This document shows positions 1 to 64,000 of a DNA stretch of 64,000 nucleotides, in pieces. The first letter of the stretch is position 1. Each line of letters begins with the position of its first letter. Under the pieces are notes generated by a model. The model was given only the letters and a program-made list of their open reading frames with translations, did not search any database and was not told where the DNA came from. The position numbers and the translations under genes are program-made. Source of the DNA: Adineta vaga (lineage: Eukaryota; Animalia; Rotifera); contig CP075494.1 in assembly GCA_021613535.1 (NCBI GenBank), forward strand, positions 6,014,001-6,078,000, in the 5' to 3' direction.

Positions 1-529
1 AAAATGAGAAATTTACTCAAAGAATAAGCATAGATAATCAATTGAAATATAATAAGAAATAATCGATTATATCGAAAATTTCTCAATCGTTGACAACATT
101 TCAATAGAAAAATAATCGAATAAAAGATAAAAACAAATGAATCAATCAGTAATAGAATATACAATTCAACATACGTTCGAGGATAATCAAACCGATAGAA
201 TTGATCAATTAGATTCAAATGAATATTCGTAAAAGCACGTGTGAATATGCATGTAACGATTATGATTATAAGAATAGCATAGATTAAAGGTATTAAACGA
301 AGAAAAGTATACCAAGACATAACTTATGTAAGAAACAATCTCTCAGGTAAGTTATCAATTTATCTACAAAGAAGGATATCATTCGTGTACAAGATCGAAC
401 GAGAATCTTATCTTTTAACAATACACACAGAAATTTATTATTATGAAATTAAAACATCGAAATTATCTTTTGATTTATCATAATTGAAAAATTATTTTAA
501 ATCTTACATTAATATAGAAAAGAAATCAT

Positions 530-2144
530 TTATGAAAAATCTCGATCAGGAAAGACAGCTGGTGCAATACATGTCCATACATACAATGCCACACATAACC
601 AACTCGATACAATTTTAACCCAAAGCGATGCTAGATTATTATTATATGTATGGAAATCTTTTGCTGGCGCATACCAACTATAAAAAAAGAAAACAATCAA
701 ATATTATCAAAAGAAATTCATTTCTCTCGTTACTTTGTTAATGTCATCATTGCATATAATGTTGCTAATAAAAACATTAAATGAAATAATGAATAATTAT
801 ATTTAATTGAACCACGTTCGTCATCATAAACGTGTTGATGATGTTGTTCATCTTTTCCTAAGATCCATTTATCATCAGTAATTGAATTGACCAATTGTGC
901 ATCATCTAATATTGTTGAATCGATCGATGATGATAAGAATAATTTTTTTGCACGACTATTACGTGAAGTGGTTACAACTGAATAGAAAAGTGTACAAATA
1001 AAAAGAATTAAACCAAGAATTGTTATTGGATCAGATAAATTTTGTTGTCGAATGGAATTTGTCAATAATGTCGAATTTGTTGGATGAATTATCGAAGAAA
1101 AACTTGGATTACATCGACTATCTGGATTATTACTCATTGCTGACCATGTATAATATATCACATAAAGACTTACAAATGATGATTGAAGAAGACCACACGA
1201 AGAATTATATTCTCGAACACATGGTAGAATTGATATGATTGATAATATCACACATAAACAAAGATTAAATGAAATAAAAAAAGTATGTAAACGACAAATG
1301 AATCGATCTGGAGCATAATAAATATAAAATAAAATGACAGCTGTGATTGTTACAATGTAAAAAAGAAAAGTAAAAAATAATAAACCATAGCCATGTTTTT
1401 TTGAACCTGATTCAACTTGATCAACCCAGGATTCATTCCAGCTAAATAAACAAAGATTTTTTATGAGATTTAAATCAATTCCAAATACTTACGAATGAAC
1501 GAAATCAATGGAAAAAAGTAATTGCACAAGAATAAACTAGTATAGAAAGAAATGTTCGTAGAAAGAAATCAGGACGAGTTTTACTTACAAAAAATCCACC
1601 AATTAATCCAACAATCATAAATGCATAATCAAAACCAGTATTTGGAATAAAAAAAGCTGCTACTATTAAACCAATTGCGATTAATATTTTAAATGCCCAA
1701 AAACCATTTTGTATTTTAGCTCTAAAATCATTCGAATTTCTTACTTTTATCATCTAAATAAACCGAAACTTTCAACAATCGAAAACACTTTCGAAACACT
1801 TAACTTACTACTAATGATAAAATACCAAAGAATAATGTTAAACCAAATGAAAGACGATAAACAGCAAGTGAACCAATAACTTTCGAGCAATCAATTATTG
1901 TTAATAATTGTTTATCTAATGCTGTATTTTTACATAAAGCAGGAATTTTATGTAGAAAATTTTCGAGGCCAGGTATTAGCATAATACACGATGTGATTAA
2001 ACCAGCAAGTAGAATCAAACTGTAAGCAATACGTGTGGATGTTGAACCTTTACAAGCTGGACATGCTGAACAACACAGTGAACAGAATGCATTGCCGAAA
2101 CAACATGCAATTGATGAACCCAAGGAACCAAGACAAAGACCCAT
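530..2144 (-). CDS. SERINC: Serine incorporator (Serinc/TMS1/TDE) family membrane protein, multi-exon
   Basis: Spliced translation gives MGLCLGSLGSSIACCFG...STSTRIAY, IQNGFWAFK, FILVQLLFSIDFVHSWNESW, GLLQSSFVSLYVIYYTWSAM, YNYSLFHLMFLLATLYAMMTLT and WVKIVSSWLCVALYVWTCIAPAVFPDRDFS*. All are Serinc hallmarks. Confidence 0.95.
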
Positions 2145-3120
2145 CTTTGTAAGAAAAAGATCTCAAATCTAAATATGACGTACGTATAAGGAATGTAATT
2201 GGATAGTTATGTATAAAAAGGCTAACAATTAAAAACAGAAGGTAGAAATCATCGAAAGAAAACACTTGTTCATCGATAACATTGTTGTCAATCAAACAGA
2301 TGGTTTTTATCTGAAATGAAAGATAACATGTAAATAACCATTGAAGGATGTTGATAATAATGAACTTATTCATTCAAAAGAGTCGATATCAATAAAAGAA
2401 AAAGAAAACATTTTCATAAATCTATTTTCAATTAATTTTTCTTTCTCTTTCTAAATTCAAAAAAAAACACAGTACACCATCATTCTCTTTTTTTTCAACC
2501 GTAACAAAATCACATAACACATTTCGTTTTTTTCCATTTTATTTTTTTTCGACGATTGATGTTCTTCTTCAGTTTTTTTTTCTCTTTTTCATTAAGAAAT
2601 CGTCGTTACACACACATAAACACATGAAGAAAATCCGAGACAAAAAAAGAATGAGAAAGAGAGAACAAGAAAATAAGCTTTGAGAATTAGAGCAAAGACA
2701 GAAAAAGAAGAGAAACATAAGACAAGAGAAAAGGAAAAAAAACGAATACAGTTTTGGTTAATCAGACATAAATCGACAATAACATCAACAAGAAAAATAA
2801 TATGTAAAACAGTCATTAGGAATCCATGTCAGAGAGGAAAAAACAATCGAATGAACAAGTAGTCGATATAGAAAATAACATGACAAGAAAAAGGACGGCT
2901 ATTTGCCGTATGTGTTTTTTTTTATAAAAGAAAAAGCAACAAAGAAGGAAAAAAAACTATTGGAGTATCTTCTTATCTGACTGAATCACCAAAAGAACAT
3001 ATCTCAATGATCATTGTAAGAAAATAAAAATAAACACATACTCTATCTATCTGTTTCTTGAAAAGAAAATATATGTATAGATATAGATATATATATATAT
3101 GTCGATTTGATTCGTTTAGT

Positions 3121-4826
3121 TTATATTGAAATGACTTCAGTTATTTCAAGTTGTTCTTCTTCATTGACAAGAATTTCATGTTGTTGTTTTTCTAAAGATG
3201 TAGGTGGTGTTGGTAACCAAGATAATCGATTAACAAGATTTCGAAATGGTCGATTATTGGTTATCGGTGGAATGAATTTCGGTCGTTTTTTATAGACATT
3301 ATCAAGTAAATCTAAGGAGATATTGTGTACTTGTATCGAATAGATCTCATCAGCTGGTATCGCAGGTGATGGACGAGATGCTGGAACTGGTATTGACATT
3401 AGATTTTGACCGAAATACAGTACATCAAAGAATGGTTTCATCCATTCACTGCATACATAGAGATCATCATCATTTAAAGCTAAAATCAAATATATTTTTT
3501 TTTCACATTTTTCACGAGAAAGATAACTTACAAGTAATCTGTTCAACAGGCCAACTTGGTTTACAGGCAAGGATAGCTGTTGCTGCTACAACATTCTTTG
3601 GAAATTGTGAATATTCCATATCAAGAGAACATAAATCGATTAACTAAAGTAAATGAATAGAATTTTTTACTTGGATTCTATGAAGCGAAAATCTTACTCG
3701 AACAGCAAGAGAAAATGTTTGCAAGAACATGGGTGTTCGATGTACATTTGTTAGAATGGATGTTTTTAAAACTTCACTATCTGATGAAGTTGAACATTTT
3801 GATATTGTTGATGATGATACACGTCGTTTTTTCTTACAACGATCTTTATGTGATGGTGTTACATTTGCTGATGTTGCTGGTGATGTTGAGAAACTATTAT
3901 TAGTATTATTCATTGTCTCTATATCAGATTCAATTTGAAGAAATGTTAATAACCAACTAATTGATGTCATTGGATTTATATACCAATTCAGTACCTTCGA
4001 AAAAAGGTGATATTATATTGAATTGATCAATTTAGAAGAAAACTTACATTCATTACATCTAATTCCATATCAAGAATATCATGTTCATCATATGCTTTAT
4101 CAGTAACATAAGCAAATTCAGATATACGTGGTGGATAGATTTCCTATACAAGAGAAGTCAGTGAGTTTTCGTTAGGAAAAAAACGAAAACACTTACTTCA
4201 ATTTTAGCAGCTATAAATAATGCTGTGATACCAAGTAATTGAAGTTTTGTTTTGGGTAGATTAGTTGTATTACATAAATACTGATCAACATACGCAATTG
4301 CTAGATGATATGTTTCTCGATGAAGATGATAAACTTCTGAAACCTGAAAAGAAAAAAACAAGAAAAACATAGTTATTTGTAAAAGAAAATGAATTGATTT
4401 TTTACTTCGATTAACCAATCACATAATACACACCGCATTCTAGGTGTTATTGCTGGATGTACATCAAGAAAGTTTGCATGACATTTGTATGTTTCATCAA
4501 ATGTCTTTGCTATCATATTTGACCATAATACATGAGAACGATGCCATGGTAAAGGTACAGATGATATATTCAGATGATCAATAATGATTCCATCATCATG
4601 ATCATCTGATTCTTTATTACAAGTATGTTTCACCATAACCATGTCTAGAATAGAATTGATTCTCTTTTTTTCCTTTTAATTCAAATATTACATGATTGAA
4701 ATTTAGAAGTTAAACTTTCTCAGAAAAGAAAAATGTAGATTGATCAAATATAAACGTACCGATTTGTTTGTGATTGTATTGATTTTCTTTATCACTGATA
4801 TCCTTACCAACATTGTCTTCTTGTAA
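3121..4826 (-). CDS. CCNE: Cyclin E (G1/S cyclin), multi-exon; 5' end uncertain
   Basis: Cyclin box PRMRCVLCDWLIEV|VSEVYHLHRETYHLAIAYVD...LQLLGITALFIAAKIE|EIYPP, MTSISWL, IQVHNISLDLLD, and a C-terminal LPTPPTS phosphodegron-like motif. The start codon is not resolved. Confidence 0.85.
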
Positions 4827-7197
4827 CTAGAAAGAAATAATAAATATACATATAGACAAATCCATCAATGGATATCAACTATCTCTCGATCTCGAATATT
4901 TCTCTTTCTTCTCGTTGTTACCACTTACATATAAACGAAATTCAGAGTGAAACCATTCCGAACGATACTGTTGCTGCATGAAAAATTATAAACAAAAAAA
5001 CAACAACATCAAAGTAAAAGACTTCACTTATTTTATCGTCCTCCTTTTTGGTTTTGTTTGGTAGTGGAATTACTATATATCCTCCGGTAAAGAACCGAAA
5101 AGAGAAGAGAAACGATATACATATAGAAAATAACAATAATAAACAAGTCGAATCATTTCGTCGAAGTGTAAAGCAGCGAACATGATGCACACAACTAGAC
5201 AAGACCTAATTTTTCACAAAGAAAAAGTCTTTCACATTTGTGAGACAGTTGAAAAGGTCCTGTGTAGATTGTGCAACACCTTCAGCAGCATGAATCAAAC
5301 TTTCTTTCATTCATTTACACTTTTTCTCCTCAGAAATCAAGTATTTATATACGAACGAGATAGATTTGATGAAAAGTCGTCAGTTGTTCATTTTTAACTA
5401 ATCGAAATCGATACGCTACTTTTTTTTTCTTCACTCGACTGAATAGACTTCAACAACTGACACTCAACATTGAACAGGTGTATCTGTACTAATGAGAGGA
5501 GAGAAGAAAGAAAGAAAGAAAGAAAAAGGATGCTTACATTGTCTGATTTTCCTTTTACATGAAAATTTTTCAAATGTTGATGATCAATAGTGTATAAATG
5601 AAGATTTTGAAGGAAAACTAGTTTGAAGTACACTGAAGTGGTTAAGTACACATATGATGAAGAATACTTAAGAAACACAGTGAGACTATATATACATTCT
5701 AATATTTTATTTGATTTTTCGTTTTACTCGAATTTATCGAGAGAAATATTTCAAAGGGGTCACTACATCTCTTAGTTCAAACGAAGAGAAAGAAGTGAAA
5801 TATTGCCGAACGACTAGACAGAGTTAATCTGCTGCACGTGGAAAGTTCACCATTTCTGATTCACTAAAAATGGGTATTTTCTATTATTTCGTTCGTTCTG
5901 TTTCATAGAAAGGAAGAATAATTCTTAGTAAAGCAGCAGAGACGATCGAATTAACTTTTGTCTCTATTTTTCGTTCACGCGATATCTATAATTTTACGGC
6001 CAACACGATGACCTCGTCGGACTACGAGAGACGTCTCTACATTATTCTCTTACCAAGAAAATGCAAATTTTGAACTATTTTCTAGTTCGTCTATAATACT
6101 ACTATCTTCGAGACAAATGTAAATTCGATGTTTTTCAGACAGCACGTTTTCTTCGTAAGATAATCTTAATATTTTTTTCAACTAGTCACGAATAGAGACT
6201 AGTACAGCTAATACAATAGCTATCAAGATTACACACAAAAGAATAAATCATTTTCGACTATTAACTTACTTCAATTTTGGCAAATTTGAATTTTCGTTCA
6301 TACATTTGTGAATGATCAGGCTAAAAAAGAAAGTACATCCAACAAATTTGAAGTTTAAAAAAAAATATATCTACCGATAATGATCGTTTTAATGAACGAA
6401 CTGTTGTTGTTGTATTTCCACCATCACTATTATCTGACATTTTTTTAAAGAGATAGAATATCTAAAAGACAGTGAAGATAATAACGTTAAGTTTTCAAAA
6501 TTTTGAAAAAAAAAGTCGTTATTCTTTTGTTTATTTGCAATAAAAGTAAAGCAAAACCTGTTCAATGTTTTCAATGAATGAAATATACAAATAAAGAATC
6601 GAAGTTAAGTAAAAAAAACAATTCGATATCGTCTATAGACGGTTAATTTCGTTCAATAGAACAAACACAACACAATTCAGACGACGGTTGTCATTCTGTT
6701 TATTTTCTGTTCTTTCTTTTTATCTTTGTTCTTCAGATAGCCATGAAATATTAGTGGACAGCAATAAGATAAAGATAGATGGCGTCAACTCTCGGACATC
6801 TAAATACGCAAAAACTGACATATTAATTCATTATATCTACTTGATATAAAAGTCAAGTAGAGTACAAGGTAGTTTCCATCGATATAGTATTATTATCAGT
6901 TTTGATATGCTTTAATTAAATCGTCTTTATTGATAGTATATACGATTCTTATCCTTTACTTATTCTTAATTACAAATTAGAATATTATCTTTTTTATCTT
7001 AATGATACTCGTGATCAATATTCATTGTTATTAAGTAAATCAAAAGAAAAAAAAACCTTTCTTTTTTTATTAGTCTTCTCCGGATGTTCTTTTTATGAGA
7101 AAATATCAAAGTTATGATTATGCATTTATAAGTAAAGCAAAAATATTATTAATTATTCTTTTTTGCGTTATCATTTTCCGTTTGTTACTTTCTTCGA

Positions 7198-8075
7198 ATG
7201 GATCAAACAGAACTGAGTACTATTGATACGGTAAGAATGATATTCTTCTCTCTGTATTTCTTTTTGTTTATTGCTTTGATAGAATCAATCGGGTTTTATC
7301 CGAAAGAAATCATCATTTTTACGTGATGGTTCTTATCGAATATTTCATATTACAAAACAACCAAATGAAACTGATGATGATCAAGAACAAAACAAGAATA
7401 CTGAAGAAACTTTAGAAAATAATCAATTACAAGAGAAATCTGTAAAACTACCTAGTCAAAATAGTTTAGTAAGCGATATATTTTCATCGAATAGATTTAT
7501 CCACACATTCTTTTTTTTCTCCAGAAACAGTTACTACTTCAAGCAACATCTTGTGAAACAAAATCTATGGAAATGAAAATATCACCAACATCATCACATC
7601 AATCCATGAATGATTTTTCTCCAGGAATTCTTTGTGTAAATGTTTATATGGAAATGATATGTAAATTTTTTTCTTTAATGTTTAATATAGGCTGATGCAG
7701 CATCGATGAATCTATTAGAAAAGAATAAACAAGACATAATGGTAAAAGTTCTGGATGAAACAACCAGACGTAGTACTTTATTTGCTCGTTCTGATAAATT
7801 CGAGTCACCAAATAGAAAACAGGTCCGAACTACGCATTAAATTCTAATTCATATATTTAAAAAAGAAGTATTTATGTCTGTAGGTTTTAATAAATACTCA
7901 TCCAGAATTACAGGCAAGTTTTCATCGACGACGTCAACGTTTTCTTGTTGCCTGTGGTACTGTTACGATAGCATTGACCGTTATCGTTACAATAACTATT
8001 TATGTCATTGTTATGACTGCAAAATATGTTGCACATATGAATCTATCAGCAGCTCATCGTCAACCGCTGATATAA
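7198..8075 (+). CDS. Hypothetical 5-exon protein (~218 aa) with one C-terminal transmembrane helix; not in the ORF track
   Basis: Manual phase-0 splicing over four GT-AG introns keeps one frame: MDQTELSTIDT|NQSGFIRKKSSFLRDG...|KQLLLQATSCE...|ADAASMNLLEK...|VLINTHPELQASFHRRRQRFLVACGTVTIALTVIVTITIYVIVMTAKY...PLI*. Confidence 0.7.
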
Positions 8076-8344
8076 GATTTTATACATATATATATATATA
8101 TTAAAAAATGATGTTGTCTTTATTAGTTGTTGTTGATTGATTATTGTATTTGTAAAAATCAACCAAATAGATTTCTTATTCAATTTTTCTTCTCTCGAAA
8201 AAGATTCTCTTTTACATCAGACAGTAAAAACCTTTCTTTCATCCAAACTTCTTTCGTAGAATAGTTCAATAAAGATTTTTGTTTTATTAGAATGTTTAAA
8301 TCAGTGTAACTATATATGTTTACATTCAATAGTTATAATAATAC

Positions 8345-8906
8345 TTAGAAACTGAGGAATGGCATGGTTGGAGGTGGTCGTGTTTTTAAAACGGCGATTT
8401 TTTGTTCAATAGTATCAAGAAGATTATAAATTTTATTTTGTGCTTCTTCTAAGTCTTCTAATGTAAATGTTGATGATAGAAATGACTTTTTCGAAACACT
8501 TGATGGATTTTGTATACGAAGAATTTCTCGTTGAATAATTGTGTTCGTAATTTGAAAACAACTTTGTAAAAATCGAAGAATCTTGAATTTATCAGCAACG
8601 TGTCTCTGCCGACCGGTAAGATTATCGATAAAATCTGTACTTGATTTGATTGTTGAAACATATCTAAAATGAATAATTGAAGAAATTGTATATACAAATC
8701 TTTCAATCTAACTTGATAATATTTTCTACAACGTTAAATAATCGATTTCGACCAGGTGATGATGAAGATGAAGTAGGAGAATTATCATCATTAATTGAAG
8801 ATGTAAGTAACAATGGCATTAATTGATCAGGAGTTAATGATCGACCGTAGATAATCATGGCTGAAGATGCAAGTATCAGAAGAATGAAGAATGTTGCTGT
8901 CGACAT
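8345..8906 (-). CDS. Hypothetical secreted protein (~170 aa), 2 exons
   Basis: Signal peptide MSTATFFILLILASSAMIIYG. A phase-2 intron (~8665-8712) joins ...VENIIK to YVSTIKSSTDFIDNL...LEEAQNKIYNLLDTIEQKIAVLKTRPPPTMPFLSF*. Confidence 0.7.
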
Positions 8907-9973
8907 AGTTAACAATCTAAAACTTCACCGAGAGAATGTATGAAGAGTTCATCAATCAAAATCAAATCACAGATGGGATTTGAATAGAAAACTGTACGGA
9001 TTAAATATCTGACTTTTGAATCTTACTAATCGTTTTTGTAAGGACAGATACTTATTCTAAAATTGCGTTTTCCTACGATATGTGCAAGTAAATGAACTAA
9101 AATAAAGTGTTTTAAACACACCCACGAGCGTGTCAAACATCAATTTATATTGGTACGTTTGAACCTTTAATACTCGTGTAATCATATGAACAACTACTGT
9201 CTAACAGAAATAGAAGCTAGTTTTGCCACGAGAAAACATTAAGCCATGTCGTCTTATGTATACTATAAAGTTCGATTCTTATCTTTACGTCAGTAGTACT
9301 ACCTTTTCATCACATTCAGACGTTATTTAAATTTACTTTTGGAGAAAAAAATCGAGCAGGATATTGTCTATAACATTAAAATAAAAGCAGAGAAAAAACC
9401 TACTTATTATCAATTAGTACAGATATTAGTAAGAGGTCACACACTTTCAGATGAAATCTATGTATTAAGATCAAGAAAGAATTTTATCGTGGGAGTCTTA
9501 TGCGAACTTCCGACTTCACATGTTTGATACATGATGGTAGCAGTATGCTTTTCTGAATAAAACTAGAATTCTTATACTGAAAAGAGAATATCATAGATAT
9601 GTTTCACTATATTAAAAATAATTCTCGGAGACAGATAATTTCCTGTCTCATCCGTAAAAACTAATATCGAATCATGTAAATAAACTAACGTACCAATATG
9701 TTATTGATGTTTTTCTATTCGCAACGTAATTCAATTTGTTTTCAACTATTAATATAATTCTCTATTCGTTTTTGTAAATTATAGGTTGATTTAAATGACT
9801 ATTGTCATCATAATCATTCTTGACTTGTATCTAGGGGAATGATTGAGATATGTGGTTAAAGAGTAAAACTTGAATTTATTTGTACTTAATAAACACAAAG
9901 AAAATCACATCTAAACATCGCAATGTTCATTTATTTTAAAATATTTTATCGCATTTTGATATTTATTTACAAT

Positions 9974-11583
9974 TCAGTTCAATTCTTTTAATAAAATATG
10001 ATATATTCGATGTAGTTTTTTCAAAGCTTGATTAGCCGATGGTGCCGTACTTGTTTCTAATTTCTTCTGTAAATTTTCTAGTCTCTGTCTTAATTCTTTC
10101 TTATTGAAATATTGATCTTGATCTTTATCAAAAAATATATTTCGTAAATTTTCTTCATGTAAAATTTTCTTCACCAATCCTAATTCTTCACTTGTGTAAC
10201 TTTTCTTTGCTCCTTCCATTGTATATCGAGTTAATTGATCGACATTCATTTCTGTTACTGAATCATCATTTTCTCTTCCAAATTTTAATATATCCGAAAA
10301 CCATCGATATACTTTCTTGCTATGTTGATTTTTAAGTGTGTCCGAAGGTAATTCAACACATGTTTGACATAGATTTGAAAACCACATTCCAATATCGTAA
10401 AGTTTTTTTGCTGAAGGAACAGGATCTACATTAAGTAATTCAATAGTCATCGTATTCGATGCAGTCATCACTGGTTCACATTGACCTAATCTATTCAATT
10501 GAAATTCTTCGTAAGTACAGATACTAATCTGAAGTTGCTCCTTGAAATTTTGATAACTAGTTGAACGTATACATTTGAAATATTTAACAAATTTTTGAAG
10601 TTTCGGTGAAATATATAAAACATGTGTTGATGAATCAAATGAAAGGACAGCATTAATTGGTACACTACGAAGAATTCCTAAAACATTTGGATCAGTTTTT
10701 GATAAGATTTTTCCTTGAGATAATTGAACACGAAAGTCAAAAATATCTGAATAAGAATTATCAATTGCATGAAATCGACTTGATGTTTTATCACGAATAA
10801 AATCAAAATTCATTGGATAATTTGGTTGAAAATATACCGAACAACATCGAAGTTGTTCATCATATCGAAAATGAAGAACAGAATAAGGATTACTTTTTGT
10901 TCCATATAATTGTACTTCATATGAATAAGTATTTGCAGAAATTTGTTGATATTCTAATTTTGTAATCGTATTCAATAACATTTTTGGAGTAGTGACACCT
11001 TTACATGTATAGAATGATGTTTTGTATTGTTTACCTATGAAAACAGAATAAAATATTAAAGTAAGAGCTGCATATATTGTTGGAGATAGAAACCTCGATT
11101 TCGAAGAAGAGTAAAATCTGTCAATGATATGGGTTGATCTGGTGTTAAATTCGTTCGAATTCCATATAAAATTCCAAAACGTATGTAAACTGAAAGAGGC
11201 ATTGTTTGTAACGATGGTTTTATCAATTCAATTGTTCGATCGTAATCATCAACAAAACGATGAAAACTAATGGATGAATCACTTGCAGTAGTTGAAATTA
11301 ATCGTGGAATATATAGATTTTTACCAAGATGCAATGTATTACTCGGTCCAGTATAGGATGAGAGTACAAGAAAGTTCTTTTCTTTATTCGTATGTTCAAA
11401 ATAGAGATAAAATACCGAATGATTTAAAGTGTTACAGTTTCCGCTGTGAGTGTCGTCTTTGGGTTTCTTTCTTGTTTTGAGATGATGTTTTGGTTTTTGA
11501 AAAAGTGATAAATCCGGATGTATATCAGTTGGAAATTCATAATCAGCAAATGGAAATAAATCCTCGTTCTTGTCCAAGGACAT
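9974..11583 (-). CDS. Hypothetical protein (~480-500 aa), at least 2 exons
   Basis: ORFs 11056-11583 and 9974-10981 join via an intron at ~11035-11092 (LLRNR|GKQYKTSFYTCKG...). No family recognised with confidence. Confidence 0.7.
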
Positions 11584-12036
11584 TTTGAAAAAAAGAATGA
11601 GTTTTTTTCTTTTAACTGCGAAGAAATAAAGATGAAGAAAAGAGAATTTTTATCGTTCTGTCTATTTTATTCTTTACACGTGGCAAGATTGTCAAAGAGA
11701 AAACGCCGTTGAGTAAAGAGTTCTTTCCTGTTGAACGACGAGTCAAGTAAATGTACGGATTCTCATATGAATAATGAAGTGATTTGTTTTATTCGAAATT
11801 TTTAGTCGTGTATAATGTTGTCCTCGCTAAGGACATCTGTTACTAATTATGATCAACAAATATTATTGTTGGTGATATGGTTTGATGATACTCATTTATC
11901 TTTCTTGTTTCGCTTGATCAAACGTAAAGGTATTCGAGGAGAAAACGAACGAATTGAATTGATCACCTGAGTTACGTCGAATACATAGTATACGTACGTA
12001 CGTAAATATCATCAAAATAAATATTTAGTGATCAGT

Positions 12037-12559
12037 ATGGGTTGTTGTACGTCTATTAAAGAATTAGATAAAGATCAAATTCATTCGCCGATTGCACTTG
12101 AAGTGAGAGGAAATACTTGTCGATATCATGGAACTACAGAACGAGGACGAATGCAGGTTTTATTATTATCTGTATTTTAATGACTAGTTTTGTTTTCTTC
12201 GATAGACATTGGGCAATGCTCATTTAGTTCTAACAGAAGATGGATTATATTCTCAAGTAATCGGTACTGCTTGTTGTGGAGATCGAGGTCATTTATATAT
12301 ACCTCTTGGTTCTATTTTAAGTGTTCGAGAACAAGACTGTAAATGATGAAACATTGAAATTAGATGTTAGTATGTTGTTTGTTTTATAGGGTTCAATGGT
12401 CTTTATCGACTTGATCGTCCACATCTTATTGTCACTTATCGAGTACCTCGAAAAGGTGAATTTCAAGTCGGTTGGCAAATGGATCATCCTAGTTATGAAC
12501 AATGGCATAGAGCCATTGAAAGACTTCTTGAACAGAAATTTATGATTAAATTACAATAA
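12037..12559 (+). CDS. Small N-acylated PH-like (GRAM / bacterial-PH-like) protein, ~140 aa, 3 exons; not in the ORF track
   Basis: Spliced product: MGCCTSIKELDK...GRMQ|TLGNAHLVLTEDGLYSQ...HLYIPLGSILSVREQD|WFNGLYRLDRPHLIVTY...QVGWQMDHPSYEQWHRAIERLL...*. Has an MGCC acylation motif, a PH-type strand pattern and a C-terminal W-containing helix. Confidence 0.75.
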
Positions 12560-13297
12560 TTCGATTTGCTATCAATTACATTTCATCTAACAGTATTTTT
12601 AATTACTTTAATCATTTTCAAAGATAAAATAACATTCAATGATTAATGTATATTGCCACGAAGCTTGCGGATTCTATCATCCTCATATCAATCTTGAGGG
12701 TGTGGGTGATCTTCTAATCATTATCTGTATATTTGATAGATATACGTACTACGTTTTTCTTCAGCACTGACTTCTGGACATTAGAGTATAATGTGTTAGA
12801 CCACATGTCTATGTGAATGAATGTAATATTATTCATTCCACTTACATAAGTTATTCAATCTTTCTTCAAAAGTACTATCGAATTTCTGTGATTAGTTCAA
12901 TATTATTGACCTTTGATAGAGAAAAGAGAATGTTCTCATGAATCTATTTATAATGTTAGCATGCGGTTTGTATTATTTTTTATTCATACTTTATTATACT
13001 TCAACAGGTCGCATTGTTTCACTTGCAACCTGTCAAGAAAGAACACAACAAAACATCAAGCCGTAATTACCTCAAGATGTATTTCTAAGAATAATTTTAG
13101 TTCATATTGATAATTTTATGTAGCTTTGAATCAAGTAATAGTTTTAAAAGATACTGCAAGATGCAAAAATTAAACTGGTGCATCAGAAAAGCTTTGTTGC
13201 TAGGTATACTAAAACGTTTATTATATTTTTGATGTACTAACTATGGTTTAGCGCTGGAAACAATACAAGATTCGTCATGCGACGTTGATGATCATTG

Positions 13298-15685
13298 TTA
13301 CTTTTTCAAGCTTGCTATGTCTCCTTCGCCTCTTTTCACATCTTTATGATCAGGTCCATAATTAGCTCGATAAATCGAGAGACTTTCGTTGAAATAACGC
13401 AGTGCTTCAGATGGATTATTTAGTTTTTCATAAAGTATGCCAACATTTCGCAAACTGTTGGCAATGTTAATATGATCAGAAGTGAAGGTTTGACGATTGA
13501 GTTCAAGCGCTCGATGTTGACATCGTAATGCATCTTCGAACATGTCATAGTTTTCATACAAACAAGCCATTGATGTGAGACAGTCTGAAGTGATCTGGTA
13601 GTCAAACGGTTTAAAATCTTCTAAAATTGAGAGAGCTTCTTCATAATATTGCAATGCTCCATTTGGATCATTGTTCTCGATCAGATCACTCATGATCATC
13701 AATGTTCGAGCAACACGAAGATGATTTTCACCCAATCTATCTTTTTGAACAATCAGCTTTTCTTGACAAAATTCTAATGCTTTATCGATCTCATTCATCT
13801 GTTTGTATGTATCAATGATCCAGTCAAGATGATCTGAAAGATCTGGATGATCAAAAGGTAGTCATTGTTCTTCCATATTTAGCTGTTGTTGATAATAATC
13901 GAGAGCAACATCTAAATCACCTTTCTTCTTATGAGCGTATCCAATCTGACCGAGACATGGTGCTATGTTACTATGTTGATCAGGAAGGACACGTTTATAC
14001 ATCTCAAGTGCACGAGAGAAATATGTAAGAGCAGTATCGAAATCTTCCTTATCACTGTATACTCTACCAATATTTTCAATTATCATTGCTTTTTTTAAAC
14101 GATCATTTGGATAGTTTATTTCAAAGATCTTCAAAGCCTTTTGATAATAGTCAAGTGCTTTGTCATAATCGCCCTTTGTTTTATGAATATTACCTATATT
14201 GTTGAGCGAACCAGCTATATGAGGATGATTTGGTGGCAATTGTTTTCGGCGCATCTCATAGGCTATTTCCAGGTTTTTCAGAGCCGAATTCAATTCATCT
14301 TTTTTTCCATGTACAAGTCCAATATTGTTATAAACAGATGCAATATCAGGATGATCAGACGGAAGTGATTGAAGCAACATCTTGAAATATTTCTCTGCTC
14401 GATCCACTTGACCTAAGTCATACAACAGAAGACGACCAAAATAGATGATCGGTGAATAATCCTCTAGTTGTTGTTTTGATAACACAAGATATTCTTGAAC
14501 TTTTTCTGCACCTTCATCTGTACTGTTCAATTGCACTTTCCACATCGGAAGTGTCGAATCAAAGTGAACAGAGTGAATTTTGAATAGAGAATTGAGACTA
14601 AACAACATTTCTTCTTCACCATCAATTCGACTCTTATCCTTCACATCAGCACAGATAATATTCTTCATTGATAGATCAGCTTTAGTCTCAAATAGAACAG
14701 ATCGAAAGTCATTTGATACAACGTTTCCATGAACAAAATTAAGTGATGCATTGATGTTTCTTGATGTGGATAGAAATCCATTTGTTGAAATGACTTTACC
14801 AACATTATCTTTGAGTTTATCGAGTTCTTCACTTGGAATTTGTGTTCCACGATACAATGTTAGAACTTCTTTATCTTTCAGTTGTTGACGTTCGTTTTCA
14901 ATGGCTGAACATAAGTCGATGATGAAGAATCGAAAGGTATAGAGTAATTCAATATCTTTTGTTCGTAATGCTTTGTTCAGTAGTTTATATAGAAAACATT
15001 CATCTGTATACCATTCGATCGCTTGTTCACGACAATAAGTTCGTTTGAATTGTTTAATTTTCTCTAATTCTCGTTTATTGTTTTTATAATAATCATGACA
15101 CATGTCAATCATTTGTTGTTTTGCTTGTTGATCTTGTGACATTTGTCTGAGAACAAACACTAACATTTGATGTAATAGAAATGATGCTGATTCTTTGGAG
15201 AGATCTTTGAGTGATTTTTGTTTTTGATCGAAGAGACTAAATGCTATTGTTTGTTTTTCGACGAGTTCCATTTTTTCTCGAATAGCTTCTAATAAAGTCT
15301 GTTAATCAGTGAAGATTCCAACGATTTTACTGTATTCTTGCATTAATGGTTGATGATATTGACTGTTAGAACAGAAAATAAAAACAGCGACGAGAACTCG
15401 TTGATGATGAGTTTGTTAAAGTACACGTCGTGCAAAGGCACCTGAAACAATGAGAAAGATTTGTTCATCTTTGATAGACTTGATCAAGTCAAGACATCGA
15501 TTAAAATTTGAATAGAACTGCACAGCTGGATTGAGTTCAATCAACATTGTTTGAGTAAGAAGACAATCTTGTGATTGCTCCATATTTGCATCGAGCCAGA
15601 TGAGTTGAATATTTTCTTTGTTGTCCGAAATTTCATTCGGTAGGAGATCTCGTCGTCTTGTGTTTAGTGGTTCATTAGTAGCCAT
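13298..15685 (-). pseudogene. Intronless receiver-like + arginine-type ADP-ribosyltransferase + TPR-repeat gene with 3 in-frame premature stops
   Basis: The ORFs 15416-15685, 13862-15271 and 13298-13798 share one frame, with stops TAA 15416-18, TAA 15302-04 and TGA 13862-64. ART R-S-E motifs are LYRG / FLSTS / GEEEMLF. TPRs are of the HPDIASVYNNIG type. Confidence 0.85.
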
Positions 15686-16646
15686 TGTAACTAATAGTAG
15701 CTATTTTATTTCTAAATTGAAGATAGATGTATTTCAAATACATGTATACAGAGACAAAAAAATCGAATGTGTGACACAACAAAACTTCTCACTAGCAAAT
15801 TCTTCTATTTTGTGAGTTACTGCTTTCAGGTATTCTTGAGATGCATTATCCCGTTCTTCCTTGGTAGTGAGAATTGGTTTCTTTTTCGCGGAATGAAACA
15901 TTCGATTCTGTTATTTTTGACAAAAAACTTCCAACACAATTTTAAAGCCATGTGCTTATAATGGCTGTATAGAATTATAACGGTAAATCTAATTTCAAAT
16001 GAAAAATTTCATTTATATTGTAATATTTTTTCGCGTCCTACCACCTGTGAGATTTCAATAGAGAGTTAAAACAAATAAGAGTATTTGTGACGAATATACA
16101 AATAGTAAAATGGGAAGCTATTAAAACCTATCGAGCTGATATGAATGAATATTAGATTTTATATTTTTTTCTGCAGCAAAAATAAGAAAGTTCTGATGTA
16201 TATCCAAACTATAAATGCTACGATAAACAATTTTTACCAACATTTTATTCAAATTTAAGAAAATTACAGTGGACAAAAAACAAATAGTGATATGCTACCA
16301 AAAACGTAGCAGTAACTAATATCTTTCAGAGTATTTTATAATTCCCTAGTCACTATAATTGTTATTCTACGTCTGAGAACGTAGAAAGTATTTATGAAAT
16401 TCAATTCATATATTTTGTGCAGTACTTGCGTTATCTCTGTCATCCAATTTAGTTGTATTTTCTTATATTTATAAAATAAGATGTGTTAGTAAACCAGCGA
16501 CCTCTTTTTCATACATTCGATTCCCGTTGGTTCAAGTCTTTATTTTGATAATATAACATTAATAGAAATAGAAGTAGAATCCAGCAACAGCAAGCTTCTT
16601 TTCCCTGAAAAAAGAAGTAGAAAATTTTTTCAATCAATCTGAGCAC

Positions 16647-18142
16647 ATGGCTCTCTTCTTTCTTTCAACTAGTCGAACTCTTTCTTCTGCTTTAATACGT
16701 CGACAGGTTCTTTCACATACTCCTCGTCTTCTCTCTTCCAATCAATGTAACAATGATTTGCTTCAAGCTCAAAAACAACAACTAAAAGTTGAACGTCCAT
16801 CAGCAACACCAAGGCAGTCGCCTCGTCTCCGCCGATATCATTATTATCTATTGTCAATTGCTACTGGAGCATTAATAGGAACAATCTATGCATTACGTCA
16901 AGTACGAAAACATGAAGGAAGTCTACCTGAATATGTTGCTAATCCTGAATTATTCGAACGTAAAGCTATGGAAACTCGTCCTTTACCACCACCGGTGACT
17001 AAACATGTAACATTTGATGCTCCACCAAGAATCAATTTTCCATACAATTTAACATTATATCAATACGTAACATGGTTTGTATAGCTTTTAAATAACATTC
17101 TAAAGTTCAACTATACCACTATTTCTATTTATTCTAGTCCATTCTGTTGTAAAGTACGTGCATATTTAAATTATAATCGTATTCCATATGATATTGTGGA
17201 AGTTAACAGTGTTATGCATACTGAAACAAAATGGTCTTTATATGATAGAGTACCTATTGTTGTTGTTGAAAATGAACATATTCAATTGAATGATTCAAGT
17301 CAAATTGTATCTGTTATTGAATCCTATTTACGTCAACCAACAAAAACATTTAAAAATATTATCAAATATTATAAAACCATACTTGAAAAGGATCAAAAAG
17401 GAAATTTATTTTTTACCTATCCAAATAAATATTCAATTATCGAACCATCCATCAGTGATCGTTTAGAAATAATTAAATCAGAAGAAAAATTAGCCAATTC
17501 AAATGAATCAAAATCATTCTTTGCTAGACTATTTTCTCGATCAACACCAACACCAACTCCATCCGAAACTAAATCAAAAGTTATTGTTTCCAAAAAATCC
17601 AATGAAGAAAATGAATTCGAACGTCAATGGCGTGAATGGGTTGATAACAAATTTATTCATGCTTTATCACCAAATATTTATTGTACATTGAGACAATCTT
17701 TGGATACATTTCGATGGTTTTCAAAAGCTGGTGATTGGGAAGAAATTTTCCCATGGTATCAACGTTGGATTATTGTCTATCTTGGAGCTATTGTTATGCG
17801 TGCAGTAGCAATACGTTTGAAGAAAAAATATAATTTACATGATGATGTTCGACTTTCCTTATATGAATGTGCTAATGAATGGATTAATGCAATTGGAGAC
17901 AAAGATTTTCTTGGTAAGTTACATTATTGAGAGAATCGAATGAGATTGATTTTTATAAATTTTTAGGTGGATCCGAACCAAATCTAGCTGATTTGAATGT
18001 TTATGGTATTTTAACAGCTATTCAAGGATGTGAAGCATTTCATGATTTAATGACGAAGACAAAAATTCAACCATGGTTTGAACGTATGAAGAATTTAGTT
18101 GAACCTCATCGTATTGATACACTAGTTCGTGCTATTTCTTAA
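16647..18142 (+). CDS. PTGES2: Prostaglandin E synthase 2 (mPGES-2, GST/thioredoxin fold)
   Basis: Transit-like N-terminus and TM; LTLYQYVT|CPFCCKVRAYL across intron 1; VEVNSV; WREWVDNKFIHALSPNIY; FLGG-SEPNLADLNVYGIL. Confidence 0.93.
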
Positions 18143-18581
18143 ATATCCTTTTTCTTTTCTTCATAATAAAAACGGAAAAATATCATTGTTCTGTTTGGAT
18201 CTGCTCTCTATGTTTTCTCTTGTTTGGTATGTAAACAAATTACGACATGAATTACGTCGTTTACTGATAATGGTCTACTTTTTGGACTTCTTTGGACATG
18301 TCTGTAATTTCTGTTAAAAGTAAAGTCAAAAGTTATTTGATATAGCTTCTTATATTAATTCTACACATATTTTTTTGTTGTTCGTTTGAGTCATATTTGT
18401 TATTGTGCAGAAAGAAGAGTGCGTGATATATGCATACAAGGAAAGAAAAAGGGCATAGTATCACACTCGTTTTTTTTCGTAATGAAGTGTAGTATGCTTC
18501 TTAAATACGTAAAATAATCAATGTAACTGAGTTTTATCTCGAGATATTTTTTTTTTGTTTCAGTTGATCATTATTTAGAGG

Positions 18582-19864
18582 ATGTCTTCAAAAAAGAAAA
18601 TTGCGATTGTTGGTTCCGGTAATTGGGGAAGTGCGATGTAAGTGTTTTGTGATTTGATTTGATCGAGTCTTTTGTTTTTCTTCTTTAATAAAGTGCTGGT
18701 CACATTGGTGAAAAAATTCTTCAATTACAAGATGAGTATGATCAACAAATTCTCATGTGGTGTAAAGAAGAAATCTTAGATGATGGAAGTAAATTAACTG
18801 ATGTAATTAATACAAAACATGAAAATACAAAATATTTACCTGATAAAAGCATTCCGGATAATGTTGTTGCTGTAGCTGATCTTCGTGAAGCTGTGAAAGA
18901 TGCAGATATTCTTATATTTGTGATACCACATCAATTTGTGAAACAAACTTGTGAACAACTCAAAGATCAAGTCAAATCAACTGCCTTTGCTTTAACATTA
19001 ATTAAAGTAAATACAATTAAATCTCTTTTGAAATACATCCTTTTTATTCATATAGGGTTTTTATATTGATGAAAAAACCAATGAATTATTACTTGTATCA
19101 GAAATTATTAAAAATACATTGAATATTTCATGTTTAAGTATGATGGGAGGTATGATTGATTTTTCTTTTCTTTTAATCATAATGATGTTGAATTCTGTTA
19201 TTTATATAGCTAATATTGCTAAAGAAGTAGCTGATAAAGTTTTTTGTGAAGCTACTATCGGTTCTCGTCATGATGAACATAGTGAAACAGTTCGACAACT
19301 AATTGATCGACCTTATTTTCGTATACGATTCTATCCAGATGTTGAAATTATTGAAATACTTGGTGCTTTAAAAAATGTGATTGCAATGTGTGCTGGTTTT
19401 TCTGATGGATTAAAAGCTGGTTTCAATACTCGAGCAGCTGTATGTGATTCAATTTGATTTGTTTAGGTACATTCATCTTTGTCTTCTAGGTTCTTCGATT
19501 AGGTTTCCGTGAAATGATAAATTTTTGTCGATTACATTCGCAAGAATCATCATCAGATATTTATCTTGAATCATGTGGTATTGCTGATTTAATTGCATCA
19601 GCATTAGGTGGACGAAATTATAATGGAGCCAAGAAAATGGCAGAAACTAATAAATCGTTAGAAGATATTGAAAAAGAAGATCTAAATGGACAATCATTAC
19701 AAGGTCCAGGAACAGCCAAGGAAGTTTATACTTTTCTTGAAGGAAAGAATTTATTAGATCAATTTCCAATGTTTCGTGATGCTCATCTTATCTGTCAAAG
19801 AAAAGTTGAACCAAAACAATTATTAGAAAATCTAACGAATCATCCTGATTATAATCAAAAATAA
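18582..19864 (+). CDS. GPD1: Glycerol-3-phosphate dehydrogenase (NAD+), cytosolic
   Basis: IAIVGSGNWGSA, INTKHENTKYLP, ILIFVIPHQF, GALKNVIA, ESCGIADLI..LGGRN, LNGQSLQG; multi-exon. Confidence 0.95.
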
Positions 19865-20018
19865 TAAGAAATTTGAATTTGTTCTATAAATTTTGGTGGT
19901 GCTTTGAAAATTAATTGTCAATCTAATTTAGTTTATTGTTTTCAAGTATTCATGTTTTTATAATAGTTGATAAGTTCAATAAATAAAATAAAATAAAATA
20001 AACTCTTCGTTCAGTTTT

Positions 20019-23000
20019 TTAAGTTGTATTAATCACTGCAACCGGTAGTGTAGATACAACATTCGTTATTTGTTGACGTCGATATCGAATAATATGATAT
20101 CCAATTTGGATGATTAACGGAGTAATCAATTTCAATACGACTGATAATCCACCAAAGAGACCAATAATAATCGTTATCGTATATACTGGACTGATTGATC
20201 GAGAATAAGTATAGGTACACCAAAGTGGAGCACATGTCGAATAATAGTGTTCATAAACGACTTTAGTTGTCCAACTATCAACTAGAAGAGTATCGATTAA
20301 CGATTGAATAGTATCATTACGAGATGAAAGAGTATCATTCAAAGGACGAAATACTAAATTTGTTGGTCCATACATTGATTTTAATTGATCAATGCATGTT
20401 ATATTATAAAGACATTCAAGTGTTGACTGAAGAAGTGATTCAAGAGGATAACATCCAACATGTAAACCAGGAATGATTCGTCCAGCGAAGGATGCTGATG
20501 AAATACACATAGGACTTGTACCACAAGTACAATTCTCAGTCGCATATGACAATGGTAATGCCCATAAGGTAGCCCATTTTAAATTCGCATGTAATAGAAA
20601 GAAATGCCAGTTCGATAAAATAGAGGAAACAATCCCGTTACCTTGATTCATATATCGAATAAAATCAAGAGTTAAAACGAATGTTCGAGGAGTTGATATA
20701 AGGAATTGTTTGAGAATTGTGTTTGCTTCTTGTTCAATCGTTTCACGTGATTGAACTCTTTGAGTAGTAATTGTATTTCGAGAAAATCGAATGATCGCTT
20801 CTGTCACAGTATCATTTGCTAGTGTACAAAATGATGAAAGTAATCGAAAATGTGAAACAGCAAAGAGACGATAATCATCATATGAATATTCTAAACTTGC
20901 TGTCGAAGAATAAAGTAAAGAAGTCCATATAGAATTGAATCGAATAAAATCACTTGAACATAATTGATGATAATAAGGTTGAATTGACATAAATGATTGA
21001 TAAGTAACAATAATATTCTTACAGGGACAATCAAGTGTTGTTGAATATTGTGGATGTAAACGAAGTCGATCAAATTCATCTTGAGCTGGATCAAGAATTT
21101 TGACAATTTCAGTTTGTGTTTCAATAAATGTATATATAATCATAATACTAACAACAATTATTAGTAGTAAAAGATAAAGACGTGTAGTAATGATTTCTCG
21201 TCGTTGCCGTTGATTATCATTCCATGATAGTTCACTTTTGAGTAGATTAAAATTCAATATTTTACGTTTCACCGCGTGCGACATACGAATCATTCTATGA
21301 CTATTTGTTAAAGAATCTAACATGAATACAATTAAATGTACGGTTATAAAGAATCTAATAGTTTTTCATTTAATTTACCTGTTGTATTCAATTGTGTTCG
21401 ATTTTTACGTAGTCGATTTCGCAATGGACGAATGATCATTGAAACAATAATTCTTAATCCAATGGATAAACCACCAAATAAACCGACGAGTTTAGTAATT
21501 GTTTCAAGAGGATTATTTCGAGCTGTATATGAATAAATACATTCTGCTGGAGCACATCGATCATAATAATTCTCGTAACTAATATTTTCATTCCAACTTT
21601 CAATCATTAGATTATCCATTATTATTCCAACAAGACTATGAGATGAATATCGAGTTTGATTTGTATTAAGAATTGGAATATCAATTGATCGGTCAGATTT
21701 AATTTCCTCTTGAACTATATCCAAACATGTTTGATTAAAAAAACATGAAAGTGAAGATCGAAGAACACTTGATAGAACGACACAACTAATCAATATATCG
21801 GGTAAAGTGAAATTTAAATAATATGGTGTGGTTATATCAAGGCCAGTATAATAGAAAAAACTCATAACATCATCACACATATCATCAATTCCACATGAAC
21901 AGCCATTTGTTTCTACTGGTTTCCATTTGAAATCGATGGTTTTCTCAGTAGTAGACAATTCATCTGTATGAAGTAGGACACTTGAATAGCCTGTTGTATA
22001 CATCGTTTTTGTATGTAATTCAACAAGTGCTAGAATACGATGAAATTCACTGATTGTATTTTTTTGAAATTGTTCTATACTTGTCATGATTTGAGTCTGA
22101 AAATCGGATGTACTCACAGCTGAATCGGTAATAAATGATGATCGACTAAAACTATACCAGGAGTCCGTAGTAATTACTTTCGAAAGTGAACATAACGTAG
22201 TTAAACTATTGAAAAAAGTTGGACCAGCAACTCGAAAATCGATTTCATCATAATCTGAATCGACGATATTTAAACTCGAAATAGAAATAATCCATCCTTC
22301 GGATATATACAAACTCGAACATATGGGATGATAGATTGGCGAAAGTGAAATGAATAGTTCATATGCATTAGCAATACGAGTACATGGACATCGAAGCGTA
22401 CTGGGATATTTTTCATATAAAGTTTGAAATATTTCTCGTGGTGGATCTAATACAGTTACTGTATAGACGCGACTTGACAATAATAAGTAAATGATTATAA
22501 TGAGCAAAGATGATAACAAAGTAATTATATAGACGCGAGTTGTAATCTTCGCCGTTTGTAATTCATAAGGATCAATACGACTTTCCGCTGTTTTAAATAG
22601 ATTCAATTCAATAATTCGAACTTTTATTTTGTTATATATGCGTCGAATACGGAGCATTAAAGGAACTGAAAGTATACTATTCCTAACCTGTTTTCATACG
22701 AAAAGCATCTTACCGGTATTATCACTTTCATGTCGATTTCTCAAATTATGTACCATATGTGGTATGCACATACGAAGTGCCAGTGTAAGACCACCATAAA
22801 CACCTAATAAAGTTGTTAAGATTTGTAAAAAACTGTTTTGTTTTGTTAACTTATAAGTGCAAAGAATCGGTGCACATGTGGAATAATAAGCAGCAAATGA
22901 AGTTTTAGCAGACCAATATTCGAGAAATAGACTTTGGGCAAGTGTTTCAACATTTGTTTCTGGTGAAAATTTTGTTTGATTGGCTTTGAGAGTATCCAGA

Positions 23001-23995
23001 ATAGTAATATCGGTTGCTGGAAAAAATGTTAAAACAATGTTGAAACATGATGAATTAAAAAAACATGAAAGTGCTGATTTAAGTAATGATTCGAGAGCAT
23101 AACATCCAACGACAATACCAGTAACAGTTTCAATGAAATCATCTGGTACATACAAAGCTCCTTCAGTTTCTTCAGCATATACTTCAAGAAATCTTGATTG
23201 TGCATAACAATTTGAACTAATACCACAAAAACATTCTTCATTATTATCCCCGTCCCAAACAGTTTCAAGTGGAAATGCATCAAGTGAACCATTCGGATAA
23301 ATAGTTAATAAATGCATCTTTGATGTTTGCATTGCTGGTTGTAAACCATTCATTTGAGTTGTATCGCGAACTAGATTTAGAAGACGGCGAAATGTATAAA
23401 TTGTTGATGTTTTGACAAATTCACTGATGACTTCAGTTTGACTTGTAAGTGATGATATTGAAAGAACTTGTGGACTCAACAAAGCAGTAGAAAGAAAATC
23501 ATCGACTGCATCTTGAAGTATACGATTAGCAAATAAACAAAGTGAAGCAAGAAGTTGAAATTGATTAGTTCCTGTTGAACGAAAATCGAATGGATGGTAA
23601 TAGGTCATATCTGGACTAAATAGAAGATTGATCCAACGTTCAGAAACAAATATACTTGAGCATACAGGATGAAATTTGTATGATATATTTATGAAGGTTT
23701 CATATGGTACTTCTACGTGACTACATGGACAATGGAGTGTGCTCGAATATGCTGAGTAAAGATTTTGGAAAACATCTTGTGAGGGATTTCGTACAGTAAT
23801 ATTTTCAACATATTGACCGAGAGCAGTAAAAGCACTGAGAATGAATACAGCACTTGTCAGAAGAAGGATATATATTCGAGTTGAAATAATAGCTGTACGC
23901 AATCGATTTGGGTCAGTTACAGTATCGATAGTTTCAAACAGATTCAAATTAACGATATGTATTTTAATATAACGAAGAATAGCTAGAAAATGCAT
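20019..23995 (-). CDS. Single 3-exon gene (~1288 aa) of three tandem TM1 / Cys-rich ectodomain / TM2 units; putative concatenated trimeric-channel-like protein
   Basis: Phase-1 introns 22713-22666 (48 nt, GTAAG...TTTCAG) and 21378-21317 (62 nt, GTAAAT...GTTAG) fuse the three ORFs in frame. Each unit has TRxYxxxL TM1, CPC, HxxCSS, D(F/Y)R, CxCG, YYxxCAPxxCxY and GxxGGL TM2. Confidence 0.8.
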
Positions 23996-24892
23996 TATGA
24001 TCCAATCAAAAATACCGATCAAACACCTCTTTTCTTCTACTGATGTAGAATACGAAATAAAGACAATGAGAAATTCGTCTCTCTTGTATCTGACGAATTC
24101 CTGCTTGATTTTATAAATGTAAAATAACCATATGACAAACTCTTTCTTTTATGTTGCATTTTTCATGCTAATTTTAATAAGTGTTCTTTTTCTGTATCTC
24201 ATCAGTTGATGAAGAAAATCGTTCAGTGCTTATAAATATTTAAACAAGAAAAATAGAAGAAAAACGTAACTAACATTTGAAAGTCATACGAAGAATTGCT
24301 ACTATGTCAACCGATAATCGTCGATGAGCATTGTTTACTACGTAGAGAAAGATTTGTCATTAGAAAGCTGTTACATGAACGACTTTTCATTCACTTAAAT
24401 GATCTTACTCTGAAAAATTCCAGGCAAATATCAAGAGAAAACTAATCAATATGAAATATATACAAGAAAAAATTTAAGAACAGTTTTTAAATAACTTTTT
24501 TTGTCCTAATTTTTACCCTGTCTTCCAAACATTCACTCTTCTCTATTAGAAGGAAAAAAGTACAACTATAAACGGAACGACATCGATGTGGAATTTGAAG
24601 AAACACTTAAACAATGCAATTTCTATAATACTTTATTAAATTGTATATGCACATCTGAGAATCGACAGTGAAAAATGAAATATTTTCATGTCTATTTCTT
24701 AACCAAATGAATGAATGATAGAGCAAATTCACAGAGGCATCTACGACGTGTATACACTTCTTCTTATTTATGTTTGGATATATTTATGAAAAAATAGATT
24801 ATCTGATTTAAAAACAAATATATATTATAATAAAAGTAAAAATAAGTTCATTGATTAGCTGTATAATAAGAAAATCATTTAGCACTTGAATA

Positions 24893-26996
24893 TCACTGTT
24901 CATAAGGTCGATAATTGAAATTATTGGTTGACATTGTCCATTCATGATTGAATTCACTCTCTAGTCTATCAACGCCTTCTCTCATCAAACATGACGATGA
25001 TAGTAATGATCGATTTCGTAATGATGATCGTTCAAGATTACTTGACATAGGTCTTATTGATGAGCGATTTCGTACAGTTCGAGTAATCATTTGAGTAGGT
25101 GAGTGCAAATTGGATGGCGTAGGTGTTAGCAATGAACGAAGGGGTGCACGCATATGAAGACGTCGAAAACGTTCATTAAGATCTGTATTCGCTCTTGATC
25201 GCATCTGATAAGGAACTATTGTCAATCCCATATTAGTAGAAATGGATGTATTTTTGCTTCTGGTTCGACTAATACTTGTCGAAGGACTGAAATAAATAAC
25301 AAAAACGTGATAGTTGTGATTGAATCAAGACATTCTTACCGTTTAATTTCTCTTCGTTCATTCTTAGCGTCTGCATTCCAGATAACTTGACCATCAATAG
25401 GACATGTTGGATGACTATGTAGAAGCCAACCATCTAGACAATGAGAAAAACAACGTCTTTTTTTCGATAGAAACAGATTTTTTTCCTTGCCTATACAATC
25501 AATATGGAATTTATGTGAACATGGTAATCGTCGAATTCGTTCACCTATTTGATAAGCTCTCAAACATAAACAACATTGTTCATTATGATCTAATAAACGA
25601 CTTTGTTCATGTACACGTTCCGTTGGTATTGATCTCACAATATTTTCTGGAATACTTTGAATAGTTGTATTTTGTGCACTGAATAAAATATGAATTGAAA
25701 GAAGAAAACTCATCTTTTTCGTATTACTTTTCTAATTGTAAAAAAACTTCATAGTTATTTTCATTGATATCTCGATTTACTAACATTTGATGAAGTGCAT
25801 TTGGTAAGGCCATTAAATGTTCACGTATTGCTATTCTCCAACGTTGAAAAGATTTCTAAATACAAGAGAATCAATTGATTGAATTCTACAAGTTAATATT
25901 ACTTCTCGATAATCAAAACTATGTTCATTGTGAATATTTAAATTAAAACACGTTTGACAAAGAAAATAATCTTCACATGTTGTACATTTATAACAATTGC
26001 CCGATATTGGACATGTACGGCAACGATGACATGAATAACCTAAATGGATTGACGATGTTTCTATTTGTTGTTCTTCAATTGTTCTAAATTGAATGAAATT
26101 AAAAACTTTAATCATTTCAGAGAAATCGTCTGCTAACCGAAATTCTAGTTTCAAATGTTCGGATGTACCAAATATTTCACGGCATAAAGGACATTTGATT
26201 GTTTTTTCACCGGTAGATACTTGATGATCGACCCAAACCTTCATACATTTTACATGTACATTATTTCCGCATCCACGTCTCGAATATCAAATCAAATGAT
26301 AAGCTAATTTATCAATTAAAACAAAACTGTTAACTAACCGACAATAAGTAAGAGGCATTTTCTTTGCTAGAAATTCTTCTTGACAGATAGGACAAACATC
26401 GTTTTCACCAATTGGCCGTTGATCGACTTCACTATTCACATCAATTCCATTGCCATTCTTTAAGACACAAAAAAAGCAATGTTCATTTAATCACAAATTT
26501 TCTTTCTGTCCCTTAACCTTTGCTCTATGATTACGATAGAATTTCTTTCTTTCGTCTTCATCCAAAGATAATCCACGTAGTAGTTCACTAATTTCTCGTG
26601 CGACAAGACCTCGCTGCCATACGACTAATATATAAATACAATATTTAAATATCTATATTTCACGAAAAGAACTATCTTACTTGGATTCGTTCTTGGTATA
26701 CGAAATCGTTTTAGAAGAAGCCAACATATGTGTTTACAAAGATCTTGATTACGTTGAAATGTCGAACATGTACATTGATGTGGATCACCGAGAAAGATCT
26801 ACTGAACAATAATATTTGATCATAATGTAGATTTTTACACAATTACTTTAAATGTTCGTTCATCATTTTCATCTCTAATAATGAACGCTGCTGGTCCTGT
26901 TTGTCTTAGAATAAAAAAAGTTGAATTCAGTGCATTATTTTGAGCTTGAAGGCATTTTTGTGAACATTCAACACGATAAGGCACACTACGAGCCAT
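24893..26996 (-). CDS. ZSWIM2: E3 ubiquitin ligase ZSWIM2/MEX (SWIM-RING-ZZ-RING)
   Basis: MARSVPYR...FKVFLGDPHQCTC...LCKHICWLLLK (SWIM); CPICQEEF...CRGCGNNVHVKCMKVW...CPLCR (RING); HLGYSCHRC...CYKCTTCEDYFLCQTCF (ZZ); CCLCL...LPCSHKFHIDC...CPID (RING). Confidence 0.92.
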
Positions 26997-27264
26997 GTTT
27001 CTATTAAATCTATGTACAATTTGCCATTTTACTATTGCAATCTTTTTGTCGTTGTGCAAAGGCCTTGTTGATGATTGTTACTATCTGTAACTTCAAATGG
27101 TGTGAATACGTAACCAATCATGTACGTTGATGAGTCATCTAAACGAAAATGATTCTATTTTACACGATATCACATTAAAAAAGCTAAAAAGATTTATAGT
27201 AAAACATTCTGATAATCACTTATTATCTTCATTTTGGTATTATTTATCTTAATCTACGAATGCA

Positions 27265-29479
27265 ATGAACAGGTAAGATTATCTTGTGAATCCCTATAGA
27301 ACAAGAATATTTCTTCTTTTTTTTCTTGTAATAAATTATACTCGCATAATTTCGGTTATTTCATATGATAAATTCGACTCTTCTCACTGCGTTCATTATA
27401 GATAAAACTATCTTTATCTTTGTTTTTTTTTCGTTTGTTTTTTATATATTTACAACATTATCTGATAAGAGTGAAAGCAGAAGGAGAAGTATCTTCTTTC
27501 AGTTTGATTGTGTTCTATTTCTATCATTATCATCATTTTTTGCAAACTTCACTCTATGAAAACACTTCAAAAATGTCACTCGTTCTTCTTCTTCTTCTTC
27601 TTCTTCTTCTTCTTCTTCATTGTAAAAAGATCAGCAATAGAAAAATCTATTCTTCTCTTAAATGTTCACATTGTCGTAATGATGAAACATAAAAAAAGCA
27701 GAACTAAGATTTTCATTGTTAGTTCTTATTATCATTATTCTAACATCTTTTTTTCTTAGATTACTCGTTCTCTTTCTTCATATTGTCGTCATCAACCTTT
27801 ACTATTCTTCTATCTTCTTCTTTTTTTCTTTTCGTTTTTTATTTGACTCGTGTCTTGATGCATGCACGACAGTTAAATAGAATAATAATATCCTTGTATG
27901 TTGTCCTTCCTTTTTCTTTTTTGTTTTCCTTATTCATTAAATATTTGTACTAAGAAAAGACATTAGACTAGGTAAAATCATAGCATTTATATGTAAAACT
28001 ATCGTATATACTTCAAAAACAAGACGATGCTTCTACACTTAGTGATGCCATAGAAATAGTTGAAATATATCAACTACTTTTCTCCTAGAAAAAAAGAAGA
28101 ACAATTTGAAATAATAGAAGCATTCGAAGAACTACAGTAGTTTAATTGGCCATCTTTTTTCCTTCTTACTTTTTGTAGACGAATTCTTTTTCAATGGCCT
28201 CACCGAAGACACCACAACTAATCATTCCTGATGATAAAGTCACTAGTGATACAATTGATCCTTGTTCATCGTCAACAACATCAATAATTTTACCAACTAT
28301 TGTTTCTCCAACAAGTTGTGCAACGAAGAAAAAATTAACAAAACTCCTTTCGACACAAGCGAGTTTTGATTATCATCATGTACCCTATCCTATTACGAAG
28401 CGTTTTTCAATCGATGCTGATCCATCATCAATCATTTCACATATACCTATAATCGATCTTTCCAATAGTCCATTACAACAACAATCATCTGCATCAGATC
28501 TGGATGCAAGTTCTTTATCAGCATCTTCGTCTAAAACGACACCTAACAAAGAAATCTTAATAACTCGATCGCCAACATTAAAGAAAAGTGATAGTTTTTT
28601 AGAAATTCCCTATGAAAAAGGTGAAATTGTTGATTTAATCAAATTAGTTGATGATCCTAATGCTGCAGCACATATTACAAATGATGGCCAAGAAGTTTTA
28701 GTTGAACATGGCGCTGCGCCTCATTAATCAATGCAAATTACATATTCTTTTCTCATATTCCATGTTGTAATTTTTCACTTTCACTCTTCATTCTCCGTCT
28801 GTGTGTGTGTGTGTGTGTGTGCGCGCGCGCGTTTAAGAAAATAAAAGAATCGCTGTTGTTATTTTATTACTCTCTATGTAATAACTAATTCTATTGAATA
28901 GTCAAATTTCCGTTCTTTTTGTCTTTTTTTGAAAAAAAAATAAAAAAGTATAATGGTATCTTTTTTCTCCTATTTTCTAGTGATGCCATCAAAACACAGA
29001 AAGAACAATCACGAGAAGCTCGTAATGCATTTATTTTCAATCGAGTAATACCTGGTGTCTATTTTGCATTCATAACAGCATGTGGTTTATTAGGTGGTTT
29101 TGGTATTGCTCTCGGTCGAACAAAAAAACGTGAAACATCAGTTAAATTAACTCAACAAAAAAATGCCACTCAATTATTTGATGATGGACAACGTTTAGCT
29201 GTTCGAGCGTTACGTCGTGCATCGATCTATAGTATGACAGGTGTTTTTTCTTTAGCTGGCTTCCTTTGGTTAATCAGTGGACGACCGAAAACATTTTCAG
29301 AATTCCGACAATGGACCGGCTCATGGTTACCATCGATAAAGAGCAAAAGAGCAAGAGAAGAAGAAGAAGGAAGAACTGAATTTGAAAGTTTAACAGACCT
29401 TATGCAATATTTATCTGATGAAGATCAGAAACTCAAGAGTAAAAAAAAAGAATTGACATCGAATATTAAAGATAACTAG
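27265..29479 (+). CDS. TMEM242: TMEM242 (DUF1358), with a predicted 8-nt first coding exon 27265-27272 and main exon 28981-29479
   Basis: GLLGGFGIALGRTKKRE...GQRLAVRALRRASIYSMTGV...FSEFRQWTGSWLPSI matches the TMEM242 pattern. The main exon has no in-frame ATG before the conserved part. ATG AAC AG|GTAAG at 27265-27277 matches the phase-2 acceptor TTTTCTAG|T GAT. Confidence 0.75.
27584..27618. repeat. (CTT)n microsatellite
   Basis: About 12 CTT units read directly from the sequence. Confidence 0.9.
28194..28727 (+). CDS. Hypothetical Ser/Thr/Pro-rich, probably disordered protein (177 aa)
   Basis: Single ATG-TAA ORF with coding-like composition, an acceptor at ~28178 and AATAAA at ~28839. Confidence 0.6.
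   Translation: MASPKTPQLIIPDDKVTSDTIDPCSSSTTSIILPTIVSPTSCATKKKLTKLLSTQASFDYHHVPYPITKRFSIDADPSSIISHIPIIDLSNSPLQQQSSASDLDASSLSASSSKTTPNKEILITRSPTLKKSDSFLEIPYEKGEIVDLIKLVDDPNAAAHITNDGQEVLVEHGAAPH
28800..28832. repeat. (TG)n(CG)n alternating purine-pyrimidine tract
   Basis: tgtgtgtgtgtgtgtgtgtgtgcgcgcgcgcgt. Confidence 0.9.
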
Positions 29480-29558
29480 TTAAATTTTGTTTTGTTAGGA
29501 AATAAAAAAACATACACACACATACATAGAAGAATTTATTTTTCAAACATTTTTCTAG

Positions 29559-32500
29559 ATGGAAATCATTGATTTCCTATCGTTAATTTGTAACGATAGT
29601 CAAACTTCTCAATCAAAGATCTGGATCAATCAAGATCTATCACCATGTACTCATAAATATCTCTTTGGATTTACACTTCATATTCTTCTTCTAATTATCG
29701 TTACTTATAATATTAGACAACGATCAAAATGCTCATATCGTTTATGGACATTTCCACTTGCATTAATTCGTTTGGCTTCATGTATTATTCTTCTAACGAT
29801 ATGTTCATTTTATTTCCACATGTATTTCTTTGCTGAAATAACAACTCTGCAATGGCTTGATGTTATAAATACAATAATTATTCTACTAACATATTTCGCT
29901 ATTTGTTATTTAAATTTGAACAAAAATCTTTACCATAAAAATCGTCCATGGGTCTATATTATTTCCATGTCAATATTCTTTCTCGTACAAAATTATGATA
30001 TCTATCGGTTAGGAATTAAACATTTAACATTCATGGAGAGTATCTATGTTAGTATTAGACAATTATGTTTAGCATTCATATTTCTTGGACTTTTATGTAT
30101 AAGTCGTCATCGATGCTGCCGACCAGTACAAAATCGAAGTATGTAATAAATAGAATAAACTCTATTACAGATTTTTCAATGATTTCTTTTGTAGATCTTG
30201 AATCCAACGAAAATCGACGTTTATTATCAGATACATTAATTATTCAACCAACATGTTGTTTTCTTCCATTACCGCCAGAACAAGATGCACCGAATGTTAT
30301 TAATGAAGATTTAGCTACTTTAACACAATTATTTACATTTTCTTGGTTTAATCCATTGATGAAACGTGGTTATCATTCATTAATTCATGATTTAAATGAT
30401 CTTTGTTCTTTACCAACTATACTTTTGTCATCATGCTTAACAGATCAACATCATCAGCAACTTTCTCGTTCACTTTTAAGAAATTTTGGTCGGTCCTTCT
30501 TTCTACTTGGTATTCTCAAGATACTTGGTGATGGTCTTGCATTTGGTGGACCTATCTTTTTAAATCGACTAATCATTTATATGGAAGAATCAAGTGCCGT
30601 TGAACCAAAAGATCGTAATTTACGTCATGGTCTTCTTCTTTCAATTACATTGATTGGAACTGTTGCTTTAGCATCATTTCTCAATACACATTTTACATAT
30701 CGTATCAATCGCCTAGGACTTCGATGTAAAATGTATCTCTATACACGTATTTATGGAAAAACAACACAATTAAATATCTGTGAAATGAATCGATTTAGTA
30801 TGGGTGAAATTGTTAATTTTATGTCAACAGATTCTGATCGCATTGTTAATTTCTTTCAATCATTTCATGCATTTTGGTCATTACCAGTTCAGATTGCCAT
30901 TGTTCTTTATCTATTATATGAACAAATTGGTTTAACCTTTCTAACTGGTTTGGCATTTGCAATTATTCTTATACCAATTAATAAAGTTATTGCAACAAAA
31001 ATTGGAAAATTAAGTCAAGATATGATGTTATACAAAGATGAACGTGTTAAACTCGTTTCGGAAATTATCTTTGGTATACGTACGATTAAAATGAATACAT
31101 ATGAAAATTACTTTATTAATCGAATGGATGATGTACGACAAAAAGAATTACGTGCATTACGTGGTAGAAAATATTTAGATGCTTTTTGTGTATATTTTTG
31201 GGCAACAACACCAGTACTTATCTCAGTTCTCACATTTACAACGTATACATTATTAGGCAATCAATTAACACCAGCCAAGGTTTGAGAATGATTTCTTCAA
31301 TCGAAAGATAATCATTCATTTCTTTGGTAAATTGTAGGTATTTACAAGTTTAGCTTTGTTTGCTTTATTGATTTCTCCATTGAATTCATTTCCATGGGTA
31401 ATTAATGGTCTAGTAGAATCACATGTATCATTAAAACGTGTACAACGTTTTATTGATATTGAACCAATATCTCTCGATGAATATTATGAAAATGTACCGA
31501 TTAATCCATTACCATCATTAGGTATCATCTCATAATTCTTGTTATCTATTTATTTAATCTAGTAGAAATTATTTAGATAATGTCTTTCTCAATTCAATCG
31601 ATAATCCAGCACTGGATGTTCGTATAACACGAGCTAATTTTTCATGGAATTCAACAAATAATGTCGAATCGGATGAAATTTCATTGAAAGATATTTATCT
31701 GACAATCTCACGTGGAAGTCTCGTATTGATTGTTGGTCGCGTTGGAAGTAAGATTTGTCAATGACTTTCTTTCACAAATATAATATTGTTATTCATTAGG
31801 TGGAAAAACAACTTTACTCAATGGTTTACTTGGTGAATTGAATAAAATGAATGGTTCAGTTAATGTTCATCATGTTCTTGAAAATGGATTTGCTTATGTT
31901 AGGTAAATATGTGTTTTATTCTATGAAATTGTTTTTTATTATTTCTTGTTTTTGTTGCCAGTCAAGAATCATGGGTTCAACAAATGTCTTTTCGAGACAA
32001 TATTCTTTTTGGTAAAATCTATAATGAACAATGGTATAAGAAAGTTATTCATGCATGTGCACTTGAAAATGATATTAAAGTAAAATGACTAGAATTGATA
32101 ATAGAAAAGTAGTTTTATTATTTGTATAGAATCTCGGTCCAGCTGGTGATCAGACATTAATTGGTGAAAATGGTGTGACATTGTCCGGTAATTTTTTCCT
32201 TCGCTTTATATTAATGTATGAATACTTTTTTCGTAAATTTAGGTGGTCAAAAAGCTCGTCTTGCTTTAGCTCGAGCTGTTTATCAGGTAGTTTAACAAAG
32301 ATATATTAATATTATCTCATTGTTCGTTCTCTCAGGATAAGGCGATCTATTTATTAGACGATCCTTTATCTGCAGTTGATGTACATGTTGGTCGTCATCT
32401 GTTCTCTCATTGTATTCGTGGTGCATTAAAGTATAAAACACGGATCGTATGTACTCATCAAATTCAATTTATGGAACAAGCTGATTATGTTATTTTAATG

Positions 32501-35142
32501 GACAATGGACGAATTATTCAAACAGGTTTTTCCTCTAATTTTTATTTATTATCTTATATTTCATTTTGAATTTATAATCTAATAAGGAAAACCCAGTGAT
32601 ATTCTTTCATCAGCTGAAAATTTGCTCTTATCCAGTCTACATTCGTCACAAACAAGTATTGCTACAACACATAAATCAACACAGGATCTAGAAGAACAAG
32701 TAATTCAAGCAGAAACAGCGTTACAAAACGAAGCTGAACAAAGATGTACTGGTAAGAAATGCTAATGAGAAATTTTGAATGGTTATTGGATGAATATTTT
32801 GATTTAGGAACAGTGAAATTTGAAGTTTGGAAACGATATTTTATTGCTGTGGGTATCTGTCTTTCATTTTCTGTAGTTTTTTCTGTCTTTTTAATGCAAG
32901 GTAACGATCTACTCTCGGAAATAAATGATTCTATTACTTTTTGTAATTCATAGCTTCTCGAAATATATTTGATTGGTGGTTATCTTACTGGACAAGTCAT
33001 CAGTTAACTTTCACAAACCTCACTAATATTACAGGTCAACAATCATTAAAAATTCTCAATCCTAATATGTAAGTTACTTCCTCCTTTCTTCAACTTATGT
33101 ATTTATATCTTGAAAAACTATAGAACAAAATCTCCTTACTTTAGGCAGAGTAGAACATCGTTTGCTAATAAGTATGTCTACTAATTGTCGTATATTAAAA
33201 CTGTGTTGCAGAAACTTAAATTTTTTGTATGTTCGATGTTAAAAAATAAATTTATCTTCTCGTGTAGTGTGACTATTTTGGATGCTCGACCAATCTTCGG
33301 ATTTGCTACACAATCAATGGATAAAGATTTCAAACAGTTCTTTATGATCTATGTCGGTTTAGCTGTAGCTAATTCATTATTTACATTAGCTCGTGCTTTT
33401 ACATTTGCTTATGGTGGTATTGCTGCTGCAAGAAAGTTACACAAATCATTATTTAACAGTCTTTTGTCATGTACTATATCATTTTTTGATATCACACCAA
33501 GTGGACGAATATTAAATCGATTCTCTAGTGATACATGGAGTGTTGATGATTCCTTACCATTTATGATGAATATACTTCTAGCAAATATATTTGCATTATT
33601 AGGAACATTGATATTATCTTGTTATGGTTTACCTAAATTTCTTATAATTCTTATTCCATTAACAATATTCTATTATTTCATTCAAGTAAGATAATTAGAT
33701 TGAAAAATATATTGTAGAAAGTCAGCGATTTCATTTTAGAATTATTATCGTTGGACATCACGTGAAATCAAACGTATTTCATCGGTAACATTATCACCAG
33801 TTTATGCTCATTTTGGTGAAACAATATCTGGTTTAGCTACAATTCGTGCATTTCGTCATGTAACACGTTTTGTTGATCAGAACTTTATCTTAGTATCACA
33901 TAGTCTTCGTGCACAATTTGCATCACTTATTGCTAGTTCATGGCTTGGTTTTCGTCTTCAATTGATTGGCATTGTAATGGTTGCTGGAATATCTATCATT
34001 GGTGTTCTCGAACATGTTTATACAATTCAAGGTTCTAATCCAGCTTTAGTTGGACTTTCTTTATCCTATATTCTATCTGTTACGGGTCTATTAAATGGTT
34101 TAATTTCGAGTTTTACTGAAACAGAAAAAGAAATGGTTGGTGTCGAACGTGTAACTGCATATATTGATGAATTACCACCGGAAGAAGATATTTCTGATCA
34201 ATATATTATTTTAAATGAACCAAGAGAACAAGAAGGAACAACTATTGAATATCGACATGTAATGATGAAATATGCCATTGATCATAAATTAGCATTGAAT
34301 GATATTACATTTCAAATTAAACCAAATGAAAAAATTGGCGTTGTTGGACGAACAGGTTCAGGAAAAAGTAGTCTATTAGCGACATTATTTCGTACAGTAG
34401 ATCTAAATGATGGACAAATTCTAATTGATAATATTGATATCTCTACAATTGAGCGACGTGCACTCAGGTAAGAAGAGATGTTTCTTTTGAATAAATGAAT
34501 ATTTAATGTGGAATTTTCTTCTAGACAAACTTTAGCAATTATTCCACAGAATCCATTTTTGTTCAGTGGAACTGTACGAGAAAATCTCGATCCATATCGA
34601 AACTACACCGATGAAGATATTCATATGATTTTAGAAAAATGTCATCTTCGTGAATTGATAGATAATTTAGGTAATGGTCTTGATTCTATGATTGTTGAAC
34701 GTGGTCGAAATTTTTCTGTTGGTGAAAAACAAGTAAGATATTTCAAATAAAAGCTAATCTTCTACATATGTCTTTTTCAAGCTGTTTTGTTTGGCTCGAG
34801 CATTGCTTCGAAAAGCTAAGGTAAATAGGACGGATTACATCTAGTATATATTGAATTTCAATATGTTTTTGTTTTTTTCAACAGATACTTTGTTTGGATG
34901 AAGCTACGGCAAATATTGATGTTGATACAGATCGTCTTATTCAAGCATCCATTCGTAGTACATGCTCCAATGTAACTGTGATTACTATAGCTCATCGTAT
35001 TCAAACAATTATTGATTCCGATCGAGTAATTGTTATGGATAATGGTCATATGATTGAATTTGATTCCCCTAGAAATCTAGTGGGCAACTCTCAATCGACA
35101 TTTGCTCGACTTGTTCGTGAAGCAAATGTTCAGTTCACGTGA
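29559..35142 (+). CDS. ABCC10: ABC transporter subfamily C, MRP7-like (TMD0-TMD1-NBD1-TMD2-NBD2)
   Basis: MGEIVNFMSTDSDRIVNFFQSFHAFWSLP, GRKYLDAFCVYFWATTP, NSFPWVINGLVE, LSGGQKARLALARAVY, GRILNRFSSD..VDDSLPF, SFTETEKEMVGVER, GRTGSGKSS, DEATAN. These are diagnostic of ABCC10. Confidence 0.93.
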
Positions 35143-35392
35143 TAATCTGCTTTTTTGTTTTGTTTGCTATCGTTGTTATATTCTGTTTTGTATGGAAAAA
35201 TAAATTTATTATTAGCTATGAAATCTTGCAAAAAAAAGTAAACATTCTGTTCTTTTCAAAGAGATTCTGCTGGAAGATCGAGGAAAGTAATCTAGATTAG
35301 ATTTGCACACTTGTTGAAGATTATTTTTTATTGTAAAAGAAAACATGATAAATAACGAAAGAAAACAAACTGAGAATAATTTAAGACAAATA

Positions 35393-37255
35393 TTATAATT
35401 CGTCTTTTTTTATTGCTGCATTTTCATCGATTTGTTTTTGGGGTATAACAACATCGACACTAAGTACTGTTGGACTAGGTACTGCACCATTGTTTTCATT
35501 TCTTCCTAAAATTGTTGTATTTTCTGTATCCGAAATATAATTTGGTTCACCAAAATAATGTGTCGGCGTTATAATTGCCGGATGAAATGCATATGCTTTC
35601 AATTTTCGATTACTAAAATGACTTTTCCAACTTTCATTTGGATGATGATCATACATAATGGGTAAATATTCGTCAACAGGTAAGATTTTCTGTAATGGTT
35701 TTTCATTTACAAGCATTTGTGCACCACGTAATGAAAGTGCATAACCAACAGTCCAATGAGAATATGATGGTTCAATAAGAAATGTTTCAGTTGTATTATT
35801 AAAATTTTCTTCATCTGCTCGCATGATTTTTCTTCCAAGATAAATGATATCCCAATCTAATGAACGATTGGAAAGAATCTTTTCTAATTTATACTTAAAA
35901 TATGGATCAAAACGAACATCATCTTCAAGTATTAATACACCATTAGAATACTTATTTTTAATCATATCTTCCCAGATAAAATAATGTGAAAAGAAACAAC
36001 CTAATTCACCATAATTCATTGGTCGTCGATTGTATGGATCTTCATAATCTGGTAAGAGACGAATTTGAAGACGTTCTAAATAAGCTTGATTCACTGTCTC
36101 TTTTCCGTCGACAGCATCGAAAAATCGTACTGATATATTCAAAATATCAAATGTTGCTTGTAAATGTTGACGGCGATCAGTACGACGAAGAAGATTGACG
36201 ACATAAATTTCATCGAGACCAAACTTTGTTTTTTCTTTTGATGGTGACATATGAATTAATGATGTACGTTCAATTGGTGGCAAATATGTTTGTAATGGAC
36301 CATTCAATTGATGTTCAATTATCATATGAATATAAAGATCGTGGATGGCAGCTTCATCATAGAGTGCTTCAAGAAATTGTGCAGGAATATACCCATATAA
36401 TTCTCGATTACAAACATAAGTAGGAATTGAACTTTGTCTTGCAAGAAGATCGATAGCTAAAATTGAGAAAGATAAGGTATTTTATGAAAATAATGAGAAG
36501 TAGGAAATACCGTATTGTTGTTGAGGTTCATCAAATGTTTGATTATTTAAGAAAACATTACGTATTTGTGGATAGTTGAAATTGAAAAAATAAAAATCTT
36601 TTATACCACCATCAACAAGAAAGCAGCCAAGTTTTTTTCTTTCATAAATCTGTTTATAATTATTATAACCTGATGGTTGTTGATCATTTAAATAGAATGT
36701 TGAGGTATACATATCTTTCGTTGAACGTAATAATGGTGCCATTAATGGTTTATCTTTTGAAATTAATCTTGAGAGAAGTTTTTCAGGTTCAAATAAGATA
36801 ATCATTGAATCAAACATGGCCACATAAGTTACATCTAATTCACTTGTTCGTTTCATAACGTCACGTAAACGATTGGATTGATCATCTTTAGATTTAGCTG
36901 TCCATTCATGTATTGTTATACTTGCAAAAATAGATTGAGTCGATTTTTTCATTGCCGATACCCATTCATTTAATAAACGACTAGTATCATTTTCTGCAGT
37001 AGTATTAAAAACATGATAAAGATGAAAATCTAAATAACATTGACTACATGGACAGGTGAATTGTTCGAGTTGACGAAGAAAATAAGGTAAAACATAAGGA
37101 CGATTATAAATATCCACATCAACTAATAAACGTTCATCTTTGGTCGTCGTAGCAGTTGATAGTTGTTCATCGCCGAATAAATGATATTTTTTTGCATAAA
37201 TTGAAATGAATAGAAAAGAAACGGACAACAGAATTGATATTAATGAATTTGTCAT
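35393..37255 (-). CDS. COLGALT: Procollagen galactosyltransferase (GT25 family), ER-luminal
   Basis: Signal peptide; DEIYVVNLLRRTDRR; YEDPYNRRPMNYGELGCFFSHY; LILEDDVRF; YSHWTVGYALSLRGA; LPVDEYLP; PTHY..ISDTE; C-terminal KDEL. Confidence 0.9.
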
Positions 37256-37896
37256 GATTAAATGCTCTAAAAATACAAGAAAAAGAAGAAATTTGCTTTA
37301 GTTTCTTATAGAGGCACGTATGCTATCGATTTTGCTATGTCGTCGAAATGTTCTTTGACCTGTATATGCTATATGTACTGGTAGAATAAATGGAAAGAAC
37401 AGTACAATTTATACGAAGAGAAACGCATATAACCTCTACAAACGGGCATACGGAAAATATTGTATATTATTGTTCTTCGATATGATAAATATAGAGAAAA
37501 GAAAGAAAATATGGACGAATGAGCGAGAGCGCATATGTTCATATGCATTCTTATAGACAAGAAAAAGAACAGAGAAAAGCACGTATAATAAGAGCAGGCA
37601 TAACACATTGTATTGAATGATCACATAATTAGTTAACTAGCAATATATCAGACATCATATAAAGATGTTTTTTTTCTTTGAATATCTGAAGATTATTTAT
37701 TATTTTCCTTTCTTTTTTTTTGAAAACCATTGAATGATTTGAACTTTCTAGAAAATATCGTACTATCATTCAGTTTATATGTTTTCAATAAAACTTATCG
37801 ATGTCGAAATGGGAATAAATACATCTGTTCGTATTCGATCAGAAAAGATAAAAGTTCGTTAAATTTGAAATATTTTTTATTAAATAATCGAGATAA

Positions 37897-38417
37897 ATGT
37901 TGTCCTTAGTTATACTCGTTTCAGTGCTAACATTAGCAAATACAGCAGCTAATGACGTTCAAAAAGGTGCAGAAATTTAACTTGTTTATAAAAACAATTC
38001 GAATGATCAAAAATATTCTTTTTGTTTCTCTACTTAGTCTCTGAAATACCAATTTCATGGGTAAATTGTAGCACATGGACTGATCAATTATCAATAGAAA
38101 AAGTCGAAGCAAATCAATGGCCACCTAAACGAAATGAATTATTAACTGTTTCTGTTTCTGGTACAGCGAAAGAATCATTTATATATGGAAATTATAATAA
38201 AACAATCGTCTATCGTGGATATTCTTTACCATCAATTACAGGCTCATTAGGTGATCTTGGAGTGACATTACCTTCCCGTCCTGGTCCTTTAAAAATGATT
38301 ATATTCAATAGTACTATACCGGAAGTAGCACCAGCGGGAAATTATGATATCTATGTCAAAGCCAGTGAGCAAGATCATTTCGAAATATTATGCGTCAAAA
38401 TTAGTTGGGAATTATAA
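37897..38417 (+). CDS. Secreted ML-domain (NPC2 / PG-PI transfer protein-like) lipid-binding protein, 2 exons
   Basis: Signal peptide MLSLVILVSVLTLANTAA, then |VSEIPISWVNCS...PPKRNELLTVSVSG...IPEVAPAGNYDIYVKASEQDHFEILCV. Confidence 0.8.
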
Positions 38418-38562
38418 AATATCTTTAATCGAAGTCTACGATTTGCTTACACAGTTTTTTCAAACGATTATTTCTAATAAAAAAAGTTCCTTTTTCCCCA
38501 ATTCTTAGAAGCATAACAAATGAATAATGTCATTGTCTTTCTACATTGATCTAATCAATTCG

Positions 38563-39715
38563 TCAAGTAAGCTTAATTAATAAAGGAATGGACTGAATTT
38601 GTTGTTTGACTAATTCGATCTTTGCTTCTTCGAATAACTTTCGAATAGCATCCAATCTAGAAGGGTATTCTATCGAATAAACAACACGTTTTATACCACT
38701 TTGAACAATCTTTTTTGAACATTGTCGACATGGATTATGTGTCACATATAATGTAGCATCACGACATTGACGTCGACCTGTGATAGAAGAAAAAAAAAAT
38801 ATCTATTTTTAAAGAATCACAAAAATGAACAAATAATACCTGCTTCTAACAATGCACTTTCTTCACCATGAATACAAATACATTCATCCAAACGTTCACC
38901 AGAATCGATGGACATATCCCAGCAACGTTCGCAACCACCTTGATCACAACCTTTAATATTTTCTGGAGTGCCGTTATAACCTGTCGCAACAATACGTTGA
39001 TCAGGATCAGCAATAATACATCCAACTCGATGACGTACACAATTACCGCTAGAAACAAAGAATCATTTTCTTTTCATCACGAAAAATTTTTTGATCTCAA
39101 AAACACTAACTGAGATGCGGTGATCCAAGCTAACATTGAGAAATATATATCCCAATTGGGACATAGTAATTGTGTTGTTGTCAAGTGTTGATCTGTTGAA
39201 TCTACTGAGAGTAATTCTGCTAATTTTCTTTCCAACTCTGTTCGATCATTCTTATCAATGATTAGTCGTAGTTCACAATTATCCATACATTTATTCAACG
39301 GTGATAAATCTTCACTATCCATATGTAAATTTGTTAACATTTCATCTAAATTTGATTCATTTGGCTTCACTCCGAATTGAAGGAAATCGTCTAATTGAAC
39401 AAACTTTTCTAAGGTATCTAATAGCGCATATTTATGACGTTGAAATCTTACGAGTAATGGTCCGTCAACAGCTATACCAAAGAATTGAGGATTATCACGC
39501 ATTTTAGTCATTGATTCAAATGAATCTATACCAACAATAACGACATTTTTTGGCCACGTGTTCTTTGCTTCTTCGAGACATTCTTTGGTGGCATCATGTT
39601 TTTTCTTCTTGAAATCTTTGTATTCAATCATGACAAAATCATAGTTCTTATGGAGAATCTCAGCAACTACATGTTTGCCACTTGCTACTGGACCAATTAA
39701 ACCAATGATTAGCAT
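38563..39715 (-). CDS. DCD1: dCMP deaminase with N-terminal P-loop NMP-kinase-like domain (fungal/protist architecture), 3 exons
   Basis: IIGLIGPVASGK P-loop; PNWDIYFSMLA; NCVRHRVGC; TGYNGTP...GGCERC; CICIHGEESALLEAG; PCRQC zinc motif; IVQSGIKRVVY. Confidence 0.88.
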
Positions 39716-39838
39716 ATTTGAAGAATTCTATAAAGCAATAATTAAATAAATAAAAAGATCAGATTATTCGAATATCGATTATTTATCATTGTGTGGAAGA
39801 ATTAAAATTCGATTAAAGACAGATAGGAAGGTCAACAA

Positions 39839-39910
39839 GCCTCTATAGCTCAGTGGTAGAGCGCCAGTCTTGTAAACTGGAGGTCCGTAGTTCGATCCTG
39901 CGTGGAGGCA
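39839..39910 (+). tRNA. tRNA-Thr (anticodon TGT)
   Basis: 72-nt cloverleaf: acceptor GCCTCTA/TGGAGGC, D arm GCTC-AGTGGTA-GAGC, anticodon arm CCAGT-CTTGTAA-ACTGG, T arm CGTAG-TTCGATC-CTGCG. An oligo-T Pol III terminator follows. Confidence 0.97.
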
Positions 39911-40637
39911 TCCTTTTTTTCAAAGTTTTTCTACAGTATCCTCTCATTCTTCGAAGACAATATAATTTTTTACTATGAAAGAATTGAAGCGTTCTCATTT
40001 AAATTAATTAATATATGTGATAGAGATGTAAAGGCAATTTTAGTGGTATAGATTCAAAAAGTCAATTAAATTCTTTTTTTTTTATTACTTTTTCTCTTCT
40101 GTTGCTTTTCCTAACAACAAGCATGCGTAGAGAAAGGAAAAGAGATTTTTTTTAAACGAACTCTAGGGTCATTTTTTCGTTGTCAAAATTTTGATTAAGA
40201 GTTATGTTGCCATTATCTTGAAATAGTTTTAATAAATCTATGATCTTTCTAAAATGCACTCATACACCACATACCGTTAATAATAATCCGAGGTGTGTAC
40301 GAGTTTAACGTATTATTTGAAGTAAACCATACAGTTAAATAACAAATATATATCGACGCAAATTATACTTGTTATTATTGTGCATTAGCGTGACGAAATG
40401 ACAACTTTTTATCAAACAAATTTTGCGTGGCTTCTCGGATTACTTAGTCTTTGTCAGTTCGATCTCTGCAAACATACGAGAACGCAAATCAAAAAAACTC
40501 GTATATACAATCATATTCATAGATCACTTCATTTGTTTTTATTCAAGATATCCAAAGATGAAGACAAAAGAAAACAAGAAAACTGTACAGAACACGTAAA
40601 AAAACAAATGAACGTCACCGGACAAAGTCAATAAGAT

Positions 40638-43058
40638 TTAGTCCCATAATTTGACCACATTGTCCCATCCAGCAGTGAGAACTCTAGATTTTTCATGCCA
40701 ATGCCATTTTGCATCAATACAAACATCATCATGTGCTTTAATGCGTTCAAATACACGTGTTGTCTTCCAATCCCAAATAACTAAATGTCCATCAGCATCA
40801 CCACTGATTACATAAGACATGTCGGGTGAAAAATCAAGACCACATGCATAACCAGATACCTGGAAAGAAAGAATCATTTCATTCATCCTAATCAATACAT
40901 TTTCATATGAAACATACCATATGACCTTTGAATACTTTTTTACTTTTCCATCGAAAATTAGCCAAGGGTTCCATAATTCGAATTTGATTATCCATCGATT
41001 GAAATCCCAAATATCGACCTGATAAAAACATAGAAGAACGTTCACATATAAAAGTAAATATTGAAATTTTTACAAACCATTGCGCGATAGAGCAACAGCA
41101 GGCATTGAATGCATTGTTGGTTCCGCAATGTATTTAAAATCGACAGGAATGTTCCTAGAAAATAAAATTTTGTATTTTCAAATCTATTATTAAGAAAAAG
41201 ATCAAGTCGTTCTTACCATTCCCATACACGAATACTTTTATCATCTGATGTTGATACAATACGACGATTTCGATCAACAAACGTAACAGTATTAATCGCA
41301 CCTAAATGTCGATCATATTCTTGTACAACATGTCCACTTCGAATATCAAACTAAATTAACACTTTTTATTTTAAATTCTATTTTCTTCTTATAAAAACTT
41401 ACACAAAGAATTTTCTTGTCAGACATGCCACATATGAATAAATGTTGTTTATTTTCACTTGGATTGAATGATACACAATAAGGAATTTTACGTACAGAAA
41501 ATTTACTTTTTACTTGACCTAAAAATCAAAATTCCAATATTATGTTACGAAGATTCTTCGATACTCACCAGTTTCTGTATCCCATAATTTAACACTTTTG
41601 TCATATGAAGCCGATAGAAATTCTGTACCGGCGAAATTAAAACTAACATCACGTACAGCTTGACTATGTCCTGCATATGTTCGAACACATCGACGTTCAT
41701 TATAGAATTCCCATAACTAAAGAGAAACAAAATCAATTATAGATTTGTTCGATTGGATATTGAAAAAGATTCGTTACTTTGACTTTGCAATCCATTGAAC
41801 AAGTAAGAAACAAATGAGCAGAAACAGGAAAATAATGAACCTTTTGTATAGCTTTTGTATGTCCCTTGTAAGTATGAATACATTGTTTGGGAATGAAACA
41901 TCGTTGTGGTGGATGATCCGAACGTAGATTAACACCAACATCTTGTGGAATATGAAGAAATGATCGTCCTTGATAATCATATGGATCTTTAATATGTAAT
42001 GTTGTAGATGAAGAATCTTCAGGTTCTTTATTCAATGTTGTCGATTCGGGATCACGTGCTGATGGTGCAGCATTCAATTCATCTAATGTTGGTCGTTTAG
42101 CTTTTCGTCTCTTTGCTAAATGTACATCAATTTCTTTCTGTTCTTCCTAAAATGAGAAAAATTTCGCTCAAAATATAATCAATTATCGAATGTAACATAC
42201 TTCTGATGGACGAGAAACCGTAACTTCATCAACAAAAGGTGCCCATGGACCTTGAAAACCTTCTACATCACTTGAATCATAATTTTTCTCTTTTTTACGT
42301 TTTTCTATAGCACGTTTTTTGGTTGTTTCAAAAATAGTCATGCCTTGATTGATTTCAGCAGTCGTTTGATTTCCAATCAACTGAGGAGTTGCGTGTTCAC
42401 CAACGCTTGGATCAGCTGCATAACCAAAACTATCAAATGTTCGACGTTGATTTTCAAATTGAAAATCACTCAATGTCGTCGATTCTGCATAACCATTTAG
42501 AACATTTTTAAAAGTACGTTGTTGTTGAGTTAAATTAGGATTGGCTGGACCAAACTATGAAGACGAAAACAGTATGACTTTTTATATTCCATTTTAATTG
42601 TACTTACTGCTGGTGCATACATATCTTCATATTTTGGATTGTATAGAACTTCTCTAGTTTTAATATCCAAAAAACTACTGGTATCGGCAGGCTAGAAAAG
42701 AAATATGAATATAAGTTTTAATGTTATCATGCGTATTAATCTTCTCACTCCTGTAAAACTCAGATATAAAGAGAGAACAATGTAATTTAACAGTTAACTG
42801 TTTTAAAATCGAGATTTAGCCTAAGGTCTAGTTTATCGAATCTATGCGTAGTAAATGAGTACGGTTATTATCTATGAAATTTACCCGAATAGCAATTGCT
42901 GGTGTTAAATTAAGTTTAATTTTCGACATCACAGAAAATGCTGGATCATTTATGATTGCCATACGATCTTCAGTATCTTGTTCATGTGTCGTCGTACGCA
43001 CTTCATCATTATTATCATCATCGTCATCATATGATGCTTGAATAGCTGCAAGTGCCAT
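40638..43058 (-). CDS. CDC40: Pre-mRNA processing factor 17 (WD40)
   Basis: [90 protein letters not shown]. Confidence 0.95.
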
Positions 43059-43249
43059 CTAAGAAGAAATAAATAAATATTCGATTAATCTTCATGTAAA
43101 AGAAAAACAACAATAATGACAAAAAAAACTTTATTTATCTGATCTTTCTACACTAGAGAAAAAAAGAAGAATAGAATTCAGATATTAGAAAACAAACATA
43201 AATTATTGACAAGAAAAAAAATTTGACTATGAACACTGTTAAAGAGAGT

Positions 43250-43976
43250 TTAAGCAAGTATACAATATGGCGTTAGTGTATTTATATTAACATTTTCTCG
43301 ACATAATGGACATCGAGATGAATAAGCTAGTACTCGACGACTACATGATATACACATCACATGTTGACATTGAGTTATGATCAGATCAACACCTGTACAT
43401 TGTAATTCATAGAAGGTTTCTAAACATACAGGACATTGTTCATCGTCATCATCGTTTTTGTTAGTTGATTGATTTTGTTCGAATTCATTTGATAAACATG
43501 AATTTGAAATGATTTCATCTTCTGTTAAATCAATTATTTCATCAGTATCTATTTCTTCATCAACCTCTACTGTTTCTATAGGATTATCCATCGAAGGCGA
43601 AGAAATAAATGCGTTGAATAAATCCGACAATGATGGAGGACTCCCAATAGTAATATCAACATTTTCTTCTGTTTGTTCATCATCATCATCATCATCTGAA
43701 TTTAAAACAATTGTATTATCCATTTGTTGGAAGGGAAAGGTCAAAAGTTCGATAATATCATCATCATCAGGTTCATTTAAGCTGAAATAATCAAAAAATA
43801 ATATAATTTTTTATTGATTATATATTTTCCAACCTATTCAATGGAAAAGACGAAAGTTCGTCATTTTCGATTTCATCATCGACTGTTGGTGATAATAATA
43901 ATGCATCAAGAAGACGAGGACGTTTAACAATAGGTTCCATTTCTTCGGATAATGTCGTCAGTATTCGTTTCTTCAT
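43250..43976 (-). CDS. RNF4: RNF4-like SUMO-targeted RING E3 ligase, 2 exons
   Basis: N-terminal basic NLS-like segments; SIM-like motifs (DDIIELL, TIVLNSDDDD, IETVEVDEE, EIIDLTED); C-terminal C3HC4 RING CPVC...TQCQHVMCISC...CPLCR. Confidence 0.75.
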
Positions 43977-44602
43977 CTCTCTACATAGGTTATTATGTGT
44001 TATGATCAAATAAAAAAAAAACTAACTATAAAATTTCATCGAATGATTCATTGGGATTTTTTCCTTTCATATAGATGGCGCTGTTAAGAATATTGTTTTT
44101 TATTTGAAGGTACAATCTTCAAAATACGATTTTCTATTTATTTCAAATTCTTTTTTTGACTTCAGAGAAAAAATTTCGCTATATTTATCTGATTGGTCAT
44201 CAATCATAAACGACTGAGAAAAACTAAATAGAAGAAGAAGAAGAAAAACAATGGTTTCAAGATTGTTTTTCCTCATATCATACGATGTTATTTTGAAATC
44301 GTACGAATCGCAAACAATGATTACCGATAAAATATCACGATTTGTTACAAAAATTTCCTTTCTTCCATAAAGAAATGCACATCAAAAATTTCCTTTTTCT
44401 ATACCGTAACCATTACATATTTTGTTACGATACAAGATGGTGGATGTAATCAAAAGGAAAAAAACACATTTCTAAATATATCGGACATAGTAGAAGCTTA
44501 TTGCGATTGAAGTACAATTTGATAAATCATCTCGTTTGGATTGTTGTGTGTCTTGGAAATGATCATTTATTGTATTCTTTTTTAAGATAAAAGATAGAAA
44601 CT

Positions 44603-47600
44603 ATGTCGTCGTATCGTGAATTTTCGTCTCGTGAAGGTGGCAGACATCATACTGATCCAACATCATCTCGATTTAATAATAAATCCAGATATCATCAACG
44701 TGGTCGTGTAAATAATCGTCCTGTACCAAATCGACGTCCGACTGCCGGTGATGATCTTGAAAGTATAACTGTATCTATCGGTCGTAATTTAACCACTGAT
44801 GGAAGTAATACACATAACCCATTAATGCGTGGTCGATTAGGTAATTCACGCACTCGTCCTCATCAAATTCATCCAACTGGTAGCCGATTGCAAGATCGTG
44901 AAAATAATCAAACAAAATGGTGGAGAATATCAATTTCTAGAGCTGGTGTTGTGGGAAAGACTGCTGTTATGGCAGCACTGAAAGCTTATTTTCCACGACA
45001 ATTGCTACCTTATCATGTAAATAGATTAAGACTTATTAATGAAAGTTTTTCTACGATGATTTTTATTTAGTATTTTATTGATCGTGATACAAATACAGGT
45101 GTTTTCTTCGTTAATAATCAACAAGATGCTGATATGTTAAAGCGAGCAAACAGAAAAGTTACAATACAAAATTCCGAACCAGTAAGTAAATAGAGCATAC
45201 GGAAATTCATATTTCATATTCTCGTTTTTAGTTGTATATTATGGTTAGCCAAGCATCATGTCCAGCACCTATATTAGATGAAGATCTACGAGGACATTTT
45301 AAAGTAAATATTGACAAAACAATTCGATCATGTTTTTTTTCTATTCTATTTAGGATTATTTATGTAATCATCGATTTGATCGACAAACATTTCAATTACA
45401 ATTATCCAATCTAGCCGATGATGAAGGTAAATATGAAATTTACCATTATATTTTTCTGATATATTTTCTATCTTATAGAACTTAGTCTTCTTGGCATATA
45501 TCCTCAACTTAATAAACAAGCATTCGTACGAGATATTGTTGATATTATCAATAAAAATCTTCCTATGGTTAGTATATTAATTAATCAGCTAGTCATATTC
45601 TTAATCTAGTATCTAAATATACTTCAAAAAGTATAATCGACTATTGTTATTTTTTTGTATTTTTTTAAGACTCGTCAATTGGATATGGGTTCTAATAATA
45701 TTTCAAATTTATATGAATTTCGTAATCTTAATTTGGCCACCTTGGAACAACTCAGTCTTGCTTCGAATCAAGTAAATTGCTTTGTTTTGTATTTATGAGA
45801 TCATGATCTAATTACATATACAATACTTTCTAGTTAAAAAGCATCGAAGAATTGGGTCACTTAAGACAACTTACTCGTTTAAATCATATATTTCTTAAAG
45901 ACAATCCATTAATGTCATCAAATAACCGACGAAATGGTTCACCAGATGATCTTATCAGGTCAGATCTAATAAAACTTTCTTTTCCCACACATTTACAACA
46001 GACTGACATGAAGTTAGAGTATACTCTTAAATCGAACGTTTGTTTCCTATGGTGGATTTTTGTTTTCTTTTCTTTCACGAATAATCATTCAACGTTTACA
46101 CGAAAAAAACAAAATCAATCGAATTTATGATGAAAAATCCTAATCGTTTCAATTACAGAGTGTGAATGTGTTTGTACGTCGAAAAACTATTCAAGCGGGA
46201 GAGAGAGAGAAAAATGAAAATAATTCATTGTAATTTAATTCATTGTAAACAAAATCCTATTTTTTTGTACGTCGAAAAACTCTTTTCCAATTCAATCAAC
46301 AATCTAAAATTTCAATAGTTTAATGATCATCTTGTAAATGAATGTCGAAACATTGATTCAATAACAAAAAGATGAATAATCTGAATCTTTAGCATTCAGC
46401 TTCATCATATAGTTTTATAAACTATATTAAAGATATTCAACATTCTTATATAGCACAATGATACTGAACTTGTTGATATTGCTCACGAAATGAATGTCAT
46501 ATTCCAATAACGACGAATACAAGAGACAAATCTTTTTTTTTTGTAATTGTGATGAGTGTTATTTTAACATTTATTGTGAAAATGTGATGAATGATTTTGA
46601 TCGATCTCATAAATTGCTGATTTACTACTTCGAAACAAATGATTAGTGAAGAATTGAGAATAGAAATACTCATATAGAACGTTCGATTTAATCAAGTATA
46701 GAAATCATGATTATGTTAGAAAATAGAAAAATGAGAATCGTTTGTCTGTTGGTTGTGTGTCTCTATATTTTCAGTTGCATTGTGCAACAACTATTCATTA
46801 TTGGGTCATCTAATAACATTCTAGTGCCATTCGACAAAAACTACCACAACTCAAACGAATCGTAAGTCTTCTTTCATCTAAAATTCGATAAAGAAAGAAA
46901 AGATTTCTTTTTTTCTAGGATGGTGTTGAACTTCCAGCACATATTGGCTTTGCAATTGATATTGAAGCAATTAATTTACCAAAATCTGTTCCACATTGTG
47001 TACCACAAGATATGCAATCATTCTTAGCCAAATTTATTGAAGAATATTATCGTCTTTTTGATACACGTGGTCGTGGAGAATTATATGCATGTTATCATGA
47101 TACATGTATGTTTTCATTATGTGTTGCACCAACTGAAGGTTCAATTGTCCCAACAAAATCATTTAAATATGGTCCATTAATATATGATTCAAGAAATTTC
47201 AAGAAACTTTATGATGATAATAAACGTGCAGTTCTTTTACGACATGGAAAAACAGATGTATTAGACTTTTTACGTGTTAAATTTCCATTAACTAAACATG
47301 ATGGAAAATCATTTCATGTTGATGTTTTATCGACAGCTGTAAGTTTACGTCTTTTTGTTAGTTTCTAATCATCTCTCATATTGAATTGTAATTCTAGAAT
47401 AATCGGGCAATTTTTACAGTTAATGGTCTTTATCGAGAACGTAAGTTTTTCATTGAAAGATATGAATATATATATATATTTATTTTTATTTTTTTCTTCG
47501 CCTAGTTGACCAAGGAACTAGTAATGAACCTATTCGTAGTTTTCAACGTGCATTTACTTGCTTACAAACATCCTCAGGGTAAAATATTTTTTCGTTCTTT

Positions 47601-48109
47601 CAATCAAATAATTTTCTTATCCATCTAGTGTACTCATTATTGCCGATCATATTATGATTATCAATGCTACAGATGCTCAAATTACTGTATGTAATCATCT
47701 TTTGTTTGGTATAAAGATGGTAATAGTATTCTTTATTTTATAGAATATGAATCGTTCTGCTCCACCACCACCGCCACCAACACCAGTTGTAAGTTCAACA
47801 ACAGGAAGTCAAAATTCTGAGCCAAGTATTGATCGACAAAATCAACTGATACAACAATTTTCTCAACAATCAGGAATGAATATTCAATTTTCCAAAATGT
47901 TTGTTTTTTTAAAACAACTTTCAAACCACTATGATCTTTTCTTTGCATTTTTCTAGGTGCTTAGCAGAAAATAATTGGAATTATGTACAAGCTGCACAGA
48001 AATTTGAAGAATGCAAAAATTTGGTTAGTTCGTTTATTTTCTTTTATCTAAAATTTATATCGTTTTTTCATTAATCTAGAAAGCCATTCCGCCTGAAGCT
48101 TTTATATAA
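44603..48109 (+). CDS. NXF1: Nuclear RNA export factor NXF1/TAP (RBD-LRR-NTF2-UBA), many exons
   Basis: WWRISI RBD; LRR (LSLASNQL, IFLKDNPL, AIRQKLPQLKRIDGVELP); NTF2-like (FIEEYYRLFD, FPLTKHD..SFHVD, IRSFQRAF); UBA (LIQQFSQQSGMNIQFSKMCLAENNWNY...IPPEAF). Confidence 0.93.
45959..46824 (+). promoter_or_regulatory. nxf1 'cassette' intron (866 nt), candidate retained regulatory intron
   Basis: Lies between a 125-nt exon (45834-45958) and a 37-nt exon (46825-46861). It is far longer than the gene's other introns and contains an 18-nt direct repeat. Confidence 0.7.
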
Positions 48110-48809
48110 AATCTTAATTCAATTATCATGAACATCATATTACAGACATATACATATATACTTTTCTTTTGTGCTATACATATATTTTTTGTATTTATTA
48201 GTCTGTTCCCTCTTATTTTTGTTGTTCTTGTTGGTGTTGTTATTGTCCATAAGCGTCAAACAACGTTGTTCGTCCATTTTGTTTTTTGTTTCTGCTGTAA
48301 TGAGACTAATTATCATGCATTCTTTTTTCATTTGTTCATTTTGTTTCTCAATTATTCGTTTCATCGAAAGATATAACATTATCGTATATTTCTGTTATTT
48401 TTCAATTCGATGACAAGAAATAGTTAATGAAAACGTATAAAAAATATGTGAAAACAAATTGATTCAATCAGATTTTGATATTTTGTAATAAAGAATATTG
48501 AATCTCCACTTTTTATATTACGGAGAATCTCAGTAATAGAAGAATGTATATAAAACTGACTATACAGTTAATATTGCACCAAAGCAAGTCTATAGTTTTT
48601 AGCTTTATCCATGGTGATTAGAATAATCGTTAACTATCATTTATGAATCAATATCAATTTTTGACATCATGTATTTGTGATAAATACAAGGGCTACTTTT
48701 GAAAAAAAAGTGACATTAATGCCCCATTAAATCATATTTATTACCTTACTTTTTGAATTTCTCTTTGTTCTATAAGTTTTATTATTGCAAAAAAGAACAA
48801 GGGTAGAGA

Positions 48810-50013
48810 ATGTTCTCAAAATTTTTCTTCATCTTGCTTCTGAGTGCATTAACTGTACAAAATAGTCATGGGTGGGGAATAGAAGGACATACTCTAATTG
48901 CCCGTCTTGCTCAAAGTCAATTGACGAAAGAAGCATCTGATTGGATTCAATATCTTCTTCCTTCGAATTTAGCAGGTAATTTGAGTGCTATAGCAACTTG
49001 GGCGGATGATGTTCTTTATTCAAACAATAATCCTCTTGGTCCTTCCAATCTTTGGCAATGGTCTCGTCCATTACACTATACGAATACACCTGATTGGAAT
49101 TGCAGTTATGATCCGATGAGAGACTGCAAGAATGACATTTGCATTGAAGGAGCATTACGAAACTATTCTCAGCGTGCGATCGCTGATGATTTGGACCACA
49201 TTCAACATCAACATGCTATCGTGTTTCTTGTTCATTATGTTGGTGATATTCATCAGCCGTTGCATGCTGGTTTCGAAGGAGATGCTGGGGCTAGTAAATT
49301 ATCAGGTAGATAATACTTTCTAACTATGAAAACTATGAAAATATTTCTCGATCTATTTAGTTTACTTCATGAATACGAAAAGGACTCTTCATTCTGTATG
49401 GGATACTCATCTGATTCGTATGCGCCTTTCACGTGATTTTCAATCAAATCTTAGCCTTTACTACGATTATATTTATACATTAATGTTGAATCGGATTCCA
49501 GAACAGTATGATCAAGATTTTATTGAATGGACTGATGAAAGTTCGAAAATTGTCTGTGATCGAATCTATTTGGATGAAAACAATGACACAATGAATACCT
49601 CACTAACGATTCGCTTGAGTGATAGATACTATCAGAGAAACATAGGAATAGTTGAGCAACGTCTTATGCAAGCAGGTCGACGATTAGGTACATTGTTCAA
49701 TTTATTAGCTCCGAATCGTTCGAATATCTCCATCACAACATTATCACAAAACCAATCATCTTCAACAGCCATATTATCAACATTTTCCTCATCAGAATCC
49801 ACCAAAACATCACCGACCGAACTGTCCTCCATCAAAACATTATCGATCGAGCTGTCCTCCACCAAAACATCAGCAACAGTATCACTTACAACTACGACAT
49901 CGTCATTAATGGTTCCCTCTTCGTATAAAAACATCTCTTTTGACTGCCTCGTAATTTTCATTACATTATGTATTACTTTTGCTATTCGTGCTTTAAATTT
50001 TTCTATTAATTGA
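48810..50013 (+). CDS. S1/P1 nuclease with signal peptide, Ser/Thr stalk and C-terminal hydrophobic (GPI/TM) anchor, 2 exons
   Basis: WGIEGH, WADD, SRPLHY, FLVHYVGDIHQPLH, LHSVWD and QRLMQAGRRL are the Zn-ligand and core motifs of the S1/P1 family. Confidence 0.92.
49801..49872 (+). repeat. 30-bp coding tandem repeat (about 2.4 copies) in the S/T stalk
   Basis: accaaaacatcaccgaccgaactgtcctcc / atcaaaacattatcgatcgagctgtcctcc / accaaaacatca. Confidence 0.8.
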
Positions 50014-50160
50014 AAAGAAAAAAAGAAGACATTCATTTCGAGGATATGCAGAAATCTATAACTAAAGCAGAGATTCAAACATCCTCACCCACTGAATTTC
50101 GCACAATTTATTTTGAAACACTCGTTTTTCATACAAAATCCACTATTATTTTTGAATTAA

Positions 50161-50997
50161 CTATCGATTAATTTTAAGACCTGCTGCATAAAGTGCTTCC
50201 TGGTATTCGTTTTCTTTCAATACAGTACTCTTTGATATATGTGTTTTTACTGGAAATAGCTCTTGAAAATCTTCTTTTAAAGCCGCTTCTATTTGTGCAC
50301 TTGTACCTTTGAATGATGAGTCGAAATCATGAAATTCGATTGTTTGTCCCAGTGTATCTAGCTGTCCAGACAATGTCGAAAAACTTTTGCAAACATTCTC
50401 GATTATTTTCAAAATTGTACTAAACAAAATAGGACGAGTCGAGTAAATTGTGAAATATCGATGAAAATTATCTGGTAACGGTTGATCTTGGTTTGAATTC
50501 AGTATTAATTGATCATCTTTAGTAAGAGGATGGTAAATTCCAATTGCATCTTGCCTAAGCATCGATCCGATCAGACCAGCTGCACCGTAGGCAATGCTTT
50601 TCGAACCTATGACTTTCACATAACAATGATGTATAGAACCCCATTGTTGTGTCTGAGAAATGCCATCATGCAGTACAATCTCATGTTCGATATGATGATG
50701 AGCTAGAATCGAGATACAAGCGATGCCATCAATAACTGTAATGATTTTATCAAGAAGACGTTTGTGTAAGACTTCACTTGGAATAGATTTGAACACACCT
50801 TTCACGTCTCTCTTCACAGTACCTACTGCCAGAAAATATACTTGTAGTTCTGGGTTGTCATTGCTATGGCCATGTGATGTTTGTATTTGAGTCTGTAAAT
50901 CGGTAATACAACTGTCAGATGGAGTCGCAGTGCGAGTGCCATCTGATCTGAGTTCGTTGTCTTGTCGAGCTAAGTCTACTTTAATATTATCCATCAT
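50161..50997 (-). CDS. Hypothetical intronless protein (~278 aa from the first ATG)
   Basis: Long ORF with a globular alpha/beta pattern and somewhat higher GC than its neighbours. Confidence 0.7.
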   Translation of the reverse strand: MMDNIKVDLARQDNELRSDGTRTATPSDSCITDLQTQIQTSHGHSNDNPELQVYFLAVGTVKRDVKGVFKSIPSEVLHKRLLDKIITVIDGIACISILAHHHIEHEIVLHDGISQTQQWGSIHHCYVKVIGSKSIAYGAAGLIGSMLRQDAIGIYHPLTKDDQLILNSNQDQPLPDNFHRYFTIYSTRPILFSTILKIIENVCKSFSTLSGQLDTLGQTIEFHDFDSSFKGTSAQIEAALKEDFQELFPVKTHISKSTVLKENEYQEALYAAGLKINR

Positions 50998-51383
50998 AAA
51001 ATCAATTAAGGATGAAATGATTGTATCTTTTCTACACAAGTTATTTCACTTGCAATATGGCATATAGAAATACCATCTGAAAACCAATTAATAGTGGATG
51101 TATTCCTCACCAATGACATCTATATGTATTTTTTGTTTTTCGAATGTAGAAATTTAAAAGATCTTGAGAGCGTGATTGTGTTAGGTACTTATTCTGTTGC
51201 CTGGTTGTCACTTGAAATCGATTGTTGTTTTACAATGAATTTTGCGAGTTTCTTTATTGAAATCCATCGAGATGAAATCAGATGATGATGTTGTATAACA
51301 TTTCAGTTATGAGAAAAAATATAATGTTAGAAACTAATGACAAAGAAAAACATGTTTTTTGTATACATGAAAATAATGACTGT

Positions 51384-53991
51384 TTATTTTTTTTGTTTCT
51401 TTCTTAATTGTTTCAATTGGTTGTCATTTACAATAATTTGTGTATTTGTACTTGCTAATTTTTTACTTCCACCTTCGATGAATAATTGAGCTGTTGCAAT
51501 TTCATTGAAATCTTTTGATAATATAGCTTTTTCTAAACGTTCCGTACCTTCATCAAACATTTTCTGTATTTTTGTTAGATCTTTATAAAGAAAGTTTTGT
51601 TCATCGTATAAATCATGTTCTTTATCATGACTGAAATCTTCTTTAGCTTGTTTATCTTGCATTTTCTCTATTGCTGAACATTTATCTTGTTTCATTTTTA
51701 AATCAATAGAATAACGTGAATGAGCATTTCGAACACTATCAAGAAGATTCTTTGTAATTGGTACATCATGAGGTTTTCCATTACCGAAAAACTTCACTCC
51801 ATCTCTTGTAGAACGTAAACCATTTATTGATTCATCACTTAACAATGAACGATCGTCGGATAGAAGAAGAGCATTTTCACTAAATCCTCTTTCAACATCA
51901 GCATTGCCATGTGATAATGCTAATGCACACTTAACTAATTTAGTTAAGCCAACAAATTTCTCTGCACCTGTATTTGTTCGTAAGGAAAAAATATTTTTCC
52001 AATAATAATCAATTGAATGATATCCATTCGTCTTTTCGAACCATTCATTTGGTATATTTTCATTTTGATATATATACCATTCAGCACTAATACGATCAAT
52101 ATCATTCGGTTGAATAATATGAGGTAAACTTCGTGCAATATTCATAATACTAAGATGAGATGTTTCAGAATCTCGCATAGACGGATGCAAACATCGTAAA
52201 TGTCGAAGTAAATCATTGGTCAATGGTAATGTTTGTAAAAGTTCTATTGTTATCGATGAAAAAATCTTTCGAATTTCAAGAAAAAAATCTTGTTTTTCTT
52301 CTTCAGATAATTTATACAAACACTGACGAGTTGCTTCGCCAATATCTATATCTAAAACGAAAACATAAGAAGTTCAAATCTTCAAAAAATGAACTATGAC
52401 TGACCTGAATCACTTTTCTGATTTTCTTGAACGTGATAAGGAATGTTCATTAATTCATCGAATGATTTATTCTTAAGTAAATTTTCTTTAATAAAACAAG
52501 ATAATAAACGTCGAAATAATTGTTCACATTCATCATATAATAAATGTATCAATGGTTGAGTTTGTTGAAACCAGAGAAGAATCTGTTGATATACATTATC
52601 GTAAAGAAAAACAAGAAAATTCAAACGTATCAATGTTGATTTCGATTGAAAAACTTTCAATATTTGTATATAACGATGATTATTAACTAACACTTTATTA
52701 TTCTTAGGTATAAATTGAAAAAAATATTCATTTAAATTTGTCCATTGTTCAAGAACACGTCGAATTATTGGTCCAATATCTAACCATCGTGTCATAATAA
52801 AACGACGAATAAATTGACCAGCTTTCATTGATAAAGTTTTCGCCACATTGAGATAATCTTCACGACGTGATGGTGAACGACTAAACCAAAAAACGAGATT
52901 ATTCAGAAATTCTTCCGTGGACCAGTTGATATTATCAATGCCTATTTTCAATGAATTATGTATTAAATGCAATGGACACGAACCAATATCAATCAATCCA
53001 ATAGTTGATTTTATTGTTGATGATGATCTTACCAGTAAAAAGAAATCAGAAAAGATGATATTTAACTATTGAGAGGAAACTTATTCTGCTCAATTTTATA
53101 AATGAAGTTATGAAATTAAAAATACGTACTGTTTTTCTCGTTCAAGACGAATTTTTTGATCCATTAGTTTTTCAATAGTTTTATTCACATTGGGGTTGTC
53201 TCTACCTAGAAAACAAAGATCGATAAATTATCTTAGTTTTTTTCATAAAACAAACCAAGCATTAACATTTTAGTTAAATCAATTCCGTCCGCTCGTAATG
53301 TATCAATCATTTTTCGAAAAATGATCTCCGCAGTTGCACGACCAAGAAAAATACTCTTATAATATCGAACAACAATTTCTTGTTTTCTTTCACACCAGTA
53401 CCGAAAATGTAAATCTAACTGTTTTCGTACTCCAACAGTAACTGTTTCGTCAAAAATCAATGTAAATGCTGGTGCTTTCATTAGATCTTGTAACATTGTT
53501 GTTGTAAAATAAGGACCTGTACCATGTGATAGAATATAGGATAATTTTCTTGGTTTAAGTGAAAATTCTTTTACAATAATACTATCAGAAAACATTTGAG
53601 AGAATAATTCTTGAATATGTTGAGAGGAATTGTAACTAAGACCAAGTTTAGCTGTTGCCAATGCCCAATAGATTTCAGCACGTATAACTTTTTCATCAAA
53701 TGTTAAAATATGTTCATGAGTTGTATTGATTTGAAGAGATGATGATGTATTTGTTAGACATATTTGACCAGATTCGATAACATCTTTAAGACATCGAAGA
53801 TGTTTAGGTCGTGTGGAATGTTTATATACATCAGACCAACCACCATTTTTACAACTTTTTTCTTCATTACAAACAGTACATAAAAATGTACTCGTCGTTT
53901 TTCCTTGTTTAAGCCAACGTGAACATAGTTTTTTCGTACTATCAAGTTGATTGTACCATTTCGTACAAAAATGGGTATCTTTTTTAGGCAT
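51384..53991 (-). mobile_element. hAT-superfamily transposase gene, intact, 4 exons (800 aa); no TIRs seen, possibly domesticated
   Basis: BED-like CxxC...H....H; LIFDET; GRDNPNVN; CPLH (CxxH); TRWL; SHGNADVERGFS. Introns 53255-53206, 53129-53028 and 52404-52352 keep the frame. Confidence 0.85.
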
Positions 53992-54174
53992 TCTTCTTTC
54001 CTTCAAAATTCAATTGACGATAGTTAGAAACAAGCCATATCTATCGATAAGAATCGACAACACGTGTTATTTAACGAAAAAAAGAAACAGATAGATAGAT
54101 GTTCGTTAATATAGTCATGATATACAACTTTCAAACATAAATTCTATTTTTTATTCGTATAAAGACAAAATAAA

Positions 54175-55593
54175 TCACAAAAATTTTTGTAGAATTTTAG
54201 CGGTATGTTCAATCATTTCATGAGCTATTTCAAATCTTAATGGACCATATAAGAAAACATGAGCACCATGGAACGCATTTTTAAAATGATGATGATAGAT
54301 ACTTTTATTCAATGATCGTAATCGAGAAGCAAAGATAAAACCTAGAAGAGAAAAAGGAATATTTGAATAAAGCAACATATTCTCTACCTTCATCTCGAAG
54401 TATATCGAATTCAGTTGTAAAAAGAAGAACTTGCGGTAATTGACTTAATTGTTGATCAGAAACAAGTAATGGAGACATTAAAGGTGATATTAAATATTTC
54501 AAATGTTTAATTAAATTTTCATTGCCTTCTCGAGTATCATTCATTTCATGTGATATTGATAAGTATTTATTTGGATCGATTAATGGATAGAGGGTTTTCT
54601 GATCATCAATTGTTACATGTGAATTCAATAAAATATCTCGTGTTATTGGTAATTTTTTTCCAGTTAGAAGAGAAATCATTAAAATGAGATTATCTTCATT
54701 GAGAACACCAAGAACATTCTGTTTTAAATAGGTACGATAGGATGGTAATGTTAAATCTAAGAATTGTAATGAAGGATATAATAAACATAGTAAATAAGGT
54801 TGATATCCATCTTGAATTAATAATTGACTCACAACTAGAGCTAGATTACCACCCGCTGAATCACCAGATAGAATAATTCGACTAGGATTTATTCGATAAT
54901 TCTCACCATTTTCAAATAATTCTCTGCTTACTAATAAACAATCATCTAAACTACTAGGAAATCGATGTTCAGGTGCTAAACGATATCTAAACATACAATA
55001 GTTTCAGTCAATTTATATTCATACACTATTGACTTACTCGACTGCAATAACGATCGTACGTGTTAAATTAGCTAATAAGTAAGTTGCTTGATCATAAGTT
55101 TCAATTGATCCTAAAGCAAATCCACCACCATGAAGATAAATCATAGTAGTTTTTTTCTCCTGACTAATCAATTCTTCGGGTTCATAGATACGAACATTGA
55201 CATTACCAATTTTCCTGTCATAAACCTAGACGAACAACATTTAGAAAAACAATTTCATAGAATCGTTACTTTCAAATGACATTCTGAAAAGCGTTTTTGA
55301 TATAAACCAATTGATAAATAATGAAGATTTCGTATTAAATTAACATGAGTAAACAAATTCAATTCTTCACAAAAACATCCCTATACCAAAAACAACAAAA
55401 GAATTTATTCAACGAAAACTCTAACAAATCTTTTACATACAAATTGATCAATTCGATGAGCCCAGTATGAAAGAAAACGATATTTCCATGGTTGTGGAAA
55501 ATTTTCCGGTAAGGGTTGATAAGTAATTCCAACTAGTAAAACAATGATACTTATCAATAAGAGTAAGACATTGATTCCCGATGATGACTGCAT
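54175..55593 (-). CDS. Arylacetamide deacetylase / NCEH1-like (HSL-family) esterase
   Basis: N-terminal TM; IYLHGGGFALGS; YRLAPEHRFP; GDSAGGNLA; EFDILRDEG; FHG. Confidence 0.92.
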
Positions 55594-56936
55594 TAGTTAT
55601 CTGAATTCTATTTGATTACTGTTGTTGAAGGTTAACTTAAATATCGGACCATAGTCTCATCACATACAACACCTGGATATTTATTCAATTAGTCATTCAA
55701 CAGTATAGAGAACAATAGAATCTCTAGAAAAGAAAAGAGTTATCATATTACTTCGATCTTTATTCAATAGAAGTATTATTATTTTGTTTAATTAAATGTA
55801 CAAAGTCCAAAATGACTGAAAAAAGAAATATTTTTTTTTCTCTCTTCCTTTTTTTTGTAGAGAACCTATGAGGATTATATGAGATGGCGTTTGTTTGATT
55901 TCTATCAGCTGTTCAATACTGTTTTTCTATTGGTTGATTCTAGTAAATATTTATCGATTGGTTATTACAAGTTTTGCGTGGTAGCAGCGATAGCATGTTA
56001 GTTAGAAGGAGATGACCTTCGTTTTGGTTTTTATTTTACAAAAATCGTTTGAGATCTGAAGAATACAAATGTTTTATCGAGTTGTTGTTTGAAAATTGTC
56101 AACTAGATATTCTAAAGTTTTTTTATAATAAATTAGAATTGTGTATATTTACTTCGAATTGTAAATAGAAGACATACGGTCGTTTGGTGCAAAGATTGAA
56201 TTTGTTTTAGAATATTATCTTTTACAAAATTAGAGTAGTTTCCATCGATATTGTTGAATAAAAATTTTACTTTTATTTATAGAGAAATTTCTATCTAAAC
56301 AAACCATCGTATAGGTGCATTATCTTTGCCAATTATTGAATTAACATTTGATTCAAACGTTAAATCAGTTCATCGTTATCATAGCTATGGTAGTCGTTCA
56401 ATTGGTTCGTATTTTTATTACATTCATAGTTCAAAATAAATTCTTTGTTTTTATTTAGAAATCGTCTCTATCAAAAACAAGAAAGCTTGTTAACGATCAT
56501 CAAATGCAGATAGATCGTGGTTGATGCATATTAGATTGTATCTGTAGATTTATTCGAGTCATTGCTATAGGTGGTTGTGGAATATATTGTTTAATTGTGA
56601 TTGCAAATAATTTTTCAATCACTGTATTTTATAGAGTCACAATATTTTTGTTCGAAATGAAAAAAAAACTCCTAGAAAGTTAATGAATGATTCGAAATCT
56701 AGTGAAGAACACGCACTATTCATTTAATTGATCGTCTATCAACTAGATTGTTGTCCATATTATATGAATATCGAACAGTCTCAAAATCGTTTCGATACTA
56801 TGCTTCACAAAAATCACTGTTAGTCATAGAGAGAAGGATTTCATGAAGATTTATTCTTGGTTATTTGATAGTTTTTCACTAAATCAATTGAGAAAAAACG
56901 ATTCGAAATCTTTCTTTTAGATTAATTTACTTTCTA

Positions 56937-57686
56937 ATGGATGCATCAGCATTACTTCTTCTTAAACAATTACGTGAATTAAATCGTCATCCTGTCGAAG
57001 GTATTAGTGCAGGATTAATCGATGAATCAAATCCATATGCATGGAATGTGATTCTCGTTGGACCCACTGATACACTCTATGAAGGTAAAACTTCAATATC
57101 ATCAATGATTTTAAAAATATTTCGTTTTATTTCGAATAGGAGGATTCTTTAAAGCACGATTGGACTTTCCAAAAGATTATCCAATCAAACCACCAAAAAT
57201 GGTAAGAATGCCAATTCGATCGTGGATCTCTTTTTTCTACTGAAAAGAACGTTTCGTTGATATATATTTTAATAGAAATTTGTGTCGGAAATTTGGCATC
57301 CAAATATAGAAAAAAATGGTGATGTATGCATATCGATTGTAAGTTGAATAATTGGATTCTCTTACCTTCAAAAAAAACACAACTGAGTTTTAGCTACATG
57401 AGCCTGGTGTTGATCAGTTTGGTTATGAAAAAGCTTCAGAACGTTGGTCACCTGTTCAATCAGTTGGTAAATAAAGATACACACAAGCAAATTTCATTCC
57501 ATTCTATTGATTTTGTTTTTCTTCTCACATGTAGAATCAATTCTTTTATCAGTTTTATCCATGTTAAGCGATCCAAATTGTGATTCAGCAGCGAATATAG
57601 ATGCATCTGTCATGTGGCGTGATGATCGACCAGCTTTCAAGAAAAAAGTTAGCGAATGTGTAAGAAAAACTCTTGAAGACATGTGA
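56937..57686 (+). CDS. UBE2G1: Ubiquitin-conjugating enzyme E2 G1 (Ubc7 class)
   Basis: SALLLLKQLRELNRHPVEGISAGL, EIWHPNIEKNGDVCISILHEPG...YEKASERWSPVQSVESIL, with the acidic-loop insertion of this class. Confidence 0.95.
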
Positions 57687-58054
57687 TTAGATACGAAGAT
57701 TTGTATACATTTTACTGCAAATATATATACTCGTTTCTTCTGATGTTATCTTTTATTTATATTCATATAAACAGAGAAAAACTACAATAAACAAAATTAG
57801 ATGAAATAGAACGAACTCACACTTGTATTTATCCCATCAAGATATTTTGCAAATCAATTAGTATTTCTCATGAATGAATAATTTTTATATGAAATCTAAA
57901 GAAACAACTATAAAGGTTTTTATTATCGATTAGAATAATTAATAAAGTTAAAGAGACAGACAGAGAGAGAGAGAGAGAGAGAATAAAGTTTGTTAAGATA
58001 AATAAAATAAAATATGTTAGCAAATCTTTTTAATAATTGAAATCTATATGTTGT

Positions 58055-58824
58055 TTAACGTGATCGATTCCAAAATTCATAATATTCTTCAAATGGAAAA
58101 GCACAAAGACCATAAACTGGACGAATACGATGACCAGCAAGTAAATAACATATTTCTTTCTTACCATCAAGATTAGGTAATTGTACATCGATTAAATTTT
58201 GATCTTCTAAATAACCTTCGACCTTAACACGTATACGAATATGTGTTGCATTATGAGGAAGTAATAAATCTCGTTCTTGACCACTTTCAATTGGTACAGC
58301 AATTTCTTGCTCATCTTGAAGATTATTAAGAATGAAATTCAATTTCAAATACGCAAAATATTCGCCAGCATTAAACAAAGAAATACGAACGGGATGTTCT
58401 AATACAGCTGTCGAAGGTGTTACACCTACCAAAAAGTAGTCTTATATTAAAAAGATTTCGTAATCTATACGTTACTTTCTACTGTAGTCGTGTTCTCGTC
58501 TGAAAAATATTTAGAAATGAATCATCATTTTTCCCAAAAAAATATTGAATTATTTACCTGAGTCACTCACCCAATACCATGTTTTTTTTTCTCTCTCCAT
58601 ATTTGTAGGTTTTCGAGCATCAGCATATAATTCTATGAACATAAAACTAATCGAAATCATTTGAATAGAAGATATTTACCTTCTCCCGATTCGCTTGTGT
58701 CTAAATATAAGGAATAATAATCAAAAATTCAGTTTTTCTTTTTGTATAATTTACCTTCAGAGTACTTTGCTGCTGTGATTACCAACAGAAAACATAGAAT
58801 AATCCATCTAGAAATTTCCATCAT
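58055..58824 (-). CDS. Secreted protein with micro-exon N-terminus and a C-terminal domain resembling cholesterol-dependent cytolysin domain 4, 5 exons
   Basis: Signal peptide MMEISRWIILCFLLVITAA; short exons DTSESGE / ELYADARK.../ DENTTTVE; last exon RISLFNAGEYFAYLKLNF...LLLPHNATHIRIRVKVE...CYLLAGHRIRP. Confidence 0.65.
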
Positions 58825-59704
58825 CGTTTGCTTTTTTTTCTATGTAACAATCGTAGATGAAAATAGTTTCAATGAGGTATGTTTACAAAATAAAATCGCC
58901 CGTCACATGAAAGAAAAAACGATTGAAATACACTGAAACCAACATCAAATCGTCACACCTGAATGCTTTTGCTCTACTATGATTGTGTTCTCTGCTGAAT
59001 ACAACGACGAATACACCTACGACAAAATGAATGATCATATCAAATTATACATGGATAGAAAATCCAATGATTGGTCATGTCAATATTTTTCCTCTCACTC
59101 GATTTAGAAATCAAACAGATAGTCTCACAATACAGTGGTATAAAAATTATGCCTACCCTTTGCATCTATTATAAATTATCAAATTTTTTGGAAAATATGT
59201 CATATACATCATCAACATTGCTTTCATCATGACCTACCTATGACTAGACGATGAGAAAAATATTGATTATTCCAGTAACAACAAACTAAATGATTGACAA
59301 ACTACACATACGTCTTATTCCATTCATAGACATAATACTAACTAATTGGAACATGAAAAGAAAACGAATGTTTAACTACGATCAGCTATAGAATAGATCA
59401 AGATTTTCTTTCCTTGATCAACAATTCATTTGAGTTAATAATACAAATACACTTTATCATTGAAATTAATAATTCTGTGTCATCATCGTTGAATAAAATT
59501 GACTAACTGTGTATACTTTTGTTTTACGATATCGAAATAACGTAAGTGTGGGCCTATGATGAAGAAAAACAAAGAATACTGGAATGATTATACTGATAAA
59601 GTTAGATAACAAAATAAACACACCTATAAAAAAAAGAGCCAAACAAAGCTATGTACATTTGATCGTGTTTTTTCGTTTGTTAATTAAATCGAATTTATAA
59701 CATC

Positions 59705-61088
59705 ATGTTTCCCCATATGTCCTTTCACACAGGATTTGGTTTGGTAAAAGTGACTTCTTCATCATTTTCTTTTCGTCACCTTTCCATATTTTAGTCAGTA
59801 CCATATCAACCATATCAAACACAAATTATACCTTCACTTTCAAACGGTACACAAATTCGTGTCAGTGGTACACCAACGGGTAACAGGTAATATCAGCGAT
59901 TGTGAAATCTTTCCTTTTATACTAGCTCATTTAGATTTGAAATCAATCTAAAAAATCATCAAGATGATATTGTTCTACATTTCAATTCACGTTTCGATGA
60001 TCGTGCACTTGTACTTAATAGTGGTATGATCGAAAATATTTTGATTTACACATATGAGAAGATGTTAATTTACATATCGTTTAGCACAACGAGGATCATG
60101 GGGTCAAGAAGAACGTCATTCATTACCATTCCATCAGGGTATGCGGTTTACATTAGTTATTACAGCAACAGATCGTAGTTTCCGAGTGTGTAGTTTTATT
60201 ATGTTATATAAAGTACGTTTTTTTTATATTATTTTTCAATCAGATTTCTGTAAATAATTCACATGTTTGTGAATTTTATCAACGAACACCAATGAATCTT
60301 GCTCAATTAGTCGAAGTTAAAGGTGATATTAAATTAGATTCAGTTCAAGTTACTCCGGCAGCTTTTGGTAGTGCATTTAATAGTCCAGTCAATTTTCCTC
60401 AAATGGGAATGAATATGCCATTTGGTCAACTACCTCAGGCTTCATTCAATATTGGTGGTCTTAATATCGGTTTTGGAACTCCAGTCGCTCCAATACCGTC
60501 ATTTTCAGTAAGTATTTCTATTTTGATTAATAATTTCATCTCTTTTTGTTATTAAATATAGACAGGTGGTGTACCATCGATTCAATCATGTCGAATACAT
60601 CCAGGTTCTCGCATTTTTGTTCGCGGTTCTATCCCTTCAAGTGCCAAACGATTTGAACTTAATTTACTGCAAGGTCATAATGATAATGATGATATTGCTT
60701 TTCATTTCAATCCTCGATTTGATACTCGACAAATTGTTAAAAATCATCGACTACATGGTCAATGGGGTCACGAAGAAAATCAACCTTTTCCGACATACAT
60801 GCCTTTGACGCCAGGTACGCAAATCGATTTACAAATTTCATGTAATCATGATAGATATACTGTAAGTGATATATTTAATTGTAGTAGAAAAAAGAAATGT
60901 TTATTATCTTAGATTTATATGAATAATCAACTAATTGCCGAATATTTTCATAAGACTCCACCTGGTTCGGTAAGTTTTCTTGCACAACTCATGTTGAAAT
61001 TTTCTTCTCTATGAAAAAATATGATGTTTAGGTTATGGCTCTACAATATAAAGGTGATATTACGGTGACAAGTGTTGGTCAAATGTAA
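59705..61088 (+). CDS. Tandem-repeat (bi-CRD) galectin A
   Basis: CRD1 HFNSRFDDRALVLNS...WGQEER; Pro/Gly/Phe-rich linker; CRD2 FHFNPRFDTRQIVKN...WGHEEN. Confidence 0.92.
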
Positions 61089-62132
61089 AGAGAATGTCAT
61101 ATTGTTTTCTTTTTAATTACAACGTACTTCATTTGATTTTTGTCTTCGCAATATTTTTTATATCTAGTCTGAAATGATGTTTTCTATTGCCGAATAAATA
61201 TTTATATGACATGATCATATCTTTACTCTCATTCGAAATCCATGCGAAAGACAAAATAAACAAATTTTTTTTCATGTGTCGAAAGTATACGACAAGATTT
61301 TATTTTGCCTTTGGTCGAAGATATATTGTTACAATATACGAATTGCCTAAATCATCATTGAAAGAGTGCAATTTATTCACATACTATTTTTGTTTGTTTT
61401 GTCGTGTACTTCTATATAATGGAGCATCTCGAATCTCGTCCAACTTTCAAACCTGTAATCTAAAGAGATAATATTGGACATTAAATATTCTAATAAATCA
61501 GATGAATAATCGACTGCAATTAATAACAAGTTTATCTAATACATCTTCGTTCGTATTTGTCATTTCTATGTTTGAACAGTTTTGCGTAGAAAACGAATTC
61601 TCTTATCGAACAGAAAAAAAAGCAATGTTTTATTACATCTTATGCGACACGATCCAACAGAAATATTGCAGTTTATCAAGAACAACTTGACGCACTACTA
61701 TAATCATTCTCTATTCTGATATCTATCACCACCTGAAATGTTGACTAGCTCAGTCTAAAGTCTATATATTTGTAATGAGTAAATCTATTGTGAAAATACA
61801 ACATCATTCATATGTACTTTTTAACCATTTGTATTATTTTATTTTTCTCTGGCCAGGTTGGTTTGTTGTCTTTCTGATAACGTTGCTAGCTGGCATGAAG
61901 GACTACTAAAGCATCTATGTATACTTAAGTATTTTTTTTCTGTATTTGTCTTGTTTGACGTACGAGATAACAGTCAAATATTGTGAATAAGTGTTCTGTC
62001 ATCTTATCTCCTTCTGGTTTGTTCTCTAGAATCAGCGAGATGATTATATAAATCAACTCAAATGCTTTTTCTTCCACATTAGTTTTTTTTTTACACACCT
62101 ACAACAACTTTAACACATTCTCTTCTATCATA

Positions 62133-63378
62133 ATGGGTCAAGTACGTAAAATTCTATATTAATGAACAAATTAAATCTATCGAATGTTTCTTTCTAGCAA
62201 GCTGGTCATCATCAACATTTCGTAAGTTCCTTTTTATTTCATGTATATAGTTAAAAGAAACCAGTTGGATTTATTAGGGTGTTCCTTATGAAGCATCAAT
62301 TCAACCACCAATTAGTTATGGTACTCAAATTCATGTTTACGGTACTGCTTATGGTGATCGGTAAGTGAAGGAACTTTATTGAATTATGGTTAACCTTGAC
62401 TTTAATTTCGAAAAGATTCGAAATCAATTTGGCTAATAATCGTGGTGATGTTATTTTACATGTCAATCCACGTTTGAATGATCGTCAATTAGTTTTAAAT
62501 GCCGCACCAGGTGGTGGTTGGGGTGGTGAAGATCGTAAACCATTAAATATAACCCGTGGTCATCAATTCAGTATTATTATTATGGTTACTGAACAATGCT
62601 TCAAAGTAAAATAATGATTTGTCAATTCATTCCCTTACTGATCTCTCGACTTCGTTTCTTTTTCAGATTGCTGTTAATAATCAACATACAGCTGATTTTC
62701 ATCATCGAATGCCATTTCAAAGTGCTGAGCTTGTAACTGTGAAAGGTGATGTTAATTTAACAAATGTTCAAATCTACGCCGGTATGGGTGGTCAACATGG
62801 TCAACCATGGCGATTTGCTATGGTATGAAAGTGTCTTTATCTTGTTCTATATTTCAATTATATTTTTGTAGGAAACACCAGTACCAATGAACGTCTTTCC
62901 TGGTAAGTTATATTTCTTGTCCAAATCAAATGATTCATCTATAGAAAATCTTTAGGTCGTATTATAACTATCAATGGTCGAGTAAATAACAATGCTTCAC
63001 GATTTGAATTCAATTTATTAGCTGGAAATTACAACGGAGCTGATGTTGTTTTTCATTTCAATCCACGTTTCGATCAACGCGAAGCTGTTCGTAATTCATG
63101 TCAAGGTGGTGGCTGGGGCAACGAAGAAAAACAAGGAGGATTTCCATTACAGAGTGGACAACAATTTGAAATTCAAATTATTTGCTTTCCTCAACATTAT
63201 CAAGTAAAATCAAATCTAAAATCTTGTTCATTCATTTGTATCTATCTTATATTTCTTTGTATAGATCAATTGCAATGGTCAACCATGGTTCACATTTCCT
63301 CATCGTATCCCATATCAAAATGTTCAAGCATTACAAGTCAAAGGGGATGTTCAAATTTCAAATGTTTATGCTATGTAA
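62133..63378 (+). CDS. Tandem-repeat (bi-CRD) galectin B, short linker
   Basis: CRD1 LHVNPRLNDRQLVLN...WGGEDR; CRD2 FHFNPRFDQREAVRNS...WGNEEK; micro-exons MGQ| and QAGHHQHF|. Confidence 0.92.
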
Positions 63379-63822
63379 ACAAACATTGTGATAACAAATT
63401 CATTTTAAAGAATAAAATTGTCCTTAGGAATTTTAGAAACAGATACTATATATATATACTTGTTTTTTACAAGCATCTGTTAATCTTTATATTATATCCA
63501 TAAAGAGCAGTTTTATTCGAAAATCAATATAAGATATAGGCGATTTCATAGATGTCGTCTCTTGGTCTGGGAATTTTCCAGTTACTCATTTATCTTTCCC
63601 TCCTTTGCATCTTTTGATTTTTCCCTGCGTATCATTGAAAGAAACGATAAAAAAAATGATTTAGTCCAAAACTTTAGTCAATACGATTCATTGTTAGGCA
63701 GAAATGTGTGATCATCTTCGACGACGTAATAACAACAGAACATATAAATATTAGTGTCTAAAACGAATCATTCATTCATTCATTTCGTACATATCTAATA
63801 CAGTGACAAGGAAGAAGAGAAT

Positions 63823-64000
63823 ATGTCCTCAATAGTTTATTCCTTCCATTGGGTGCGAATATCACGTGATGCAGAAAAAAATCGTTTTACTGAAGAAACA
63901 TCATTATCAACAACGAATGCAACGGAATCAAAAATTACATCAGTCTCATGTTTCAATAAAATATTCAAATATCCAAGAACTCACACGGAACAAAATTGGG
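63823..64000 (+). CDS. Possible 5' part of a gene running off the window
   Basis: An ATG after a CAG acceptor (63801-03) opens MSSIVYSFHWVRISRDAEKNRF..., with no stop before the window end. Confidence 0.35.
   Translation, partial: MSSIVYSFHWVRISRDAEKNRFTEETSLSTTNATESKITSVSCFNKIFKYPRTHTEQNW

What the first reader, a model, noticed from the sequence alone, without database searches (positions are those of the whole stretch)
20019..24041. Three 'paralogous ORFs' splice into one chain: candidate single-polypeptide pseudo-trimeric ion channel
Seen: the ORF track shows three ~435-aa paralogs, but each of the first two ends just after a GT donor. The junctions are ...NT G|GTAAG (22713) to TTTCAG|TT CCT TTA ATG (22666), and ...TT G|GTAAAT (21378) to GTTAG|AT TCT TTA (21317). 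Both introns are phase 1, of normal size (48 and 62 nt), and restore the frame, giving ~1288 aa with 6 TMs. Each exon is one unit: a short cytoplasmic N-segment, TM1 (TRIYILLL / TRVYIITL / TRLYLLLL), a ~340-aa ectodomain with 12 aligned Cys (CPC, HxxCSS, (L/F)C, CxCG..C, (G/S)C, C..N..C, CAPxxC), and TM2 with a Gly motif (LLGVYGGL / LVGLFGGL / IIGLFGGL). There is no signal peptide. Established: 2 TMs, a large disulfide-rich ectodomain, intracellular termini and a Gly-rich TM2 describe DEG/ENaC/ASIC, P2X and PAC/TMEM206 channels, which are trimers of separate subunits. Inference: exactly three diverged units in tandem would build a complete fixed-order heterotrimeric pore from one gene. This parallels the 4-domain Nav/Cav channels, and I know of no natural example in trimeric channels.
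Basis: partly seen in the sequence, partly recalled or inferred. Interest (0 to 1): 0.92.

Follow-up and report, generated by a model that had tools for sequence, protein, structure and literature searches.

The report
Three-in-one rotifer membrane protein gene
The three neighbouring "paralogous ORFs" are three exons of one bdelloid-rotifer gene. Its 1288-residue product carries three diverged two-helix membrane units that are predicted to pack into a built-in trimer; the family has hundreds of genes, no known relatives, no known fold and no known function.

Summary
Three ORFs on the minus strand, 31-33% identical, are joined by two short phase-1 GT-AG introns (48 and 62 nt). The result is a 1288-aa chain identical to the public model UJR20676.1, "hypothetical protein" of Adineta vaga. 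There is no RNA evidence, but the comparative evidence is strong:
- All 22 internal unit junctions examined have a strong phase-1 donor at the same place. None of 12 terminal units does.
- Eight downstream units have no in-frame ATG.
- Some paralogues carry all three units in one intronless ORF.

The unit number is capped at three. Of the 150 best database proteins, 122 have three units, 28 have two and none has four or more. No genomic cluster in this genome exceeds three.

Two predictors support packing of the three units. AlphaFold2 on a full-length paralogue gave pTM 0.76. The complex test on the window's three ectodomains scored 0.69 against a best control of 0.07.

Kinship with DEG/ENaC/ASIC, P2X or PAC is not supported. 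There is no Pfam hit, no PDB sequence hit and no fold match beyond the transmembrane hairpin. Channel function remains an inference, at about 0.3. Named members of the family come from bdelloid rotifers only.

The parts
22714..23995 (-). Exon 1 = unit 1. It runs from the ATG at 23995 (MHFLAIL...) to the last exon base, G22714. It holds the N-helix with the LNLF motif, TM1 (about 23890-23819), the Cys-rich ectodomain and TM2 (about 22831-22754).
   Evidence: the first 427 residues of P0001 match exactly; unit HMM score 442 bits.
22666..22713 (-). Intron 1: 48 nt, phase 1, GTAAGA...TTTCAG. It contains the stop codon that ends ORF 1.
   Evidence: Genomic DNA contigs run through it. No RNA evidence.
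21379..22665 (-). Exon 2 = unit 2. TM1 is at about 22546-22478 and TM2 at about 21511-21434.
   Evidence: The AlphaFold2 model of this unit has pLDDT 90.2.
21317..21378 (-). Intron 2: 62 nt, phase 1, GTAAAT...TGTTAG. It contains the stop codon that ends ORF 2.
   Evidence: One 151-nt record of run X1 ('RNA?' is only a guess) runs through it unspliced.
20019..21316 (-). Exon 3 = unit 3, including the TAA stop at 20021-20019. TM1 is at about 21191-21123 and TM2 at about 20189-20109. The tail is typical of third units (RYRRQQI...) and has no donor site.
19932..19937 (-). AATAAA polyadenylation-signal consensus, 84 nt after the first base of the stop codon.
   Evidence: This is a sequence match only.

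Best explanation
Window 23995-20019 (minus strand) is one three-exon gene of Adineta vaga. Each exon encodes one complete unit:
- a cytoplasmic amphipathic helix with the LNLF motif;
- TM1;
- a disulfide-rich ectodomain of about 320 aa, made of beta sheets plus a long helical hairpin;
- a strongly conserved Gly-rich TM2.

Two phase-1 introns, at a position conserved throughout the family, join the units into one 1288-aa polypeptide with six TM helices and both ends in the cytoplasm.

The three diverged units most likely fold against each other. The helical hairpins pack head to tail around a pseudo-threefold axis, giving a built-in hetero-trimer with a six-helix membrane bundle.

The cytoplasmic parts are tiny and carry no recognised signalling domain, and TM2 is the most conserved segment. 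So the likeliest way of working is that an extracellular stimulus sensed by the fast-diverging ectodomains is passed to the membrane bundle, most likely as ion flow. That would make it an ionotropic receptor of a new family, expanded to hundreds of genes in bdelloids for sensing the environment or pathogens.

Confidence by step:
- Gene structure and single chain: shown, about 0.95.
- Restriction to three units: shown.
- Pseudo-trimeric packing: predicted, about 0.7.
- Ion conduction: inferred, about 0.3.
For: **Gene structure**
- The exons plus junction codons reproduce public protein UJR20676.1 exactly.
- All 22 inter-unit junctions in paralogues, in a metagenomic orthologue (L031) and in Rotaria (L032) have a strong donor in phase 1 a few residues after the TM2 tail, and an in-frame pyrimidine-rich AG before the N-helix. 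None of 12 terminal units has such a donor.
- Eight downstream units have no in-frame ATG.
- Intronless paralogues carry three units in one ORF: C2:1012970-1016686 is one 1260-aa frame, and C6:866234-870067 is one stop-free match over all three units.
- The spacers between the ORFs, 36 and 20 nt, are too short for separate promoters and poly(A) sites.

**Exactly three units**
- The 150 best representatives split 122 / 28 / 0 for three, two and four or more units. The list is ranked by summed score, which would favour proteins with more units.
- The 126 scored places in the own genome form 22 triplets, 12 doublets and 36 singles. No cluster is larger, even with a 10-kb joining distance.
- Seven triplets have unit-free flanks of at least 1.4 kb.
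- One Rotaria 'two-unit' model is a three-unit locus that was split at a GC-AG intron.

**Packing**
- The AlphaFold2 model of a full three-unit paralogue has pLDDT 83.1 and pTM 0.76 over 1200 residues.
- The complex test of the window's three ectodomains scored 0.69 against a best control of 0.07. That mark was reached by 51 of 78 solved complexes and 2 of 108 mismatched pairs; the runs agree in at least 86% of contacts, and the partner's pLDDT is at least 84.
- Unit 3 touches both other units. Unit 1 uses mainly its helix-A face and unit 2 its helix-B face, which is a head-to-tail pattern.

**Positional identity**
- For 92 of 111 units, the nearest unit in another protein sits at the same position.
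- Third units share their own tail motif.

**Function hints**
- TM2 is the best-conserved segment: G396 in 107 of 111 units, G395 in 94, L397 in 95, L401 in 95. It is conserved on all helical faces, as expected for a buried helix.
- No cytoplasmic domain was found.
- The first look at the own genome gave about 1160-1300 unit candidates.
- One subfamily adds a seventh TM and an FG-GAP propeller, which puts that propeller on the same side as the Cys-rich domains.
Against: - No transcript evidence. No RNA run holds the locus. The only possibly-RNA record, X1 (151 nt, depth 3), crosses intron 2 unspliced.
- I could not inspect coordinates. The unit 1-unit 2 interface, and therefore closure of the ring, a central pore and threefold symmetry, were not seen directly.
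- pTM and ipSAE are the predictors' own confidence. The complex test was calibrated on pairs of single chains, not on domains of one chain.
- Nothing ties the family to any channel: no sequence or fold match.
- TM2 shows no single conserved polar face.
- On the unit tree the three positions are not three clean clades: 25 label changes against a minimum of 2. Positional identity is therefore strong only within subfamilies.
- 28 of the 150 representatives have two units. Only one of these was checked.
Confidence: 0.6

Rival explanations
1. Same single-chain pseudo-trimer, but not a channel. It would be a surface recognition, adhesion or immune-type receptor (or a structural glycoprotein). The variable ectodomains would bind ligands, and the output would go through partner proteins or clustering. 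The conserved TM2 would serve only to pack the bundle.
For: - A huge lineage-specific expansion with units only about 28% identical, which is typical of recognition repertoires.
- Fusion of a subfamily to FG-GAP and NHL propellers, which are ligand-binding or adhesion modules.
- No similarity to any channel.
- TM2 has no conserved polar face.
Against: - The cytoplasmic parts are very short and carry no known signalling domain.
- TM2 and the pre-TM1 helix are the most conserved parts of proteins that otherwise diverge fast. That is unexpected for a mere anchor.
Confidence: 0.35
2. The chain is real, but the three units do not close on each other. They would be beads on a string, or each unit would oligomerise with units of other chains to form larger or mixed assemblies.
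For: - The unit 1-unit 2 interface was not reported, because only the partner chain is scored.
- Predictors tend to pack homologous domains together.
- Two-unit gene models exist.
Against: - pTM 0.76 for a 1200-residue chain.
- Score 0.69 against 0.07 when a unit is swapped for an unrelated protein.
- Head-to-tail use of two different faces.
- The strict cap at three units is hard to explain without a closed three-part assembly.
Confidence: 0.2
3. Three separate genes: tandem paralogues transcribed independently, or as an operon resolved by spliced-leader trans-splicing. From my own knowledge, bdelloids have spliced-leader trans-splicing.
For: - In this window each of ORFs 2 and 3 happens to begin with an ATG near the acceptor.
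- One possibly-RNA read crosses intron 2 unspliced.
Against: - The spacers are 36 and 20 nt.
- A phase-1 donor lies just before each stop in 22 of 22 junctions and in 0 of 12 terminal units.
- Eight downstream units lack any ATG.
- Intronless paralogues are single ORFs of 1260-1400 aa.
- The public annotation joins the three ORFs.
Confidence: 0.03
4. A very diverged member of a known trimeric 2-TM channel superfamily (DEG/ENaC/ASIC, P2X or PAC/TMEM206) that has been concatenated.
For: - Same gross topology: two TM helices, a large Cys-rich ectodomain, intracellular ends and a Gly-rich TM2.
- PAC (7ji3) and FaNaC (8on7) appear in the VIA-align list.
Against: - No Pfam hit at E<=1.
- No PDB profile hit at E<=10.
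- Foldseek found nothing.
- Atlas neighbours above TM-score 0.5 are rotifer proteins only.
- The ectodomain contains a long helical hairpin.
Confidence: 0.05

Closest known systems
DEG/ENaC/ASIC, P2X and PAC (TMEM206) trimeric channels
   Same: Per unit: two TM helices, a large disulfide-rich extracellular domain, short intracellular ends, a conserved Gly-containing TM2 and three units per assembly.
   Different: - Those are trimers of separate subunits; here three units sit in one chain.
- No sequence or fold similarity was detected beyond the TM hairpin.
- The ectodomain here carries a long helical hairpin, and that hairpin forms the predicted inter-unit contacts.
Mitochondrial carrier family (SLC25, e.g. 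the ADP/ATP carrier)
   Same: From general knowledge: one polypeptide made of three homologous tandem repeats, each with two TM helices, forming a six-helix bundle with pseudo-threefold symmetry. This is the nearest natural precedent for a 3 x 2-TM protein in one chain.
   Different: - SLC25 repeats are about 100 aa and have no ectodomain.
- SLC25 proteins are alternating-access transporters of the inner mitochondrial membrane.
- There was no Pfam Mito_carr hit here.
- The units here are about 430 aa with glycosylation sites and 12 conserved Cys.
Four-domain Nav/Cav channels and two-pore channels
   Same: The same principle: subunits of an oligomeric membrane protein concatenated into one chain with fixed order and diverged positions.
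   Different: They have four (or two) six-TM domains of the voltage-gated fold. The Foldseek rows against Nav/Cav have TM-scores of 0.05-0.07 and are meaningless.
Uncharacterised bdelloid proteins (Adineta vaga UJR20676.1 and UJR38833.1; unnamed Rotaria and Adineta steineri/ricciae products)
   Same: True family members. UJR20676.1 is this gene's own product.
   Different: All are annotated only as hypothetical or unnamed proteins. There is no Pfam family, and I found no paper on them.

Membership tests
DEG/ENaC/ASIC (Pfam PF00858, ASC) | Sequence match to the ASC family profile | tested here: not met
   No Pfam family at E<=1 for any of the three units. A profile of 66 units found no PDB chain at E<=10.
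DEG/ENaC/ASIC (Pfam PF00858, ASC) | Ectodomain fold (palm, beta-ball, thumb, finger) shared with ASIC1 or FaNaC structures | tested here: not met
P2X receptors (Pfam PF00864) | Sequence match to the P2X profile, or fold match to P2X structures | tested here: not met
   no P2X chain among the matches.
PAC / TMEM206 (Pfam PF15122) | Sequence match, or a fold match that covers the beta-rich ectodomain | tested here: not met
Trimeric 2-TM channels in general (works-like test) | Three units arranged around a common axis | tested here: inconclusive
   pTM 0.76 for the three-unit chain. Complex score 0.69 against 0.07, with unit 3 touching both others through two different faces. The unit 1-unit 2 contact and the symmetry could not be inspected.
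Trimeric 2-TM channels in general (works-like test) | Ion conduction through a pore lined by TM2 | not testable with these tools
   Only indirect evidence: TM2 is the most conserved segment and is conserved on all faces.
Mitochondrial carrier family (Pfam PF00153) | Mito_carr repeat signature | tested here: not met
   No Pfam hit.
Bdelloid three-unit 2-TM family (unnamed, defined here) | Three tandem units, each matching the unit profile end to end, joined at the conserved phase-1 position | tested here: met
   Unit HMM scores are 442, 453 and 428 bits over profile positions 2-416. The junctions are shown.

The most novel reading that the evidence does not exclude
This is the founding, uncharacterised example of a new class of ionotropic receptor. 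It would be a natural single-chain pseudo-heterotrimer whose three 2-TM units, each with an ectodomain of a fold not seen in the PDB, form one pore. The class would have expanded to several hundred genes as the chemosensory or immune sensor repertoire of bdelloid rotifers.
Probability: 0.25. Interest if true: 0.88.

Novelty: new variant of a known kind. Interest (0 to 1): 0.66.

Why it matters
**If the pseudo-trimer reading holds.** This would be a natural experiment in turning a three-subunit membrane assembly into one polypeptide with fixed subunit order. That design is known for four-domain Nav/Cav channels and for the 3 x 2-TM mitochondrial carriers. I found no record of it for 2-TM proteins with large ectodomains.

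**Scale of the family.** The family is very large. The first look found about 1200 unit candidates in a 101-Mb haploid genome, and 3756 database clusters matched at E<=0.001. All named members are bdelloid. It has no Pfam entry and no match in the PDB.

**Relevance to bdelloid biology.** A large share of the bdelloid surface proteome is therefore of unknown function. Bdelloids are studied for desiccation tolerance, asexuality and pathogen escape, so a big sensor-like family specific to them is a plausible player.

**Practical points for annotation.**
- Gene finders split these genes. One Rotaria model is broken at a GC-AG intron.
- Prokaryote-style gene calling on metagenomes reports the units as separate proteins of about 430 aa.

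Tried and rejected
**RNA support**
- The look-up of sequencing runs found no run on record as RNA that holds the locus.
- Read laying showed only genomic contigs running through both introns, plus one ambiguous unspliced 151-nt record.

**Full census of the genome**
- The census therefore rests on 126 scored places out of about 1200-1300 candidates. Doublets and singles are lower bounds.

**Known folds and families**
- Pfam, PDB profile search and Foldseek PDB with the unit and with the three-unit model all gave nothing.
- VIA-align wide gave nothing beyond TM helix pairs.
- The ESM Atlas searches by structure and by features gave nothing beyond rotifer clusters.
- The Nav/Cav rows (TM-score 0.05-0.07) and the MakA, Wzz and ERGIC rows are noise.
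'No known fold' therefore holds only at the sensitivity of whole-unit searches.

**Positional clades**
- The unit tree does not resolve positions 1, 2 and 3 as three clades: 25 label changes against 52.9 when shuffled.
- I therefore do not claim a single ancient triplication with strict orthology of positions.

**Pore-lining face**
- The conservation moment of TM2 is nil, with 1994 of 2000 shuffles as high.
- I dropped the idea of a conserved polar stripe.

**Literature**
- Four searches found nothing on this family.
- The two bdelloid papers I opened (PMC3846280, PMC5408684) concern other genes.

**Earlier scan notes**
- None concerns this family.

**Joined model**
- The public protein P0001, which a search returned, served for comparison. 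Only single-exon parts of it were folded in the complex test.
- The full-chain fold used the natural paralogue P0068:1-1200, because every complete three-unit member in the set I checked is longer than the tool's 1200-residue limit.
Full report
**What is in the sequence.**
- The window is G000:C5:6014001-6078000 of a 100.8-Mb, six-contig, 30% GC genome. Its proteins are those of Adineta vaga.
- On the minus strand there are three ORFs of 442, 437 and 434 aa, at 24022-22694, 22657-21344 and 21323-20019.
- I read the junctions base by base:
  - ...ACC G|GTAAGA... (donor G at 22713) to ...TTTCAG|TT CCT (exon 2 from 22665);
  - ...ACA G|GTAAAT... (donor at 21378) to ...TGTTAG|AT TCT (exon 3 from 21316).
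- The introns are 48 and 62 nt. Both are phase 1 and both restore the frame.
The one refinement is that translation starts at the ATG at 23995.

**The spliced product is already a public gene model.** A profile of the three units, searched against 1.84 billion cluster representatives, returned P0001 as the top hit. It has 1288 aa and three matched stretches. P0001 is UJR20676.1, "hypothetical protein I4U23_023797 [Adineta vaga]". Without joining anything myself, I checked that the whole-codon translations of the three exons occur in P0001 at residues 1-427, 429-856 and 858-1288. The single residues between them are V and D, as the phase-1 junction codons predict.

**Is the splicing real?**
- RNA evidence could not be obtained.
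  - No RNA run holds the locus.
  - The runs that do hold it are genomic, with depth of about 100 and contigs continuous through both introns.
  - One 151-nt record of a run whose RNA label is only a guess crosses intron 2 unspliced. This is weak evidence against, and is equally explained by DNA or pre-mRNA.
- The comparative evidence is strong. I scanned 30 loci of paralogues from the same genome, a metagenomic orthologue contig (L031, units 55-59% identical to the window's unit 2) and a Rotaria socialis locus (L032) with a unit HMM.
  - All 22 distinct inter-unit junctions carry a GT[AG]A[GAC] donor in phase 1 a few codons after the basic TM2 tail. Each has a pyrimidine-rich AG that restores the frame about ten codons before the conserved LNLF helix. 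Intron lengths range from 47 to 1382 nt.
  - Eight of the downstream units have no in-frame ATG at all, so they cannot be independent ORFs.
  - None of 12 true terminal units has such a donor. The thirteenth unit examined (in L027) has one, and it appears to be the middle unit of its cluster.
  - Several paralogues have lost the introns. C2:1012970-1016686 is a single 1260-aa open frame holding three abutting units. C6:866234-870067 matches a three-unit protein end to end without a stop.
  - A GC-rich Logan contig (L034) also has unit 1 fused in frame to unit 2.
- The spacers between the window's ORFs are 36 and 20 nt. This rules out independent transcription units in practice.
- I put the single-chain reading at about 0.95.

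**Three, and not more.**
- I re-scanned the 150 best representatives with the unit HMM. 122 have three units, 28 have two, and none has four or more. The list is ranked by summed score, which would push longer arrays to the top.
- In the window's genome, two searches scored 126 places out of about 1160-1300 candidates. They fall into 22 triplets, 12 doublets and 36 singles. No cluster is larger, even when units up to 10 kb apart are joined. The second search completed several doublets into triplets.
- Seven triplets, the window's included, have at least 1.4 kb free of units on both sides.
- The Rotaria 'two-unit' representative P0015 is a three-unit locus. The annotation breaks at a CAG|GCAAGT donor (a GC-AG intron, phase 1) and restarts at an internal Met.

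**Structure.**
- *One unit.* The window's unit 2, folded with 66 aligned units, gives a confident AlphaFold2 model (pLDDT 90.2, pTM 0.77).
  - It has an N-terminal amphipathic helix and TM1 (30-60).
  - The ectodomain consists of beta sheets plus a long helical hairpin (141-172 and 183-223).
  - A long TM2 helix starts at residue 383.
- *The full chain.* A complete three-unit paralogue (P0068:1-1200, with 53 aligned three-unit proteins) gives pLDDT 83.1 and pTM 0.76. For a 1200-residue chain that value implies a defined arrangement of the three units.
- *The complex test.* The window's own three ectodomains (each within one exon) scored 0.69, with a best control of 0.07.
  - That mark was reached by 51 of 78 solved complexes and 2 of 108 mismatched pairs.
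  - The runs agree in at least 86% of contacts, and the partner's pLDDT is at least 84.
  - The tool notes that this job is unlike its calibration.
- *The interface.* Mapped to common numbering, unit 3 touches both other units.
  - Unit 1 contributes mainly helix A and neighbouring loops. Unit 2 contributes helix B and the strands after it. Unit 3 uses both faces.
  - Only 13 of unit 1's 51 interface residues have an equivalent in unit 2's interface.
  - This is the pattern of a head-to-tail ring, with the hairpin tips meeting near an axis.
- *What is missing.* The unit 1-unit 2 contact was not reported and I could not open the coordinates. Pseudo-threefold closure is therefore likely (about 0.7) but not shown.

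**Positions are not interchangeable.**
- For 92 of 111 units from 37 complete proteins, the most similar unit in another protein occupies the same position.
- Third units share a tail motif (RRxxRIxP-like) that the others lack.
- On a maximum-likelihood tree the position labels are clustered (25 changes against 52.9 when shuffled), but they do not form three clades.
- In 16 cases the nearest unit lies in the same protein, at up to 66% identity. Some intragenic conversion or re-duplication has therefore occurred.

**What it is not.**
- No Pfam family matches any unit at E<=1.
- A 66-unit profile finds no PDB chain at E<=10.
- Foldseek finds nothing below E=5 for the unit, or below E=0.3 for the three-unit model. 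The Nav/Cav rows there have TM-scores of 0.05-0.07.
- In the ESM Atlas only rotifer clusters exceed TM-score 0.5.
- Membership in DEG/ENaC/ASIC, P2X or PAC is therefore not supported. The resemblance is one of topology only.
- Caveat: the ectodomain was not folded and searched on its own.

**How it probably works.**
- *Shown.*
  - One chain with six TM helices and a topology with both ends inside.
  - This topology fits the N-glycosylation sequons and cysteines of the loops.
  - It also fits a subfamily that adds a seventh TM before an FG-GAP or NHL propeller.
- *Predicted.* The three ectodomains pack around a common axis.
- *Inferred.*
  - The cytoplasmic parts are about 35-60 residues long and have no recognisable domain.
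  - TM2 (TTLIGLYGGLxxxL[R/K]xxxP) and the pre-TM1 LNLF helix are the best-conserved segments in a family that is otherwise about 28% identical.
  - TM2 is conserved on all faces, like a buried helix.
  - The output of the protein therefore most likely goes through the membrane bundle itself.
- An ionotropic, stimulus-gated function is my preferred mechanism, at about 0.3. The main rival is a non-conducting recognition or adhesion receptor, at about 0.35 given the same architecture. The expansion to hundreds of fast-diverging genes fits a sensory or immune repertoire under either reading.

**Comparison and novelty.**
- The gene model is public, and the family is annotated only as hypothetical. 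I found no paper on it.
- The design principle, an oligomer concatenated into one chain, is known. From general knowledge, 3 x 2 TM helices with pseudo-threefold symmetry already exists in mitochondrial carriers.
- I therefore rate it as a new variant of a known kind of architecture, built from a family and an ectodomain fold that have no detectable relatives.
- If it proves to be a channel, it would be a new class.

I did not build or submit a joined spliced sequence. The searches used the exons by reference, or proteins that the searches returned.

Noticed in passing
P0014:1301-1781, P0022:1350-1824, P0010:1293-1718, P0096:1220-1964 (database proteins): About 18 of the 150 best family members carry an extra 430-510 residues after unit 3. 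The extension is a seventh TM helix (P0014 residues 1356-1374) followed by an FG-GAP beta-propeller; P0096 also has NHL repeats. The propeller would then lie on the same side as the Cys-rich domains. I did not check whether these are real fusions or merged gene models.
   Followed up: partly
L032:10942-11101 (Rotaria socialis CAJOBS010000686.1): The intron between units 2 and 3 has a GC-AG donor (CAG|GCAAGT) in phase 1. The public annotation splits the gene there into an 864-aa and a 415-aa protein. Other 'two-unit' family models may be artefacts of the same kind.
   Followed up: yes
L034:1095-3083 (Logan contig SRR10663368_217148): A family member lies on a contig of 54% GC, far from the roughly 30% GC of this window. 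Unit 1 runs straight into unit 2 with no intron. Its nearest named relative is from Rotaria sp. Silwood2, at 52% identity. The source organism is unknown.
   Followed up: partly
window 21243-21393: A 151-nt record of run X1 matches perfectly and crosses intron 2 unspliced, at depth 3. The run carries another organism label and its 'RNA?' type is only guessed. It could be DNA, pre-mRNA or intron retention.
   Followed up: no
L031 (ENA ERZ25067493, ctg160290_2x_c): This metagenomic contig carries the orthologous three-unit locus. The same NmrA-like genes appear at 97-1152 and 13800-14855, which looks like a doubled assembly of a shorter sequence. Its unit 1 is broken into two frames near 9061-9077.
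   Followed up: no
window 18755-19864 (+): Three successive plus-strand ORFs look like exons of a glycerol-3-phosphate dehydrogenase-like gene. The gene converges on the 3' end of the three-unit gene.
   Followed up: no
window 25336-25713 (-): An ORF with a RING-H2-like Cys/His pattern (CCLCL...CSHKFH..C) lies upstream of the three-unit gene. It is unrelated to the family.
   Followed up: no
G000:C6:13107503-13111386 (L026, L027): Two units are separated by a putative phase-1 intron of 1382 nt. The second unit again ends in a phase-1 GTAAGT donor, so a third unit probably lies beyond another long intron, outside the fetched DNA.
   Followed up: no
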